Source: Octopus vulgaris
Lineage: Eukaryota
DNA: 64,000 nucleotides
Assembly: GCA_951406725.2 (NCBI GenBank)
Contig: OX597818.1
Span: 65,906,001-65,970,000 of the forward strand
Direction of reading: 5' to 3'
Shown: positions 1 through 64,000 of the stretch, one piece after another
Numbering within the stretch: position 1 is the stretch's first letter
How the letters are laid out: each line of letters starts with the position of its first letter
Notes under the pieces: generated by a model
What the model was told of the DNA's origin: nothing
The model's database searches: none
The model's input: only the letters and a program-made list of their open reading frames with translations
Program-made: the position numbers and the translations under genes

Positions 1-630
1 CGAATAATTCATAATGATTACGTGACAAAAATATATACTTTGATGTGTCTTTCTGCCGTATGTTATTTGAAATTCTCACACAGTCCCATAAAAGATATAT
101 GGAAGCCGTTAATTGAAAATAACAGCGACAATATGACACCAATATTTATTTTAATGTACCAAGAGACAGAGACAGACATTTTTTGTTAATCAAAGCTGGA
201 CGCGATATAAGTAAATAAACAGATGACATTGTCTAGCAATCTAATAATTCTACACTCATTACCTTTTCTTCACAATCATCTCTCTTATGAATGGTGTATC
301 GATAGGCAAATGTTATGAATGGAAGTTTATTCAACTGAATGGCATAATATAGATTTAATGTGATATACATTGCAACAGAGTAGACAGCATTGATTCCTTT
401 AAAATACGAAAGATAATTATCCGAACGTAATATTTACGATAACAGAAATTATTTAAAGGTATTAGAAATATGATTGTTTTTTTCTAAGTACAAAGGATCA
501 TATCAAATTAATGATGTTTAAGTAATTCCCAAATATGACCTCCTATATAGGAGCACATTCGAATGAATTTCGCCCTCCTCGCGTGTATCATATTACTATA
601 TACATATAAGAATATATACTGTGTGTATAA

Positions 631-1216
631 GTCAGCGAGCTGGCAGAAACGTTAGCACGCCGGGCGAAATGCTTAGCGGTATTTCGTCTGCGTTACGTTG
701 TGAGTTCAAATTCCGCCGAGGTCGACTTTGCCTTTCATCCTTTCGGGGTCGATAAATTAAGTACCAGTTACGCACTGGGGTCGATATAATCGACTTAATA
801 CCTATGTCTGTCCTTGTTTATCTCCTCTGTGTTTAGCCCCTTGTGGGTAATAAAGAAATAGGTATTTCGCCTGTCTTTACGTTCTGAGTTCAAATTCCGC
901 CGAGGTCGACTTTGCCTTTCATCCTTTCGGGGCTGATAAATTAAGTGCAAGTTACGCACTGGGGGGTCGATTTAATCGAATTAATCCCTTTGTCTGTCCT
1001 TCTTTGTCCACTCTATGTTTAGCCCCTTGTGGGTAGAAACGAAACAGGAATTTCGTCTGCCGTTACGTTCTGAATTCAAATTCCGCCGAGGTCGCTTTTG
1101 CCTTTCATCCCTATGGGGTCGATAAATTTAGTACCAGTTTTGTACTGGGGTGGATCCAATTGACTTGCCCAACATCACCAAAAATTCCGTGCCTTGTGCC
1201 TAGAGTAGTAAAGAAT
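631..1216 (+). mobile_element. tRNA-derived SINE family A, head-to-tail trimer
   Basis: A-box-like GAGCTGGCAGAAACGTTAG and B-box GAGTTCAAATTCC. Core GTCGACTTTGCCTTTCATCCTTTCGGGGTCGATAAA..AGTACCAG occurs three times (units ~631-860, 861-1046, 1047-1216). Many other copies in the window. Confidence 0.9.
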
Positions 1217-1615
1217 ATGTACTATATGTATGCTTCAGAAAACTGTGGTAAGAGATGCAAGTTAGGATTTGCGATGAACAGGTGATTCATATCTGGATCC
1301 AGATCTGTTTATTCAGGTCCAACAATGAACTACATTTCGGCTTACCTTCGAACTCAATCATGATATATGTTGTATGCTGTTGTTAGCTCGCGATTTGTAA
1401 CGGGTTTCTTCATAGGCTAATGGGCTAAAACCAGCACAGAATAGTAATTTAAAAGTTTACCTCACCTGTTTTAATGCAATTTCACCGATTCTGTGCTGAG
1501 GCCGTATTCACTCCCTACTCTATTTGAAAAATAATGGCATATAAAGAAACTGCAGCGATTTATTACGATTATATTATTCATGTTGTATTCTACATCCCAT
1601 AATAGCTTATTAATA

Positions 1616-2215
1616 TATTGATCTCAAGTTTCGGTACAAAGCCAGCAATTTCGGTGGACGAGAAACGTCGTTTACATCAACCCCAGTCGATCTGTGGGGT
1701 CGATGTAATCGACTTACTCCCTATCTTGAAATTGCTGGCCCTGCTCCTAAAATTTAAAAACCAATATATTAGTATTAATATAAGGCAGTGATCTTGCTGA
1801 ATCGTTAGCCCACCGGTTAAAATGCTTTGCAGCAATTCGTCAACCTTTACTTTCTGTGTTCAAATTATGCCGAGACCTAAATTAACATGCTGTCGTGGTC
1901 GATAAAATAAGTACTAGTTAAAAAAATGGTGTTGATGAGATCAGCATATCTCTTCTCCGAACTACCTAGCCTTGCGCCAAAATATTAGACCAATATTATT
2001 CGTATTAATATGGCTGCCTGTTAACAGGATCATTGGCAAAATTAGTAAAATGCTTAATGTCGTTTCGACCGTGTACAAGTCCAGAGTTCAAATTTCTCCG
2101 AGGTAAAGATCACCTGCATTCGTTCGGAGTCGATAAAATAAGGATCTTTTAAGTAATAGGATCGATGTTAACAGTTTAATCCTAGACGCAAAATTGCTGG
2201 TCGCATTCCAAATAT
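1616..2215. mobile_element. Cluster of older, degenerate SINE-A-related copies
   Basis: Inverted pair of 3' tails (1616-1765), then two diverged + strand copies (~1782-1997, ~2010-2215) with recognisable GTTCAAATT and GTCGATAAAATAAG. Confidence 0.65.
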
Positions 2216-2288
2216 AGCAGGATGTAGGAGAAGAATAGACTCTTCCACACAGTACATACTTTCCTATATCCTGATAGATATGTGTGAA

Positions 2289-2713
2289 AGGCGGCGAGTT
2301 TGCAGAAACGTTAGCACGCCAGAAGAAATGCGCAGCCGTATTTCGTCTGCCGTTACGTTCTGAGATCAAATTCCACCAAGGTCGACTTTGCCTTTCATCC
2401 TTTCGGGATCGATTAAATAAGTACCAGTTACGCACTGGAGTCGATATAATCGATTTAAACCGTGTGTCTGTCCTTGTTTGTCCCCTCTGTGTTTAACCCC
2501 TTGTGTGTAGTAAAGAAATAGAAATAGGTATTTCGTCTGCCGTTACGTTCTGAGTTCAAATTCCAGCGAGGTCGACTTTGCCTTTCATCCTTTCGGGATC
2601 GATTAAATAAGTACCAGTTGCGCACTGGGATCGATTTAATCGACTTAATCCCTTTGTCTGTCCTTGTTTGTCCCCTATATATTTAGCCCATTGTGGGTAG
2701 TAAAGAAATAGGT
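2289..2713 (+). mobile_element. SINE family A dimer
   Basis: Same head and core, two units. Imperfect TSD TAGATATGTGTGAA / TAGAAGTGTGTGAA. Confidence 0.9.
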
Positions 2714-3309
2714 AGAAGTGTGTGAATCATTGTTTATTAAAGCAGCTATTAACGACGAAGTGTATCGCATCCGATTATTTTTGGACAAACTAAATATTGA
2801 AAAATATTACTTAATTGCTTAGAGACAAGTAAACCGTAGAGGAAAATATTTTCCAAACATAACTCGAATATTATGATTGGAATCTAGAATAAATAAACAA
2901 ATAAACGCTTCATTTTTATGTCAGAAGATTAGTTCGGAAAAATAACTAAATTATTTTTATTTTATTTTATTGATTTGTCTCAATTCTTGCTGGAAATTAG
3001 TAATGAAAAATTTGATTGAAATAAAATTAAATATGAAATTGGCTTCAACCTTTCTCCCAGGCATAGAGTCAAAATTAAAATTTTAAAAAATAGTGTAATA
3101 TTAAGTGTAAAAATAATTTTAGGAAATATAATTCATTCCAAGAGTTGTACATATTTGGCAGTTTTATTCTTTAATTTTTCCTTCGATATTTTAGTAATTG
3201 TTGAAATGTGAAATTTCATAAGGTTTAATTTGTAAATTTATTCCCTCTTATAATTAGTAGCAACACGTGCACTCGTTACTGCAAAAATTCAATACGTACT
3301 TACAAACAC

Positions 3310-3610
<301 letters not shown>

Positions 3611-4950
3611 CCCATGTAATGAAATACGTATGTAACTATATATACAGTTTAAGCACCGTTAAAGTAAACAGACTGCAGAAATTTATGCAGATGCATGTAC
3701 GCATATACATATATAGGTGTTTCGGGAGAATAGGGAGAAGGGGAGAGAGAGGGGCTGACTAACACAGGTGATATACATGTGTATGCACGAGTGTGTATAA
3801 TTTTGTGTGTGCGTATGTGTATATACGCATGTGTGCATTTTTTTGTGTATGTGTATGTATGTGTGTGTATTCGGTATATTTCAATGGCAAAATGTAAGGA
3901 AAATATCGTAGAAATAATCATTTAATCAAAGTTGCGTTTACTCACAGCTTCTATCCAATCTTTTTTTCCTATTATCATTAAACTAAAGTTTATTATGCAA
4001 GTACCCTTGCTCATCATGTTTTGGGAACTCGCAGACGTTATTATAATCTGAGATGCTAAAATCAGCGCGGAAAGCAGTAGGTCTACCCACATGGTGCACC
4101 ATTTTATGCGACGTATCCTGGAAACGATGTGGAATAAATATCCAATTCGTGAGGTTTTGATCGATCTAGATGAAATTTTACCTTCTCGCCATGTTTGGCA
4201 CAAGTTACACTTTTTTAAAGAATCACATAGAATTGTAAAAGAGTGTCTTAGTTTAGTGAAAAGAGTCGAAATGCTGAGTATGGAACTGGAGGAAGACACG
4301 TAAAGATTATTTCATTTCATTTTATTGACATCCGAAATCCCGCATGTACAATTGAATAGATTACTTAGAGAAGTATCTCAACTGCTAACAAGATTAAGCA
4401 TTAATTTCTGCATTAAGATAAGGAGATTCGCATGAAATATTTCTATTACACGGATTCAAAACAACGGATTTAACTATGTCTACTCTTTAGACAACTTTAA
4501 TTACCCCACGTTCGACGATACAACTCATATTTATGGGTGCTTACTGAAACTCATTGATCGATTACGTGCCGGTGTGAGAATTCTGAAGGCTTTTGATAAA
4601 AAGAGTTGTCTTTAGCGAATTTGTGATATTTCGTATTCATTCCCGAACATCAATATACTTACTGTATATGCACGCACAATGCACTCCACAGTACTTACCA
4701 TTCACCGTACTCAGGAAACGGCTGTAAAATATTACCCGAAATCTCCCCTGAATGATCTATGATATTAAAGTATAACTCTCCTGATGTCTACCTGTGAAAA
4801 ACTGTTATAAAGGATTTTCCAGATTACCTTGGGTAGCTATCTTCGAGAAACTGCTATCATCTATCACTTATTCGACATTCTCGTTTGAATTTCTGCATTA
4901 TTTGTATATTTATACTCACATCTGTGTAATTATTACATAAATGTCTGCAT

Positions 4951-5114
4951 AGGCGCAGGAGTGTCTGTGTGACAAGTAGATTGCTTACCAACAACATGAT
5001 TCTGGGTTCAGTCCCGCTCCGTGGCAACTTAGGCAATGGCTTTCTTAAATAGCCTCGTGCCGACCTAAGTCATGTTAGTGAATTTTGTAGACGGAAACTT
5101 AAAGAAGCCCTTCG
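4951..5114 (+). mobile_element. tRNA-derived SINE family B (CORE-like), 5' half
   Basis: AGGCGCAGGAGTG..GGGTTCAGTCCC..GTAGACGGAAACT..AAGAAGCCC matches the fuller copy at 37399. Confidence 0.8.
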
Positions 5115-5124
5115 TGTATATATA

Positions 5125-6850
5125 TATACACATATAAAACTGAGAATGCGTGTCTATCTGTCTGTCTGTTTGTGTGTTTCCTTAAAACTTGAGAACTACA
5201 CAACCAATTTCATTCAAATTTTACACATGCCTTACTTGGGGTCCGCGGAGTGTCATCGGCAAAAAGTTTTTCTAACTTGTTGCCTAGGGCAAGCCCACAG
5301 AAATATCATATCTTCTCCAATAAGATTCCCTAAAACTTGAGAACTGCACAACCAATTTCCTTCAAATTTTACACATGCCTTACTTAGGGTCCATGTAGTT
5401 TCATGGGTAAAAATAATGTTCAACAGGTTGCCTAGAGCGAGCCCATAGCAATATCATATCTTCTCCACTATTTCAGTATTACGTGTTAAAAGTGAAACAA
5501 ATACATTTCTCTATTTTATGTCAGATACTTTCACTTTAACAATAAAAAATTAGAGATAATAATAGCTATTGAATTATTTGTAGTAAGTAATAACTAAAAT
5601 CAAACTAAAGTATAATATAATAATTAAATCGTACCATAACAATTAAAAGTAAAAATAGCAATTGGTATAAAATTGCATCAATGACTTGAACATGAATAAT
5701 TGGTTTCACATGAATGGGAATAAATTAAATATAAAATTTAAGTGCCGAAATGGAATAGTCCAGATTGAGCTGTGCACATACCCTTTAGCACGGCTTTTAC
5801 ATTAGATTATCTGCTAATTAGCTAGCATTAAGTATCTATATGAGGTTTGGCTGTATGTAATGTCTGTTTTCTCGAACAGACGCTTCTACTAAATACTGCT
5901 GTTGGTTTATTTCTGATTCATAAAGGACTATAGCTTCAACAGAGTACTGGTTTTTGATTCACCGTAAGGTTTGTTGTTGTTATTATTACTGTTTAACTAT
6001 TGCTATCACGTTTGTTGGTTCCTCGAAATGGAAACGTTGATGTGTTTCATTTGTTAAATAATTGTAAACCGTAACCGTCCCCATTTCGGAGAAGGATCTT
6101 TGGTTATTGTTTAAAAATTGAATTGTGTCCCTGTTTGGGAAGATTGACAATATTTTCACCTTTTATACGGAAGCATTTTTGTTAAAGTGTCTTCGATAGA
6201 AGAAAGTCAAAAAATGAATTTGGCTGCAACCGTCGGCGGGCGCGAACTCATTAAAATTAAAATGGAAGAAATACAAACCTATCTCGGATTGATCACTGAC
6301 TAAAACGGTGAATCTAGGATAACACCACCAAACGAAATAAAAAATTAAATTAAAGAAAAGACTATTGTCTGGAGGAAAGCACCATTGAAAAGTGTCTTGG
6401 TGCGACTATGAAAGATATCAAGTATCTAACCAGAGGCGGTAAATTCGCCACAATAGAAGCAATCTTCGAGTCAACGGAGTATGCAAGGGAGTACTCGACT
6501 CGAACCTTGCAAAGTGGAAATATTTTATTTTCACCTTTATATCTGGGACGTAAGACGTTCCGGATAAAAATTTAAAATGTCCCCCCAGAAGTAGAGGTAG
6601 GCCGGATTGTAGCCACACTTGTATACAAGAGGTAGGACACAATACAATTGATCGAAATTGCAAGAGACGGGCCTACAATTCCAGTCTGTTATACGTTTTG
6701 AGTATTGTTATCACTAGTGATATCAAGATATAATTTGTATTTTATGCGTAGATGTATATATATAGATGTACGTGTAATATGTACACATATATATACACAT
6801 ATATACATGCACTAGCCCTATGACCCGGCAACGCCGGGTCATAATGCTAG
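5125..6850 (+). mobile_element. Non-autonomous Helitron-like element
   Basis: 3' GC hairpin TATGACCCGGC-AAC-GCCGGGTCATA (6819-6843) then CTAG|T (6847-6850). 5' ..TATAAAACTGAGAATG + (TCTG)n and a ~150-bp internal tandem duplication (5180-5470). The 5' TC is not preserved, so the 5' boundary is approximate. Confidence 0.65.
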
Positions 6851-6907
<57 letters not shown>

Positions 6908-6916
6908 ATGTATATA

Positions 6917-7149
6917 TATTTCTTTACTACCCACAAGGGGCTAAACACAGAGGGGACAAACAAGGACAGACAAACGGATTAAGTCGATTAGATCGACCCC
7001 AGTGCGTAACTGGTACTTAATTTATCGACCCCGAAAGGATGAAAGGCAAAGTCGACCTCGGCGGAATTTGAACTCACAACGTAACGACAGACGAAATACG
7101 GCTACGCATTTCGTCCGGCGTGCTAACGTTTCTGCCAGCTCGCCGCCTT
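6917..7149 (-). mobile_element. SINE family A monomer
   Basis: Reverse complement of the family A head and core, near-consensus. Confidence 0.9.
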
Positions 7150-7216
7150 ATGTGTGTATGTGTGTATGTGTGTATGTTTGGGGCTAAAACGACAGTGACA
7201 CCGTCTTTTACAGGAC

Positions 7217-7247
<31 letters not shown>

Positions 7248-7379
7248 AACAGAAGTAAAAATGCACACACATCCACCAACGGTTAGATATGGGTGGATAC
7301 CAGGAAATGGGGAATTTGTTTAAGTTTGCTTTAATAATATAAATATTCGGATATTTATTTAAATAGCATCCATTTCTTG

Positions 7380-8263
7380 TTTTTGTTGAGACACGAAGAA
7401 ATATATTCAAATTTCAACTGTAATTACGTTACTTGCACCAATTTCCCATGAAGGCAAAAGTTTACATAGAAACTTACCCGGAAGAAGAGGGATAACACTA
7501 ATTGTTTATATACAATGCTGAAGATCGCTGGTATTAAATTAGGCTCTGCAATAATCTAAGTTGAGCTGCATCCCTATTTGAAAATTGTTTAATAAAATGT
7601 TTATATCTCGAATGATCTTAAGTACGTGCAATCTTGGACACACATTCATAAATAAATGCATATCACAATGTACCAATTTATCATTGTCGGATTCCAGCAG
7701 ATTAATTTGTTGCAAACTCCAATGACAAACGGCCACTGGAATTTGTTTCAGATATTCTGTCAGTTAACACCTGGCAAAAGTTTCATGACACCACGTTGAA
7801 GATATCTTGTCAACTCAATAATTTAAAGTAAGATGAATAGATTTTTTAAAATATCCAAAGCAAAGATATTAAATATATGATAAAAAAGAATATGTTAAAC
7901 TGTTAAGCCATTACAAGTAAGAATATTATATGACTTCGCAACGTTTTAATTTATTTAAAAAAAATTTTCAGTTTGTAAATATAGTTTTAGAATTCGTGAA
8001 TCATCATCGTCATAACTTATGGCGAATTGATCATAATTGTCTGAAAGATTTTCAGAGATATACATTCCAATGCATCAATGTCAAAAGTGTCGTCTGCTGA
8101 GCAGGCGATAATCCTGTTTCAACTGAAATCTCTGTGGATACATTGTGTATGACACACGATTTTCACTAACATTGCGTGTGCTCTACATTTTGAGCCTCTC
8201 AGTAAATATTAGAAAATTATTGTGTATTATGAATTAATACATTTCTTCGTGTCTCAACAAAAA
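7380..8263. mobile_element. Unclassified element bounded by ~28-bp inverted repeats
   Basis: TTTTTGTTGAGACACGAAGAAATATATT (7380-7407) vs AATACATTTCTTCGTGTCTCAACAAAAA (8236-8263), one mismatch. Confidence 0.55.
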
Positions 8264-8791
8264 TAGTGTACCGTCTCATGACAAGTAATAGTGGAGAAAT
8301 AATTTTTGTGGCGAAATATTTTTTGTCACAGTAGGTAATTTCATAAAAGTCGAATTATAATTACGCATATTTGCTAGTAACGCCCATGGTAGCAAAACTA
8401 CACTTCCGCCGTCATATGACGTTGAACTCATTAATGTGTGAGTTTTATTTCAACACTTGTTCTGGTTTATATACATTTGACACGTTTTGCTAAAAAGTCT
8501 TAATTCAGTGAATCCCTCAGAGATTATGAATTCATCTGTTGTCTTATACTTGTTGCAGTCATTAGGCGACTCCACTGCTTGATTATTTTAATAACTGTTA
8601 TTTAGTCGATCGTTTCTTTTGCCGAAGCCCTAAGATTGGCAGATATAAACAAACCAACAGCGGTTATCAAGTGGTGGTGAGGGACAAAGACTCAAATACA
8701 CTTACACACACACACACACATATATATTATATATATATATATACATATATATATAAATAAATGAAAGAATGGAGTCGAACGAAGATGTTAA

Positions 8792-8873
<82 letters not shown>

Positions 8874-8966
8874 GATAGAATGGAGTCGAACGAAGAGGTT
8901 AACAAAATTCCTTTACTCTCGACGAATTTTCCATGCTGACGATAAACATAGGATAATTCATTCACC

Positions 8967-9001
<35 letters not shown>

Positions 9002-9659
9002 ATATGTATATACATAATGCATTATCTGAACACCAATGTTCGCCAAATTCCATTGAGCAGACTTATAGAAACATGTGGCCAGAATATTTTTGTAATGTTT
9101 CCTTTCCACAAAAGTACATGTCACAAGTGAGGTTGGAAGAAATGTAAAATGAGAATGTTCAAACCTGTTCTGAAAGGAAGTAAAAACAATAATATTACAA
9201 ACTGTTAATGATATGGATTTTTAAAATTCTTTAAAATATGAATAAAAAACAGATTACTGACAACTGCCACAGACTGAAATAAAATGGATCGAAACCAATT
9301 AAGTTTTCTCACTCATAAAACCATTACATGTAAAACTCAAGTAAATCGGTTAAAATAAAGGTGAAATCTGTGCCAGTAATATCAGTGAACGCGGCAAAAC
9401 GTGGCGGTTAAGAAGGTGCTGAATGGTTAAATCCACATTCCAAAAATTTAGCTTGTTAGAGCCTTTTCAAAGGTGTAAAAATGAATTCAGATATTTTGCT
9501 ACAGTTGTCAAGGACACAATTTTCATTTCAATGCATTTTGAAATCTGATGATTACTACGAACGTATGAAATTGCTAATTGAAATTTATGAACATTACACA
9601 ATGTTTCTCTTAATGTGTAACACACTTTAACAGCGTAAAAATTTTCTATAATACAATAA

Positions 9660-9729
9660 TAAAAAAATTATGAAAACCAGACCATGTTGTAACTTTATAC
9701 AACTGATATATTATTCTATATACATTTAC

Positions 9730-9795
<66 letters not shown>

Positions 9796-9796
9796 A

Positions 9797-9841
<45 letters not shown>

Positions 9842-9942
9842 GTATACATATGTACATATATATATGCATACGTACACATACATACCTATATATGTATGTA
9901 TATGTGTATATACATACATATATAGGTACGTATGCATACGTA

Positions 9943-9979
<37 letters not shown>

Positions 9980-10010
9980 GTATACATATGTATATATATA
10001 TATATATATT
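9660..10010. repeat. (TA)n/(TACA)n microsatellite block
   Basis: Seen directly. Confidence 0.95.
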
Positions 10011-10150
10011 ACGGAGATGTACTTGCATAGCAAGTGACCTGTTCTGAGATCGTGTGCTGAAACGAAAACAATTGCAGCGTGGAAGGTGTTTAAAAGCCAT
10101 TTAAGAAACACACAAAATCCGTTAGATTCACTTCAACATTTAAATTTAAG

Positions 10151-10199
10151 TTGTCAAAATAGTTTCGTCGCTTTGAGACCGCAACCTGTTCACTGACAA
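10151..10199 (-). ncRNA. Minimal type I hammerhead ribozyme motif, G3:C8 core variant
   Basis: Minus strand TTGTCA-GTGAACA-G-GTTGC-ggtctcaaa-GCGAC-GAAA-CTAT-T-T-TGACAA: 6-bp stem I, 5-bp stem II (one G-U), GAAA box. Confidence 0.6.
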
Positions 10200-10217
10200 A
10201 ATACCGTGCATCATACA

Positions 10218-10295
<78 letters not shown>

Positions 10296-11599
10296 TCATA
10301 TATCTATATCTCTACCAATCCATATATCTAACTATATATTAATCCACCATGTCCTGTGTTTCACCCAAATGTCTTGGTCTTTTATCTTTGTAAAAATTTA
10401 TGCCTTTGTGTACTTATTAGAGATTGGCATCCGCTTCCCTGTTTGCTCTGATTGTGCGTGAGATTGCAGCATCGATATCTTGGAATCTAATTATTATCCT
10501 TCTTCTGTACTAGAACGTAATCACCTCCTCATATTCATCGTTCACCAACAACATTCGTTCCTTATATTCTATGTTTCTATGGTCCTTCAAGTCCACGACT
10601 GAATGCTGTTCTGGTAATGAATTTTGTAATTGATTTGAACTTACCACGACACTGTCTCTGATGTCGAGTGAGGTAAATGCTATCAAATTGCCAGTCAATA
10701 ATTTGGATATTCATTTCCCAGCTGGCGGTGACGATATATAAGAAACACGGTTAACTCTTTTTCACCGGCCACATCAACTTTAATTCGCACCATGCATATA
10801 CACACACACATACACAAACAGACACACGCAAACACATTAGCATGTACGCATGTATAAATGTCTGTACATAACACACAAATCTGCATAAACGTACGCATGT
10901 ATAAATGTCTGCACAAAACACATACGCATTGGTATGTATTTTTTTCTGTGTATGTTTACACATACAGGGATGTATGTATTGTTATACAACTTATACAACG
11001 TAGATACGGTTCTTTTCATATTCCATCTAAAGTTTAACTCAATAACAGAAAAATATTTTAGAGACGCGTTTCAGAATTAGACAGGAAAATATTGTTTGAA
11101 ATATCTCCACTTGCCGGTGATTTGTGTCATATTCGTTAGAGAGTTTGTTTCGGTACCGTTTGAATGGGACAAGATCTAGTTTGCTTCGATTTTATTTCGA
11201 ATAATGTTGAATAAAGTAACACCATTTGAGTTTAAATAAAAAATGTGGAAAAGATTTTATATAATGCGAGGTAGATTTTTACATAATGTTAAAGAGATTC
11301 TTTGAGTATATTTAAAAGAAGAAACCGGCGTCGTTTGAACTAGAATGGAATAAATTTCACATTGTGCACAGCATAAATTCTACGACAACGTTGGACAAAC
11401 AAGACAGAGCATTTTTAGATGACTGCAGTATGAAAAAAATTTATGACACTTTTCTTTTCTAAACGGACATTGTAGTGTTTCACATCTCACAATTTCTTGT
11501 GCTCGGTAGAGAAACACTTCGTAAGTTGCATTATACAAAATAAGACCAGAAAAACGTGGGGGCAAATTGGATGTTACAAGTGAATTTTAAATGGTAAGA

Positions 11600-11815
11600 C
11601 TATAAGATCCAAGAGCACATTCTGTCCATCTCAATCGAAGGAGAGGGGCTTTCTCCGTCCGGGTTGCGGATCCGTGGAATAATCTGCCGGACGAGATAGT
11701 GAAGTTGCCGACGACTGCTCGGTTCAAAGTCTAAATTGACCACAAGTGGCCTGAACTCTTTACATGAACACCACCCTGTACATAACTCCATGTCCCCCCA
11801 CATGGCCTTGCTTTT
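11600..11815 (+). mobile_element. CR1-like LINE 3' end fragment
   Basis: Translates AFSVRVADPWNNLPDEIVKLPTTARFKV*ID, matching the CR1 ORF2 C-terminal FSxRVxxxWNxLPxxxV..FKxxLD motif. Confidence 0.7.
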
Positions 11816-12374
11816 TGCCCGAAATATTTGGGGAATGGGCCAGACGATTACATTGACCTCAGTACTCAACTCGTATTTAATTTATCGATCGCGAAAGGAT
11901 GAATGCAAAACCGACCTCGGCAGATTTTGAACTCAGAACGTAAAGGCAGACGAAATACCTATTTCTATTTCTTTACTACCCAGAAGGTGCTAAACACAGA
12001 GAGGACAAACAAGGACAGACAAACGTATAAAGTCGATTACATTGACCCCAGTGTGTATCTGGTACTAAATTTATCGACTCCGAAAGGATGAAAGGCAATG
12101 TCGACCTCGGCGGAATTTGAACTCAGAACGTAACGGCAGACGAAATACCTATTTCTTTACTATCCACAAGGGGCTAAACACAGAGCGGACAAACAAGGAC
12201 AGACAAACAGATTAAGTCATTACATCTACCTCAGTGCGTAAGTGATTTATCAACCCCGAAAGGATGAAAGGCAAAGTCGACCTCGGCGGAATTTGAACGC
12301 AGAAAGTAGCGGCAGACGAAATACCGCTAAGCACCTCGCCCGGCGTGCTAACGTTTCTGCCAGCTCACCGCCTT
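11816..12374 (-). mobile_element. SINE family A trimer
   Basis: Three units with the same junction (GACGAAATACC-TATTTC) as the other multimers. Confidence 0.88.
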
Positions 12375-12464
12375 CCAGCTCGACCGGCTTGGACATCTGT
12401 TTGTTATCATACACACCACACAACACACTTTCGTGACGTTTTGGAGATTACAATAATGAGAAAA

Positions 12465-12535
<71 letters not shown>

Positions 12536-12993
12536 GTATACCCACTGATCCTTTGAGGGAGTCTTTCTTGTCTTGTTACTGTGTGTGGTGTCATTGCTCA
12601 CATCATTATCATTTGTTTTTTGCTAAAAATTCCTGTTGATTTTGCTAATAGTGGTTTATCTCTAATTTAATTTATATATATATATATAATTAGAAATATT
12701 GCACATTTCTAAATCTCTCAGAGAGACTTATAGAGTAGCGGCACGATAAAGTGACGGTTTGTTGCCAACTTAATGTGACAGTCCCATTAAAGGGAAGAAT
12801 GCTACTGTTATTTTGCCCAAGGAAAAACCATTTCCAGTTGGCTATGTGACACAAATTTTCTGTGTCCTTATGTTATCAAACAGGGGAGATAAGAACCTCC
12901 ATCCAGCAAAGCCAGCATCCTGAGACATTGCTCTTCATCAGTCTGGAGTAGCTTGGCTTGCTAGCGGCCGATGCTTATTTACAATCAATATGT

Positions 12994-13049
<56 letters not shown>

Positions 13050-13412
13050 GTGTGTGTGTGCCTGTGTGTGCGTGTGTGTGTGTGTGTGTGTGCATGCAAA
13101 GAGACGCACGAGCACAAAGATACACATACATAGATGAAATTATGCAATAGTCAGCATAGAAAATTACATGCAGTTGTGTATATGTCAAATCATTGATGCA
13201 AAAATATAAAATTGATAAAATATAAAATGTCGTAAATAACTAGAACAAAAATAAAAACAGCAAATAGTGTGTTTCTTTGAACTTTTTGCTTTCCTTCCTG
13301 AATAGATAAGGTCGTCTTTTATACGATCGTGGTAAGCAGCATCATTTCCTTTCAGATGTAACAATACAAGATACGCAGATATCGTGATATACACACATAA
13401 ATATATACATAC

Positions 13413-13443
<31 letters not shown>

Positions 13444-14239
13444 CATACATACATACATACATACACACATAAATATATACATACAATATGTGTTCATATT
13501 CAGCTGACTCAACTAATATTGCTAAATACATTAATGCATGAAATATCACAATATGAGCTAATTACAATGAATTATATACGTTTTGAGGGTCTTATGTCTG
13601 TCTATACACTTCGCCGTCATATTTGTATCATTTTGTTTTGTGACCACAACAGAGCCACATCTATGTAACATTTCTTTCTTGTTTCAATATACAGCAATGT
13701 GTGCGTGGGGGGCGTATACTTATATTATTATACAAAGCTCTGGCTATCGTCTCTTCAATGGCAATTTTTATGTGATTGGAGGAGGATCGATTCTAGTACC
13801 GCTGCCCTCGTTTCAGTTTCTTTCCATGGTGTACGTACACCTAAGAACATGGACAACAAGAGTTGCACGTTCAAAATGCCTACAACATACTCCATGTAAA
13901 TTTCTCAAATAGTTGCCAAGGTGTGTGTGTGTGTGTGTGAGTGTATATATATGTATATATATACAGTCAACAATAGATAAAAACATGTATATATATATAT
14001 ATATACAGTCACACATACATACAAACATGTATATATATATGTGTTCTCAGGTGATCTTATATAGATGTGATTTTTCGTTATTTTTCCCTTATACCTGTGT
14101 GAGTTATTTCTGAGTATGCATTGTCTGGGAGATTTTCCTTACAGTAGAAGAAATAGCTAAGTTTTTGGCTGCTGTTTCTAAAAAGATCGGTGTGTGGTAA
14201 AGTAAATTATTTTACTGAACCCTATTTTTATAAATTAAT

Positions 14240-14445
<206 letters not shown>

Positions 14446-15124
14446 CATGCAGCTCTATCCCAGATTAAATCATGAGTTACACTGAGACAAATTATGATGC
14501 AAACATGTGACCAAGCAAGTTCACCATTTAAAATGAAGCAGAAACTGTCACGTGCGCGTTAAACCAACTTGCTTACATATATACATGTAGATATATGTCT
14601 TCCAAAAATAACATAAGGCAAAATACGTGTAAGTTGTACGTTTTCTTGAGACTAGTGTTGTTTCTCTACATTTGAGAACACTTATATATAAAACCTATGT
14701 ACTTATATACAACTATGAGCATAATACCATATCTTTAAACAATTTAAAGCAAAAACTAGTACAAGAATTGTGCTGTAAGTATGTCTCTATCAGTATATAA
14801 CATTCATATATATATAGATATATCTATGTTACATTTAATTTTCATTCTGAATACATCTAGTGGTTACAATGAAAGAAATAAAGCTATACAATGCCGTTCA
14901 GAACAAATTTTACATAGAAGTGCTCTGATGGATATATCTTGCTGGCAACCTAGTTACACATTTGTTTTTTTGACATTCACTTCTCTGTGTAGCGTATACT
15001 ACGCGTATGGCTCATATAGCATTAGCGCTTCGACAACCTACTCTATCATATTTATTAATCTACTTTTCTCCACCTCTCTCACTGTGTACATAAATATGTA
15101 CATGTAAAATGATAATGCTAAGTG

Positions 15125-15148
15125 TATACACATACATATAGATATAGA

Positions 15149-15196
<48 letters not shown>

Positions 15197-15655
15197 CACA
15201 CATATATATATGTACACACATATATATATATATATATTAAATGGAAATAATCGTCATTGTTTATATATATATATATGTATACGTATATATATATGTATGC
15301 ATATATATACATATATATACATACGTATATATATATATATATATGTATGTATATGTATGCATAGAAAAAGAAAAAAAGAGAGAAATAAATTGAGAGGGAG
15401 GTAATCGGAGCGTAAGATTAAGTTTTTTAAGAGATACACACACAGAGACACACACACATTCACACACACGCACACACATACACACACACTCATACACGCA
15501 CACACACACACACATATATATATATATAAGTTGATATATATACATATACATGTATATATGTATATATATGTACATACGTACACACATATATATGCCTTTA
15601 ATGCATGTTTATATATATATATACATTTTATCAACACAACCCCACCATTTATTGA

Positions 15656-15691
<36 letters not shown>

Positions 15692-15710
15692 TATGTATAT
15701 ATATATGTGT

Positions 15711-15766
<56 letters not shown>

Positions 15767-15780
15767 ATATATATATAGTT
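15125..15780. repeat. Compound (TA)n/(CA)n microsatellites
   Basis: Seen directly. Confidence 0.9.
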
Positions 15781-16537
15781 GTGTGTTTTTCTCATATAAC
15801 GGCGTATACATGCTCATATATTTTCATGTGTTAAAGCGTATCGAATGTCACAATTTGAAATGCGTAAGCATATTTTTATTACGTATAATATATAAACACA
15901 CACTAATACACACATGCCTATATCACACCAAAGGCACACAATACAAAAACCGCCTCACACATACCAACACACACCCACACAGAGTCACACACTCACACAA
16001 ACATGAGAACAGAATTTCTGTTGAAATATTTTCTGTTGTATTTCTGCTTCATTTGCTTTCAAGTTTAATGCAGTATGTGTAAGTGTGTTTTTAGTTCTGA
16101 CAGGTTGCTTTTCAGTGGAAAACACTCACTGGCACACCTACAAATGAGATCTGGCTTTGCTTCTTGAAACAACCCATCCTTAACTGGTTGGCAGTTGGTC
16201 TTAATGTCCTTCCTTTCTGTTTGATGGCAAAGTTAATGCCATGTGTGTCATAGTGGTAAATTCACCGGAAGCTAATCTGATAAACTTGTTTCTGCCAAGG
16301 AATTGTGAAGAAAACTTTTATTAATTTATTCATAAATTCAATTGAGAATCGAACGTGTCAATAAAGGAAGTCGTGAAATCTTTCAAACAATGGCGATTAT
16401 TTCCATGCAGTTAATAATAGTCGGAGTAGGTTTCAAGAAAGTAATAAACGAACATTTTATCATCATCCTCATCATCCTCATCATCCTCATCCCCCTCCTC
16501 CTCCTCCTCCTCCTCTTCATTATTATTGTTATTTATA

Positions 16538-16689
16538 GGCTTAGGAGTGGCTGTGTGGTAAGTAGCTTCCTAACGAACCACATGGTTCCGGGTTCAGTGG
16601 CACCTTGGGCAAGTGTCTTCTACTATAGCTTCGAGTCGACGAAAGCCTTGTGAGTGGATTTGGTAGACGGAAACTGAAAGAAACCCGTC

Positions 16690-16735
<46 letters not shown>

Positions 16736-16907
16736 GTGTGTGTGTGTGTGTTTACCTCCCCGTCACTTAGCGGTTCGGCAAAAGAGACCGATAGAACAAA
16801 TACTAGAATTTACAAAGAACAAGTCTTGGGTTCGATTTGCTCGACTAAAGGCGGTGCTCCGGCATGGCCACAGTCAGATGACTGAAACAAGTAAAAGAAT
16901 AAAAGAG
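16538..16907 (+). mobile_element. SINE family B
   Basis: GGAGTGGCTGTGTGGTAAG head, CACCTTGGGCAAGTGTCTTC CORE-like segment, internal (TA)n(TG)n, 3' ..ATGACTGAAACAAGTAAAAGA tail. Confidence 0.88.
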
Positions 16908-16926
16908 TTATTATTATTATTCCTTA

Positions 16927-17265
16927 AAGCGTTGAGCTGGCAGACTCGTTAGCACGCCGAGCAAAATGCTGAGAGGTATTTCGTCTGTCGTTACCGTCAG
17001 AGTTCAAATTCCGCCGAGGTCGATTCTGCCTTTCATCCATTGATGACCGATTAAACAAATACCAGTTACACACTGGCGTCGATATAATCGGCTTAAAGCC
17101 CACCCCAAAGATGGCATTGTGGCAAAAGTTTTAAATTATTATTTTCTGCCGAGGTCGACATTGCCTTTCATCATTTCGGGGTCGATATATCAAGTACCAG
17201 TTGAGTACAGGGTTCGATGCAATCGACGTTACCCCCGCCCATAAAATTTGTGGCCTTAGCCTATA
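16927..17265 (+). mobile_element. Two degenerate SINE family A copies
   Basis: Head and core at 16927-17130; core and tail at 17146-17265. Confidence 0.75.
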
Positions 17266-17269
17266 GTAG

Positions 17270-17288
17270 AAATTATTATTATTTTTAA

Positions 17289-17345
<57 letters not shown>

Positions 17346-17356
17346 CATTGTTGTTG

Positions 17357-17411
<55 letters not shown>

Positions 17412-17450
17412 CATCATTATTGTTATTATTGTTGTTGTTGTTGTTGTTCT
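17270..17450. repeat. (ATT)n/(GTT)n microsatellite
   Basis: Seen directly. Confidence 0.95.
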
Positions 17451-18500
17451 TATTGAGAGAAAGAGTGCAATACATGCCATCAACGTGACACTGGGATAAA
17501 GTATACGAAGCCCAGTAAACCATTCTTGACTACCCATAGGAAAAGGGTACACCAGGTACATGCATCACAAACATACGTTCGGGACTAAGTCACCTCATAG
17601 CAAGGGAAACATCACATGACCTTGTAGGTGGGGCATGGCTAGGACTTTCTTCATATCGAGTAGCTCATACCAGTCAAAATAACTCTGAATAAATGTTCTT
17701 TAAATATGTTGAACAAAACATCTATGTTTCCAAATGAGAATTAGCCAAACCCCAAAGAATTATTTTCAACATAGAGCTATGATGCTCCCCCAATACGTCT
17801 GCTCATGATCAGAGATGCACAAGAAGGGACATGCTCAACTGCTTAAGGTCAAACAACTGACAAGCAAATCTGTGATATTGAGCAGAATATTTGTTGTACG
17901 AAACGTTTTTATACTAAGACAGAAGAATGTAGATAGTAACACTTCTAATGGGTTAAAATCATAATATTATTATTATTATTGAATGAGAGAGCAAAGCATG
18001 CAATCAAAGTGACACTGAGGTGAAATATACGAAGCTCAGTAAATACATCATGCCTACCCGTCTCATAAGAGTAGACCAGGCATATGAATCATAACGATAT
18101 GCGCGAAACATGCTGATCTAATATCAAGATAAGCAGCGCATAACATTGCAGGCGGGGCCTAGCTAGCATTTTTTCTTCGTGTTGAGTAGCCAATTCCGCA
18201 CAAAATGTCCTTGAATAAGGGTTGTTCAAAAACGTTCAACGAAACACCCATGTTTCCGCAGGTGAATTATTCGAATCCCCAAGAATACTTCTCAATACAC
18301 GGCTATGATGTTCCACCACTACTTCTGCTCCTGATCAAAGATGCACATATTGTCAGCCACTACGGACATGCTGAACTGTATAAAGTTAAAGAATCTGAGG
18401 TTTTGAGCAGAATATTTACTGTAGGCCTTCTATTATACCAAGCCAATGTATATAACACTTCAAATCATTCAATATCAAAATCGATGTGCACCACTGCCTG
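17451..18500 (-). mobile_element. Two tandem diverged ~510-bp copies of a retroposon 3' end with (AAT)n tails
   Basis: 17451-17965 aligns by eye with 17981-18500 (GTGACACTG..TATACGAAGC..CAGTAAA; GCTATGATG.TCC; GAGCAGAATATTT). Each abuts (ATT)n on its left. Confidence 0.6.
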
Positions 18501-18859
18501 ATGTTTGTTGTTGTTGTTGTTGTTGTTGTAGTTGTTATTATTATTCGGTATACATAACACAAACAACAGGAATTTTAAATCACCCTCTGCATATTTTACT
18601 AAATATGAACACGCCACTCAGAAGGAATGGTTATATGGAAATGTCTGAGATAAAATATTCTTTCATAGACATGATGTTTCAAACAAACAAAGAGAGAGAG
18701 AGAGGGAGAGAGAGAGAGAGAGAGAAAGAAAGAAAAAGAAAGGAAGAGAGAGAGAATCAATGCATATAAAGAGTCAATGCAAATGATGGAGTAAATTTAA
18801 CGGACAACAAGAGAATATGCACAAGAAATGTAATTGCTTGACGCTCGGTGAACAGAGTT

Positions 18860-18892
18860 CGTCGACGTTTCGAGCAGAGCACTTCGTTGGAA
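18860..18892 (-). ncRNA. Degenerate hammerhead-like motif
   Basis: Minus strand CCAACGA-A-GTGC-tct-GCTC-GAAA-C-GTC. Two core mismatches to CUGANGA and a poor stem I. Confidence 0.3.
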
Positions 18893-19312
18893 GGGAGAAA
18901 GGGATAAATCCAAAGTGAAAGAATTCTTCAACAGCAAGTGATTACACCCCCCCACACACACACACACACAGAGTTGTTTTGTTACCAAATAATTGGGCTG
19001 TGTGACCAAATGTTGAATTAAAGCAAAAAAAAAAAACTTGAGGCGATACCTGTCTCCAAATTCTTTATAATTGTTTGGAATCTACACTCTTGATATTCTT
19101 CATACCCAGGAGAAGTGAACCCAGAGTTACTCATCCGAAGAATTACAAAGGGAGTCCTATGACTCAGTAATCAATGAAGCTTGGTACTACTTGATGCGAT
19201 TAGTCGTAACTTGGAATATACCAGAGAGTTACCACGATACCTGTCTGGATAATGTTATCCTTATATCTTTCTCTGTCTGTCTGTCTCTCACACACACACA
19301 CACTCTCTCTCT

Positions 19313-19362
<50 letters not shown>

Positions 19363-20751
19363 GCACACACATGGATGTATATATGTATGTATGTGTATGC
19401 ATGAATGTATATACGTAGGTATATAGCATGTAGTCGTCTAAAGTATTATTATTGTTTTTCTTTTTACCTCAAACATGGACAGAAACGATGTTGGGAATAC
19501 CATGCATTCATGAAATATCGGGGAAAAAGTTTTATTTAATCTCCCTTCTTTTCTGTTAACCCGATAAAGCCTGATATTGATTTCCATTTGACACATTGTC
19601 TCTGATATTTCGGCTATGTATTATAGCATTACTTTTCGTGTTCAGCTTAATTAACATTCAGTAAGCTATTACAAAATGCATTCAGTCTCTGGATATAAGA
19701 TATGATATTATCACCTACAAAAGCCTCCATCCCTACATAATTATTTCATTCTTTGTAGTCATCACAGCCCTCTGTCTTTAAAATATAATGTGTTTCAGGT
19801 TTATACTCTTGCTATCCTTACAGCCTTTTACATATCTCACTATATTTTTCCAGTGTAATAATTCGAAAGCTGCTGTCTTGTAGTGGAAGAAAAGTGCAGT
19901 ACTTTATCGATACGGGAAATTTAGCTACAATTCAATGATTTCATTATGTTTCTTAGCTTCTATTTGACAGAAAGCCTTGCTTGGTTTCTTAAATCATGTT
20001 TGTGTTTTGATGGGCCACACTTATGTCGTTATGTTTGGAATTCTCCTGTTTGTGTACGATTCTAATCAAACGTTCAATTTTATCGCGATGTATATTTTCA
20101 TTTTCTCTCTTTCTCCAATGAAAATGGCATTTTATATAATGCGTCTTTGAATGTGAGAATGTTTATTATTCAAGAATTGGTAGAATATTTTAGTATTTCT
20201 TTCAAATACATTAATTCTGCAGTAAAAAAATGTACCCATACTTTAGAATCCATATTATCCCTATTGTCCGTGTCAGAATCGGATATTTTAAATACTTTCT
20301 CTAGCATCGTGTTTTCTATTTAATATTACATTTTCCTAATATTCGTCTGCATATGACAGTCTTGCATTTATATTTCGCAGAATAATTACCTCTATGCCAT
20401 ATGAACTTTGTTTCAGATTTCATTTATCAGTTTGGTTCTGCCTCAACGAAAATTGTATGGTTTAGCCAGTACTCTGTATATGTTGAGGTGTCTTTGAATC
20501 GCTTGGGGAGAGATTAAAAGATACCATGAAATCGTATCTCATGCAGAATTCAATGTATTTAGATATTGATTTATGTTCACACTTGTGACCTTGTCCAACT
20601 TCATGCAACATAGTAAAGATATCAAACGCAGAAATACATGTTTCATATTTTTGTTGCATAATTTCAGATTTCACTTCAATACAGATTTATTCTCAACTTT
20701 AAATGTTCCACGACCAACACTCTGGGATTTTCTTCAATGTCTTACCTTCAG

Positions 20752-20983
20752 ATTTCTTTATTTCCCACAAGGGGCTAAACATGGAGGGGACAAACAAGGA
20801 CAGACAAAGGGATTAAGTCGATTACATCAACCCCAATACGTAACTGGTACTTAATTTATCGACCCTGAAAGGATGAAAGGCAAAGTCGACCTCGGCGGAA
20901 TCTGAACTCAGAACGTAGCGACAGACGAAATACTGCCAAGCATTTCGCCCGGCGTGCTAACGTTTCTGCCAGCTCGCCGCCTT
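20752..20983 (-). mobile_element. SINE family A monomer
   Basis: Near-consensus reverse copy. Confidence 0.9.
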
Positions 20984-21394
20984 TTACGCGCCTAAATATA
21001 TCAGCCAGGATAAACTTTCATTGAACTTAAATCACAACAATTTCTTCTATTATTTTTTAATGCAGTATCATATATATGCAACCAAAATTAATTTTGGGGG
21101 ATGAACAGGAAAAGACTAAATTAAAAAAAATATATATTTGCGAATAAGGGAAGTTTCACGTCTTCATTTCTAAATGCACAAGTATTTTTGTTATTGAGCA
21201 AATAAAACAGATATTAGGTAGCACCACTGTGTAGTATTGAGTACATCCCCGTGTTACCCCTTTCCTTGATATGGTTGTAAGTGACTTTCAGCGTCATAAA
21301 CAGTGAAACATTTGTTTCAAACTCCCGTGAAAACATTATTGTTCATGGGTTAACATGTATTTACTTGCAAATACTTGAAGAGAGAGAGAGAGAG

Positions 21395-22222
21395 TAAACC
21401 GATTACATCCACCCTACTACTAAACTGGTAGCCTATTCATGGTTCCCGCAAAGACGAAAGGCAAAGTCAACCTCAGCCGAATTTGATCTCAGAACGTAAG
21501 TATAAACGATTGTTTTCGAAATGTCATTTACAAATATTGGTACAATGCCAGCATACTTGGCGGGAGGGAGTTAGGCTTGTACAATACACAAAACGAGACA
21601 GAATACAGGTAAGCATTTTGTACGACATGTTAATATTTCTTTTCGAAATATTGGTTTTAAATTTTGGCGCAACGCCAGTAAGTTCGAGGGATGGTGTAAT
21701 TCATTTACTTCGATTCCATTGTTCGGCTGGTATTGAGTTTACCTATGTTCACCTCGGCGGATTTGAAAATATATCCGCGAAAACCCGACGCAATAATGCC
21801 TGAGTTTTGCCTGGATTGCTACCGATTGTAGCCGCTCACAGCGTTCTTTTAGAAATGCCAGTTTGAAATGTTGGCACGAGACCAACAAGTTGCGGGGAGG
21901 CTATAAATCCATTCCTTCAATAACATCGCTCTACTGGTATTCATCTTATCAAATATGGAAGGATAAAAAGCAAAGTCGATCTCTGGAGAATTTGAAACCT
22001 GAACTTCAAAACAAACGATTTTTTTTCGAAATGTTAAAACGTTTTAAAACTTAGCGGCATGTTTTCTCTTTCTACGTTCTGAGTTCAAATTCTGCCGAGT
22101 ACAACATTGCGTTTCATTCTTTTGGAATCTATAAAATACGCATCAGTTGAACACTGGACTCGAAATAATTGACTTTTCCCATCCATGGAAACTGCTGGCC
22201 TTGTGCAAAATTTGAAACCAAT
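21395..22222. mobile_element. Array of old SINE-A-related copies (mostly minus, last one plus)
   Basis: Repeated degenerate AAAGGCAAAGTC..CTCGGCGGATTTGA and TTTTCGAAAT.TTGG; plus-strand copy at 22070-22222. Confidence 0.6.
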
Positions 22223-22349
22223 ATGGTATTTATGAATGACAGATATTACTCTATTAAAATAAGCGGTATTGTAGCTAGCCTAAGTTTTCGTAGTATAAAA
22301 TATTTTAATGCTATTTAGATATTTTCGTTAATGAGCATCTTGACTTTAA

Positions 22350-25150
22350 AATGGTTTATTCCTTGGGTAATTCCATTCTCTTATGACATTCAGTATACAG
22401 TTTTGAGAATAATTATCCTGATTACTTCTTAATATGTTGAAAACACCATTTTGTTTGGATAAAGTTTGGCGAGAATTAGTCCAGTCCTTGGCAAACGTAA
22501 TAAAGCCACTTGGAAAAATATTTTGGTTCATATTAAGGTCATTATTTCGACACCAGAGCCTACTTAATTACAAAGTTATTATTTTCAAGGATATACCCGG
22601 ATGTAAGTGTTTTATATGCAGTTTGTTCTAGACATCCATCTAGGAACAGTTTGAATGTGATGAGATTTGTGTCGTCTCATGTTTCTCCGTTAGAGAGAAC
22701 AGTGTCAATTCTGGTGAAAGAGTCCTGAGTTGTGACGTGATGTGAGCACGACCTGCGAAGAGTTCGGATGGCACCGGACCAAGCCTTTTGTACATTTAAA
22801 ATTTGATGCCAATATCATTTTTGAGCAAAGCTGATGGAATATTTTCCCTATCGTACAAATGATTTAGAGGTTGTGCTGTGCTGGAGGCAATAATGTTTGA
22901 GTTTCTTGAGTCGATATCATTAATCAGAAACTCTCATGTCATCGATTTGTCATCTTATACAAATATAGGGTGCTTAAACTTTTCTAATATCTTGTATTTT
23001 GTGGAGACTACTGTGGAGGGCAGTATTAAATGTGAAGAGAGGCGACAATAGAGAAGAGAACGTTAATAGGAGGAGCGTTTACAGACCTGAATATCCCAGA
23101 GTCTAAGTGCACGCCCTGCGAGCCACATCGAATTGTTTATGTTTACAAACCAACCTACGTTATTGTCAACAATTAATCTGAGGTCCTTAGCAGTCTTTGA
23201 TGCCAGAAAGATTTCACTTGAGGGAAGAGTGTATTAGTTTAAATTTGTTCTCATTTAACTATGTACTGTATTCTTTCGCCATTTCCATAGCAGCGAGCAG
23301 ATCCGTTTTGACATGGGTCCTACCCTATCAACGAAGTTCAAACCTTTTGAGTTTTTCGCGAACGTTTCAATGCTGTTGCATTTGAGTATGCGAATGATAT
23401 GACTGATAAAAATGGTCACTAAGAACATGAGTAGGCCCAATTCAGTGTCGTGTGGGACACAACTGATAACTGTTTTCTGGCTTCAACAGCATCGATCACA
23501 ACATGCTGGATTCCCTTTACCAGATAACATCCAATACACTTTGATACTTTCCTTTAGTCCACATTGGTCGATAGTTTCTCTAAGAGAATGCAGTGATCAA
23601 CCTAGGTGACGGCCTTCCTGATGTCAAGATAGGTAGCATCTACATTGGAACGCTCTCTCAGAGCTTTAGGACATTTTCATAGTGATGCAAGGGCGGTGTG
23701 AAGCAGTTCCTGTCGTTACGGTAACCTTGTTGGTTGGGAATGAGTTGGTTGTTACTTTCCAGGATGTGAGATACCCCGAGACACCACTACACTCTCAAAA
23801 TAATTTTATAATATGACAAGTGAGGTAACTTGATAGTTCACTGCTTGTGATTTGTTGCACCATTGGTAAATTAGGACAATCGGTTATGAAAACAAATTTT
23901 CAGGAATATACCTGACATCCAGTGATTTCCTTCAGAGAATAGGTAAAGGAATTACTAGTTGGTGACGGCACTCCTTCAAGATTCTAGCGGTAAACTTGTC
24001 AGATTTTGCAGCTGAGTTATCTGTAATTTGTTTAATAGTTGCTGCGATATCCGAGACGTCAAATAATATTTCGTATAGGTTTGCTGTATATTTGTTGAAT
24101 GAATGCTCTCATAGTTTGTCAGGGGGTTTGTTGAAAGTGGATCAATATTGTTTCTGCAGAATCTCAACCATATCTTCTGCACCGCTATGCTGATTGTCAT
24201 CGTCATGTATCAGGTTTGCCACAGAGGAAACGGCGACATTATTCTTTTTTCGTGAATGACAAAGACACTTTGGCCTTGAGCTGTATTTTCTCAATGGCCA
24301 GCTACATTTCTACTTTTCTTTCATTATCGTAGACAGTTTTCAAGCTGTTCTGAGAATAATGTTTCTTTGCTTCCAGTTAGTCTATATCTGTCGAGTTGTT
24401 TTTGTGTAGCTGGCTGTATTTCAGTAGGTCGATTTTTCGATTAATCAATTTTATTTTTGTTTTACGTTACATGGGAGTCCTAGATTTGTTATGCTTATGG
24501 ACCGTAGTGGAGTGTTTTGGGAACATATATCGGTATCAATGTCTACAAATAGATTCCAGGATGCATTGATGCTGTTTGAGTGAGAGGATGTGTGCAAGAT
24601 CAAACAACGAGTTCAAGTTCGGAGATGAATCCATTACCGTTATCATTGTGATGATCCATAAGGTCAAAATAATGTGCTGGAGTGAGATAATTCGGTATTA
24701 TATTTGACTGTTGAAAATCTCAAGATATACAAAACACATCTTGGTCCGCAAAAAACAAAAACTTTTCCTCGTTAATATTGTTGATGGTGTTAGTGTTGGT
24801 TCAGTTGCTTATATGTAAGTCAGATGTGTTTTGTTGAGAACGAGTTGGCATTGTAAACATTCGTCCATGAATTCTCATCGTGATTCTATTCTTGCTGTTC
24901 CTAGAGTTACAATGCACGCACCTGAATTCTACAAATGAGTTGACCAGACAACGTAGGGAAAATTGAAGACATTATGAAAATATCAGTTTGGTGCAGTTCT
25001 ATGAGACATTCTTGAAACACAGCAGCATGTCACGGGGTCGACTGTAGGGCCTAATCATTTGGAAATCATTAGTTTTGATATACGCAGATGCTAATTGACA
25101 ATAGCGATTGGTGAACGGGATATTTTTATTAGTGGTGCAAGAAAATGGAG
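22350..25150 (-). pseudogene. Heavily decayed CR1/L2-type LINE ORF2 (APE + RT)
   Basis: Minus strand DATYLDIRKA (cf. D.IYLDF.KAFD), VISCVPHDTELGLLMFL (cf. SGVPQGSVLGPLLFL), TFAKNSK (cf. FADDTK). Many stops and frameshifts; ends approximate. Confidence 0.6.
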
Positions 25151-26636
25151 ACTTCCCTTATTTTACCGGCGAGATCCTCTCCAATGGCGATAAATTTACT
25201 TACTTTCATTGCAGTAAAGAAATAAAAAATGTCAAATTAGATATCAGGAATTCAACATACCCTGACCTATTATTTACATTTTCTCTTTGATTGGTTTTGT
25301 TGTATCGTATATCACACCGTATATTACAACAAGGTACTGTATTATATTTATAAAAGATACGTTGGTGCGAAATAAAAATTCACCTGGATACATCATAATC
25401 TCTATAACATTCTTCTCCGCAATACGAAAAATACACAATGCAGTATTACGAGATGTTAAACTTGTTTTCGGCTTTAGTATAACCTTAATGAAAAATTACG
25501 TGTTAAGTCACTAACTAGTGCGCTGTATTAATATAAAATGCAGTTTCATAGCTTACAATGGCATTAATCCGAATGTTTTAGTACGTTTCTATATGATTAA
25601 TATTTATCCGTTACGCCCTACTACTTCAAGACTAATTGAAAACTTGGTACATTCAGCAAAAAAAATATCAAAATATACATTATATGTTCGCTCATCTTCA
25701 TTCCATTCGCATCATTGCACTCTATTTTATTTTAAATCCTGTAAAAATGTACAAGAAAATCGTATTTAACTATATTTGAGAATTAAAATGCTATTTTACA
25801 TGTTTCCCAATTCATATTAACAGCAAAATTGTTATATAAAAGAAAAGAACAGTGAAAGTTGCAAGGAGAATTTTGAGCTTGAATATTCTGCGAGTTGCGA
25901 AGAATATTTCAAATGCTCGAATACTTGTCTGTATTTCTAAAAAAGAAAAAGTCTTCTTCAACCCATTCTTAATCAAGATCGGATATAATTAAATACCGAT
26001 AAGTATTCAGTTTGACAGACTGTCATCATTGCAATGGTGTATGTTTGTCAAGGTTAAATAAACAAAGAGAACTGCTCGTTGATATATGGTTTTCGTTAGG
26101 AAATTCGACGGCGTTGTCTTTATGTATTAACGTCAGCATGAGATAAATATTGAATAACCATCGAGGGTAGAAATGCAATATGTATAATAAAACAAGATAT
26201 CAGATGATGACTCTAACGCTGTGAATGACTAATGCCATACGAAAGAGACAACTGTAAATATATGTCTACATCTAAGTAGACAGGTTGTCATCTAAGTAGA
26301 TATAAAATTGTTATATAAATAAATTGGTTGAAAAATCAATGGTTAGTGTGGTATGAGTAATTGATTCTTACTTGGTGCGGTCTCACAGACACAAACTCGT
26401 GCACATATACACATATGCGTCTACACATTGATAGATGAATATATATGCATACATACTTGCAGACAAATTCATAAAAGAGAAACACGAATTACGCAAATAA
26501 TGTCATAGATACATATGTTTATGGAAAAGGCAATAAGCTTGAAACGAGTCACTGAGGATATTGATACAGACATCAGGATATATGCAAATGTGTATCTATA
26601 TATAAATATACCAACATTCATATATGTATACATACA

Positions 26637-26683
<47 letters not shown>

Positions 26684-26874
26684 AAAAATACATATATACA
26701 CACATATATGCATATGTACAAGATATACGTATATACGTACAAACATTGATTATTCTTTCTCTCTGCTATAGATACAGACAGTAAGTTCGACCAGATTTGC
26801 GTGGTCAACATGGATCATGTGATTTGTCTGATCTCTCGGTTCGACCGCAATTGACAAATGAGTGAGAGATATTA

Positions 26875-26928
<54 letters not shown>

Positions 26929-27508
26929 TCTGTGTGTGTGTGAGTATGTGTGTGTGAGTGTGAGTGTGTGCATGCATATGTATATGTGTATGTATAATTA
27001 TATATACCTATATATAGCCGTCTATCTATTAATCAATCTATATATATAAATATATTTCTACAAACACATGCACACACAAACGCACACACACTCACGCACA
27101 CGCACACATACGCGCAGATGTAGATAGATAGAGAGAGAGTGATTGAGAGAGCGAGAGATCGTTATATAGGTAGGTATATACATATCCGTACACATATATA
27201 CACATACTTACACACACGGATACGTATTGATATAGTATTTTGCGTGTCTCCTTTTCTAAGTCTAAGGCATTCTTCCATGCAAAAATTATATCGTAACCAT
27301 TAGACCCTGACCTGTTTAGAAATGTTCCGCTAAAACGTTTTGTGTCTAAAATTTGTGTAAAAAATTGCATTAATTTCTTGATACTTGTGAATAGCTTTAC
27401 GTTTTGCTAAGACGACAGATTTAAAATTCCACATCCATATTTAATTTTGGGGAACGAAAGAAGGAGAACATTTGGCAATATATATAATAATTACGTGTGT
27501 ATGTGTGC

Positions 27509-27584
<76 letters not shown>

Positions 27585-27670
27585 GATAAAAATACATATA
27601 TATACACTCATATATGAATATATAGAAGAGTACATATATACGTACAAACATTGATTATTCTGAATGCCTG

Positions 27671-27709
<39 letters not shown>

Positions 27710-27920
27710 TGTAAATAGTTAATCCGAGAAACAGAGAAAAGGGGCAACAAGTAAAAAAAAATAGGCGAGGACGTGGTAATGCAAAGTATTAATAAGTATG
27801 CTGCTCAGGAAAGGAAAAAGAGGGAGGGAAAATAATCGCTGAAAATCCACATGTTCTTACATTTTCGAATATGTATGAATTACTATAAACTGGTACATCG
27901 ACTCCGTCGATTAAACAATT

Positions 27921-28175
27921 AGGTTTCCAGTTGATCCGATCAATGGAACAGCCTGCTCGTGAAATTCAAGTGCAAGTGGCTGAGGAATCCACAGACACGT
28001 GTATTCTTAACGTAGTTCTGAGGAAGATTCAGTGTTAAAGTGAATCTGAGATAGCTTGCCCTTTGAAACACAGGTGCTGTTCTTTTTACTCAAGGACACA
28101 AGGCGTCGCCGGGAATTGAACTCACGACTTAGGATCGGCTGTCGAAAACCTTATCCATTAAACCACACGCCTTCA
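27921..28175 (-). mobile_element. tRNA-derived SINE, third family (CORE-like)
   Basis: Minus strand GAAGGCGTGTGGTTTAATGGATAAGG (A box)..GAGTTCAATTCCC (B box)..TGTGTCCTTGAG. Confidence 0.7.
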
Positions 28176-28199
28176 CACACATACACACAGACATAATTA

Positions 28200-28668
28200 T
28201 GCTTTCTAATCTAGGCACAAGGTCCGAAATTTTGGGGGAAGGGGCCAGTCCATTACATCGACCCAGTACGTAACTGGTACTTATTGACCCAAAATGTGTT
28301 ATTGGCAGAGTCGACCTCGGCGGAATTTGAACAATGCAGACGAAATACCTATTTCTTTACTACCCACAAGGGACAGACAAACTGATTAAGTCGATTACAT
28401 CGACCGCAGGGCAGTGCATAACTGGTACTTAATTTATCGACCCCGAAACGATGAAAGGCAAAGTCGACCACGATGGAATTTGAACTCAGAACGTTGCGGC
28501 AGACGAAATACCGGTAAGCGTTTCGCCCGGCGTGCTAACGTTTCTGCCAGCTCATCGCCTTAAGATGAAATGCAAAGTCGACTTCGGCGGAATTTGAACT
28601 CAGAACGTAACGGCAGACGAAATACGGCTAAGCTTTTCGCCCGGCGTGCTAACGCTTCTGCCAGCCTT
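28200..28668 (-). mobile_element. SINE family A multimer plus an extra head fragment
   Basis: Core repeats with two heads ending near 28560 and 28666. Confidence 0.85.
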
Positions 28669-29268
28669 AAACACATAATAATCGATTAAGTAAACAGATG
28701 ACGGCTTTGATGTAACCCTTTATTTTGTGCGCTGATAGTTTCGACCACCTTGCGACTGTCCCTTATAGGTGGGATGCTGGGCAGTGTGGGTCACATCCAA
28801 TACATTCATGCATTAAGGGGTGTCTAGCTAAAGATCTTGACTTTCCGCAGTCATGTTGTAATTTGCCCGCTTTATTTAAGTAATGGTCCGATTGTCATTA
28901 TCGTTAAATTGTTCACAAGAGTTAAAATAAAATAAAATTTTCATAGCAATTACAATATAGTAAAAACTACAAATTGTAGACAAGAAAGGAAGAAAAAACA
29001 AAATGAACCATTTTTATCAAGGGTAAGTAATTTTGATAGTATCAGGCGGTTGGTGGAATGTATGTTATGTTTCAAGCGAGTGAAAGATAGTTGGAAAATG
29101 AAATGAAGAATAAACACGGGCGAAATTGTGTGGGAGTTGAGTAATGGTATTAAAAGCCTGTCATCACAGTTACTTTAAGTTATAAATATGTTTAAGCAGG
29201 TGTTGTACAAATGTTGCTACGCGTGCGATATCAATAGTATAAAAGGTCGTCAGTTCATTCAACTTTTA

Positions 29269-29500
29269 CCTATTTCTTTATTACCCACAAGAGGCTAAGC
29301 ATAGAGGGGACAAACAAAAACGGACATAGGTATTAAGTCGATTACATCGACCCCAGTGCGTAACTGGTACTTAATTTATCTACTCCGAAAGGATGAAAGG
29401 CAAAGTCGACCTCGGCGGAATTTGAACTCACAACGTAACGCAGACGAAATACCGCTAAGCATTTCGCCCGGCGTGCTAACGTCTCTGCCAGCTCGCCGCC
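29269..29500 (-). mobile_element. SINE family A monomer with perfect 15-bp TSD
   Basis: TTCATTCAACTTTTA at 29254-29268 and 29501-29515. Confidence 0.93.
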
Positions 29501-30369
29501 TTCATTCAACTTTTATCGATGATCAGACACTCTCATTCGCATATATACCCACATGTTTATACAGCATCAGGCTTACATTCATACACACGCATCTACATGT
29601 TTGCACTCATGGACCCGTTAAACTAAACCTACACATACACGTCTTCGCGTACCCTTTCCTGTGTCTCTATACACACATTCACACCAACGCACACGCGTGC
29701 TTCCATCAACCTCAATATTTACATATCTAAATCTTTATACCCTTTCTACCTCGTTAATTATTGATGCAGAAACGTTTCCGTTAATATAATTTGTTGCCAT
29801 GCGGCAGCATTCAAAAGTAACATACATGAACACATTACGATATATAGACATATATACACAATTTACAAAAGTGCAATGAACATTTCCATGCTGTAGAGAT
29901 ACAATAATTTGGCAGATTTATATGATATGCCATGTAGCTCCAAGCAGACTTTCAAGCTATGTGCATATTGTTAGGTGTATTTAGAACCCAGGCATTCAGT
30001 GCAAAACGAAAACATGGGGAAATGCGAAAAAAGGAACAGAAAATGCAAAGATGATTGATGCATAAAGGGGAACGAACAGAAAGAAAAAAAAATTACGAAA
30101 ACCAATATCTTCCTGCTCCTTTTCCGTAGAATTAGGAATGTATCTATGTGGTGTAGAATATGACAACAGAAACGAGGTTACATTCTATGTGTATTAAACG
30201 AAATTTATCGCTCACTAGATGGCGTACGTTTTGTGTTTATTCTACCTATGACGGAGCATTAAATTACACACAAAGAAATTCACAAACACAGGCACACATA
30301 CACACACATATACATACACACATTTATAAACATAAAAGTTAAATTTACATACAAATGGTCAGATATATA

Positions 30370-30897
30370 TTAGGTTGGCAACTAAGTTACCGCGGTTTTT
30401 TTTTTTTCAATTTAAACTTTTTAAACGGGTTAATAAAAATTAACAACTAATTAATCAATAATGTATTCACCCTTGTTGTTTACAACTTATTCCCAACGTT
30501 CATCAAGATTTTCAATACCTTGTTGGTAGACATCACACGATTTCGACTCGAAAAATTGATCCAACCAAGCTGTAAAATCTGCATCAGTGTGAACGAAGCA
30601 CCGCACATAGCATTTGAAAGTGTTCGAAGGAGGTGGGAATCCGTTGGTGCCAAATCAGGAGAGTACGGCGGGTGTGGCAGCACTTCCCAGCCATGCGTTT
30701 GAATGGCTCCTTTGGTCATATTGGCGATATGAGGGCGGGCGTTTTCGTGTAGCAGAAGAACTCCATGCTGACGATTAGGTCTTTTCTCTTGAATAGCCGT
30801 GTTGAGTCGTTCCATCTGTTGAACATAGAGTTCAAGGTTGAACATTTGTTCCGTTCAAGCAATTCGTAATCCCAGTCCCACCGTATGCACAATATCG
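30370..30897 (-). mobile_element. Mariner (DD34D-type) transposon, 3' part
   Basis: TA|TTAGGTTGGCAAC TIR. Minus ORF LLLHENARPH..WEVLPHPPYSPDLAPTD, with the catalytic D of HDNA replaced by E. Confidence 0.9.
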
Positions 30898-30899
30898 AT

Positions 30900-31655
30900 C
30901 ACGGCAGCTGCTGTGATGGCCCAACTCTCCAAACGGGCATGGGACAACAATAAGCTGACCGAGACCACAAAAAGGAAGATTTACCAGGCATGTGTACTTA
31001 GCACTCTACTGTATGGAAGTGAGACTTGGATGCCATACACACGCCAAGAGCGTCGCCTAAATATCTCTCACCTGCGCTGCCTCTGGAAAATCCTTCGCAT
31101 CAAATGGCAGAATCATGTCCCCAACAAAGATGTCCTCAAGCAAGCAGGAATACCAAGTATGTTTGCACTCACGCAAAGACGTATGAGATGGCTGGGACAT
31201 GTTAGCCGTATGTAAGATGGCAGAATCCCCAAGAACATACTCTACGGAGAGCTTGCTAGGAGCACTAGGTCTGTGGGAAGACTGTTCTTACGATACAAGG
31301 ATGTTTGCAAAAGGGACATGAATGCCTGCAACATGAATATTACCGACTGGGAAGCAGTTGCCAGCAACCGTGGAGATTGGCGACGTACCGTAAAAGAGGG
31401 AACACAAAGGAGTGACATAGAGAGAGATGAGAAATGGAAAGACAAGAAAAGGCATCAACAAGAAACTATGACATTACAACCAGCCCGGAAAGGTCTTCGC
31501 TACATTTGCAGCACCTGCCAGAGGGAGTGTTTGTCCAGGGTAGGACTACACAGCCACAGCATGAAATTTATTAGGACATGAAATGTAAAAGCCGGACTAG
31601 ATTATTTTATGCGCAACTCCATTGTCTCCCGAGATAAAAAGGATGCCAACAACAA
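30900..31655 (+). mobile_element. RTE-clade LINE, 5'-truncated 3' end
   Basis: LSTLLYGSETW, RMRWLGHVSRM*DGRIPKNILYGEL, C-terminal CSTC..GLHSH, short (CAA)n tail. One in-frame stop. Confidence 0.9.
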
Positions 31656-31734
31656 TATGACATTAATAATAATTTGTGTTATTAGCCTAACTTGTTGAAA
31701 CAGAGGGAGGGAGAGAAGACTATTTTATTAACAA

Positions 31735-32107
31735 CTAGCAGTATCGCCCTGCGTTGCTCGGGTTTGTAAGGGAAATAACTATATAAGCATTTTTAGAAAT
31801 TATAGCCAAAAAATAACAAAAAATGCATTAAAAATGGAAAAAAAATGATGGTAATTTTTTTTAAAAATCGATGACTCATAGTAGACATTTTTAGAGAGTT
31901 ACTTCCCTTATATAATAGCGAAAAAATTCATCAAAATGGAAAAAAATGATGGTAATTTTTTTTTTTAAATCGTAGACTCATCGTAGACGCGCGCTAATAT
32001 CCAGAAGGATATGAATCACGACTATAAGATACCCGGTTTTGGTTACACTGCACCGCAAAATGTGGGAGTAGTTAGGAATCACACAACTTCACTTTTATAT
32101 ATAAAGA
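31735..32107 (-). mobile_element. Non-autonomous Helitron
   Basis: Minus strand A|TCTTTATATATAAAAG...CCCGAGCAACGCAGGG hairpin..CTAG|T, inserted at an AT site. ~100-bp internal tandem duplication. Confidence 0.85.
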
Positions 32108-33209
32108 TATGATTCCACAAATAAGTATTCGCATGAGGTTATATTTAAGGGTAAATATGTGATATTTTAGCATTTATTGTTGTTTTAACGAATTTATATC
32201 GGAACTTCATCAGAATGAGTCTGCTCATTATTCTTCTATGAACAAATATTTAAACGCTGAAACGAGATATCTAAACATTAGGACTTAATTCCGAATAAAA
32301 TAACTTATATATTTCCTTTACAATTTCATTGAAAGTCGCTTAAATATTGAAGTTACGTTAATGCTTTTTTTTTTGTTTTTCTTAACGAGACAATTTATGT
32401 ATAGGAAAAAGTTTTAAAAATATTCTCCTTTAATTGCTGGATGTTTTTAGAATCTGTTCGCAAAATGTCAAATATAATTAATCTAAAATGACTTCTTTAG
32501 CTTTGATTTGCCATTTTCCTTCTGTGAATTTGTATATTTATGGGTCGTTTTTTTTTTTTCATATTATATTCTCTTTTTAGTTTGGTTTTTTTCCCGAACA
32601 AGATTATCCTGTAATTTGATTCTCTTCCACATACAGTCTGACGAGAACAACCTCTAGACTCAGCTAAACATAACCTCATTTAAGAAAACATACAATCCAA
32701 TTGATTTTAATGAATTGAATTAGAAGCAATATTTTCTTTAATAAACATCCATAATAACATTACGTTTTAAAAAAAAATCCACTTAACAGGCGTTCATTTT
32801 ATACTTTGACATTAACAATCAACACAAGAATTTAAATACACATGAAGTAAAAGTCAAAGTTACAGAAATTAAAGAAGAGTATTAAGAAATATTCACAAAT
32901 GAGTTTATTGAAAAATATCGAGTTAGATATTTCATTAAAGAGCTAAATATTTTTGTAGCTAAATTCCCATTAGTTCTTCCGTAGACGAGTTTGTTTTGCT
33001 TGGGTGAGATGTTTGCTTACAAAAATAAAAAAAATGATGTTTACAATTGATTTAGACGACGAAGGAAATACAATTATAAACATTTACTTTAGATTATTCT
33101 AATTTCACAAAAGAGCAATCAATATACTGACTTTAACAGGGATCAAGACAAATCAAGACACACACACACACACACTGTATCGTACATACACACACGCTCG
33201 CACCCTCAC

Positions 33210-33530
33210 ATCTATCTGTCTATGCATCAATCTATCTATCTAGCTATCTATCTACCTACATACCTACCTATCTGTCTACCTACCTACCTGCCTACTTACT
33301 TACCTACCTACCTACCTACCTACCTACCTACCTATCTATCTGTCTATCTACCTACCTGTCTACATACTTACCTACCTACGTACCTACCTACCTACCTACC
33401 TATATATCTATCTATCTATCTATTTACCTACCTAACTACCTACTTACCTACCTACCTACCTACCTACCTACCTACCTATATACCGACCTATCTATCTACC
33501 TATCTATCTCTCTATCATCAATCTATCTGT
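33210..33530. repeat. (TACC)n/(TATC)n tetranucleotide microsatellite
   Basis: Seen directly. Confidence 0.95.
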
Positions 33531-34102
33531 TTTTACTTTTCCTCCCCTTCCAAATAGCACTTAACCGTGGTTGGGATTTTGACTGTTCCTTCTAGCATGT
33601 AAGGCGTTCTGTTAAGAGTCACCTCTTTTGTGTATAAATATACACTAATTCTATTTCAAAAATATGTTGTCTATTTGACTATTTTATGCATGCTAAGCCA
33701 CTGGTAGAAAATTTTTCTTTTACACTATATTTTCTCAATATAAGTTTTAGCAATTTTGAAGAAAGTCGGCATATAAAGATTTTATTTGCTGCTAACGATA
33801 ACTGGGCTTGCGCGGTGGATTTGAAAATTTCTAACGTACAAAGATGGTACGTGTGCTCTCTACTTGTCCCATAATTATATGTTATATAGCGGCCCTTGCT
33901 GACGATGGACACAGATAAACAGATTATGTTATTTGTTCATTAATATTTGAAACCTAAGTACAAATGGTAACTATTGATTTTTTTTTTACTTTTCCACCCC
34001 TTCGAAACTGCTCTTAACCCGGTTTGGATTTTGAATGTACCTTCTAGCATGTAAGGTGTCCTGTTAAGTGTCACCTCTTTTGTATATAAATGTACACTAA
34101 TT
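33531..34102 (-). mobile_element. Penelope-like element 3' fragment (GIY-YIG C-terminus) between ~120-bp direct repeats
   Basis: Direct repeats 33531-33650 and 33984-34102. Minus ORF SIVSK..YNYGT..HLCTLE..FICRLSSKLL resembles the PLE pattern WSI..Y..G...CxLCxxE..CRH..KFLL. Confidence 0.55.
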
Positions 34103-34369
34103 TTGTATGTATGTATCTATCTATATCTATATATATATTTATACACACACATACAAACATATATTTACGTATACATGTTTACAGACACACATGTATATAT
34201 TTATATGTGTCTATTTTTGTCGTTTGTGTTTATATACTATATATTCTTCTATGCATTGTATGTATATATGTAAATTTATATACACACACATACATATAAA
34301 GTCGAGAGTGCGTGTGTATGTGTATGAGTGTGTGTTTGAGTGAATGTGTGTGAACGTGTATGAGAGTGA

Positions 34370-35080
34370 GAGGAAAGGCCTTGCGTGTGTAATCGTAGAT
34401 GTAACGGGACCAAAGCCACCGACGTGCTGTGATTTAAACGAGACGCAAAGAACTTCAAATGATTCCACTTCCTCTATATAATTCATCTAAAAAAATGGTA
34501 AAGTTCTGACTGAAACACTTAGACGAGAACAAATCTCGTATTTCAGCGGTTTTACATCTGTCACAGATTCAATGTTTCGATATCCGTGAAATAAAGGATA
34601 ACTACCCAGATTGAAAAGATACAAGGCGATTCTTTGCATATGCTACATTACCTTCCTGGTTTTTTTTTTTTACTTCAGATAATTTACATATTGTGCGCGT
34701 TTGTGTTTGTAGAGGCAGTTATATGAAGCTTCTCTTGACAGAAGTCAAACCATTGCTGTAGAGGATTCCTACAGAATGTCCATATGTGTGGCAACATGAT
34801 TCAGTTCGTTGCCATACCCGACGACGTGTAAGAAATGGTTGTGTGAGAATTTCTGCGACTTCACCAGCCGAAGTCTATGGCTTCCTAATTCCTGCGATTT
34901 TAAACACATAGATCACTGTGTACGGAGGTATTTTCAGAAAGACCAGGCGTCCAACCCGCAACACGAAGCCTGAGCCGCTGGCGAGAGAATTCTTCGACGG
35001 TCTTCCCACGAACATAGGGAAGAGCACGTGTGACAAATTTCCGAAACGTCATGGGGACGGAGTGAAAATATAGGCGTGAC
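34370..35080 (+). pseudogene. Tc1/mariner DD37D (maT-like) transposase remnant
   Basis: PYVWQHDSVRCHT, then frameshifted KKWLCENFCDFTSRSLWLPNSCDFKHID (cf. QQDSAPCH..WPPNSPDCNPMD). Confidence 0.75.
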
Positions 35081-35393
35081 TGTATGCGTGTGCGTGTGAG
35101 AGTGTGTATGTGTGCATGTATATGTGTGTGTGCATGTATTAAGTGTTTGTATGTGATTGTTTGCATGCATGTTTGTATAAGAGTGTTGAGAACGCTTGAC
35201 GTCGCAATGTATATATCTAATAAATAAATGCAGAAGCACTTCTGTAAACCTGTAAAGTACTAAATTACCATTCACTGTTGAATGAATTAAGTAATGTATA
35301 ACCACTGACCATACAGTTCTATATTTAAGAGATGAGGAATTATGTACATTATTTACATTTGACGGATATTTGTCCTCATCTTGCTTATTGTTA

Positions 35394-35437
35394 GCACAAC
35401 GTTTCTGCTGATATACCCTCCAGCCTTCATCAGGTGT
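35394..35437 (-). ncRNA. Minimal hammerhead ribozyme motif (family A, left arm)
   Basis: ACAC-CTGATGA-A-GGCTG-gagggtatat-CAGCA-GAAA-C-GTT-GTGC. Core intact; one mismatch each in stems I and II. Confidence 0.7.
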
Positions 35438-35548
35438 ATTGGGGAAATTTCGAACATGGTTTCTCATTCCTAAGGTATTTTTCGATGATATTATTATTGT
35501 TATCTTGCTAAACCCCAAGATTCCAAGTTCGATTCCAAGCAGTGACCG

Positions 35549-35598
<50 letters not shown>

Positions 35599-35678
35599 CG
35601 GATGATGATGATGATGATGATAATTGTAACATCGAAAAATACCTTAGGAATGAGAACCCAGGTTCGAAGTTTCCTCAA

Positions 35679-35724
35679 GACACCTGATGAAACCTGGAGG
35701 GTGTATCAGCCGAAACGTTGTGTT
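35679..35724 (+). ncRNA. Minimal hammerhead ribozyme motif (family A, right arm)
   Basis: GACAC-CTGATGA-A-ACCTG-gagggtgtat-CAGCC-GAAA-C-GTT-GTGTT. Core and stem I intact; stem II weakened. Confidence 0.7.
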
Positions 35725-36723
35725 AACAACAAGCAATATGGGGACACATATTCGTCAAATGTAAATAATGTAAATAATGTCTTCTTTGTATGGTTTGCAG
35801 CTGGTTTGTTAGTTACCTCACCAAAGGAATATTGTACGGGTAAAGAAGCCCATCTATGCTTAATCTTACTTTTGTTCGAAATAAAATTTTTAAACATTTC
35901 CAATATACATATAAGTTTCTTTCTTTTTATAGAAGGTAGCTCTATTTCTAACTGACTCTTCAGATTTTAGCATAAATATCTTCATGTGTTTTCTGCTCCC
36001 TACAGTGAAAAGCAATTTTTTTAATTTTCATTATTAATTGCTGAATTATATCTAAAGAAAATTAAAATTACTTTCAGGCTCCAGGAAATAATAAATAAGC
36101 GAGAAGCGTGAGATAGGATTGCAGAGCTCTATAAATGTATATCTGTGGAAATTAATTAAAATTATATGAAATACAAATTAAAACGAAGAATATAAGAAAA
36201 CTGTATAACGATTGAAAATACTTTTGTTTTAGAATGCCCTATAGAATTCACAATTTCATGAATAATGATATATTGGGAAAAATACTTGAAAAAAAAAAAT
36301 GAACATCATTATCGTCGTCGTCAACGTCGTCATCATCATTATCATCATCGTCATACGTTATCTGAAAACCGCTATATCATATATGCTTGAAATGATTGGA
36401 ATATGAAATGCAATAAAAAGGAAGTATATATGATATATAAATTATTTTGAGAAAAAAACCAAAGGCATGTCATTTCCATATTTCAAATTTATACGCATAT
36501 TAATGATAATAAAGGCCTGATCTCACACCCACAAAAAAAAAAAAAAAGATTTATATCAACTTCAAAATCTATAACATTATATATGATATCGCATTCCTAT
36601 TGCAAAGCTGCAAAGTAATTAACATATTTCTTGGAGAAATGAATGACTGTTGGTATGCTAAAGTACAAAATATTGGAATCTTGCAAATCAGCTTAATTTA
36701 TTTTGTAATACACTCCATGCACA

Positions 36724-36827
<104 letters not shown>

Positions 36828-36914
36828 GACACACAATCATTGATAAAAGTATGCAGTAATGTATAGTGCTATATCTATAAACATATACACAAGCACAGAT
36901 ATACTTTTATTAAT

Positions 36915-37105
36915 CAACTTGTTCCAGTCACCAGATTGCGGCCATGTTAGGGCATCACCCTGAAGTATTTTGGTCGAATGAATCGCCTCAGCACTTATTT
37001 CTGTAAAGATTGTTACTTATTCCAACGGTAACTTTTGCCAAACCACTAAGTTACAACAGCGTAAGCCTGATTCAATTTTCAAGAGGCAGTACGGGACAAA
37101 AACAG
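36915..37105 (-). mobile_element. Degenerate SINE-B 3' half
   Basis: ACTTGTTCCAGTCA..GCGGCCATG..TTTTGCCAAACCACTAAGTTAC. A similar remnant lies at 8550-8700. Confidence 0.55.
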
Positions 37106-37299
37106 AAGCTAAGTCGTGTACCACGTACATATATATAGGTTATTAATTATTGTGTCCCTAATTGTGTAACGGCTGCGTTAGTTGATATATTGAGTCACAG
37201 CAGAGACAATTCAAAAATATTCTAACAACCGGTGTAAACAAATATGGAGGTGAAAAGGAACTAGATATAAAATAAATAACTTTGTATATATATATACAT

Positions 37300-37391
<92 letters not shown>

Positions 37392-37398
37392 CACAGAT

Positions 37399-37561
37399 AG
37401 GCGCAGGAGTGGCTGTGTGGTAAGTAACCTGCTTACCAACCACACGGTTCCGGGTTCAGTTCCACTGCGTGGCACCTTGGGAAAGTGTCTTCTACTATAG
37501 CCTCGGGCCGACCAAAGCCATGTGAGTGGATTTGGTAGACAGAAACTGAAAGAAGCCTGTC

Positions 37562-37635
<74 letters not shown>

Positions 37636-37636
37636 G

Positions 37637-37671
<35 letters not shown>

Positions 37672-37870
37672 CTGTGTTTGTCCCCCGAAATCGCTTGACA
37701 ACCGATGCTGGTATGTTTACGTCCCCGTTATTTAGCGGTTCGGCAAAAGAGACCGATAGAGTAAGTACTAGGTTTACAAAGAATAAGACCTGGGGTCAAT
37801 TTGCTCGACTAAAAGGCGGTGCTCCAGCATGGCCGCATTCAAATGACTGAAACAAGTAAAAAAAAAAGAG
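37399..37870 (+). mobile_element. SINE family B, full length
   Basis: Head, CORE-like segment, internal (TA)n(TG)n and 3' domain all present. Confidence 0.9.
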
Positions 37871-38462
37871 ACTTCTCATAATAATCTCTTGATTTAGCAA
37901 TACGAATCATAATATGCAGAGACCCAAGGAGCAGTGTAAAAGATCGAAACCACCCGAATGCAAGAATGTACCTTTTATTTCCACAGCCGACCTGGTGGAA
38001 ATTTCAATGTAATTCGCTACTGACATTTCGTGAAATTTGTAATGGCAAATTTTCTTCTTTCTCGAATTCATCATTAAAAATAAACTTGAAATAAAATATT
38101 TGCAAGGCAAAATTCCTTACTTTAACTTGCAAATGCAGCTTCTCTCTTTTCATTTCACACGAGTTTATTCAATACGTCAATGTTCAGTTTTTGCGACTGT
38201 TGATTCAGGCCTTTACCAGTTTGTTTGGAATCCGGAGTTTTGTCTTTTATTAGGGGCGTGTTTAGAATAGTTCTAAGCAAGGTATTTCTTTTTTACAGGA
38301 AATTCTCCACAATAAGAAATTACGTATGAAAGGGAAAGAAAAGCAACGTGAAAGAGACGAACAGAAATAATGAGTAACAATTAGGAACAGAATTTTCTAA
38401 TGTATGCAAAACTGGTTAAAGAGGGTGTTATAAGGAGGAGGAGACACAGATAAGACGGGAGA

Positions 38463-38517
<55 letters not shown>

Positions 38518-39061
38518 GTAGACAGACAGAAAAACGGAGAGATTTAATAAAGAAAGATAGGATCGATTAGAAAGAGAAAGGATGAAGAATGATTGGAACC
38601 GAATGCTGAAATGTAAGATAAAAGGGACACTCACGTGCGTCAGAGACAATGAAGTGGATTTGTGCAGAAGTGAAGAGGAAGTTTAATTCAACTGGTGAAT
38701 AGAAGAAAAAAGGGTGGATTGTAATGGAAGAGAAAACAAAATACTGCGCGTGCATTTGAGAATGAAGAGTAGAATAAGGAAAAGGATTGTGAGCAGTGTG
38801 GTGAGAAAGTAGAAAGACGATGGTAAGACGGAGGGGGAGGGAGAAATTTGCATGAGAGGTAAAGGCAGAAGTAGGCGATGACGCTTGGTGATATGAAGTG
38901 GAGTGAAAAAGAGGGAAAGAAAAGAAGGGGAGAGAAAGAAAGTGAAGAAGAGAAAACTATTCATATACAGGATAATATACATACACATACATTCATACAT
39001 GGGTATATATACATGCGTATATATACTTGCGTATACATGCGTATATACATGCGTATATATA

Positions 39062-39293
39062 TATTTCTTTATTGCCCACAAGAGGCTAAACATAGAGGGC
39101 ACAAACAAGGACAGACAAACGGATTAAATCGATTACGTCGACCCCAGTGCGTAACTGGTACTTAATTTATCGACCCCGAAATGATGAAAGGCAAAGTCGA
39201 CCTCGGCGGAATTTGGACTCAGAACGTAACGGCAGACGAAATACGGTTACGCATTTCGCCCGGCGTGTTAACGCTTCTGCCAGCTCGCCGCCT
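39062..39293 (-). mobile_element. SINE family A monomer with TSD
   Basis: Near-consensus, with TATACATGCGTATATATAT on both flanks. Confidence 0.9.
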
Positions 39294-39632
39294 TATACAT
39301 GCGTATATATATGCCAAAGAGAGTATATGGATAACCTAGGGTTTCCAGAAAAAAGAAATTGCTCAACTCGCGCATTGCAATTACAATCTCACAGAAGAAC
39401 TTTAAGAGAACGCAAAACTGTTCTCAATTTCTAAATGTGGAATTGTTTTCGTTATCTCCTTTACAGATTAGAGGAAGAAATTAAGTCCTTAAAACCAGAA
39501 TAGGACAAATGCATATGTGCGTATAAATTATTATCCATAATAATAAGACACACACACGCACACACACACAAACTCGCACGCAAAAATTCGTGTAATTTAG
39601 TTACCTAGGGATTTTTGCCCAGAAAATTGTGC

Positions 39633-39722
39633 TTATTTCGCCATTTTTCAAACTAGAAATATCAACGAAGCAATTCCCGTCCAACCATATTGACATTACC
39701 AGCTTCAAAAATGGCGAAATAA
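39633..39722. repeat. 33-bp-arm inverted repeat (MITE-like hairpin)
   Basis: TTATTTCGCCATTTTTCAAACTAGAAATATCAA vs TTGACATTACCAGCTTCAAAAATGGCGAAATAA, 24-nt spacer. Confidence 0.7.
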
Positions 39723-39922
39723 ATATAATATTCTGTTTAGCAAACGCTGGGTTGCAATTTTTCACCTGCTTTTTCTAGTGTGTGTGAGTGTGTTTTATAT
39801 TAATATTAATAGTATTTTTACTCTCTTAATTTATTTAATGTTTATTACTGAATAACAGAGAAAGACACGCGCACATACATTTATATGCTTTATATGTCTC
39901 TGTACAAATGTGTGTATATATT

Positions 39923-39968
<46 letters not shown>

Positions 39969-40389
39969 CACGTATATCTTTATTGGCTAAACTGGCAATA
40001 TGACCATTCCGAAATATAACAATATCTGTTTCAACACACGACTTCACATAAAAAATCTTGCACAACAAATATTTAAACGTATATATATATTTTCCCTTTT
40101 CTCTTTTTGTCTCTCTCCCCTTCTCCAAACACACAGACACACACACACACATACACACACACACACACACACACGCACACAAAAACACACAGAGACACAC
40201 AGAGACACACACACACACACACCTCCACAGAATGATCATAGAAAGTGTGACCCCAAATGACATTTGCCAGGCCAACCTATGCACAACACACACTCAGTGA
40301 CATTGAAATGGACAGCCAAAGTTCTTATAAAACCACAGGGGGTCCAGCAGACCAACGGAAATAACACTTCTTCACTCTCAGATATAAAT

Positions 40390-40467
<78 letters not shown>

Positions 40468-40707
40468 ACATATTTTCTCTCTGTCTCACTTCCTCCTCAC
40501 CCACTACTACGAAACTATGAAAAGGTTCAAACTACCCACAACTGATTTGATTTGAAAACCCACTAGAATGGGAGCAAGCGCTAATCCGAATGATATGATA
40601 TATATGTAAAAAATGTAATATATAAATAAATATCTACAAATATGAACCATCTGATCTGATTACCTCAATTTTTCTAATATATATATATATATATATACAT
40701 ATATATG

Positions 40708-40768
<61 letters not shown>

Positions 40769-40773
40769 GTATG

Positions 40774-40849
<76 letters not shown>

Positions 40850-41062
40850 TAGAGACAGACAGACAGATAGACGGACAGAAAGACACACATAGATAATAAT
40901 AATAATTTATTATTGTATGTTGTGTATATATACCAATAAGTACGGGAGAAAATTTGTTCTACAGTATTGGGTATTAAACAATTAACCAGTCAAAATTTGA
41001 TATGTTACATCTATGTAAGAGGATCTTCTTTCCTTGTACTGGTAATAAATATATATATATAT

Positions 41063-41236
41063 GGTGTGTTTCCGTCCCCGTAACATAGCGGTTCGGCAAA
41101 AGAGATCGATAGAATAAATACTAGTCTTACAAAGAATAAGTCCTGGGGTCGATTTGCTCGACTAAAGGTGGTGCACCAGCATGGACACAGTCAAATGACT
41201 GAAACAAGTAGAAGAGTAAAAATGAGTAAAAGAGTA
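41063..41236 (+). mobile_element. SINE-B 3' half
   Basis: GTCCCCGTAAC..GCGGTTCGGCAAAAGAG..GACTGAAACAAGTA..GAGTAAAA tail. Confidence 0.85.
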
Positions 41237-41382
41237 TCGTTCTCGACACAATCAAAGAGATGAGCAACTGAAACTCATATGTCCTTTGAGACAGGTGAAA
41301 GCAGTTTTGGCACAACTTTGACAGACACACTTATTTTTGGTGACGTCCTGTACCTATATATTCATATATATATATGCATATA

Positions 41383-41429
<47 letters not shown>

Positions 41430-41432
41430 ATG

Positions 41433-41469
<37 letters not shown>

Positions 41470-41505
41470 AGTATGTATATGCATATATAGATATATGTAT
41501 ATAGA

Positions 41506-41567
<62 letters not shown>

Positions 41568-42742
41568 TCTGTGTGGATGTTTATGTCTGTGGCGTTAGTG
41601 TGTGTGCGTGTTTTGTCGAGTATATATGTGTAGATAGAAACATTTCAATTTTGTATGGATTTGTATCAAATGATGACTGTTACGTAATACATATTTTATA
41701 ACATTTAACATTCTTCATTTTCCGGTAACTACCTATATAGATGTAACTATTTCACTTTAACTCTGCAGTTGTACCTCAGAGCGAAAACATTTATGGTGTT
41801 TTATGAAGATACCACAGTCAGTGAGAAGTGTCATCATATTCAATATCACATCATTATATAGTAAAACACAAACATATTGAAGCCAGTTATATGATAGGAA
41901 ATGGGAAAATGAGGAGGTTAATAGAAAACACTAGAATATCATTCCAATCGTATGTCCACAAAAAATAATTGGAATCCGTTGAGGGTCCTCATTCGGGTAT
42001 CTACGTAGAGAAGCCATGGAAACTTAATAATATCCTTTCACATTCTGACGCTGTTTTATTTGACCCACACGTTGAATATAGAGTTGAATAATAAATTGTT
42101 TATATCTGTTAGATTCTTACAGTGCTGGACAAAATATTCCTTGATATTATCTACTTCTCGCTAATATTAAAATACAAGTATTCTGGGGAGAATATACCGA
42201 AATTAAATGCTTCAGTCCTCGGGTTAACTGGGTCTTGCAAGATAGAAACACAAACCATACACACATATACACACGGACACACACGCACACAAAAACACAC
42301 ACACATACACACCTACACACAAACATAAGCACACACTTGATTTGGTATATGGGAACTGAAAGTAGAATATGGTGTGTGTGCGTACATGTATGGCCAACAA
42401 CTGGTCTTCCACAAACAACCCACCCTGGACTTGTGCCACAGAAGAAAACTTTCTAGGTCCAAACCCATTGTCATTAGTGTCCTAATCAAGACTTTACCCT
42501 TAAACGTTATACATGAATGATTGTATACCAGCGTGGGTAAGAGTGTGGTATTTTGTGTCATACTATACACCCACACACACACACCAACACACATATATAT
42601 GAATATATATTCATACATGTATACTCGATACGTAAAAATACTTTCTCACCTTCCCGAGTGTTGAGCTAATACACCTGTTTGTTATTTACACACGTCTTCG
42701 TCTTTTTATGCAAAAATCCAACTATATATGTAAATATGTATG

Positions 42743-42779
<37 letters not shown>

Positions 42780-42886
42780 GTGTGTGTACTTCCATACACA
42801 AAGACACAGACACACACACACATACATATATATAATATGTGTGTGTATGTGTGTGTGTGTGTGTACTTCCATACACAAAGACACAG

Positions 42887-42925
<39 letters not shown>

Positions 42926-44399
42926 CAGGCATAGTCAAACAAACATACACTTGAAAAGAAATGCTTCAACTAGTGATGGTATTTTTTTTAAAGTCTTATC
43001 GTCGTGTGGATATAGGTTGCCTAGCAACTAAAACAACAGCAGCGCCACCAATAACGGTTGCAACAGCAATTACTCGCACGTTGCCTTGCACTTGCTCTCG
43101 TTTGTTGGATTTATATGTAATTTAACTCTCACTCGAAAGCGATCACGTGTGTCGATGTCGCCAACGGACATAAAATGATTATTAACCAAAGTACCAATGT
43201 TATGACTCACACTATCTTGATCTGTAAATATGTATATTAGCATATTAATTGAACCATTTAATAGTCTGGTTTCGTTTGATTTTAATGCATATATTTTCGA
43301 TTTAATTTTATTGTTTTATTATAAACACTTTTCATAATCAGTTAATTAATAATTATTTATTTTATAATTAATAATTAAAATGTCTCTTTGATGAAATATT
43401 TAAATAACTAATTTAATCGTGTTTGTCTTTCAGATTATGTCTTCTTCAGACACATGACAATAGCAAGTCTACTGTAACAAAAAATCTAACCTTCACATTA
43501 AGCAAAGGAAAATAAATATTCCACTGATTCGTAAGACAGGGAAATGTATTTCTTAACATTCACTTCGTTATAAATTAAATATAAACTTAGTGAAGTTTCA
43601 AATGCGACTAAAAGCAAATGATATCTTTGATTTAAATAATGAAATTTTTCTTTAGAAGTGTAAGAATTTTATTGCGTTTAGTGTTGCAGCCTAGAGGTTC
43701 AATCGTCATGTCTCACCAGGAACTCTTCGTGTGATATCTCTTACTGAATGTTTAAAAGACCAGTCTCTGGGCTGAGGTTTTGTTTGATCGTGTGTCTTTA
43801 GCGAAGGCGTTGGCATCTGCTTTGGACAAGATCTCCGCCAGTCTCGCCTAGAATCAAAACTACTGTGAAACGAAAGTATTGTGTAAATGGAAAAATAAGT
43901 TGTGGTATGTCGAAGGAACTTGTATTTCCTGTCAAATTTATTGAACACCACAAGATAAAACAACAAGAGGTAAGTTGAGATTTATTAGAGGTGGGTAGTT
44001 GCTGAAGTCTTAAGAACAGAAAGGTAAACAAAAAAGAAAAAAATATATTCTCTGTTATTTATTATTGATACCTAAGAACTAAGTTCAAATTCCAGTGAGG
44101 TAAACTTTCAGTCTTATTTTTGGCGTAGTCAGTATATGAAATGCTCACCGAAATATTTGAGCGTGTTTAGTTGTTAGAGTATCAGAGATAAGATATTCAA
44201 CAGTTAGACGTTAGGGAAATAACTCTGCGTTGGCAATTTGCGTTCTGAGTTGAGTTTTTCAGCCTAATTTCAGTCGCATAAATAGGAATGATATTCGCGG
44301 CGCTGCAACCGAGTTGTATGTCTAAGTGCAAGCTTCCGAGGAATTCCATTTGAAAACGCAAAAAGAACAAAAATTAAATAAATGAATAAATAAATATAT

Positions 44400-44511
44400 A
44401 AGTACTAGGCTTACAAAGAATAAGTCCTGGGGTCGATTTGCTCGACTAAAGGCGGTGCTCCAGCATGGCCACAGTCAAAATCACTGAAGCAAGTAAATGA
44501 GTAAAAGAGTA
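44400..44511 (+). mobile_element. SINE-B 3' fragment
   Basis: AGTACTAGGCTTACAAAGAATAAGTCCTGGGG..GTAAAAGAG. Confidence 0.85.
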
Positions 44512-45396
44512 TAGGAAAGCTAGAAACAAGTGCCAGAGATATCTGGTGGTGGATATACGAAAGAAGCCCGTCAGTAGATTTCACTCATCTGAGACATTAT
44601 CATCATTTAACAATTAAAAACAGCAAATAAATTTCAGTTACAAACCGATAAGTTATCACAGGAGATAACATATCGATATGTGGTAGTAGACTTTTCTGGG
44701 GATATTTTTGCAATGAATATCGCTCCTAAATATTTCTGAAGAGTCTTTAGGTGAGAGGTTGCATTTCAATTTTTATTCTCTTTGACATATGTATTTAGGT
44801 TTAGGTACCAGAGAGAAATGTCTTGCAAGGATTAAACTTTCTGAAAGACGCAAATAAATTCTTCCAGTGAAATGTGTTTTGCCATATTGAGATATAATCG
44901 TTATATTTTAGTCAGGCTAATAATTGTATCTAAATAATGCTTTAAAATAATTGTAAAACCGACAGAAACACTCAGCCCTCATCGATGCAAGAGAAAATGC
45001 TGATTAACTGCGAAACATGAAAGATGAAACGAGTAACAATTAACGGGTGGCTGATAAGATCCGATTTATGGGTGAAACGTTGAACATGTCTGAAATATTA
45101 AAGAGTATAATTTCATCGTTTGATATTCTCCTGACGACGTCGTTACATGCAACCGTTGAAAGGCAAAATATTTGCCTCATTTCGACCGCACAAACTTGCA
45201 GAAAACTGAATCTCGCGCTGGAAATATAAAAAAAAATATCTCCACTGTTTAAACAGAATTGTGAATCTATTCATTTTGCACAGAGAAAGAAAGTAGCTCG
45301 CTGGAATTATGATACGTATTTGATTTAATAAAGATTCTTCTGGCTCCCTACCATTCGATATAGAGGGTACTTATGAATTCGTGTCACATTGTATTT

Positions 45397-45800
45397 TCTT
45401 TTATTCTTTAATTCGTTTTAATCATTTGACAAAGGCCATGCTGGAACACCGGCTTTAGTCGAACAAATCGACCTCAGAGCATTCCTTGCAAGCCTACTAC
45501 TTATTATATCAGTTTCTTTTGTCGAACCGCTAAGTTACGGGAACGTAAGCACACCAGCATCGGTTGTCAAGTGATATTGGGGGGGGGGACAAACACAGAC
45601 ACACAAACATAAACATACACATACACATACATATATATACATGTACATATATACGACGAGATTCTTTCAGTTTCCGTCTACCAAATCCACTCATAAAGCT
45701 TTGGCCCGCCCCAGACTATAGTAGAAGATACTTGTCCTATGTACACAGTGGGACTGAGCATGGAACTGTGTGGTTCGTAAGCAAGCTTTTTATCTACACC
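45397..45800 (-). mobile_element. SINE family B with deleted A-box head
   Basis: Diverged reverse copy lacking the GAGTGGCTGTGTGG segment. Confidence 0.8.
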
Positions 45801-45814
45801 TACAAATGTGTGAC

Positions 45815-45932
45815 GCTTACAGTACCTACGTTTCCCAAGCGCTCACCCACCTAAGTACTAACTATGCTCCAGGTTGCTTAACTTCGGTGATCGGACGAGA
45901 ACTGGCGCTTTCAACGTGATATGGCCGTAAGA
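45815..45932 (-). pseudogene. 5S rRNA pseudogene (near full length)
   Basis: Minus strand CTTACGGCCATATCACGTTGAAAGCGCCAGTTCTCGTCCGATCACCGAAGTTAAGCAAC..TTAGTACTTAGGTGGGTGAGCGCTTGGGAAACG..CTGTAAGC. Substitutions in helices, no oligo-T terminator, solitary. Confidence 0.85.
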
Positions 45933-47258
45933 GAAACTGTATATATCCTGTCTCAACACTTTGGGAAGATGCTAAACTGATATTCTTGAGATCTGATCTT
46001 AGTTACGATAGATATACCTGGTCGCTATTGACATAATTCGCTTGAAGTTACAAAGTACCCGATAATTTTTTACCTGTTCAACTAAACAGAAATCAAAATG
46101 CATCTGTGTTCAGTCAATGGTTGAGTAAAAACTGCAGAATCGCATTGTTACTGTAAAAGAAAGCCAAAGATTATATATAAGAAGGAAGAACCAGATATAT
46201 AATTATATATATACATACATATATATATACATACATATATATATACATATATATATGTATGTATGCATATGTTTATGTATGTATGTATATATATGTATAT
46301 GTATATTTATATTTATGTATTATCTCATAAACAATAGATTTCTATAAGTTCGGAAGCTGACAGTCTAGACTTGTCTTTCTTCCTGACAAACAGTCATAGC
46401 AAATTTCTTATGTTTTGCATAATCATTGAATGTGTATCGGGAAACTAATTGTTACCTATTAATATTCAATGCAATAGAAGCATTTCCCTCAGAAAGAAAT
46501 TCTTTAAACCAGCTCCTCAGGTTCTGTTCTTTTAGTGAATGTCTTTCTCTGCATTCTAATTTTTTATATATTACGTCTCTCGTAATCTATGTGTATAATT
46601 GTATACACCCCCGTAGTTTGTGCGGGGGAATAAATCGTAATGGGCAAGTGTGTCTTTTATGGAACAATTCCTTTGTTCTGATTCTTTAATGTCCCCCACA
46701 CACTTTATTCTCCTTTATGTTTCAATCGCATTCCACCCACAACCCCACACCCACCGCACTTAAAAAAATATAATACTAAGAAATTATTATAGGTTAATAG
46801 CATCACCACTTAACATCCGTCTCTCTCTCTCTCTGCCCTTCACTTTTCCCCCTTCTTTCTATCTCTCTTACAATGTCGACATCTAGCCTCGTCTCTTCAC
46901 CTGTCTCTCTCTTACTCTTACTCTCTCTCTCTCGCTCTTTTTCCCAACACGTTATTGTGTCTCAATTATTGTCACAATGAACTCACCGAGACGGTTCTTC
47001 CACCGTTTTCCATATTGGATTAACCGTGTTTACATACAAATTTTCGGCACAATCATAACAATAGTCGTTTCTAGAAACAAGCAAACAATATTGTACTTAC
47101 GTAAGATACTATTTTTTCTTTTCTTCAATAATTTTGCGATGCATTTTCATTGCCGAACCTCTACATTAAATGAACACATCATCGCTCTTTGTCAGGTGGT
47201 GGTGGAACAAACACACACACAAACAAACAAACACACATGTAGGAACGCATGCATATCT

Positions 47259-47670
47259 CTTTTACTCTTTTACTCTTTTACTTGTTTCAGTCATCTGACT
47301 GCGGCCATGCTGGAGCACCGCCTTTAATCGAGCAACTCGACCCCAGGACTTATTCTTTTGTAAGCCCAGTACTTATTCTATCGGTCTCTTTTGCCGAACT
47401 GTTAAGTAACGGAGATATAAACACACCAGCATCGGTTGTCAAGCAATGCTAGGGGGACAAATACAGACACACAAACACACACGCATATATATATATATAT
47501 ATATATACGACGGGCTTCTTTCAGTTTCCATCTACCAAATCCACTCACAAGGCTTTGGTCGGCCCGTGGCTAAAGTAGAAGACACTTGCCCAAGGTGCCA
47601 GGCAGTGGGACTGAACTCGGAACCATGTGGCTGGTAAACAAGCTACTTACCACATAGCCTCTCCTGCGCC

Positions 47671-47671
<1 letters not shown>
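47259..47671 (-). mobile_element. SINE family B, full length
   Basis: Reverse complement of the 37399 type. Confidence 0.9.
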
Positions 47672-47717
<46 letters not shown>

Positions 47718-47734
47718 GTACACACACATATATA

Positions 47735-49025
47735 CAAGGTGTTTCAAAAAAAAAAATTGATATCATTTTGCAACCTAATAACTTTGCCAGTTCTTGTTCA
47801 AATGACTTCAAATTTGAACAGCACGTGTAGAAGCAGGTCAAAAGTTTACGTTCAATATTTGATATGTTTATCCTTTCAGATATAAAATTGGCATTCACTG
47901 GAACAGAAAAGGTGTTTTGTGTGTTGGAGTATGCTCGAACACAGTCGAACAAGACTGTGCAGCGTGCATTTGTGACAGAATTCTCTAAATAGTCACCAAC
48001 GGCAATGCATATTTAGACACCGCACAAAAATTCAATGAGGAAGGCTGTTTGTGCAGGGCAAACGGATCTGGCCGACCACTAACATCGAAAGAGACTGTCG
48101 AGCGGGTTCGCCAAAAACACTTGCGAAGCTCCAAGATGTCCATAAGAACAACAAGCCTGGAAACCCAGATTCTTCCAATGTCAGTTTGGCACATCCTGAC
48201 GAAAAATGCTAATGAAACCCTATAAGCTGCAGCTCGTTCAGCCCATAACGGTAATTAACAATCGGAAGTGCAAACATAACGCTATGTAAAGGGCCTGGTC
48301 TCTATAACCCCACTTCCTGCAAAGCTAGAGGAACTCGAGCAGAGAATCACTCCTGCACTGGAGACTGTTCCCCAAGACATGCTACAGTGTGTTTGGGAGC
48401 AGCTGGACTACCGATTTGACGTGTGCCGTGTCTCATGAGGTGCACATATTGAACATTTGTGAAATCGCTCATAGAATCCACCTACCTTTGGATTTCTCAT
48501 TCAAATTTGGAGGTATGAATCTTATGTTGCTCAACATTAAACCTATTTTGTTTCATTTGCTTTGACTCTCTCTTTTCTCTTTTACTTGTTTCAGTCATTT
48601 GACTGCGACCATGCTGGAGCACCCCCTTTTAGTCGAGCAAATCGACCCCGGGACTTATTCTTTGTAAGCCCAGTACTTATTCTATCGGTCTCTTTTGACG
48701 AACCGCTAAGTGACGGGGACATAAACACACCAGCAGCGGTTGTCATGCATTGCTAGGGGGACAAGCAGAGACACACAAACACACACACACACATACATAT
48801 ACATATATATCTACATATATACGACGGGCTTCTTTCAGTTTCCGTCTACCAAATCCACTCTCGGGGCTATAGCAGAAGACACTTGCCCAAGATGCCACGC
48901 AGTGGGACTGAACCCGAAACCTTGTGGTTAGTAAGCAAGCTACTTACCACATAGCCACTCCTGCGCCTTTGTAGTTTCTGTGATATTTACATCTCAAATG
49001 GTCTAAAATTTTTGGAAACACCCTG
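47735..49025 (+). mobile_element. Internally deleted Tc1/mariner (DUF4817-HTH, DD37D-like) transposon with TIRs and TA TSD
   Basis: TA|CAAGGTGTTTCAAAAA ... TTTTTGGAAACACCCTG|TA. Pseudo-ORF 47888-48462 AFTGTEKVFCVLEYARTQSNKTVQRAF..KPYKLQLVQ joins the C-terminus ..LEQRIT..DVCRVS*GAHIEHL. The catalytic domain is absent. Confidence 0.85.
48563..48968 (-). mobile_element. SINE family B nested in the transposon
   Basis: Full reverse copy between the transposase stop and the right TIR. Confidence 0.9.
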
Positions 49026-49250
49026 TATATATAACAACAACAACGACGACGACGATGATAATGATGATGATGATGAGGAGGAGGAGGAGGAGGTGGAGGA
49101 TAATAATAAATATCAAAACCAATTTCTGTGTGTCAATGTGTCAAACTTTTATCCCTCTCTCTCACTATTAAAGGACACTTCTATTACTCTTACTGCGGTG
49201 AAAGTAATTGTACGCATAGATACGATGAGGGCGGTAGTAGAGTGGCAGTT

Positions 49251-49484
49251 GAGACGGTTATGGCAGAAACTTTAGCATCTCGGGCGAAATGCTTAGTGGT
49301 ATTTCATCTGCCGCTACGTTCTGAGTTCGAATTCCGCCGAGGTCGACTTTGCCTTTCATCCTTTCGGGGTCGATTAAATAAGTACCAGTTACGCACTGGT
49401 GTTGATGTATTCGACTTAATCCGTTTGTCTGTCCTTGTTTGTCCTCCCTGTGTTTAGACCCTTGTGGGTAGTAAAGAAATAGGT
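49251..49484 (+). mobile_element. SINE family A monomer
   Basis: Head, core and AAAGAAATAGGTA tail. Confidence 0.88.
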
Positions 49485-50049
49485 AATGGGGTGATAGTAG
49501 TAGTATGAGATGTGTTGTGATTTAGGTGGAAGCGACAGTGACGATGTTGATGGTGGTGTTTGTGGTGGTAGATGAGGCGGTCAAGCATGACCGTAATAGT
49601 AAGTAGTGAAAGGCAGTGGTAATGGCGTCAGTGGGAAGGCGGCGAGGTCAAAGGTGTTGATGGTGGTAGCTTCAGAAGTTTAAACGGTGTGTAGAACAGT
49701 TGTGGTGGCGATGGTTGTAGTACTGGTGATGGTTGAAAACAATCAATAGGAAGAGAGAGAGAGAGAAAGAGGTCAGACGGCAAAAATTGTACTGACCCCC
49801 GAATGAGAAGACAAAAAATGTTTATTATGAAGCTTTGCAATAAGTTCCAAGTCGACAACCCGGTGCCGGGTGGCTGGAAGTAAACTTCTTACCATAGAGA
49901 CACGCCAAAGGAATTTTATCAGCACAGTATGCAATCAAAGAGAGCGATTCGAAAATCTTATGCCTGCTATTTCAGGCAGGTCTAGCCACCCTTTAGAAGA
50001 CCCTCCCATGAGTTTGTGGATCTGTTGTTGTTGAGTCATTTGATCACAC

Positions 50050-50960
50050 ATATATGATTGCCTCGAGAAACGCATTTTACTTCGGATGTTGACGACTTAG
50101 TTTAACGGACCCTTGATTTATTTCTGTCGGGTAAATCAATATGGCAACTACGATAGGAAAATGAAAGGATAAATATATTTGTATCTCACGCAGAATTGCG
50201 ATAAATACATTCAATTGCTAACATTTCATTAATAGGGATAACCGACACTGAATGAATTGCAGCAGTTACTGACTTCCTTGAATGCAGGAATATAATTTAT
50301 GATGTTCAGGACGTTGGTAGTGCATTAACGATAGGAAATGACAGTTGCAACATGGATCGCACATTTAGTTTGCCAGAGAGCTTAGCATAGAGGCAAGAGA
50401 GCCCGATAACTTATAAGATATATATGGACGTGTGACACTTGTGCAAACAGTGACAGTATCACTATCAAATATCACCCTGCCATTGTGAAAGAAGTGCAAC
50501 ACAATTATAAAAGATAAACATTCTTTCTCACAGATATTGAACAAAATGTCTGATTTATGAAAGTTGAAAGACACTCCTTCGTTGGTATTTCCGTGGAAGA
50601 AAATTTTGGCTGAATAACAAAAGGAACAAATTTATTTGCAAAACGAATCATAAGTTATTTTGAAAGAATTGGAATTGAATCAATCGGAAATATTTCGCGT
50701 TTAATTGGAGCGATTAAATAAGTCTTCATTGTTAGCAGTTCTGTAGGCAGCAAAATATCCGTGTTACATACTGGAAGAACCATTATTGACAGTCAATAAA
50801 AACAACATTTTAAATTCTTATGAGTTGTCAAGCTTTTTCTTTGCATGACTCGAATTTAGTCACTGACATAGATCCTCCGAAAGAAACTAAATTGTATTTA
50901 ACTGTTTTCTCAGTTATTCAATGCCTGGAATCACACAAGATGCAAGTGATTGTTTTTCCT
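50050..50960 (-). pseudogene. Possible very decayed Helitron PIF1 helicase remnant
   Basis: Faint motifs in the expected order on the minus strand (FGG; LPV; HHKL; FPI..NKS; SRG..YV), all disrupted. Confidence 0.3.
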
Positions 50961-51169
50961 TTTATCTCCCAACACACGTCTCAGACCAGTTCTTTTAAAT
51001 ATTGAAATGTACGTCTACGAAATCAGATGGAATCTTCACTCTTTAATTCAAAATTCATTTCTTATAGGCATTATTTGCATACACTCACACACATACACAT
51101 ACACACTCACACCGATACACACATACACAAACACATCTTGTCGTTTTACGGTAATTCATTAAAACAAAA

Positions 51170-51718
51170 GCATGAGTAGAACAATTCCATCATCTATTTT
51201 TTACACGGACTTACCTATTTGATGCAATATTGCAGCAGTTTAGAAAGGTGCTTGTTCCAAATGAGAAGTTGTCCAGTCGGTGCCACACCTATTTATGCAC
51301 CCCCTCCTGCACTTCTTCGTTTGCAGCAAACCGAAGACCTCAAGGTCCAGATTTGAGAGGTCGGAGACATTAATAGTGGAATGAGATCTGGATTGTATGT
51401 AGGATATTCTTACAATTCTAATCCCAGTTCGTCAAGGCTGTCTTCGGGATGTGCGGTTGTATGCAGGCGGGAAATTTGGCTCAAAAATAACATTTGGTTT
51501 GGCAAAAGACTTTGCCTTGAGTTACTAGTCACAGTTTATTATTTACATTATTTACATTATTTAAATTTGACGGATATTTGCCCTCATCTTGTTTGTTGTT
51601 AAGTCTACATTTCGAGTGATATAACCTCCAGCCTTCATCAGGTGTCTTGGGGAAATTTCGATCCTGGGTTCTCATTCCTAAGGTATTTTAGGATGTTATA
51701 ATGATGATGATGATGATG

Positions 51719-51776
<58 letters not shown>

Positions 51777-52440
51777 TAATAATAATAACAGAAAAATAAC
51801 TTAGGAAAGAGAACCTAGGTTCGAAATTTCCCCAAGACACCTGATCAAGGCTGGAGGGTATATCAGCGGAAACGTTGTGTTAACATCAAACTAGATGAGG
51901 ACAAATATCCGTCAAATGTAAATAATGCAAACAATGTACATAATTCCTCTTTTAAATATAGAACTGTGGCTTGAGTTTGTAGGCGAACATTTCTCTGTAG
52001 ACTACACTGATGACGCTACACCCTCTTTCCAAGTACTTTTCCAATACAGGACAATTAGTGGCCCCCAAAATAGTCAGCATCACTTTTTCGTGCGGAAGTT
52101 TGAGACTTTAGTTTAATTTTCGTTGTAGATTCCGGGTTCTTCCATTCCTTAGTCCACCTTTTGCATTCTGGTTCAAAGTGCTCAACTACCGTCTCATCTC
52201 TTGAGACTAATCACTGCAAAATAGTTTCGGCTTCACGGTTGTAGCTGTCGAGTACGCTTTCACAAACCTCCACAGAATTGCTCTTATGCACTTCACTAAT
52301 ATTTCTTGGTACCATTCCCGGATACACTTCACGGAAGCGAACTTTGTCGTGCTGAGAAGCATCAGTAATTTGTAGAGGCGAAGCTATCTCATGGATGGCC
52401 ACTGATCCGTTTCTCAAAACCATCTTACGAGATCACTGAG
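51170..52440 (-). mobile_element. Decayed mariner transposon, interrupted at 51531-51967
   Basis: N-terminal ..MVPRNISEVHK (WVPR motif), YREMFAYKLKP, and past the insertion LLPNQMLFL..EYPTYNPDLIP (YSPDLAP motif). Confidence 0.7.
51531..51967. mobile_element. Second inverted pair of HHR-bearing units around (AAT)n
   Basis: Arms ~51537-51690 (minus) and 51791-51967 (plus). HHR motifs at 51601-51646 (minus; core intact, stems decayed) and 51836-51881 (plus; CTGATCA, G8 changed to C). Confidence 0.8.
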
Positions 52441-52929
52441 TATTATAGCATAATACATGAATATAAAAAAGATATCTGCTTCAGTTTTCTTTTTCATACT
52501 AATCCTGAGATTAAAACATTATCACCCTCTCCTTGTAACGAATATAGCACTGAGAGGAAACCATACAATATATTTTCCAATTATAGATTTGATTAAACTG
52601 AATAAATTCGTCATTGGTTTTCATTTAAAATAAGGTAACAAATCTCTGCATCATTCAAAATGCTTCAACTAACAATTCATCTCACGTGACATTGATGTTA
52701 TTATTCCAGCAAGACAATTTTCGAAAGAAAGTTTGCAAAATTAATCAGCAAAATAATTTGATGGAAGTGTAGACATATTAGGAGGCAACAAAATCTGTGA
52801 TATCAATAAAACTCCTGGTGAATGGTAAACACTAGATTTGGAAAACATTTTATCAGAAGAGACAATGTATACTAAATAAGTTCTAAATAAGTTCATTTAA
52901 ACATATTTATTAGTTTCATGTTTCAACTG

Positions 52930-52931
<2 letters not shown>

Positions 52932-53003
<72 letters not shown>

Positions 53004-53051
53004 CAGTTGAAATAATATATATATATATGTATATATATATATGTATACATA

Positions 53052-53106
<55 letters not shown>

Positions 53107-53133
53107 GTATATATATATGTATATATATATATG

Positions 53134-53198
<65 letters not shown>
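52932..53198. repeat. (TA)n microsatellite
   Basis: Seen directly. Confidence 0.95.
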
Positions 53199-53200
<2 letters not shown>

Positions 53201-53376
53201 GGGTGACGGGTTTAATGCGGGTCTTGTATAAATATGTAAATGTTAAATTAAATGAAACAACAAACCCAAGGCTTTAAGGAAATTTCAGGACATTTATAAC
53301 TCTACTATTTCCATCCTTTTCCAAAATAACTCTTCATATCGAACTCTATTATTTCCGTCTAACCATCTCAGATCAT

Positions 53377-53422
53377 GTCTGGTGAAGGGATATCCCTAAT
53401 ATCACAGAAACAGCTGTAAGAC
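53377..53422 (+). ncRNA. Hammerhead-like motif (family D) inside a short inverted repeat
   Basis: GT-CTGGTGA-AGG-GATAT-cccta-ATATC-aca-GAAA-CAGCTG-TA-AGAC, with palindromic ACAGCTGT stem III. 21-bp IR at 53279-53299 / 53430-53450. Confidence 0.45.
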
Positions 53423-53494
53423 TTTTTCTTTATAAATATCCTGAAAATTCTACACATCTCTGACTGTGTTGTCTCATTTTATAACACACACACA

Positions 53495-53545
<51 letters not shown>

Positions 53546-53569
53546 GTGCGTGTGTGCGTGTGTGTGCGC

Positions 53570-53850
53570 TTCCTAATCTTATAGTTCTGGTTTTAATCCC
53601 ACTGTGTGCAAGCTTGGACATGTATCTTGTACTGTAATCTCCTTGAGTGGATTTCGTAGATGGAAATTGAAAAGAGTCGTTATAAATATATGTGCGCACG
53701 CGAGATAGACGTCGCACCTGTTCTCTCCCATAGTAGCATGTGATATCCGGTGTTGGCATATTTATGTCCCCATAACCTGCCTTTTGGGCGTAATTAACTG
53801 TACAACGCTTAAGAAAACGTATGTTGCGGGTCGATTCATTCGACTGAAGT
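53570..53850 (+). mobile_element. Old degenerate SINE-B
   Basis: TAATCCCACTGTGTG..GAGTGGATTTCGTAGATGGAAATTGAAA..GGGTCGATTCATTCGACT. Confidence 0.55.
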
Positions 53851-55269
53851 TTATATATATTTTTTTAAACAAGAATATTTTTGCCTTTGACTTCGAATCT
53901 TCGGTCCATCAATCCATCGTCGGTCCATCCGACAATGCCTTAACTGGCTGCAACTTCGAAGTCACTGTCAATTATATTCATGATTAATAATAATAACATT
54001 GTATTCTGCAACCCATGACATAAATGTAAAATTATTTTTATCATAACAAATACAAAAGCAAACATAAAAAACAAACACACACATATTTATTCATGTCTAT
54101 ATCATTTGCATGATTAATAATTAATATTGAGCATATTATAACTTGGCTTTGTTAGAATTAATTATGAATATATTTATTCTACATGATTAAAGAAATACTT
54201 TGTGCACTGATGTTGCGTTGGAGATGTTAGGCGAAGCTGCTCCGTCGGTAAACCCATAATGAAATTGTATATTGTATATTGAGGTAACTGACCACATAAT
54301 TTCTGGTGGCTTAATGCTTTCGAACTCATAACATATCTTCAGGTATAATTGAGTCGGCACTTACGTTCATTGGCGAATATGCCGATAATTCATATTAAAG
54401 AACGGAAATGATATATACAGCTCAAGTGTATGTCACTGATCGATAGAGAGCAGACGCAACACTGCTCAAACGCTTGCTGAAAGGCTCTGAGCGTAGGAGT
54501 GCGCTACTTAGTACGTTTATGTTAATGTGTACAGAATATTCAGAAAGGCAGTAATTATTACGAAAGTGCTATAAGCGCATTTCAATTATTACAAATGAAG
54601 TTAAAATGAAATAGTCATTTATATGACTATTTTATTTTAACTTCATATTTTCGGGTCTCTTTAACAAATTGTATATCTAATGAAGTTAACTTATTTGTAA
54701 TGAGTATTATGTAGAAATTATTTTAAATAGATTCAAAATGACTGCTCTCTGCATTGTGGAAAAAAAAATGTGGATTGACATGATGAAGTAAAATATGCAG
54801 TAAGTTGGATGGAGTTAGAAGTCAGAAACCATGAAATACCTGCAACATAATTCATGTATATTCATGTTACCCAGAAGCGGAACCATTTAGAAAATGTCTT
54901 CTAATTTGAAATAACTTCAAGAAAGAAGCACGAAGAACTGCAGATATATGACATAAAGCAAAGCCAAGGAGATCAGAGCATAGTACAATGTTGAATATGA
55001 CTAACAAATAAAGAAAGTTTTCTAAATACACATACACAAACGCACACACATGCACACATACAAACACATACACATACACAAACACACACACACACATACA
55101 CACACAAACGCACAAACACATACACACACAAACGCACAAACACATACACATATTCCAGCATCATGGTGTCGACCAGAAAATGAGATGTTATTATAATCCC
55201 TTAGGGTGCTCCTCACGGCTGTAAATATTTCGAATGATGCCTCTGCTCAATCAAGGCGTGGGGACCAAC

Positions 55270-56640
55270 ATGTTGTTGTTGTTGTTATTACATGATGAAA
55301 ACACTCAGCTTATTTTCCTGGATACGATGTAAACTGTCAGCTGTCCACAGCCTGAAGTCTAAAGTGATAATTCTTTGCACGTTGTGCTTCAAGAACCCTG
55401 CTAAGAATCCACGCAGTTCAAAGCTACTCTGATTTTTGTAGGTGTTCTACCTTTACATTTGTACCCATCTTTCTGAACTATGTTGCTAGTGGTGTGTTAA
55501 TACCTCCAAGTGCACCAATTACGATTGATACCACTTTGACTCTCCTCATTGAATACAACCTTCGAATTTCTCATTCAAATCGTCGTTGATATCCAGTTTT
55601 ACTTCTTCTTTCTCACTGATCCTATTCTCACCGGGGCATACTATGTCGATTCTCATGATTGTTCTTTCTTTTTTATTCACCACAACAATGTCCCGTCGTG
55701 TAATCGCATTGAATCATTGCATCTTTCGTGCAGGCTACACCACAAAAATATAATGAATATATACCTCTTATATATATATATATATCCCTCTTATATATAC
55801 CTCTTATATATACCTCTTATATATATATCCCTCTTATATATCCCTCTTATATATACCTCTTATATATACCTCTTATATATCCCTCTTATATATACCTCTT
55901 ATATATACCTCTTATATATATATATATATCCCTCTTATATATACCTCTTATATATACCTCTTATATATATATATATCCCTCTTATATATACCTCTTATAT
56001 ATACCTCTTATATATATATATATCCCTCTTATATATACCTCTTATATATACCTCTTATATATATATATATATATATATATCCCTCTTATATATGCCTCTT
56101 ATATATATATCCCTCTTATATATACCTCTTATATATACCTCTTATACATATATATATCCCTCTTATATATACCTCTTATATATACCTCTTATATATATAT
56201 ATATCCCTCATATATACCTCTTATATATACCTCTTATATATATATATATCCCTCTTATATATACCTCTTATATATACCTCTTATATATATATATATATAT
56301 ATCCCTCTTATATATACCTCTTATATATACCTCTTATATATATATATATCCCTCTTATATATACCTCTTATATATACCTCTTATATATGCCTCTTATATA
56401 TATATATATCCCTCTTATATATACCTCTTATATATATATATATCCCTCTTATATATACCTCTTATATATACCTCTTATATATATATATATCCCTCTTATA
56501 TATACCTCTTATATATGCCTCTTATACATATATATCCCACAGGATATTGTAATCTTAATTCTCGGCAACTCCTTCTGGGCAGCGCTTATATGCGTGACAC
56601 AAAAACAAACATTGTAAAGAAACAACGTTTTCTTCATATG
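55270..56640 (-). pseudogene. R4/Dong-type RLE retrotransposon 3' remnant, split by a minisatellite
   Basis: Minus strand RDIVVVNKKERT..IDIVCPGENRISEKEEVK..VKVVSIVIGALG..VEHLQK..TAWILSRVLE (PD-(D/E)xK RLE), with an (AAC/AAT)n tail near 55275. Confidence 0.75.
55758..56540. repeat. ~780-bp minisatellite of ATATATACCTCTT variants
   Basis: Seen directly: 13-mer units interspersed with longer (TA)n-TCCCTCTT units. Confidence 0.95.
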
Positions 56641-56659
56641 CCTATAAGAATATCTATGT

Positions 56660-56958
56660 GGAGGCACATGGCCTAGTGGTTAGAGCAGCGGACTCGCGGT
56701 CGAGGGATCGCGGGTTCGAATCTCAGGCCGGGCGATGTGTGTGTTTATGAGCGAAACACCTAAGCTTCACGCGGCTCCGGCAGAAGGTAATGACGAACTT
56801 CTGCTGACTCTTTCGCCACAAATTTCTCTCACTCTTTCCTCCTGCAACTTGCGGCTCACCTGCGACGGATCGGCGTCCCGTCCAGGTGGGGAACCTATAC
56901 GCCAAGGAAACCGGGAAACTGGCCCTTATGAGCCACGCATGGCTCGAGAAGGAAAAAC
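56660..56958 (+). mobile_element. GC-rich tRNA-derived SINE (fourth family, V-SINE-like 3' part)
   Basis: A box TGGCCTAGTGG, B box GGTTCGAATCT, 3' CCTGCGACGGATCGGCGTCCCGTCCAGG..GAAACCGG. CpGs are retained. Confidence 0.75.
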
Positions 56959-56991
56959 GAGAGAAGAGAATATATATGTAGATGTATATAA

Positions 56992-57250
56992 TTGGGTGCT
57001 TTTGACGGCCACACGATGGATTGGCTCAGAAAAAACCTCACAAGCACCATGAACTCCCTCCACCAGAAGGTCACTATAGAGACCAACATGAAAACGGTAG
57101 AATTCCTTGACGAAACACTGGACATGATTTCGTGTTTCCATAGGCCCTTTCGAAAAGCAAATAAGAAATTGTATTACATTCACACAGTTTCCTGCCATCC
57201 AGACATAGCGCTCAGGAAGTTTGTTGAGGGCATCATCAGGAAAACCTATA
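56992..57250 (+). pseudogene. Penelope-like element RT fragment (motif 6/7 and thumb)
   Basis: KVTIETNMKTVEFLDETLD..RPFRKANKKLYYIHTVSCHP matches the PLE pattern ITIE.N...V.FLDVTLDL..PYRKPN...YI...S.HP. Confidence 0.8.
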
Positions 57251-57311
57251 CATGTTTGCGTATTGATAGATTGATAGACAGACAGATATAGTTATATATA
57301 GGCATATACAT

Positions 57312-57368
<57 letters not shown>

Positions 57369-57446
57369 ATAAAATATTAGGGAATAAATCCAAACTTACA
57401 GGGAAAAATAAAATTTAGTATTGAATCCAATTTCATAGTAAAATAT

Positions 57447-57830
<384 letters not shown>

Positions 57831-58556
57831 CACAGTCATACATTTTCTGCATAATATGTGACAGACAGCATAATACATGCTCATATTCCCACTCACGCAA
57901 ATATACAAATACATTAGTAAACAGTAGAAAGAAAACTGCGTATTAGCCGATGTATTAATACTTAAAACATTCTTTTTAATAAAATGGAGAAGAAAAGTTT
58001 ATTAACAATCATATACAGAATGTAATCGCATAGAATACTATTAGTAAACATGGTTTATGGTGCTCAGCAAAATGCCATTTCTTCAAGAATTCCTTGTTTG
58101 TTTTGTTTTTTTGTATACACTGAAATTACATTACATACCATGTAATAGACTCCGATTTCTCTGAGCAACAGTGAAGAAATTGAAAATAACAAGAATATAT
58201 AGAATATTTCTCCAATAAATCCTGTTCGTCCAAAAACCATCAGCTGTTCTCTGCTAAATTAATCTGAGACAAAGAACCCAGCAAAACAAATAAAGAGAAT
58301 TTATCTATATTTAATCAGATATATCAACAATGAAGCAAAGCGCGTCAGTCTAGCGTAAAACTGGAGATGGATTATCGATACGAAGTATTATTGAATGGCT
58401 TACATTGCAATATAAAGCTATTTAGTGTTAGCAGTGTATATATATTGTCATAATCAACAACATTACGAACAGCCATTTTTCATATGTTCTGGTTTTCATA
58501 ACAGCCGACAGACCACAACTTAATTCAAATATTGCTAATGAAAATAAAACTAAAAT

Positions 58557-58636
<80 letters not shown>

Positions 58637-58731
58637 ACAATAATAATAATAATAATAATATCAATAATAGTAATAATAATGATAATAATAATAATGATAA
58701 TATTAATAATGATAATAATATCAATAATATC

Positions 58732-58780
<49 letters not shown>

Positions 58781-58809
58781 GTAAAAATAATAATAATAAT
58801 AATAGTAAA

Positions 58810-58871
<62 letters not shown>

Positions 58872-58880
58872 TAATAAAAT
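58557..58880. repeat. (ACT)n then (AAT)n microsatellite
   Basis: Seen directly. Confidence 0.95.
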
Positions 58881-58989
58881 ATCATACATGGACGTGACAC
58901 CGGGTAGACGTCTTCTTCGCTGCTCTGAACTGTCAGCAGCTGAACACAGAAACACTAATACAACCCAGCAGGACAACTGAATAAACAAC

Positions 58990-59690
58990 TGTAAAAGACT
59001 GGAATGTCTACAGCTTTCTGTGAATATTTTGAATTTCCCTCAAAATAAGTTAAGGAATTTACATATCTACAGTTTTGCACATACAAAGGAACACCTCAAA
59101 ACATTTAGAAACTTTAATATCTCCAACTTTGGGTGAACCTTTTGTCTTCTCTTTATCCCTGATGAACAAAATATGTAAAGAAGCTTTTTCTTCTAACAAC
59201 ACAATTAAATGGACGAAAACATTTTAAGGAAGTAAGCCCCTGCCGATATATATACATACTGCACAACTACAAAAACTGTAAACCACAGTAAAACTTTTAA
59301 GAAGAAAAGAAAAATAACCAAAAAAAAAATAAATAAATTCAGAAATTCAAAACTCCAACGAGGTGAACATCTCTTCCTCTTACTATTCCCCAAAACTGGA
59401 ATATCTACAATTTCCTGTGAATATTTTAAACCTCTCTCAAAATAAAATAAGTTAGGAAACTTACATACCTACAGCTTTCGAGCACACAAAAGATCAGCTA
59501 AAAAACAAAAACAAAAAACCTTTAATATCTACGACTCCTGTGTGAATACTTATCATTTCCTCTCTCCCTAGGTATTCGAAAATGTAAACACCATCCTCCC
59601 TTTTATTCTAAGAACACTACAATTTCTCTCTGTGCGGTCATACAAAAGAAAACTCAAGAAAACTTAAAAACTTTAATATATTACCCAAAT
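58990..59690. repeat. Diverged ~400-bp tandem duplication
   Basis: ACTGGAAT.TCTACA..TGTGAATATTTT..CTCAAAATAA..TTACATA.CTACAG at ~58998 and ~59395. A partial third copy lies at ~59615-59680. Confidence 0.6.
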
Positions 59691-60439
59691 ACGTAAACGC
59701 ACCTTTTATTGCAACAAAACAATTGAATGCAGACATTCAAAAATTCAACCACGTGGATATCAGTATATACGTATGAGTGTGTATATGTATGTGTATACTT
59801 ATATTATTATTATTATTATTGTTGTTGTCGCTGTTGTTATTATTATTATTATTATTAGTAGTAGTAGTAGTAGTAGTAGTATTGTTGTTGTTGTTGTTGT
59901 TGTTTTCTTTGTTTCTTACAGTAATTACAACCAGAACAGGTTGAATTGCTTCTTTTCAACGCAGCGCTTTCAATGGTCAGTGGCCACTGGTAGTAATAAA
60001 CACATTTGACCTCTGCTGATCCAAACGGTTCGAAAATTCTTTTGTTTCTATGGTTAACCTCCCCATCATCTGCCAAATCTATTCATAGACCAGTATAATT
60101 TGATCTATTTACCATACTGCAACCTGACAAGTCCCTCAAACAATGATAGTGGTGGTGATAGTGATAAAAATTAAAAAAATAATATACTGCAGCTGCTGTC
60201 ACTAAATACTACTAATACTACAATAATACTACAACTACTACTATTATGACAGCACAGACATCTGGGGCACAACTACAAAACTTACCACTACCCCACACCT
60301 GCTACTGTTGATGTCGCTGTTGCTGCAACCAATGCTGCTACTACATATAAAACAATAATATCAATGATATCAGTGACGATAAGGATAATGACAGTGAAAG
60401 GAAACGGGTGGGGTTTCATGGGCTGATTAATAATGATAC

Positions 60440-62900
60440 ACCTAGTATCATATGAGTGACAATGAAAATACAAGATATTGTGTATAACGGTGATAATTAC
60501 ACTGAAGCTATTGATGGTGACACTGTTACACCCGGTAGGCTCAGAGATTCTGGTCTGGTTCCAGCCTATCGATATCCTGAAAGGGACCACCACACACGGC
60601 GTAGATGGAGTAAGCAAATTAATGCTGTGGTCATGGATTGTTACTACCTGAGCAAAGCGGAGGAAGAAAATGATGCTCAAATTAGGGGAAACCGACGTCG
60701 TATGTATGTTCATTGGAGAGAAAAGGGGTCGTTTCAATTCACGGAACAAAGACAATGAGATCAAGCTCGAGAAATAAGAAAAAATGTTGGTTCACAGTAG
60801 TAGAGCTCGAAGCTATCACAAGACGGGTCATGGAAAATAGAAGCAGAGATAACAATGAAAATACACTTCTTACTAATAAGAGTAATCTCATAGCACAGGA
60901 AAGGATCAGTGGTAGTTTACTTGATGAGAGACATGTCGATGATCTAAAAGAAGACAATAAAACTAATGGTGATATGACAGATGAACAAAAGGCAATCTAC
61001 GAAAGAATAATGGTAAGACTACAGGGGAAAGATAGCGACCTTAAAAAGGTTGATCGATGGAAATTGAACAAAGAAACGAAAAATATTAATGAAATTCTGA
61101 AATACATTAGAACAAACAACATCACAGAAACAAATAATTTGATCAAGGTAGCAAGTAGCAGAAACCATGGGTGTCGATGTGAAGAAAAAGAAACATAATG
61201 GGAGTGACAGAATAAAAGATTCATGGTGGAAAAGAAGAATACAAGCAGGGTTAGATATGCTCTCGAAGGAAATCTCTGTGTTAGACCAAAAAGAGAAAGG
61301 GGAGCTTAAAAGCGAACAAACATACAGGGCGCTGAAAAGAAATTGTAATATTGAAAGAAAAGGTCTGAACGTAGTACTGGAGGAGCTGAAACAGTGCCCC
61401 GTTGCAAAGAAAGCAAATATGGTAAGATACGACCAAAGAATGAAGGGTTACCACCAGAATAGGTTATTCAGAGTAGATCAGAAGAGATTCTATAAAGAAA
61501 GAAATGGAGAGGGTACAGATGAAAAGTTGATACCAAATAACATTGAAAGTCAAAGGTTTTGCAGTGACATCTGCAGCAAAGACAAGGAGCATAAGAAGGA
61601 TGGTGAATGGTTGAAAGAACTGAAACAAAGAGTTGTCTGTCAAAAACAGGCAGAACTAATTATTTCAGTTAGGGAAGTGAAGGAAATCAGCAAACAAATG
61701 AGCAACTGGAAGGCCCGGGGACCAGATGCAGTTCAAGGCTACTGGATCAAAAGCTTTGGTGAATGTCATGCAGGAATAGCTGCGCAACTCAACACCTTGT
61801 TAAATGCCGACCAAGGTACACCAGTGTGGTTGACATTGGGTAGGATAGTGCTCTACCTGAAAAATATCGAAAAAGGCAATACGGTACACAATTACAGGCC
61901 GACATCCTGTTTGCCACTTATGTGGAAGTTATTGACGGGAATACTCTCAGATTCAATGTGCGAACAAATGCAAAAATGGAGTCCTGCCACATGAGCAGAA
62001 GGATTGCAAGCTTAAGTGGAGAGGTACCAAGGATCAACTCCTGATAGACAAAACTGTACTTAGAGACTGCAGGAGGTGGAAAAGTAACTTAGCCATGTCA
62101 AGGATCGATTATTGTAAGGTGTATGATATGATCCCACCTTCTTGGATTATGGAGCGTATGAACCTGTTTGGTATTGCATCGAATATTGGGCGATTGTTTG
62201 GAAAAAGTATGGCGACGTGGAGGACAGACCTTACAGCATATGGAAGAAGTTTAGTGACTGTAGAAATTACGGTGGGCATATTCCAAGCGGACTGCCTGTC
62301 CCCACCAATCTTTGTACTGTGCTTGATGCCACTAACACTGATTCTGAGGAAAGCAAAAGCTGGGTATGTGTTTAAAAGCCGCCAACAAAAAATCAACTAT
62401 TATTTATTTATGGATGACCTCAAACTTTATGGTAAGGACGAAGCCCAAGTCAGTTCCCTCGTTGATACAGTGTATACCTTCAGTACTGATATTGGAGTGG
62501 ATTTCGGTCTGAGAAAGTGTAGTGTGTCAGTCTTTAAGAGAGGCAAAATGAAATGTATGGACGGGCTAACGTTAACGTGGGGGAGGTAATGAAGCAGATA
62601 GCAGAGACGGGAAGTTAAGCAGTTGTGGACGATAAAAAAGTTAGCAGTCATGCCAATAATTGACGGGAACCCGGAAACAGTGATTAAAAATCTCGAGAAA
62701 TACGTGGAATAAATAGGGGTGCAATGAGTGTGGAGCACTTGCAGAATACAACACTGTTTGAACCGCTCGAATACTCCGGTGGGTGCTCGGAAATTAAGAG
62801 GTGTTACCCCCGTTCATTGGTAGTTAACAGCTGACACAAGTGCATCTCCAGCGATAGAAGGACTGCAAAGGCAAGGAAGATAACATTAATAATAATAATG
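60440..62900 (+). mobile_element. R4/Dong-clade non-LTR retrotransposon, decayed and internally deleted
   Basis: N-terminal RRRWSKQINAVVMDCYYLS..FTEQR.DQAR. RT motifs [59 protein letters not shown]. Jumps to RLE C-terminus (EVKQLW..TARILRWVL) and ends in an (AAT)n tail. Frameshifts and stops. Confidence 0.88.
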
Positions 62901-63083
62901 ACATCGAAAAAGACCTTAGGAATGAGAAGCCGGGTTCGAAATTTCCCCCAAGACACTTGATGAAGGCTGGAGAGTATATCAGCTGAAACGTTATGTTAAC
63001 AACAAGGAAGATGAGGACAAATATCCGTCATATGTAAATAATGTGAAAAATGTACATAATTCATCTTTTAAATATAGAACTGT
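62901..63083 (+). mobile_element. Solo HHR-bearing unit (family A)
   Basis: CATCGAAAA..CCTTAGGAATGAGAA..to..AAATATAGAACTGT. HHR at 62952-62997: GACAC-TTGATGA-A-GGCTG..CAGCT-GAAA-C-GTT-ATGTT (C3 changed to U). Confidence 0.8.
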
Positions 63084-63089
63084 AATACT

Positions 63090-63510
63090 AAGCAGAAGAC
63101 CAAGGAATTCACTTGGCTCTGATCCTTGTCACACATTCTCAAATCATCCATTAAGGTTGATTGTTTGATATTTGCATTTTAGTGGGTATCTTAGGTTCAT
63201 TTTCCTAAGAACCAATGTCTGGGGTATCATACAGAGAAATAAGGCAACGGGGACGAGGTATCGCCGTGGAAAATCCCTCTTCTGATACTCATGTTGCCCA
63301 ATTTTCCTTTTCCGTTCATTCCAAGCGCTACTAAATTCATTGCTATAGTAACTGCCTTAAGATGACACATCTTTTCGATTTCGAAAGGGAAATACTTATA
63401 TTTTCTTAATTTAGCAAATTCTTTATACGAGATATTATGGTCACATAGTAAATTCATGTCAATCAATAAACAAACTTTATTGCATTGTAAAATTATTATT
63501 GCGAGTAAAA
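63090..63510 (-). pseudogene. R4-type RLE fragment fused in frame to an RT motif 4-5 fragment
   Basis: CLLIDM..DHNISYKEFAKLRKYK..EIEKMCHLKAVTI..VALGM..KG is followed directly by LGNMSIRRGIFHGDTSSPL. Confidence 0.7.
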
Positions 63511-64000
63511 TTACTAATAGAGAAACGAAAATAAGCTTTGAAAACTGCAGCGCCACCAAGGGTTACTTGGAAACGATGAACGTGTTTTGAAGGGAGATAA
63601 TCAAAGAACGTAACATTGTAATACTGCATGTAAAGTAAATATAACAAATGATACATTCTTCAAGAAACAATAAAAATTCACGGATCACTACAAAAGCTTC
63701 ATCATCTGTTCCGTGTGTCATTACCTACTTTTTCTGCAAGTTACATCAAATACCGTTCAAAACATTTTGAGTTCTTTTACACACAGTCGGACAAACAAAC
63801 GCTGATGAAAGCATAACTTCCTTCCTTGGCGGAGGTAATAACAATAACGACAACAACAGCGAGATCAACGACAATGACGACGACGATCAAGACGATGGTG
63901 AGAATGATGATGTTTATCATGAGAACGGAGACACTCGTGGTGGCTCTGATTGTGTTGGAGGCGATTGACGAGGACGATAGCATTAATTTCTGAAATAAAA

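What the first reader, a model, noticed from the sequence alone, without database searches (positions are those of the whole stretch)
35313..35780. Non-coding element made of two divergent hammerhead ribozymes in a long inverted repeat around (AAT)n
Seen: five copies of one unit at three loci. Their consensus GACAC-CUGAUGA-A-GGCUG-loop-CAGCC-GAAA-C-GUU-GUGUU has full stems I and II and a palindromic AACGUU in place of stem III. Each copy has different private mutations, so the master was intact. Established: PLE pLTRs carry minimal HHRs with palindromic stem III that cleave as dimers, and inverted pLTR arrangements are known. Inference: a short non-autonomous ribozyme retroelement (retrozyme or PLE-SINE-like) that repeatedly forms palindromes. 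Either strand's transcript would hold one sense HHR that the antisense arm can mask, giving ~150 bp of dsRNA (possible ADAR or siRNA substrate).
Basis: partly seen in the sequence, partly recalled or inferred. Interest (0 to 1): 0.82.

Follow-up and report, generated by a model that had tools for sequence, protein, structure and literature searches.

The report
Octopus tRNA-headed SINE with Penelope hammerhead
The palindrome is a decayed, head-to-head insertion of an abundant ~280-base repeat, shared with octopus genomes, that joins a tRNA-like promoter to a hammerhead-bearing end and is likely copied by Penelope-like retrotransposon enzymes rather than by the LINE enzymes that normally move such repeats.

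Summary
In detail: five copies at three loci, two loci as inverted pairs, each with a minimal type I hammerhead motif. None of the five keeps the whole master fold, and the two arms of one locus are no more alike than copies at different loci, so the hairpin looks like a by-product. Contigs from four public runs extend it to a full head with A and B boxes and join it through (AAT)n to the hammerhead body. The family also shows Penelope-like (PLE) insertion marks: two 3' ends 28-33 bases apart, inverted truncated pieces abutting the head, and partial tandems. Best reading: a tRNA-derived SINE-like element likely mobilised by a PLE. No partner PLE was found. Opposite-strand pairs of minimal hammerheads are already published (PMC4209133). 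A tRNA-headed SINE with a PLE end was not found in ten paper searches; the 1994 octopus SINE paper could not be read. The scan earlier noted a ribozyme-free tRNA-like repeat with PLE marks in another genome (e1-7881736).

The parts
35312..35503 (-). Locus 1 left arm: inverted, headless copy of the body with the long 3' end
   Evidence: family 3' ends cluster at 35311/35312
35312..35339 (-). Optional ~28-33-nt 3' tail, present on the left arm and absent from the right arm
   Evidence: listed loose ends at 35311/12 (606 in X1, 661 in X5) and 35339/45 (384, 481)
35393..35438 (-). Minimal type I hammerhead motif, left; core intact, G10.1-A11.1 mismatch, stem I 3 of 5 pairs; predicted cut after 35398
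35511..35549 (+). 3' half of a tRNA-like head (B box at 35527-35535); the 5' half with the A box is missing here but present in other copies
   Evidence: B box; high depth, loose ends and joints at 35511
35550..35627 (+). Expanded linker: (AAT)16, then (GAT)7, between head and body
35628..35780 (+). Locus 1 right arm: body with the short 3' end (no tail)
35679..35724 (+). Minimal type I hammerhead motif, right; core and stem I intact, both inner stem II pairs broken; predicted cut after 35719
51514..51530 (.). Locus 2 left copy of a candidate 17-bp target-site duplication (13 of 17 match to 51968-51984)
   Evidence: sequence; 11-of-13 core reached by 2 of 3000 random flank pairs
51531..51700 (-). 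Locus 2 left arm (hammerhead motif 51601-51646, damaged; 16-nt deletion in the tail)
51701..51788 (+). Locus 2 centre: (GAT)n(AAT)n linker, no head left
51789..51967 (+). Locus 2 right arm with tail (hammerhead motif 51836-51881, G8C)
51968..51984 (.). Locus 2 right copy of the candidate target-site duplication
62884..63084 (+). Locus 3 solo headless copy with tail (hammerhead motif 62952-62997, C3U), directly behind a broken RLE-type LINE

Best explanation
[quoted passage not shown] Shown: the three-part build, the A and B boxes, two preferred 3' ends, and inverted truncated pieces abutting the head at several loci. Inferred steps: (1) Pol III starts at the head of a master copy and runs through the body into flanking DNA. 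(2) The hammerhead has no stem III, so it would stay uncut in a monomeric transcript; a cut would part the promoter from the copying start, 53-59 or 86-87 nt further on. (3) A PLE protein would bind the 3' module and start reverse transcription inside the RNA at one of two sites, giving the short or the long end. (4) Copying from both sides of one target break would leave two 5'-truncated copies head to head, tails outward. (5) The inserted copies then decay neutrally and the linker expands by slippage. The dsRNA hairpin is a by-product.
For: Head: summed contig depth over 35515-35540 is 1.0-1.1 million against 57.6 on the unique flank in run X1 (not a copy number). Loose ends before 35511 in 33 (X15) and 21 (X19) contigs, agreement 0.8, carry an A box (TGGCRTAGTGG). 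Three of the four printed head extensions begin 37-38 nt before 35511, which makes a ~76-nt head with seven bases before the A box and a 7-nt anticodon-like loop (read by eye). Head-body link: locus 1 itself, plus 11 contigs (6 in X1, 5 in X5) in 4 of the 15 joint rows shown (78 rows not shown). PLE marks: (a) hammerhead with the extra base between 9 and 10.1, G10.1-C11.1 and palindromic 15.2-16.2, the features listed in PMC4209133; (b) two 3' end classes 28-33 nt apart, and a tail at one end only at locus 1, as for the 30-40-bp PLE tail; (c) 5 contigs in 3 joint rows, plus one more in table 5c, with an inverted 3' piece cut at 35362, 35372, 35375 or 35382 followed by the head; (d) 'goes back' joints that fit partial tandems. 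Locus 2 lies within a candidate 17-bp duplication, so one event. The 3' module is shared by several families with different upstream parts, one with tandem units (6 of 84 hits, spacing 38-43 codons). Non-coding: 82 of 84 hits are <=183 aa and none has an RT or GIY-YIG motif. Host: the best hit and one other are named Octopus bimaculoides. Penelope-like elements fill 6.83% of the O. vulgaris genome (PMC13282606 supplement). In an Anolis PLE, reverse transcription starts inside the RNA at two sites and does not need hammerhead cleavage (PMC11167929).
Against: No autonomous PLE sharing this 3' module was found (no genome held; no RT-bearing hit). Only one of five window copies keeps any head. The head-body joints rest on few contigs, all in the DNA-labelled runs among the rows shown, and the tables are truncated. 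What follows the head in most copies was not seen, because the stretch laid ended at 35552. Locus 1 has no target-site duplication. Rfam does not recognise the head remnant, and its T-stem does not pair in this copy. The cut-to-end distances (53-59 and 86-87 nt) are shorter than the ~85-92 nt that the Anolis numbers give for one start site. A T4 run lies in the tail of 2 of 5 copies and of the five-copy majority; it would stop Pol III about 12 nt before the long end, although the left arm lacks it and one search lists no variant there. Pol III transcription, cleavage and mobilisation were not tested.
Confidence: 0.62

Rival explanations
1. Two independent things: ordinary 5'-truncated pLTR fragments of a coding PLE that favour (AAT)n, sometimes landing in the (AAT)n tail of an unrelated simple tRNA-SINE.
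For: The Anolis PLE endonuclease prefers ATT (PMC11167929). PLEs show microsatellite insertion bias and heavy 5' truncation (PMC8557442). Head depth is about a quarter of the depth at the 5' part of the body. Four of five window copies have no head.
Against: All five copies begin at the same point behind (AAT)n, and their 3' flanks are not (AAT)n. Depth falls abruptly at 35489-35503 and loose ends there are (TAT)n; random truncation of a long element would not give this. Inverted pieces abut the first base of the head in independent contigs, so the head was part of what was inserted. No coding sequence lies upstream in any hit.
Confidence: 0.15
2. A tRNA-headed SINE moved by a LINE (Dong-R4-like or RTE) whose body merely carries a captured PLE end.
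For: SINEs by definition use a LINE partner (PMC3531059). An RLE-type LINE fossil ends about 95 nt before copy 3. Dong-R4 and RTE are abundant in octopus. Locus 2 has a 17-bp duplication.
Against: The element does not end in a simple repeat or poly(A) but at two fixed sites. Inverted pieces and partial tandems are PLE marks. A second fossil of the same LINE type ends at 55388 with a 3' region and tail unlike the body. Copy 3 fits the LINE having inserted into the (TAA)n linker (TAA targeting by Dong is recalled, not tested).
Confidence: 0.1
3. A non-LTR retrozyme: cut by its own hammerheads from tandem transcripts, circularised and reinserted; solo and inverted copies are dead offspring.
For: The hammerhead appears conserved among source copies: no non-CpG variant above 5% at 35 constrained positions against 13 of 116 elsewhere (p = 0.03; 0.05 with the tail counted; 0.24 for the whole motif; hand-assigned after seeing the table). 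A related family shows tandem units with a motif in each. Retrozymes are proposed PLE derivatives (bioRxiv 10.64898/2026.07.22.740005).
Against: No head-to-tail pair in the window. Element ends lie at the head and 53-87 nt past the cut site, not at the cut site. Minimal hammerheads were inactive as monomers and weak as dimers in vitro (PMC4209133).
Confidence: 0.08
4. The inverted pair is kept as a regulatory device: a maskable ribozyme or a dsRNA source for ADAR or siRNA pathways.
For: Very stable predicted hairpin that buries the sense hammerhead. Two of three loci here are inverted pairs.
Against: Both hammerheads are damaged. The arms are no more alike than unrelated copies. CpG decay in the core (9-21%) matches CpG decay outside it (16-19%). 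Inverted pairs are a normal PLE product.
Confidence: 0.05

Closest known systems
PLE pseudo-LTRs with minimal hammerheads (Cervera and de la Pena 2014, PMC4209133; Craig et al. 2021, PMC8557442; Frangieh et al. 2024, PMC11167929)
   Same: Same ribozyme variant, optional ~30-nt tail, inverted 5'-truncated copy next to the 5' end, partial tandems. Opposite-strand motif pairs 100-700 bp apart are described in Schistosoma mansoni.
   Different: No RT/GIY-YIG frame. The 5' end is fixed and is a tRNA-like head with A and B boxes; the passages read mention no such head.
Schistosoma Sm-alpha / Sj-alpha SINE-like elements (PMC6765202 and PMC2770079, passages)
   Same: tRNA-related Pol III repeat with a hammerhead, tens of thousands of copies.
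   Different: Sm-alpha carries the canonical motif that cleaves multimeric tandem transcripts, with the promoter at the 3' end of the cut unit. Here the motif is the minimal PLE type, copies are dispersed, the head is the 5' end, and the insertions bear PLE marks.
Animal non-LTR retrozymes (PMC7229834; bioRxiv 10.64898/2026.07.22.740005)
   Same: Short, non-coding, type I hammerhead, proposed PLE-derived and PLE-mobilised.
   Different: Defined as tandem repeats with a motif in each unit; neither text mentions Pol III or a tRNA head (term searches). This family is dispersed or inverted; a relative does form tandems.
tRNA-derived SINEs, including the three octopus retroposons of Ohshima and Okada 1994 (title seen in reference lists only; OR1 and OR2 are cited as CORE-SINEs in PMC4824008 and PMC4758252)
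   Same: Length under 700 bp; tRNA-derived head with A and B boxes; non-coding; very abundant.
   Different: The 3' end looks PLE-derived rather than LINE-derived and there is no simple-repeat tail. Whether this family is one of the 1994 families or a Repbase/Dfam entry could not be tested.
Helenus and Ajax (Kojima 2024, PMC10886601, passages)
   Same: A non-autonomous element of a class other than LINE that took a tRNA-derived Pol III promoter and kept the boxes, not the fold.
   Different: Those are LTR elements; this would be the PLE counterpart.

Membership tests
PLE-type minimal hammerhead (PMC4209133) | Core CUGANGA ... GAAA-N-N-U-H with helix I of 4-5 bp and a long helix II | tested here: met
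   Five-copy majority: 5-bp stem I, 6-bp stem II, pair probability 0.98-0.99; helix II is a little shorter than the 7-8 bp given for Schistosoma; 0 of 5 single copies intact
PLE-type minimal hammerhead (PMC4209133) | Unpaired base between 9 and 10.1; G10.1-C11.1; palindromic 15.2-16.2 | tested here: met
   C11.1 in 75% of family depth
PLE-type minimal hammerhead (PMC4209133) | Cleaves only as a dimer | not testable with these tools
   palindrome duplex -3.5 kcal/mol; no assay
Autonomous PLE | ORF with RT and GIY-YIG endonuclease | tested here: not met
   no such frame at the three loci or among 84 hits
PLE-type insertion | Optional 30-40-bp tail (two 3' ends) | tested here: met
   ends 28-33 nt apart; tail at one end only at locus 1
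PLE-type insertion | Inverted 5'-truncated copy at the 5' end; partial tandems | tested here: met
   2 of 3 window loci; joints at four truncation points and 'goes back' joints
PLE-type insertion | 3' end shared with an autonomous PLE of the same genome | not testable with these tools
   no genome held; two short motifs absent from the PMC8557442 supplement
SINE (definition in PMC3531059) | Under 700 bp, non-coding, dispersed in many copies | tested here: met
   ~76 + linker + ~185 nt; 34,824 and 31,947 contigs laid in two runs
SINE (definition in PMC3531059) | Head from tRNA, 7SL or 5S with internal A and B boxes | tested here: met
   B box in the window; A box and spacing from contig ends (read by eye); Rfam gave no match on the half head; parent tRNA not identified
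SINE (definition in PMC3531059) | Transcribed by Pol III | not testable with these tools
   only contigs were available; they show no strand or ends
SINE (definition in PMC3531059) | Reverse transcribed by a partner LINE; simple-repeat 3' tail | tested here: inconclusive
   no simple-repeat tail; the neighbouring RLE LINE does not share the end; other LINEs not examined. Filed as SINE-like, not as a member in the strict sense
Non-LTR retrozyme | Head-to-tail tandem with a hammerhead in each unit | tested here: not met
   none in the window; genome-wide not examined; met by a related family in 6 of 84 protein hits
Non-LTR retrozyme | Circular RNA of unit length | not testable with these tools
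   no raw RNA reads listed
Octopus retroposons of Ohshima and Okada 1994 | Sequence match to one of the three families | not testable with these tools
   paper not held; SINEBase supplement not readable

The most novel reading that the evidence does not exclude
The first SINE-PLE pair: a tRNA-promoter (Pol III) SINE that took the hammerhead-bearing 3' module of a Penelope-like element and spread to the order of 10^4-10^5 copies in octopus genomes by PLE-type internal priming. Several sister families share the same ~130-nt module, which would then be the minimal cis signal for PLE copying, with the hammerhead fold kept as a protein-binding or copy-number-sensing element.
Probability: 0.45. Interest if true: 0.75.

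Novelty: new variant of a known kind. Interest (0 to 1): 0.55.

Why it matters
SINEs are defined as parasites of LINEs. A large tRNA-headed family with Penelope ends would extend that rule to the third class of retroelement. It would give a natural ~280-nt substrate for two open questions: what RNA signal a PLE protein needs in trans, and why PLEs keep a hammerhead that barely cuts. It may also reclassify part of the 250 Mb of 'unclassified SINE' and 191 Mb of 'Penelope-like' DNA in the Octopus vulgaris annotation (PMC13282606 supplement). Ready-made inverted pairs could supply long dsRNA in an animal known for heavy A-to-I editing (recalled), but that is untested. The locus itself is an ordinary dead insertion.

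Tried and rejected
No whole genome is held, so copy number, the share of inverted pairs and the partner PLE could not be counted. Pattern scans of viral, metagenome and prokaryote collections: 0 matches. Rfam: only a 5S rRNA at gathering. At E<=10 the miRNA-precursor matches are far below their cut-offs and reflect the hairpin; nothing on the half head or at locus 3. ARAGORN: 0 genes. Folding single copies gave no signal (z -0.19 to 0.79), as expected for decayed minimal motifs. A word-index protein search with the frame across the centre and right arm found nothing. The 60-codon open frame across the body is not taken as a gene: its hits are short unrelated predictions without a convincing Pfam match (19 of 84 scanned); two long hits (P0116, P0168) are chance. 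Locus 1: no direct duplication (2985 and 2694 of 3000 random pairs do as well) and no inverted flank extension (1128 of 3000). The locus 2 duplication was first seen by eye and then tested. The sixth descriptor hit at 25961 was rejected. The idea that the body is the 3' UTR of the adjacent RLE LINE was rejected. Expression: no RNA holder listed. Two runs guessed to be RNA hold 3,568 and 1,803 family contigs, but contigs show no strand, ends or level. Editing: one A>G site reaches 19% in run X19 against 0.1-0.3% in the others, but X19 is another organism without matched DNA, so no claim is made. The stretch left out the (AAT)n and the right arm, so an empty site and the full palindrome were not checked in reads. 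Scan look-ups by sequence, place and relatives gave nothing; one search listed eight unrelated hammerhead notes, not used. Not held: Albertin 2015, Lunse 2017, Ohshima and Okada 1994. Supplements of the retrozyme preprint and of SINEBase were not seen and may bear on novelty; Repbase and Dfam could not be searched.

Full report
Observation. The window is AT-rich and full of microsatellites. blastn with the two arms finds five copies of one ~185-nt body at three loci: two head-to-head pairs (35312-35780, 51531-51967) and one solo copy (62884-63084). A relaxed hammerhead descriptor gives 6 hits against a mean of 0.40 in 100 shuffles; five are these copies and one is unrelated. The five-copy majority forms stems I and II with probability 0.98-0.99 and has the extra A before stem II, G10.1-C11.1 and a palindrome in place of stem III. 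These are the traits that PMC4209133 lists for minimal PLE hammerheads (parts 1-2 of 4 read). Contigs of the family carry the restoring letter at the three places where the left arm departs from that fold (95%, 87-95% and 75%).

The copies are dead. None of the five keeps the whole fold. Each has 9-12 private differences and only 2 difference cells are shared. Arms of one locus are 89.3% and 86.8% identical; copies of different loci are 85.5-91.9% identical, so nothing has kept the arms matched. CpG sites decay in the core (9-21%) as outside it (16-19%). The hairpin is real as geometry (-231 kcal/mol) and would bury 41-42 of 46 positions of the sense motif, but no transcript across it was shown.

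Between the left arm and (AAT)16 lies a 39-nt stretch with a B box. I laid four public runs (two guessed DNA, two guessed RNA, three organisms, all contigs) on 35190-35552 at 80% likeness. In run X1 the summed depth is 57.6 on the unique flank, 0.7-8.8 million on the body and 1.0-1.1 million on this stretch. The tool warns that this is no copy number; the ratios (2x10^4 to 1.5x10^5) and three loci in 64 kb only suggest the order of size. Loose ends before 35511 (33 and 21 contigs, agreement 0.8) add an A box. Three of four printed extensions start 37-38 nt upstream, which gives a ~76-nt head with tRNA-like spacing (read by eye; parent tRNA not identified; Rfam does not score the half head). 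Eleven contigs in 4 of the 15 joint rows shown join the end of the head to the start of the body; 78 rows were not shown. The right arm at this locus is therefore a 5'-truncated head-linker-body copy, and the left arm an inverted, headless one.

Marks of Penelope-type insertion. Family 3' ends fall into two classes, at 35311/12 (606 and 661 listed ends in X1 and X5) and 35339/45 (384 and 481), 28-33 nt apart. At locus 1 the left arm has the long end and the right arm the short one. PMC8557442 (passages) describes a 30-40-bp tail often present at one end only and an inverted 5'-truncated copy next to the 5' end. PMC11167929 (parts 1-2 of 4) shows that the tail lies between two internal start sites of reverse transcription and that hammerhead cleavage is not needed in vitro. 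One search also shows other loci in which an inverted 3' piece, cut at 35362, 35372, 35375 or 35382, is followed by the head (5 contigs in 3 rows plus one in table 5c; X1 and X5 may share loci), and joints that go back, as partial tandems would. Locus 2 lies in a candidate 17-bp duplication (13 of 17; 2 of 3000 random pairs score as well), so the pair was likely one event; locus 1 has none.

Relatives and host. A profile-free search of 1.84 billion proteins with the 60-codon frame across the body gave 84 hits. 82 are at most 183 aa and none has an RT or GIY-YIG motif; they are predictions that run through related repeats. They fall into several families that share the hammerhead and the ~90 nt behind it but differ upstream; 6 of 84 hold two motifs 38-43 codons apart. 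At the stem II codon pair, 22 of 75 motifs read R/R and 17 read W/Q, which would be C-G versus U-A; this is inferred from protein letters and can arise by CpG decay. Two of ten hits looked up carry names, both Octopus bimaculoides, one a predicted dystrobrevin beta isoform. The window is thus likely from an octopus; the species was not determined. Copy 3 follows a broken LINE whose relatives have CCHC and PD..D motifs (41 of 42 long homologues). A second fossil end of that type at 55388 is not followed by the body, so the body is not its 3' UTR.

Mechanism. Shown: build, boxes, two ends, inverted and tandem forms, decay. Inferred: Pol III transcription from the head; no cleavage of the monomer, which keeps promoter and copying start on one RNA; binding and internal priming by a PLE protein; copying from both sides of one break to give head-to-head pairs. 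Internal priming would let a Pol III transcript with a ragged trailer yield exact ends. A weak hint that source copies kept the fold: no non-CpG variant above 5% at 35 constrained positions against 13 of 116 elsewhere (p = 0.03; 0.05 with the 27 tail positions; 0.24 for the whole motif; assigned by hand after seeing the table, and low-depth positions may inflate the outside count). Against the reading: no partner PLE found, few contigs behind the head-body link, a T4 run in the tail of 2 of 5 copies, and no test of transcription or cleavage.

Comparison and novelty. Pol III SINE-like repeats with a canonical hammerhead are known (Sm-alpha; passages of PMC6765202 and PMC2770079). Retrozymes as PLE derivatives are proposed (bioRxiv 10.64898/2026.07.22.740005, parts 1 and 3 of 5 plus passages; PMC7229834, passages). 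tRNA promoters in non-autonomous LTR elements are known (PMC10886601, passages). Ten searches found no tRNA-headed SINE with a PLE end and no hammerhead-bearing octopus repeat. Two octopus repeat papers do not contain the word ribozyme (PMC13282606, passages and whole supplement; PMC8967140, passages and supplement search). I also saw passages of PMC4758252, PMC4824008, PMC3531059 and bioRxiv 10.1101/596502. The library lacks most subscription papers, Repbase and Dfam. So abundant a repeat is probably catalogued under some name, possibly among the three 1994 octopus retroposons, which I could not read. The scan's note e1-7881736 reports a tRNA-like, ribozyme-free repeat with PLE marks in another genome; I did not test it.

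Verdict. The feature is real. The locus is an ordinary dead insertion and the regulatory-hairpin idea has no support. The family behind it is a likely PLE-mobilised, tRNA-headed SINE-like element: a new variant of a known kind, interest 0.55.

Noticed in passing
window 60561-62791 (+), 63098-63478 (-), 55388-55692 (-): Three broken pieces of RLE-type non-LTR retrotransposons (Dong-R4-like by recalled motifs). The longest has an internal deletion after the RT and ends in (TAA)n directly before copy 3, as if inserted into its linker.
   Followed up: partly
P0094-P0097, P0101, P0104, P0154: Sister families share the hammerhead and 3' module; one forms head-to-tail units of about 43 codons (~129 nt) with a motif in each, a retrozyme-like form. 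Most of these motifs have a purine at core position 7. Source organisms unnamed.
   Followed up: partly
P0131 (XP_052825882.1): A predicted Octopus bimaculoides dystrobrevin beta isoform begins with a translation of this repeat's hammerhead region: exonisation or an annotation artefact.
   Followed up: no
window 45814-45932 (-): A single full-length 5S rRNA match (83.8 bits), alone among repeats: orphan gene or pseudogene.
   Followed up: no
window 612-1217, 2281-2719, 11817-12377, 28193-28665 and about a dozen more: A second, more abundant short repeat (15-18 partners in the window) that forms partial tandems of period 176-190 and 114; partial tandems in a SINE-like repeat may point to a similar mechanism.
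   Followed up: no
window 30480-31581: A DDE transposase-like fragment (weak Pfam match, E 0.003) back to back with what looks like the C-terminal part of an RTE-type LINE (recalled motifs).
   Followed up: no
window 55757-56535: A 780-bp minisatellite of 13-bp units with a 47-bp higher-order period.
   Followed up: no
window 35447: A>G at 19% of depth in run X19 (guessed RNA, organism E) against 0.1-0.3% in the other three runs: subfamily difference or editing, not separable here.
   Followed up: no
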